NCBI GenBank assembly: GCA_048939625.1
Contig: JBHLPH010000037.1
Location: 1-12,495 of the forward strand
Direction of reading: 5' to 3'
DNA from: Promethearchaeota archaeon
GTDB lineage: Archaea; Asgardarchaeota; Hermodarchaeia; Hermodarchaeales; Hermodarchaeaceae
DNA: 12,495 nucleotides
The notes below the pieces were generated by a model that was not told the DNA's origin, did not search any database, and saw only the letters and a list, made by a program, of their open reading frames with translations. Numbering within the stretch: position 1 is the stretch's first letter; every line of letters begins with the position of its first letter. The position numbers and the translations under genes are program-made. Shown one piece after another: positions 1 to 12,495 of this stretch.

Positions 1-14
1 CCCTAGGTGTTTCC

Positions 15-1469
15 ATGAGAAAAAATGATTTGGACTTAGTTTACGCACCTGCGTTCAGGCTTCTCGAGCTTTTCAAGGTTCAGGAGATTTCGCCTGTTGA
101 TGTTCTGGAAGCCCAAATATCTCGCATCGAAGCAGAGAATGAGAAAGTAAACGCTATCACCTACACCCACTTTGATTCCGCTCGAAAAGCTGCAAAAGAA
201 TCTGAAAAGCGGTATAAGCAAGGGAATCCACGACCTCTCGAAGGAATTACAGTTGGAATGAAAGACGAACATGGACTGGCAGGCTGGATAATCACTCAAG
301 GCTCGAAGCTGTTTAAAGATGCCAAACTTGAAACAAACGATCCTGTTGCGGATAAATTGCTTGAAGCTGGGGCGATCCTGCACATCCAAACCACGGTACC
401 TGAGTTTTACTTTTCTGGGGTCACTTGGACAGATCTATGGGGTGTTACTCGGAACCCCTGGAACCTCAAATACGCGGTTGGTGGATCATCTGGTGGGTCT
501 GGCGCGGCATTAGCGGCGGGATTTTGCACCCTTGCAACAGGTTCTGACATGGGTGGGTCGATTCGCATTCCTTGTGCGTTCAATGGGCTTTATGGATACA
601 AGCCTCCTTATGGGCGTGTGCCTACCACGGAGATCTTGTTAGTCATCGCAACCAACGGTCCTATGGCTCGAACGCTGCCTGACATCATCCATATGCAGAA
701 CACCATCTCTGGTCCGCACCCTTATAGTCCTTCAACCATTAGCCCAAAGTTGGAACTCCCATTAGAGTATCACGACCTCAAAGGGGTGCATATCGCCTTT
801 AGCCCGGATCAAAGCTGGGCGCAGATTGATACTGACACTGCGAAAAATACTGCTAAAGCTGTCGATCTGTTACGGCAGGCTGGGGCCATTGTTGATGAGG
901 TGGATCTCGACCTTGGTGTTACTGCAGATGATCTAAGATTCGCCTTGGTTGAAGCGGCGCTGTATGGGCCACAAGGGGCTATGCTCGGGAGGCTTGCATC
1001 ACAAAAGGATCAAATGACGACTTATGGTCGGGACTTTGTGGAGAAAGCGGCAGCAGGCGGATACGGTGCGAAAGAAGCGCTCCAATACGAAAACAACATT
1101 AAAGTTGCCAACAGCCATCTCCAGAACCAAATCTTTCTCAAAGGATATGATGCCATGGTCATGCCCACGCTAGCGACCAGTCACATCCCAGCGGCTCTCG
1201 ATTACACCCAGGATACAACGGTTATCAATGGCGTCGAGGTCAACTCGCTTGCTGGCTGGATCTTAACGCCACTGTTTAATATTCTCAACTGGTATCCGGT
1301 CATCAATGCCCCCACAGGGCGGTCCTCTGAGGGTATGCCAACCGGTCTTCAAATCGTGACCCAGTCCTATGATGATCTCACAGCACACCGGGTCGCTGCA
1401 GGATATTCGGAAGTAGCTCCACGATTATTCACTGGAAACCAGTTCCCTGATTTTAGAGGTGGAAACTAG
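15..1469 (+). CDS. Amidase-signature (AS) family amidase
   Basis: Contains KD (catalytic Lys region, PLEGITVGMKDE), TRNPWN, GGSSGGSGAA and GSDMGGSIRIP, i.e. the Ser-cisSer-Lys triad motifs, plus a C-terminal GMPTGLQIV. Confidence 0.93.
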   Translation: MRKNDLDLVYAPAFRLLELFKVQEISPVDVLEAQISRIEAENEKVNAITYTHFDSARKAAKESEKRYKQGNPRPLEGITVGMKDEHGLAGWIITQGSKLFKDAKLETNDPVADKLLEAGAILHIQTTVPEFYFSGVTWTDLWGVTRNPWNLKYAVGGSSGGSGAALAAGFCTLATGSDMGGSIRIPCAFNGLYGYKPPYGRVPTTEILLVIATNGPMARTLPDIIHMQNTISGPHPYSPSTISPKLELPLEYHDLKGVHIAFSPDQSWAQIDTDTAKNTAKAVDLLRQAGAIVDEVDLDLGVTADDLRFALVEAALYGPQGAMLGRLASQKDQMTTYGRDFVEKAAAGGYGAKEALQYENNIKVANSHLQNQIFLKGYDAMVMPTLATSHIPAALDYTQDTTVINGVEVNSLAGWILTPLFNILNWYPVINAPTGRSSEGMPTGLQIVTQSYDDLTAHRVAAGYSEVAPRLFTGNQFPDFRGGN

Positions 1470-1768
1470 GAAGATCCGATGGCTATTTCGAGAAGAGCGA
1501 ATTAAAGTAGAACAGTGAAGCAAACAGGACTTACTCGTTTGAACAAGTTGTCGAAGCTCATCGCAATGTCAAAAAAAGACGTAAAAAGGATAATGTAATC
1601 ATAACAGTAGAACATAGATGAAACAAATCTTGGGTATATGCAACTAAACAAGTGCTTTACCGGTGCGATGACAATAAAAGAAATCTACTTTTTCGATGTT
1701 TGCAAATTTATGTGTCGAACCTATCTGAACTTGTAAGATTTTTAAGAGGTTAGAGCCGTGTTCTTATT

Positions 1769-1806
1769 CTACTCTCACTTTGTGATAGTAGTGTTCAACA
1801 ATTGAA
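1769..1806. promoter_or_regulatory. Two adjacent inverted repeats between a TATA-like box and the start of the 1821 gene
   Basis: CTACT-c-TCAC-ttt-GTGA-t-AGTAG (1769-1791) and TTCAA-caa-TTGAA (1794-1806), downstream of TTTTTAAG at about 1739-1746. Confidence 0.35.
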
Positions 1807-1820
1807 GAGGCTTTAGCACG

Positions 1821-2153
1821 ATGGCTAAAAGTACTGTCCAACAAATAGGCGAGATTCTTGTACTCATTGGTGCAATCATTTCACTGATTTTCGGTATCCT
1901 CATGCTCATCCCCGGTATCGGTTGGAGCATTATTCCAATATTCTGGGGTTGGGGCCTCGACATCATCTTTGGTATCATTGTAATCATTGTATCCTTGATC
2001 ACGCTCGCTACCTCGGGTTTCATCAAGTTTCCATGGAAACTTGAAAAGAATTGGATTATGCTTCTTATCCTTGGCATTATTCTCCTCATCTTCGGAGGAG
2101 ACATTGGTGCTATTCTGGTGATAATCGGCGCAATCCTTCTTATCTTCAAATAA
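1821..2153 (+). CDS. Small hydrophobic membrane protein (about 4 TM), function unknown
   Basis: 110 aa rich in I/L/G with about four hydrophobic segments; GAGG SD-like site upstream; terminator immediately downstream. Confidence 0.8.
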   Translation: MAKSTVQQIGEILVLIGAIISLIFGILMLIPGIGWSIIPIFWGWGLDIIFGIIVIIVSLITLATSGFIKFPWKLEKNWIMLLILGIILLIFGGDIGAILVIIGAILLIFK

Positions 2154-2155
2154 AT

Positions 2156-2186
2156 GAGGGGAACTTACCCCTCTCATCTTTTTTTT
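2156..2186 (+). terminator. Hairpin plus T-tract terminator
   Basis: GAGGGG-aactta-CCCCTC (2156-2173) followed by T8 (2179-2186), just after the TAA stop at 2153. Confidence 0.7.
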
Positions 2187-2210
2187 CGAAAAATACGGAC
2201 TACCAGAACT

Positions 2211-2436
2211 TCTTCACCTATATAGCTTCTATGAGGTGATGACTGCAAAAGAAGGGGATTTGATTTTATGGGTATCACCCAATAAAATCTCTAAAAATCT
2301 TATGCGGTTATCGCTCTTAAGAACGCCTTCTTTAGTCTTTGCGGATCGAAGCTACTTATGTTGGTGGTCGCTGCGTATTTTCACGAAACGAATTAGAAGT
2401 AGCATTTTACTAGCAGCGCATCTACAAACGGAGATG
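2211..2436. other. Intergenic region with multiple nested complementary segments; candidate structured RNA or element remnant
   Basis: Hairpin 2214-2239; helix 2241-2255/2326-2337 enclosing hairpins 2262-2289 and 2298-2322; crossing helices 2351-2357/2397-2403 and 2369-2374/2413-2418. Confidence 0.35.
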
Positions 2437-2443
2437 GGCTTGG

Positions 2444-2755
2444 TTATAATTCTGAGAGGTCCACAGCTGAACCCTGCATACAATAATAACTCCATCGCAT
2501 ACTCATGGTCTTTGTGAGTGGGCATTCGAAACACAGACAGCCCTTTTGGTCTTGGATCGAATTGGATTTACCTAAGGTGCAATAGACCCGATTGATTTCC
2601 CCGCTGTCGATGTTGGTCGGACACTGATTGCAGAGACACAGATGAATCGCGTTTTGTGCTGCTTGTTTTTGTACGGCTTCAGACATGCTACTCATCATCA
2701 TCTGGTACTTTTCCTCAAAGGATGCAGTTGGCCATTTTTCATCAGGTGTTGCCAC
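2444..2755 (-). CDS. DUF2769-like Cys-rich metal-binding protein
   Basis: CLCNQCP...YCTLGKS...GCLCFECP...YYC matches the repeated CxCxxCP/(Y/F)CxxG pattern of DUF2769. Start moved from 2764 to the GTG at 2755 because GAGGTGA lies just upstream as an SD. Confidence 0.75.
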   Translation of the reverse strand: MATPDEKWPTASFEEKYQMMMSSMSEAVQKQAAQNAIHLCLCNQCPTNIDSGEINRVYCTLGKSNSIQDQKGCLCFECPLTKTMSMRWSYYCMQGSAVDLSEL

Positions 2756-2763
2756 GCAGATCA

Positions 2764-2784
2764 CCTCATTGACTGATAATGAGG
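2764..2784. promoter_or_regulatory. Inverted repeat overlapping the SD of the DUF2769-like gene
   Basis: CCTCATT-n7-AATGAGG, perfect 7-bp arms; one arm contains the GAGG of the minus-strand SD. Confidence 0.45.
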
Positions 2785-2998
2785 AAAGAGGTTATGTAAA
2801 GGCTTCTTAAGTTCGTCTATTCGATAACAATCACCAGCGTCGATTCATTCAACCTTAAATTACTGACATAAATGACTAACATACGTGAGTACGCTCAACT
2901 TGTCTGGTAATTTTTCTAATACTAAATGGTTATAGTTATAAACATATAAATAAATAAACGCACTCACCCAATCAGACACAGGATACCCGCGTAACACG

Positions 2999-3553
2999 GT
3001 GATAGAACTGCCACTCGATCACAAGAACTTTGGACGACTCACTGAAGGATTTACAATCACAATTGGCATAGGCGTCGCTATTACGATTTCCGGACTTATT
3101 GCCTTTGGGCTGCTTCTGTTCGTGGGTGTTCCTTGGTTTACCATTCCTCTGATTTTTGTATTCTTAGGTATGTGGATTGCGACTAACCAGTGGAATGAAC
3201 TCAATAGGCTCAGAATCGTGGCGGGATTTGTAGCCTCTATTACTCATCCTACTCGCATTACTACCACAGCGAATTTACTTAATATGAAGCGGCATACATT
3301 CGTCCATGCGCTAACCAAGCTAATTACGCGTGGGGCTGTTGAAATCAGTATCTTTCCGGAGGTTGATACCTTTGGACCGAAGGGATGTAAACGACCAAAT
3401 TCAGTGCCAAAGGATTATCAGCCTCCCACCCCTATTCCAATCACTTCTCGTCAACAGTTATCAACCATTCTTCAATGGATTGGACTCATTGGTACCATTA
3501 TTGCCATCGTCTACCATATTATTGGGTTATTACGGTATCTAGGTTTTTTCTAG
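2999..3553 (+). CDS. Hypothetical membrane protein (2 N-terminal TM, winged-helix/PCI-like loop, Pro-rich linker, C-terminal TM)
   Basis: Hydrophobic segments at about aa 18-62 and 157-184; the soluble segment RITTTANLLNMKRHTFVHALTKLITRGAVEISIFPEVDTF has wHTH/PCI-like periodicity; AT-rich TATA-like region at about 2936-2957. Confidence 0.65.
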   Translation: MIELPLDHKNFGRLTEGFTITIGIGVAITISGLIAFGLLLFVGVPWFTIPLIFVFLGMWIATNQWNELNRLRIVAGFVASITHPTRITTTANLLNMKRHTFVHALTKLITRGAVEISIFPEVDTFGPKGCKRPNSVPKDYQPPTPIPITSRQQLSTILQWIGLIGTIIAIVYHIIGLLRYLGFF

Positions 3554-3689
3554 GGCTATTTACTCGGATAGGCATGCTTAGAATCAACTCAATATTTTGC
3601 GAATCGATACAATGAACCGAGGTATTAAAGACGATGAGCCCAAAAGTATAATAGGTTCGATTTGAAGGGTTCACTGGAAGGTAACGATA

Positions 3690-4301
3690 ATGTCAGCTAT
3701 TCGACGATTCGCATCATGGCTGGGTGGCGGTCCCGACCTGAAGAAGCTCATCTTCCGACTCGACGTCTTCTGTCGGAAGCTCGATTTACAACGGAAGATG
3801 CTCGAAAAAGAAGCGAGTAAAAGCCGCCAACGGGCCAAAAAATACCGCCTTGCAGGCAATATGGATGCCACGCGGATGTACCTGCAACATCATTTGCGGT
3901 TTCAAAAATGGGCCCTTAGCGTAGACTCTTATCGCCTACGTATCGAAGGATTACAAACACAATTACGTCAAAGTGAAGCCATGGGTGAAGTAGCGAAAAT
4001 CCTTGGGCAACTCAACTCTGCCCTCGGTGGACTCAAGAACCAAGTAAAAGTTCCTGAGGTCGCAAAACTGGTTGATCAAATCGAAGGCAACCTCCGTCAC
4101 TTCGAAATGACCCAAGAAGTCGCTGAAGCGGGCATGGACCGCATGGCGGTTTCAACAGAAGTCACCGATGGCGAAGTGAAAGATGCACTCAAAGAGCTCG
4201 ATTCTGAAATCGAGGTTGAAACCGGTACTTCATTGCCAGAACCGGAAAAACGAGTCTCGGAGCTCGAAAAGGAAATCGAGCGATTAAAGGAGGAGGGCTA
4301 G
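3690..4301 (+). CDS. ESCRT-III protein, Vps2/Vps24/Vps46 (CHMP1-3) class, Snf7 family
   Basis: Basic N-half and acidic C-half; AKKYRLAGNMDATRMY resembles CHMP1/Did2 IKKAIQKGNMEVARIH; amphipathic N-terminus (IRRFASWLGG); C-terminal MIM1-like ELEKEIERLK; SD-like GGAAGGT upstream. Confidence 0.88.
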   Translation: MSAIRRFASWLGGGPDLKKLIFRLDVFCRKLDLQRKMLEKEASKSRQRAKKYRLAGNMDATRMYLQHHLRFQKWALSVDSYRLRIEGLQTQLRQSEAMGEVAKILGQLNSALGGLKNQVKVPEVAKLVDQIEGNLRHFEMTQEVAEAGMDRMAVSTEVTDGEVKDALKELDSEIEVETGTSLPEPEKRVSELEKEIERLKEEG

Positions 4302-4305
4302 ACCA

Positions 4306-4938
4306 ATGGCTAAATTCTGGGAAAAACTATTTCCGAAAAAACCTGAACCCAAAGAAGATACAATTGCCCGTATCCATCGGGTCACCGATAAACTCGAAGT
4401 CCGTGGCAGACAATATGAGACAAAAGCCAAGGACTCACGCATCAAAGCAATTCGCTATGTTCGACGGGGAGACCGAAAAGCCGCAAAGCTCCAGCTCCGT
4501 CGTCGGCAACGCTATCTGCGAAAAGCTCGCCTAATTGAACAAGAAATCGATTTGATGGAACGTGGTGTCGAAGCCATCGATCAGGCTCGTGGTGAAACAG
4601 AAGTCATTGGTGCACTCAAAGGCATCGGAACTGAGCTGGAGAATCTCCGTGAAACGGCTTCTCCTGAGGTTGCCCGCGAAGTGATTCTTGAAACCCAAGC
4701 CCTTATTGAAGAGGCTGAAGCGACTGAAGAAATTCTAGGACTTGGTCTTGAAGACGAGGAAATGGATGCTGAAGTTGATGCCGAACTCGAGGATATTGAA
4801 ACCATGATTGCCCTCGAAGAAGCTGGTCAGCTTCCCTCTGTTCCTGAAGGCGAAGAAGAGCTCTTGGAAACCTCTGAAGAACGACGAGAGCGCACCAAAC
4901 GTGAACTCGAACGCCTCAAAAAGGAAGTCAAAGAATAA
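4306..4938 (+). CDS. ESCRT-III protein, Vps20/Vps32(Snf7)/Vps60 class
   Basis: N-terminal membrane anchor MAKFWEKLF; RGDRKAAKLQLRRRQRY resembles Snf7 KGNKVMAKNALKKKK; acidic DAEVDAELEDIE; MIM2-like LPSVP; starts 4 nt after the previous stop, with a GGAGG SD inside the upstream gene. Confidence 0.9.
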   Translation: MAKFWEKLFPKKPEPKEDTIARIHRVTDKLEVRGRQYETKAKDSRIKAIRYVRRGDRKAAKLQLRRRQRYLRKARLIEQEIDLMERGVEAIDQARGETEVIGALKGIGTELENLRETASPEVAREVILETQALIEEAEATEEILGLGLEDEEMDAEVDAELEDIETMIALEEAGQLPSVPEGEEELLETSEERRERTKRELERLKKEVKE

Positions 4939-4982
4939 GCACTTCATACAAAGATGCAGCTATTAGATAACTCGTCATAGCG

Positions 4983-6446
4983 CTAGCGCCGTCGTAAATC
5001 ACGAATTTGAGCTTCAACCAGATAAAGTTCTTGAGTCAGGGATCGATACTGCTTGAAGAATTTCTCATCAGATAGTTTGCCTTCCTCAAATTGCTTCTTC
5101 AGCAGTTCCATCGTTGACTCGATGCTAAAGCGTTGCTGCTCCAACTGAAATACGGGATCACGCTCTAGCGCATCAGATCGTGAGCTAAACCGAGGATAGT
5201 GACCTTCGGGATAAGAATAGGGTCGAATCACCTCGGGCTGATGAGGTTTCTCTGCGTCATCCGCCGAGACTGCGTAATTAATTAGCTGGTCTAGTTCTTC
5301 GCGAAGGGATGTGACATCAACTTTCAGGTTCAAAATGCGGAGTGATCCTGATGTAGTTACTAAGCTGTGGTCAGCAAAACTTGTTGCTAAATTTATTGCA
5401 TCAGGCGTCTCGTCTAAAACTTTGGATGGGCCACTAATTTTTAGTTCTTCTGAATCGGTTGTGATGTGCAATTTTCGGCGGATTCGACCATGTAATTCCA
5501 CATCATTGATGTCGGTCAGGGCTAAAGTGTGAACCACACGGGTTTCCTTATTGAAGAAGCCCTTCCGTCCAAGAAATATCAAGCGACGGGAAGTGATGAA
5601 CAGAATGCCATTGCCCATTCCCTCGTTTGACTCAGTCTTACTCAGATTTACTGGTTGGATGGCTGCAACGGGGCGTTCATCTTCTAAGACGGGTAAATAT
5701 TCAATATGATCATTGAAGAGTTTGTGCCACTCCGCGATCTGGGTTAATCGCGCTTCAATGGTCGCTAGATCCACATCCAGCTCGTTAACCAAATCGCGGC
5801 AATACGCCTGATAGTCCGCAACATCCTCTTGAATGGCTTCAATCAAACCAGCTAACAGTGGAAAATCAGTAATGGTCCACTGTTCCGGTTGCATGAAACG
5901 GTATTTACTGGCTCGGTGGCGCTCAACCACATTACGCGCACGGAAAAGAATCCGTTCATGAACACTCGGAAGGGCAGTTTTCATTAACTCTAGGAGTTCC
6001 TTTTCCACTTCAGGATCGTGAAGAAAACTTGCGGTACGTAACTCTCGGACTCGCCAGCGAAGAATCCGAAGTCGAGCCGCAAATCCTGCTAATAATTCAT
6101 GTCCCGTTCGGAGTCGATAATAGGTTGTCCTGAATCGTCCCACCAGCTCTTGGCGCATATTATGAATAGGTACAATTTCTTCGGAGCCACAATTAGGACA
6201 AAGATGCACACGGCGTGTTGCCATCTGGGCTGGTTCTTCACATTCAGTGCAAATCCATTCTCCCTCTTCTTGTTCTTCAAGATGATCTGGGCCACACCTA
6301 GCACAAGTGTAAAACTCGCTTAGGTCTTGGCGTGAACAAGGCAGGCAAAACACCTGTCCGCATTCCTTGCAATAACGTTCAGCCATGTTGATATGGCAGG
6401 AGGGACAAAACCCACTGTTTTTTTGATCCACCGCTGGCTGGGACAT
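4983..6446 (-). CDS. Multidomain ESCRT-associated candidate: Zn-finger (6 CxxC), helical region, GRAM/GLUE-like PH domain, Vps23/Vps37-like steadiness box
   Basis: Six CxxC pairs at 6189-6407; GNGILFITSRRLIF PH motif within 5382-5696; C-terminal SIESTMELLKKQFEEGKLSDEKFFKQYRSLTQELY resembles TSG101 AIEDTIFYLGEALRRGVIDLDVFLKHVRLLSRKQF. The ATG at 6446 (preceded by GAAAGGT) is preferred over the TTG at 6485. Confidence 0.7.
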   Translation of the reverse strand: MSQPAVDQKNSGFCPSCHINMAERYCKECGQVFCLPCSRQDLSEFYTCARCGPDHLEEQEEGEWICTECEEPAQMATRRVHLCPNCGSEEIVPIHNMRQELVGRFRTTYYRLRTGHELLAGFAARLRILRWRVRELRTASFLHDPEVEKELLELMKTALPSVHERILFRARNVVERHRASKYRFMQPEQWTITDFPLLAGLIEAIQEDVADYQAYCRDLVNELDVDLATIEARLTQIAEWHKLFNDHIEYLPVLEDERPVAAIQPVNLSKTESNEGMGNGILFITSRRLIFLGRKGFFNKETRVVHTLALTDINDVELHGRIRRKLHITTDSEELKISGPSKVLDETPDAINLATSFADHSLVTTSGSLRILNLKVDVTSLREELDQLINYAVSADDAEKPHQPEVIRPYSYPEGHYPRFSSRSDALERDPVFQLEQQRFSIESTMELLKKQFEEGKLSDEKFFKQYRSLTQELYLVEAQIRDLRRR

Positions 6447-6578
6447 GAACCTTTCGTCGATTGAGCGACACATATACTTTTCCAAAGCTAGTTAAACAGG
6501 CTTGACGGCTTCTGAAAACGGGTTTTCTTCCGACTTAAATCCCAGAGATAGCGCGCGGCTTATCAAGGCGGTCATATA

Positions 6579-7268
6579 TTAGGAGCCTTTTATTATTACG
6601 ATTTGGCGATTCAAAGGAAGGGCTACATTATAAACTTGAACCTTGTGTACCTTAGCCTTTCGAAGTCCTCGATGCGCGTGACCATGAATCACCAGTTTTG
6701 GTGTGTGTCGCTGGAGGAGTTCTTCAACTCGTTGACTCCCCATCTGCGCAAAATCCCTGTTCACCTCGCCTTTCAAGGTGGTAAAGGTTGAAGCATAATG
6801 GGTTAGTAATATCGTGTAGGCATTAGATTTCTTCGCTTCTGTCAGTAGCGAGTCCAGAGTGATGACACGTTCGGTGTATTGCTCACGGATTTCTTGGATG
6901 TTTCGTGCTTGCCAAAAAGTCGGTTGATCGAGTACTCCACGACTTCCAATGATTGCGACCTTCTTGCCTTGAATATGGAAGGTCATGAGTTCGTCATCAA
7001 GAAAGATAATTGTTCCTTCTGATTGCGCTCGAAGCGAATCCTTAATGGAATCATAATCATCATTTCCGAAGCAGGCAACAACCGGGCATTCTATATTTGC
7101 TTGCTTGAGTTTCTCAAGAAGCGGCTTCATACTTCGGGGATTTCCACGATTCACTAAGTCTCCTGCAAGGAGAAACAAATCAAGATTTGAGGGCAGTTGT
7201 CGTAACGATTTGATAAACAATCCCTGATATTGGGGCCAGTGAATATCACTTGTGGCAGCTATTCGCAG
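6579..7268 (-). CDS. Calcineurin-like metallophosphoesterase (Icc-related); probable CTG start
   Basis: Motifs AATSDIH (upstream of the ORF-track start, in frame), LAGDLVN, FGNDD, LLTHY and HGHAH. Confidence 0.88.
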   Translation of the reverse strand: MRIAATSDIHWPQYQGLFIKSLRQLPSNLDLFLLAGDLVNRGNPRSMKPLLEKLKQANIECPVVACFGNDDYDSIKDSLRAQSEGTIIFLDDELMTFHIQGKKVAIIGSRGVLDQPTFWQARNIQEIREQYTERVITLDSLLTEAKKSNAYTILLTHYASTFTTLKGEVNRDFAQMGSQRVEELLQRHTPKLVIHGHAHRGLRKAKVHKVQVYNVALPLNRQIVIIKGS

Positions 7269-7285
7269 CCTTCTTTTCTCTCCTT

Positions 7286-8203
7286 TCAGATAATTATGAA
7301 GATAGACCCTAGTAGAAAATTAACTAATCCTAGATAAGCGCCAATTTTGTCAAAGAAACTGGCCCGCGCTGAATTACCTTCTGGATTTCGGAGAATCAAT
7401 ATGGCTGATATAGCAACACATATTGAACCAGGAATTAACAAGATCAGGTAGAGGAGACCTGTCCAATTCCAACCCAAAATATTGGCAAGCCATGGTAACC
7501 AGAAACCAACGATTCCGATGAAATTACAGAGTGCTGCCAGAATAGCGGCTTTTCGTATTCCATATTTTCGTGCAATGGTTTGAACATCTCGTAGCGCGTC
7601 ACCTTCAATGTCTTCGATACCTTTGATAATCTCCCGACCCTGTAACACGCTTGCAGCGGTGATGAAATAGACAAAGATGACAAGAGGAATAAACAGGTAA
7701 GTGACGAGTGCTCCATAAAAGAGCCCAAAGGCGAAGCTGATAGCGACTGTAAAGTTTCCCCAAATCCCCATAACTTTGCCTTTTGCGGCATATAATAATC
7801 CTACGAGGGCAAAGAGTGCCGCGATCAAAACGGTCCATATGCCAATGAAAGAGTATGGCACAGTGAGAAAGGAAAATAGCAGGGACAACAAAATAAGAAT
7901 CACGGTCCAGATTTTTGCCTGTTGCAAACTAATCTGTCCACTGGGTAGAGGGCGATCCGGACGATTTACCTTATCAACTTCTAAATCGTAGATATCATTG
8001 ATGACGTTCCCTGCAGCAGCTAAGAAGATGTAGGTGAGGGCAGTCAGGATGAGTACAATAAAGAGCTCAGGTAATGTCCACCGTATCAATCCAAAATTTG
8101 TGATAATGAAGAAGTTGGTGGTGAGAACACCAATTATTGCAGTGAGGCTCCCAAAGAGCGGATTAGCTGGCCGAATAATGGTGATGAATGGTTTCAGTTT
8201 CAT
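7286..8203 (-). CDS. Digeranylgeranylglyceryl phosphate synthase (UbiA prenyltransferase family)
   Basis: Motifs IRPAN, GNVINDIYDLEVDKVNRPDRPLPSG and REIIKGIEDIEGD; multiple TM helices. Confidence 0.88.
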   Translation of the reverse strand: MKLKPFITIIRPANPLFGSLTAIIGVLTTNFFIITNFGLIRWTLPELFIVLILTALTYIFLAAAGNVINDIYDLEVDKVNRPDRPLPSGQISLQQAKIWTVILILLSLLFSFLTVPYSFIGIWTVLIAALFALVGLLYAAKGKVMGIWGNFTVAISFAFGLFYGALVTYLFIPLVIFVYFITAASVLQGREIIKGIEDIEGDALRDVQTIARKYGIRKAAILAALCNFIGIVGFWLPWLANILGWNWTGLLYLILLIPGSICVAISAILILRNPEGNSARASFFDKIGAYLGLVNFLLGSIFIII

Positions 8204-8383
8204 GGGAAACAGCTCGCCGATGAAATGAGCTTTAACGCTTCTGCCTTATATAGAAAACGGCGAAAGGAGGGTGCCCTAGCGAATACTTTCAATGACCTCT
8301 CTGCAGAGTGTCTGTCTATTCAAACAGATAATCACAAATATCTAAAAAAGGACTGGAACCCGCTTAGATTAAAGGGAAACGGC

Positions 8384-9373
8384 TTGTCGGACGATAACTC
8401 TTTTTTCGACTCTGAAACCCACGTCAACCATGGGCTCCTCCAATTGGGGTACATGATCCAAGACCATCAAACTCACCCTTTCTCATTAACCCTCCAAGAC
8501 CTTAGCAACCTCCTAGTCGTAGGACCTCGGGCTCATGATATTTACTTCAACCTCCTCATTCAACTCTGTGATGACCACCGGATACCGGTCCTGGTCATTA
8601 AAGGGTCTCCTTCAGAGGGTCTTGAAGAGCAAGTCTGTGAATGCCCACTCTGGCATATCGACTTGGAAGCAGAGGCGATAACCTTTGATGCACTAAGCCT
8701 AGCGAATGGGCGGAATCCGTCCCAGCAAATCAGTATTCTCATCCAGCTCTTCGAAAGGTATGGACCATTAACACCTACAGCACGAAACCTTCTACATGTC
8801 ATCATCTGGCGAACTATTTTGATGGCATCACCACCAACGCTCCAGTATCTTCAGAATACTCTTCCCTTCTATGAACACTATAATGCCCCCTATCATGAAA
8901 TCCGTCGATTACTCAACGCCCTGCCACACAATCTATTAGATGCTAACTATGACAATCTATCCCTAACGCGCATCCAACATCTCCCCACAATCATCTCAGG
9001 CAATGATACTCCCAATGCCACCTTTAGCATTAACTTGCTACTACTAAAACTCCTCGCTCATCAATCGGAGACACTTCCTGCTTTGTTCCTCGTCAACACC
9101 CCAGAAATTGCTCCCCAAATTCTCGAATGGTTATCAGCAAGATACACGACTAGCAACACACCTTTCGTAATCTTTGAAAACCAGAATTCAACTTTACTAC
9201 ATTCAATGGCACACACTTGTAATTTCATTCTCACAAGCAGCATTGATGTAGAACCCTCTCCTCTATTACAACAACTTACCGAACACGAACAACGCTTCTT
9301 ACAACTCAACAATGACCACGTTGCTGTATGCCTTCGAAGTGAGCCTGCGACTCGTTTTATTACAATTTTCTGA
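8384..9373 (+). CDS. Degenerate HerA/FtsK/VirB4-like P-loop protein, predicted catalytically inactive
   Basis: Strand order follows HerA (PFSLTLQDLSNLLVVG, IPVLVIKG, ALFLVN, FVIFENQN, HTCNFIL) but there is no GxxGxGKT or DE. The start is uncertain: TTG at 8384 is preferred over ATG at 8225, which would leave only 21 nt for divergent promoters. Confidence 0.55.
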   Translation: MSDDNSFFDSETHVNHGLLQLGYMIQDHQTHPFSLTLQDLSNLLVVGPRAHDIYFNLLIQLCDDHRIPVLVIKGSPSEGLEEQVCECPLWHIDLEAEAITFDALSLANGRNPSQQISILIQLFERYGPLTPTARNLLHVIIWRTILMASPPTLQYLQNTLPFYEHYNAPYHEIRRLLNALPHNLLDANYDNLSLTRIQHLPTIISGNDTPNATFSINLLLLKLLAHQSETLPALFLVNTPEIAPQILEWLSARYTTSNTPFVIFENQNSTLLHSMAHTCNFILTSSIDVEPSPLLQQLTEHEQRFLQLNNDHVAVCLRSEPATRFITIF

Positions 9374-9401
9374 TTCTAACTGCAGCTAGCTTAAGAAGAA
9401 C

Positions 9402-9602
9402 TTACTTGAGAGCTCCTAATTTCTCCTCGACACGTGATATGAGTTCCTGGTTGCCCAACCTTTCATACATTGAGCGTGCCTGACCATAGAGTTCTTTGGC
9501 TTGTGAGACTTCGCCAATGGATGCGTGGTGGTCTGCAAGTTCTTCGAGGTTTTCGCCTTTTTTCTGGAAATATGCGCTCATCTGGTCACTGGGTTTGGAC
9601 AT
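9402..9602 (-). CDS. Small TPR-like helical protein (66 aa)
   Basis: LADHHASIGEVSQAKELYGQARSMYERLG fits the TPR consensus followed by a capping helix; AGGTGA SD precedes the ATG at 9602. Confidence 0.7.
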   Translation of the reverse strand: MSKPSDQMSAYFQKKGENLEELADHHASIGEVSQAKELYGQARSMYERLGNQELISRVEEKLGALK

Positions 9603-9692
9603 CGCGTTCACCTATCTATTCAGTGTATAGTTATCCTCTTGAACTTACCTCTTCAAACTGAATCTGAGGATTTGGTCCTCTGGTGAACCTGC

Positions 9693-11045
9693 TTAAGGCA
9701 CTAACCTGGTTCGGTCTCGAGGAAAGAGGACCGCTTCTCGAATATTGGAATAGCCGAGCATTTGCATTGTTAATCGTTCGATTCCAATTGCAAGTCCTCC
9801 ATGGGGAGGAGCTCCGTATTTGAAGGGTTCTACATAAAATGCAAAAGTTTTCGGATTTAATCCGGCATTCGTCAGTTTTTGGATCAACATGTCATACTCA
9901 TGAATCCGTTGGCTTCCCGTAGTTACCTCCATCCCTCGATAGATCAGATCGAATCCACGAGTGAGTGCAGGATCACTTTCCAAAGGCATTGTATAGAATG
10001 GTCGAATACTGGTGGGGTATCGAGTAAGAAAGAAGAATTCTTCACCCGTTTCTTGTTTTATACGCTGATGCAATTTTTCCTCTCCCTCGCTAGGAATATC
10101 TGAATCCGGAGGTAAATCAAGTCCTTCACTACGGAGAATCTCAAGGGCTTCTCGAACTTCAATGCGTTGAATCGGAATTTTAGGTATATGAATCTCTGCC
10201 CCAAGTTCTTTGAGTTCCTCTGAACATGCTTTCTTCACAGCCTTGAAAGCCGATACAAGCATTTCTTCTTCAAGGCGCATGACCTCTTCTTCATCTTGTA
10301 TCCACGCCATTTCATAATCGAAGCTTGTATACTCGTTCAAGTGACGCGGCGTGTTATGTTTCTCTGCACGATAAACAGGGGCAACTTCGTAGACGCGGTC
10401 AAAGCCTGCAACGAGGCTGAGTTGTTTGTAAAATTGGGGGCTTTGGGCCAGAAAGGCTTTCTTTTCGAAATACTTTACTTCAAAGAGGTCTGCTCCGCCT
10501 TCGGTTGCGGTAGCGACGATTTTGGGTGTATGGATTTCCCGGAATCCGTGGTCTTCAAGGAACTGTCGCATTCGAGAAACCGTGAAATGTTGGATCTTGA
10601 ACAGCTGTTGTGCTTCTATTCGTCGTAAGTCCATGACCCGATTATCGAATCGCGTGCCAATGTCTGCTTCAACTTTTCCTGACGTGTCCAGAGGAAGGGT
10701 TGCAGGAGCCGAGTTAATTAGTATAATTTGCTTGGGAGTGATTTCGACGCCACGCTGAGCCTGCTTTTCAGCTTTCACTTTGCCTTTTACAACGACAGCG
10801 AATTCATTATCAAGCTGGTCCAAGATTCCCAAGAGTTCTGGAGGTGATTTTGCATGTGGTAGTGTACACTGTGTGATTCCCTCACGATCACGCACTAAGA
10901 GGAAGCTAATTTTACCCAACCGACGAATGCGTTGTACCCACCCCGCTATTGTAATTTCGTGTCCTGCCATCTTTGGATTTAACTCGCTAGAATAATGCGT
11001 TCGTTGAAGGATTCCACGATCAGATGCTTTTGGTGTAATTTTCAT
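9693..11045 (-). CDS. aspS: Aspartate--tRNA ligase, archaeal type
   Basis: RTHYS/GWV OB-fold start; HTPKIVATATEGG; LAQSPQFYKQ; YRAEKHNTPRHLNE (motif 2); GAPPHGGLAIGIERL (motif 3); FPRDRTRLVP; AGGAG SD. Confidence 0.97.
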   Translation of the reverse strand: MKITPKASDRGILQRTHYSSELNPKMAGHEITIAGWVQRIRRLGKISFLLVRDREGITQCTLPHAKSPPELLGILDQLDNEFAVVVKGKVKAEKQAQRGVEITPKQIILINSAPATLPLDTSGKVEADIGTRFDNRVMDLRRIEAQQLFKIQHFTVSRMRQFLEDHGFREIHTPKIVATATEGGADLFEVKYFEKKAFLAQSPQFYKQLSLVAGFDRVYEVAPVYRAEKHNTPRHLNEYTSFDYEMAWIQDEEEVMRLEEEMLVSAFKAVKKACSEELKELGAEIHIPKIPIQRIEVREALEILRSEGLDLPPDSDIPSEGEEKLHQRIKQETGEEFFFLTRYPTSIRPFYTMPLESDPALTRGFDLIYRGMEVTTGSQRIHEYDMLIQKLTNAGLNPKTFAFYVEPFKYGAPPHGGLAIGIERLTMQMLGYSNIREAVLFPRDRTRLVP

Positions 11046-11114
11046 CTACTCCTGCGGTTTCTCAGTTAATACGTGACTTAAACGTTTCTTCCGAATTTGC
11101 TAACCTATCTGAAA

Positions 11115-11690
11115 CTATTTAGAGAATGTTTTTTGCAGTTCCGCAATGACACTTTCTGCTTGTGGTATTTTGAGTTTAGTCACTGTTGTTGAAGCATGGT
11201 TAATAAATTCCTGAAAAAGCTCAACTGGATATCCAGATTTAATGAGTTGTGCTGCATGCAATGTTGTAGCTAATCGATCAGCAACCTCAACTACCCGTGC
11301 TTCTACGGATGTCCCCTGAGTATATGATGACCATGCTGCAACCATTTCGGTCTGAAGCTCTTCAGGAAGGAAATTCAGGATTTTCTTCATTACGTTATTC
11401 TCAGCCTTCATTTTTGCTTCTCGGATTCCCGGATCAGCTCGCTGTGCACTCATCGGAATGTCTCCAATTTCTACCTCCGGAATATCATGGATCAGTGCCA
11501 TTAGCAGTACTTGTTGAAGGTCCGCGGGTTCATCAAGCTGTTGTGCAAGAAGAAATGCTAATATTGCCGTCGTATGCAAATGGGCGGCAACATTTTCAGC
11601 TTGAGAAGGGGGAATCCCTCGGAGAAGCCAACCTGTTCGAAGGACCCGTTTTAGATTATCACATAGCGTGATGAATTGAAATAGCGTCAT
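11115..11690 (-). CDS. HD-domain phosphohydrolase (YfbR/HDDC2-like 5'-deoxynucleotidase family)
   Basis: Motifs LKRVLRTGW, ENVAAH, ALIHDIPE.. GDIP and EARVVEVADRL. Confidence 0.88.
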   Translation of the reverse strand: MTLFQFITLCDNLKRVLRTGWLLRGIPPSQAENVAAHLHTTAILAFLLAQQLDEPADLQQVLLMALIHDIPEVEIGDIPMSAQRADPGIREAKMKAENNVMKKILNFLPEELQTEMVAAWSSYTQGTSVEARVVEVADRLATTLHAAQLIKSGYPVELFQEFINHASTTVTKLKIPQAESVIAELQKTFSK

Positions 11691-11724
11691 CCCTCATCCT
11701 TAGGGACGGTCCTTGAAAAAACCC

Positions 11725-12120
11725 TCACTTTTTAGCAAAGAGAGCAGCAATCTCGCGTCCGAAGTGTCGGAAAACTGATACAACGTGGCCAAGGGATTCG
11801 ATTTTCACCCCTGCACCGATAAGCACAAGGGGTCCAGCATCTGTCACCACGATGATACCTTTCTCACCACGCACAATAAGTTCGAATAAGGGTTCGAAGG
11901 CCAGTTTTTGAACGGCTTCAATTCCAGTTTGTAGTAGCACGGCAGAAATAGCAGAGAGTAAGTCCGGATCAATATCAACGCCTTTAGTTGAGCTAAAAGC
12001 GACTCGTCGACCTGCTTTTGTGACAACTGCCAGTGTTTCGAGTTCTGTATACAAAGTGATTTCGCGTAAATACATAGCCAATTGTTTAGCTTCTTCTTCG
12101 CTCATCGCAAATTGCTGCAT
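11725..12120 (-). CDS. Roadblock/LC7 (MglB/LAMTOR-like) domain protein
   Basis: LAVVTKAGRRVA, DLLSAISAVLLQTG and ELIVRGEKGIIVVTDAG follow the roadblock alpha-beta-beta-alpha-beta-beta-beta-alpha pattern. Confidence 0.85.
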   Translation of the reverse strand: MQQFAMSEEEAKQLAMYLREITLYTELETLAVVTKAGRRVAFSSTKGVDIDPDLLSAISAVLLQTGIEAVQKLAFEPLFELIVRGEKGIIVVTDAGPLVLIGAGVKIESLGHVVSVFRHFGREIAALFAKK

Positions 12121-12138
12121 CGTATTCCCTCGCTTTTC

Positions 12139-12495
12139 TTATGATTTTTGACGACCCTTTTCACTCCGAGATGCTTCGATTAGTTCAGTTATTTGACGAG
12201 CCATTTCCTCCTTCATGGCCTCTTTTTCATGAAGGTATTCCTCCTCTTCCAGGTGCTTGAGGAACTCGATGGCTAAGACTTGTCCGTCCTTGATGACAAC
12301 TCGGGGAGTATAACCTTGGGCAAATACTGTGCCTTCTGGAAGTGTATCAATCCGCTGGAGTTTTTGCGTCTTAGTAGTTTTACCTAACACGCTAGTTGAT
12401 TCTTCGGTTATCCCAAATGCATCATAACCAATTAAAACAAATTCACGTCGGAATCCTGGAATTGGTTCTAATTTCTCGACCTGTTCAATGATTTC
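12139..12495 (-). CDS. Hypothetical protein, 5' end outside the window
   Basis: The frame of the 12139..12390 ORF stays open to the window edge (EIIEQVEKLEPIPGFRREFVLIGYDAFGITEESTSVLGK...); charged helical C-terminus; 18-nt gap to the roadblock gene. Confidence 0.7.
   Translation of the reverse strand, partial: EIIEQVEKLEPIPGFRREFVLIGYDAFGITEESTSVLGKTTKTQKLQRIDTLPEGTVFAQGYTPRVVIKDGQVLAIEFLKHLEEEEYLHEKEAMKEEMARQITELIEASRSEKGRQKS

Follow-up and report, generated by a model that had tools for sequence, protein, structure and literature searches.

A candidate ESCRT-I-type adaptor of the Asgard family Znr_CC_PH_SB, encoded tail-to-tail with an ESCRT-III gene pair

The Znr_CC_PH_SB family and its short-form member

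Makarova et al. (2024, mBio 15:e00335-24; PMC10936438) described an Asgard-specific protein family named Znr_CC_PH_SB (asCOG cog.011556), also written Znr_PH_CC_SB. They regarded it as 'a likely ESCRT-I component' whose PH domain is 'expected to be membrane associated', and their table includes a member of 650 aa from Lokiarchaeum GC14_75. In the literature that we searched, no experiment on any member of this family is reported, and nothing on it newer than the 2024 paper was found. Hatano et al. 2022 (PMC9192718) and Lu et al. 2023 (bioRxiv 10.1101/2023.07.25.550441) both contain no mention of a PH domain and no zinc finger in an Asgard ESCRT protein.

The window analysed here is a stretch of 12,495 nucleotides that corresponds to an entire contig (C56) of an Asgard archaeal assembly of 2.31 Mb in 83 contigs, estimated to be 87.6% complete. 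The gene under study occupies positions 4983..6446 of the reverse strand and encodes a protein of 487 aa, the coding part (4986-6446) comprising 487 codons followed by a stop codon at 4983-4985. A TTG located 13 codons before the ATG is another possible start. We place the start at the ATG at position 6446, because in the alignment the close homologues, which are 51-95% identical to the target, begin with the identical Met-Ser-Gln.

An AF2 model of the protein, built on 18 homologues, has a mean pLDDT of 83.2 and displays small β elements (residues 23-93), three long helices, a seven-strand sandwich with a C-terminal helix (259-360), two short helices (365-373 and 379-393), a disordered linker and a terminal helical hairpin (431-454 and 460-486). 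The PH-like and hairpin segments delimited in a preliminary description of this DNA, which was made from the sequence alone, correspond to residues 251-355 and 430-487 and agree with the model.

The features of Znr_CC_PH_SB, namely zinc Cys clusters (three Zn sites), a helical region, a PH domain and a steadiness box, are all found in the target protein. We file it in this family because its domain order, its lineage range and the existence of long forms in Lokiarchaeota match the published description, the identification being made through that description and the 650-aa table entry. A profile search of the full library retrieved 146 cluster representatives with E-values of 1e-3 or lower, 52 of them with 1e-30 or lower. 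The 146 include full-length forms of ~500 aa as well as longer ones, of 600-1171 aa, in which the linker is extended. The forms of 600-800 aa match the family profile at E 1e-53 to 1e-38; two of these are named in the records, P0055 and P0071 (700 and 690 aa), and both are proteins of Lokiarchaeota MAGs. Matches to the family at E 1e-10 or better are present in 186 of 301 sampled genomes of the phylum; in the same sample the family occurs in 68 of the 90 high-quality genomes and in 16 of 30 families. The feature is real and ordinary for Asgard archaea, and belongs to a family already published in 2024.

Domain architecture of the protein

Twelve of the 13 Cys of the protein sit in residues 14-86, as six CxxC pairs. 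None of the twelve varies among 20 family members, whose identity over the segment goes as low as 23%, and in a set of 21 full-length members, reaching down to 17% identity, each is either invariant or conserved to at least 90%. The 12-Cys module noticed at the N-terminus in the preliminary description is real. The first eight Cys (residues 14-51; 6294..6407, reverse strand), with the spacing C-x2-C-x8-C-x2-C-x4-C-x2-C-x10-C-x2-C, probably form a two-zinc cross-brace finger of the RING/B-box type. In a separate model of residues 9-100 (pLDDT 91.8) a helical turn carries the fifth and sixth Cys, an arrangement seen in cross-brace fingers of the treble-clef type; a Foldseek search with the zinc module alone, using this model, returned nothing at E 1e-3 or better. 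The last four Cys (residues 66-86; 6189..6251, reverse strand) are modelled as a zinc ribbon, with two CxxC knuckles and a β-hairpin (strands 64-66, 74-82 and 91-93), and give weak Pfam matches to DZR and Zn-ribbon families. The module is thus probably composed of one RING/B-box-like cross-brace finger and one ribbon, an assignment drawn from models and low-Z fold matches. A FYVE reading of the finger was rejected: the R(R/K)HHCR, WxxD and RVC motifs of PI3P binding are absent from the target sequence, the residues around the third and fourth Cys are A-E-R-Y-C-K-E-C-G, with no basic HH motif, and the Pfam FYVE match is weak (E 0.013 over 24 residues).

The likeness to RING domains raises the alternative of a RING-type ubiquitin ligase, or of another factor that handles ubiquitin. 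The cross-brace finger would then recruit the E2 of the ESCRT cluster and the protein would ubiquitylate cargo or ESCRT-I, the PH domain and the hairpin serving for targeting only. The family profile matches the RING domains of RNF4 (E 1.6e-5), COP1 (1.6e-3), TRIM31 and BRE1, and the VIA list for the zinc module consists mostly of RING, B-box and U-box folds, at low Z. In addition, the gene in relatives adjoins a cluster that includes ubiquitin, E2, E1 and a small RING protein, and an E1-E2-RING cascade has been found to ubiquitylate an Asgard steadiness box (bioRxiv 10.1101/2023.07.25.550441). From our reading of the alignment, the positions at which a RING contacts its E2, the Pro after the seventh Cys and the basic linchpin after the eighth, vary or are Gly/Ser in this family. 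On balance we regard a ligase as quite improbable.

The zinc module is followed by a helical stalk (residues 94-246; 5709..6167, reverse strand), modelled as three long helices (94-138, 145-185 and 194-246) with pLDDT 85-98, which corresponds to the 'CC' of the published family name. Its sequence gave no Pfam or PDB match in our searches. R137 and the turn around it, L-R-x-x-x-F-x-H-D-P, are conserved in the family alignment.

The seven-strand sandwich (residues 259-360; 5367..5672, reverse strand) is a PH domain of GRAM/GLUE-like appearance. In the fold comparison it scored highest with the PH-GRAM domain of MTMR2 (12.9; rmsd 2.4-2.5 Å over 106-107 aligned residues, 18-20% identity), followed by the C-terminal domain of a Leishmania protein of unknown function (4tyz; 12.1-12.2), the PH-like domain of Lam6 (11.9), the GLUE domain of EAP45 (11.7 for 2hth_B and 10.4 for 2dx5_A), bacterial PH domains (about 11) and the GLUE domain of yeast Vps36 (2cay_B; 10.5, 20% identity). 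The Pfam matches of this segment to bPH_3 and GRAM are below threshold. The GRAM/GLUE-like character proposed earlier therefore stands at the level of the fold, but not the specific analogy with Vps36, since GLUE domains do not score above GRAM and other PH domains, and a specific Vps36 ancestry of this domain is not supported. The loop between strands 5 and 6 (residues 320-325), with the pattern G-R-h-R-K-R, is basic and conserved throughout the family alignment, which may hint at binding to an acidic surface. A resemblance of the whole model to DH-PH proteins (RhoGEF), suggested by the top Foldseek hits, was discarded (TM about 0.2, rmsd 17-26 Å); the alignment to RhoGEF covers the PH part only, with a VIA aligned range of 234-360.

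Two short conserved helices (365-393) and a disordered linker containing Pro and Tyr (394-430) come after the PH domain (together 5157..5354, reverse strand). The pLDDT of the linker falls below 50 at residues 401-425. Its length varies across the family and is greatly expanded in the Lokiarchaeota forms of 600-800 aa.

The C-terminal hairpin (residues 431-486; 4989..5156, reverse strand) is modelled with pLDDT 90-95. Pfam Vps23_core matches 18 of 18 family members (best E 1.9e-6), and the family profile finds the yeast Vps23 chains 2p22_A (E 6.6e-6), 2caz_A (2.9e-5) and 2f66_A (5.1e-5). When the hairpin profile was aligned with hhalign to the C-terminal hairpin of the UEV-Vps23 of the same lineage, the probability was 98% (E 2.3e-13, 62 columns), against 77% (E 2e-5) for the N-terminal hairpin of Vps28. 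By these profile comparisons the hairpin is assigned as a steadiness box of the Vps23 type, specifically Vps23-like rather than Vps28-like, and the steadiness box claimed in the preliminary description is confirmed. The protein also lacks a UEV, as had been described, with no Pfam match to UEV or UQ_con, and a canonical Vps23 that does carry a UEV is encoded separately in the same genome. A SHOCT domain or a generic coiled coil was rejected for the C-terminus, which has no SHOCT match and gives strong and specific profile matches to Vps23; the sole coiled-coil family found there by Pfam is APG6_N, at E 0.25.

At the other extreme, the protein could be unrelated to ESCRT altogether, being a zinc-finger/coiled-coil protein whose likeness to the steadiness box arose by chance and whose gene order is a coincidence. 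Single-sequence Pfam scores do lie under threshold (for Vps23_core, the target alone reaches 19.9 bits, with a curated cut-off of 26.8 bits), and amphipathic hairpins yield weak cross-matches such as that to APG6_N. However, the Vps23 matches at profile level are strong and specific, SHOCT is not matched, and the gene stays syntenic with ESCRT-III in a total of nine families; we consider such a double coincidence very improbable indeed.

In order to place the hairpin in a complex, we modelled it together with Vps28 (residues 1-100) and Vps23 (residues 175-251) of the same genome, with alignments for the three chains. The model scored 0.58 (0.65, 0.00 and 0.58 in the individual runs), compared with 0.27 for the best of three controls; the runs showed a contact agreement of at least 0% and a partner pLDDT of at least 69. 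In the calibration, 58 of the 80 solved complexes reached the mark, as did 2 of 110 mismatched pairs; with a score of 0.60 or lower, it was reached by only 7 of the 80 solved complexes, and by both of those mismatched pairs. With an unrelated protein in place of Vps28 the hairpin still scored 0.27. Moreover, the pass may reflect likeness only, because yeast ESCRT-I cores are among the solved structures, and it shifts the odds little. The modelling proposed in the preliminary description thus lends weak support to docking of the hairpin onto Vps28/Vps23, the 0.58 against 0.27 speaking for it and the run at 0.00 against it.

Conserved pairing with ESCRT-III genes

Two ESCRT-III genes of the Snf7 family lie beside the target gene on the forward strand, the nearer at 4306..4938 (Pfam Snf7 E 7.9e-18) and the second at 3690..4301 (E 3.7e-17), in agreement with the preliminary description, and a whole-genome search showed that they are the only two Snf7/ESCRT-III genes of the assembly. 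The target gene and the nearer ESCRT-III gene are convergent, with 44 nt between their stop codons. This pairing is conserved in relatives, a convergent Snf7 neighbour being present in seven of the eight homologue contigs with readable flanks. To this we added 20 loci, drawn from eight further families of the phylum and scanned with HMMs. At 14 of these loci an ESCRT-III gene is convergent with the target homologue at a gap of <150 nt, at five it lies 0.6-1.8 kb away, and at one it was not found. Homologues are therefore clearly linked to ESCRT genes, contrary to the absence of linkage that the preliminary description named among its refuting results, with the tail-to-tail pairing with ESCRT-III holding at 19 of the 20 loci and in nine families in all.

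The gene is almost always found in this tail-to-tail arrangement, at the edge of a ubiquitin-ESCRT supercluster. In relatives of 51-60% identity the order is UbiA, a metallophosphoesterase, the target homologue (forward), two Snf7 genes (reverse), Vps4 and Vps25 (forward) and Vps22 (reverse), and the cluster continues with a 97-aa protein, Vps28, UEV-Vps23 and a protein of ~175 aa (all reverse), then a small RING gene, ubiquitin, E2 and E1 (all forward). This contiguous order is read from three contigs; two of them have a called gene for the small RING protein, and the third stops short of E1. Closer relatives have one to three unrelated genes that separate Vps4 from the ESCRT-III pair. One large family has the order Vps22 (forward), Vps25 and Vps4 (reverse), Snf7 (forward) and target homologue (reverse).

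In the genome studied here, the genes for Vps22, Vps28, UEV-Vps23, ubiquitin and E2 are found on another contig (C45), where the block from Vps22 to E2 stands at the very start and follows the order of the relatives. Vps25 and an MIT-bearing Vps4 were not found in the 87.6%-complete assembly by tblastn with the proteins of relatives; these genes may fall in an assembly break, because their copies in relatives adjoin Vps22, which here sits at the contig edge. A match to Vps4_C was rejected as Vps4: the frame that holds it is 770 aa long, and tblastn matches to Vps4 on that contig are split over two separate AAA-type stretches, which suggests a CDC48-like protein instead. The idea of a compact ESCRT locus lacking ESCRT-I/II and ubiquitin was likewise abandoned. 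Because those genes sit on C45, and are contiguous with this locus in relatives, the locus is not a stripped-down ESCRT system.

The linkage pattern bears on a further alternative, that the protein is a recruiter of ESCRT-III that works without ESCRT-I, in the manner of CdvA or Bro1/ALIX. The PH domain would then act as the membrane anchor, and the hairpin would self-associate or contact ESCRT-III directly, bypassing Vps28, Vps23 and ESCRT-II. Tail-to-tail pairing with ESCRT-III is the most conserved genomic feature of the family (the 19 of 20 loci and seven of eight contigs given above), it is kept where the ESCRT-I/II genes lie elsewhere (in this window and at a second locus, L014), and it somewhat favours such a recruiter. 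The CdvA hairpin has also been reported to resemble the steadiness box in sequence (PMC10936438), and the score of 0.27 that persists when Vps28 is replaced points in the same direction. In contrast, the resemblance of the hairpin to that of Vps23 (98%, E 2e-13) is far greater than would be expected of a generic coiled coil, and neither a PRC barrel nor an E3B-like peptide was recognised in the protein. Furthermore, adjacency need not mean direct contact, because convergent genes are not co-transcribed. An ESCRT-I-independent recruiter is in our view the main alternative, though an unlikely one.

Proposed role and comparison with known systems

Our preferred reading, which we hold to be fairly probable, is that the protein is an accessory adaptor of the ESCRT-I type belonging to Znr_CC_PH_SB. 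The hairpin would pack into the ESCRT-I headpiece beside the hairpins of Vps28 and/or UEV-Vps23, either as a third subunit in the position of Vps37 or in place of Vps23. Membrane attachment of the complex would be provided by the PH domain and its conserved basic β5-β6 loop, and cargo, ubiquitin or another partner would be bound by the zinc module (cross-brace and ribbon), with the stalk and the linker setting the spacing between these modules. In this way, the protein may provide a direct membrane/cargo arm for an ESCRT-I-type complex, acting with the adjacent ESCRT-III pair.

A published analysis found no clear Vps37 in Asgard archaea, and a more ambitious version of the adaptor reading can be formulated. 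The hairpin would occupy the Vps37 position in a three-hairpin Asgard headpiece, making the protein the missing third subunit and the part that anchors the complex directly to the membrane. Ubiquitin would be read or written by its RING/B-box-like finger, and the protein would hand over to the ESCRT-III pair. It would then represent an ancestor-like state, with its functions later divided among Vps37, Vps36-GLUE and ESCRT-0. We consider this extended proposal doubtful. The earlier interpretation, in which the protein joins parts that eukaryotes divide between ESCRT-0, -I and -II, is partly supported overall: the ESCRT-I hairpin is borne out, but the FYVE/ESCRT-0 element is not, its motifs being absent, nor is a specific Vps36 element, the GLUE likeness not being distinct.

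The family is relevant to the way in which the eukaryotic ESCRT pathway arose from Asgard components. In one chain it combines an ESCRT-I assembly hairpin with a PH domain of membrane type and a zinc finger, and most sampled Asgard genomes carry it, next to ESCRT-III. As the architecture, like its ESCRT-I reading, dates from a 2024 publication, the window adds no new kind of system. What is added here is the tail-to-tail pairing with ESCRT-III in nine families, the Vps23-like rather than Vps28-like character of the hairpin, the indication that the first eight Cys are likelier to form a RING/B-box-type cross-brace than two ribbons, and weak modelling support for a place in the headpiece.

With eukaryotic and Asgard Vps23/TSG101 the protein shares a C-terminal hairpin homologous to the Vps23 core, but it has a zinc module and a PH domain instead of a UEV, and its helical region is a predicted intramolecular three-helix bundle, with the PH domain located between bundle and hairpin. 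The PH fold is common to the GLUE domains of Vps36/EAP45 and to GRAM-type PH domains (MTMR2, Lam6). In contrast to Vps36, however, the target PH domain has no NZF insert and the protein has no winged-helix ESCRT-II core domains; no EAP30-family match was found in it by Pfam, and the model contains only helices after the PH domain. Like the ESCRT-0 proteins Vps27/Hrs with their FYVE finger, it is a candidate upstream ESCRT factor with a Cys-rich, probably two-zinc finger at the N-terminus, but the PI3P motifs are lacking and the fold matches favour RING/B-box. The CdvA proteins of TACK archaea also combine a membrane-binding part with a steadiness-box-like hairpin, and their gene stands beside ESCRT-III. 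CdvA, however, carries a PRC barrel together with an E3B peptide for binding the CdvB winged helix, and neither was recognised here.

The closest described system is Znr_CC_PH_SB itself. The order of zinc Cys clusters, coiled-coil/helical region, PH domain and steadiness box is identical, both are restricted to Asgard archaea and located in ESCRT neighbourhoods, and the long Lokiarchaeota forms fit the 650-aa example. The zinc module, described by Makarova et al. as 'three Zn ribbons', is read here, on low-Z evidence, as more probably a cross-brace finger with one ribbon. Otherwise nothing essential sets the two apart, the target being a short form (487 aa) of the family with a brief linker between the PH domain and the hairpin.

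Neighbouring genes in the window

An open reading frame (ORF) for a metallophosphoesterase lies at 6579-7220 on the minus strand of the window and has TTG at its start. The encoded protein has 213 aa, versus 219 and 254 aa in two more distant relatives, and the counterpart in another relative has 200 aa. The plus-strand ORF at 8225-9373 codes for a protein of 382 aa without a match in Pfam, which shares 34% identity with its counterpart in L009, a locus from a relative's genome, and its position between UbiA and a 66-aa ORF is maintained in all the relatives examined. The GC skew is strongly negative around this gene, reaching a minimum of -0.29. Further along, the 131-aa ORF at 11725-12120 on the minus strand shares 80% identity with one of the neighbouring genes in L009, for which a weak Pfam match to Roadblock/LC7 was obtained. 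The ORF is a putative further eukaryote-signature-type gene retained in the same neighbourhood.

Variable stretch upstream of the ESCRT-III pair

The region upstream of the two Snf7 genes (1470-3690) contains small membrane-protein ORFs and has a reduced GC content (0.39-0.43), and in more distant relatives the same position is occupied by Vps4 and Vps25. One of the ORFs (2999-3553) codes for a 184-aa protein with transmembrane segments at its termini, and an equally long gene occupies the corresponding place in a contig whose Znr_CC_PH_SB-family protein is 95% identical to that of the window. This stretch is a variable insertion spot within the genus.

The remainder of the ubiquitin-ESCRT cluster

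The rest of the genome's own ubiquitin-ESCRT cluster is located at the extreme start of another contig, C45 (92-4555; loci L001, L002 and L004), and includes Vps22, a conserved 97-aa protein, Vps28, UEV-Vps23, a coiled-coil protein of ~180 aa, ubiquitin and E2. A tblastn search of the assembly with the relatives' proteins found neither Vps25 nor the MIT-bearing Vps4. Since both adjoin Vps22 in relatives, they may have been lost in the contig break at the start of C45.

One relative with 82% identity carries an IS605 OrfB/TnpB-type gene (L012:21338-21500) directly adjoining the cluster on its ESCRT-I side, and in other relatives this site is occupied by RING and ubiquitin.

The 97-aa protein is encoded between Vps28 and Vps22 on contig C45 (L002:463-753, minus strand), has no match in Pfam, and is 80% identical to its L009 counterpart. 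Vps28 C-terminal domains encoded by separate genes have been described in Asgard clusters (Makarova et al. 2024, PMC10936438), and the 97-aa protein may be such a domain.
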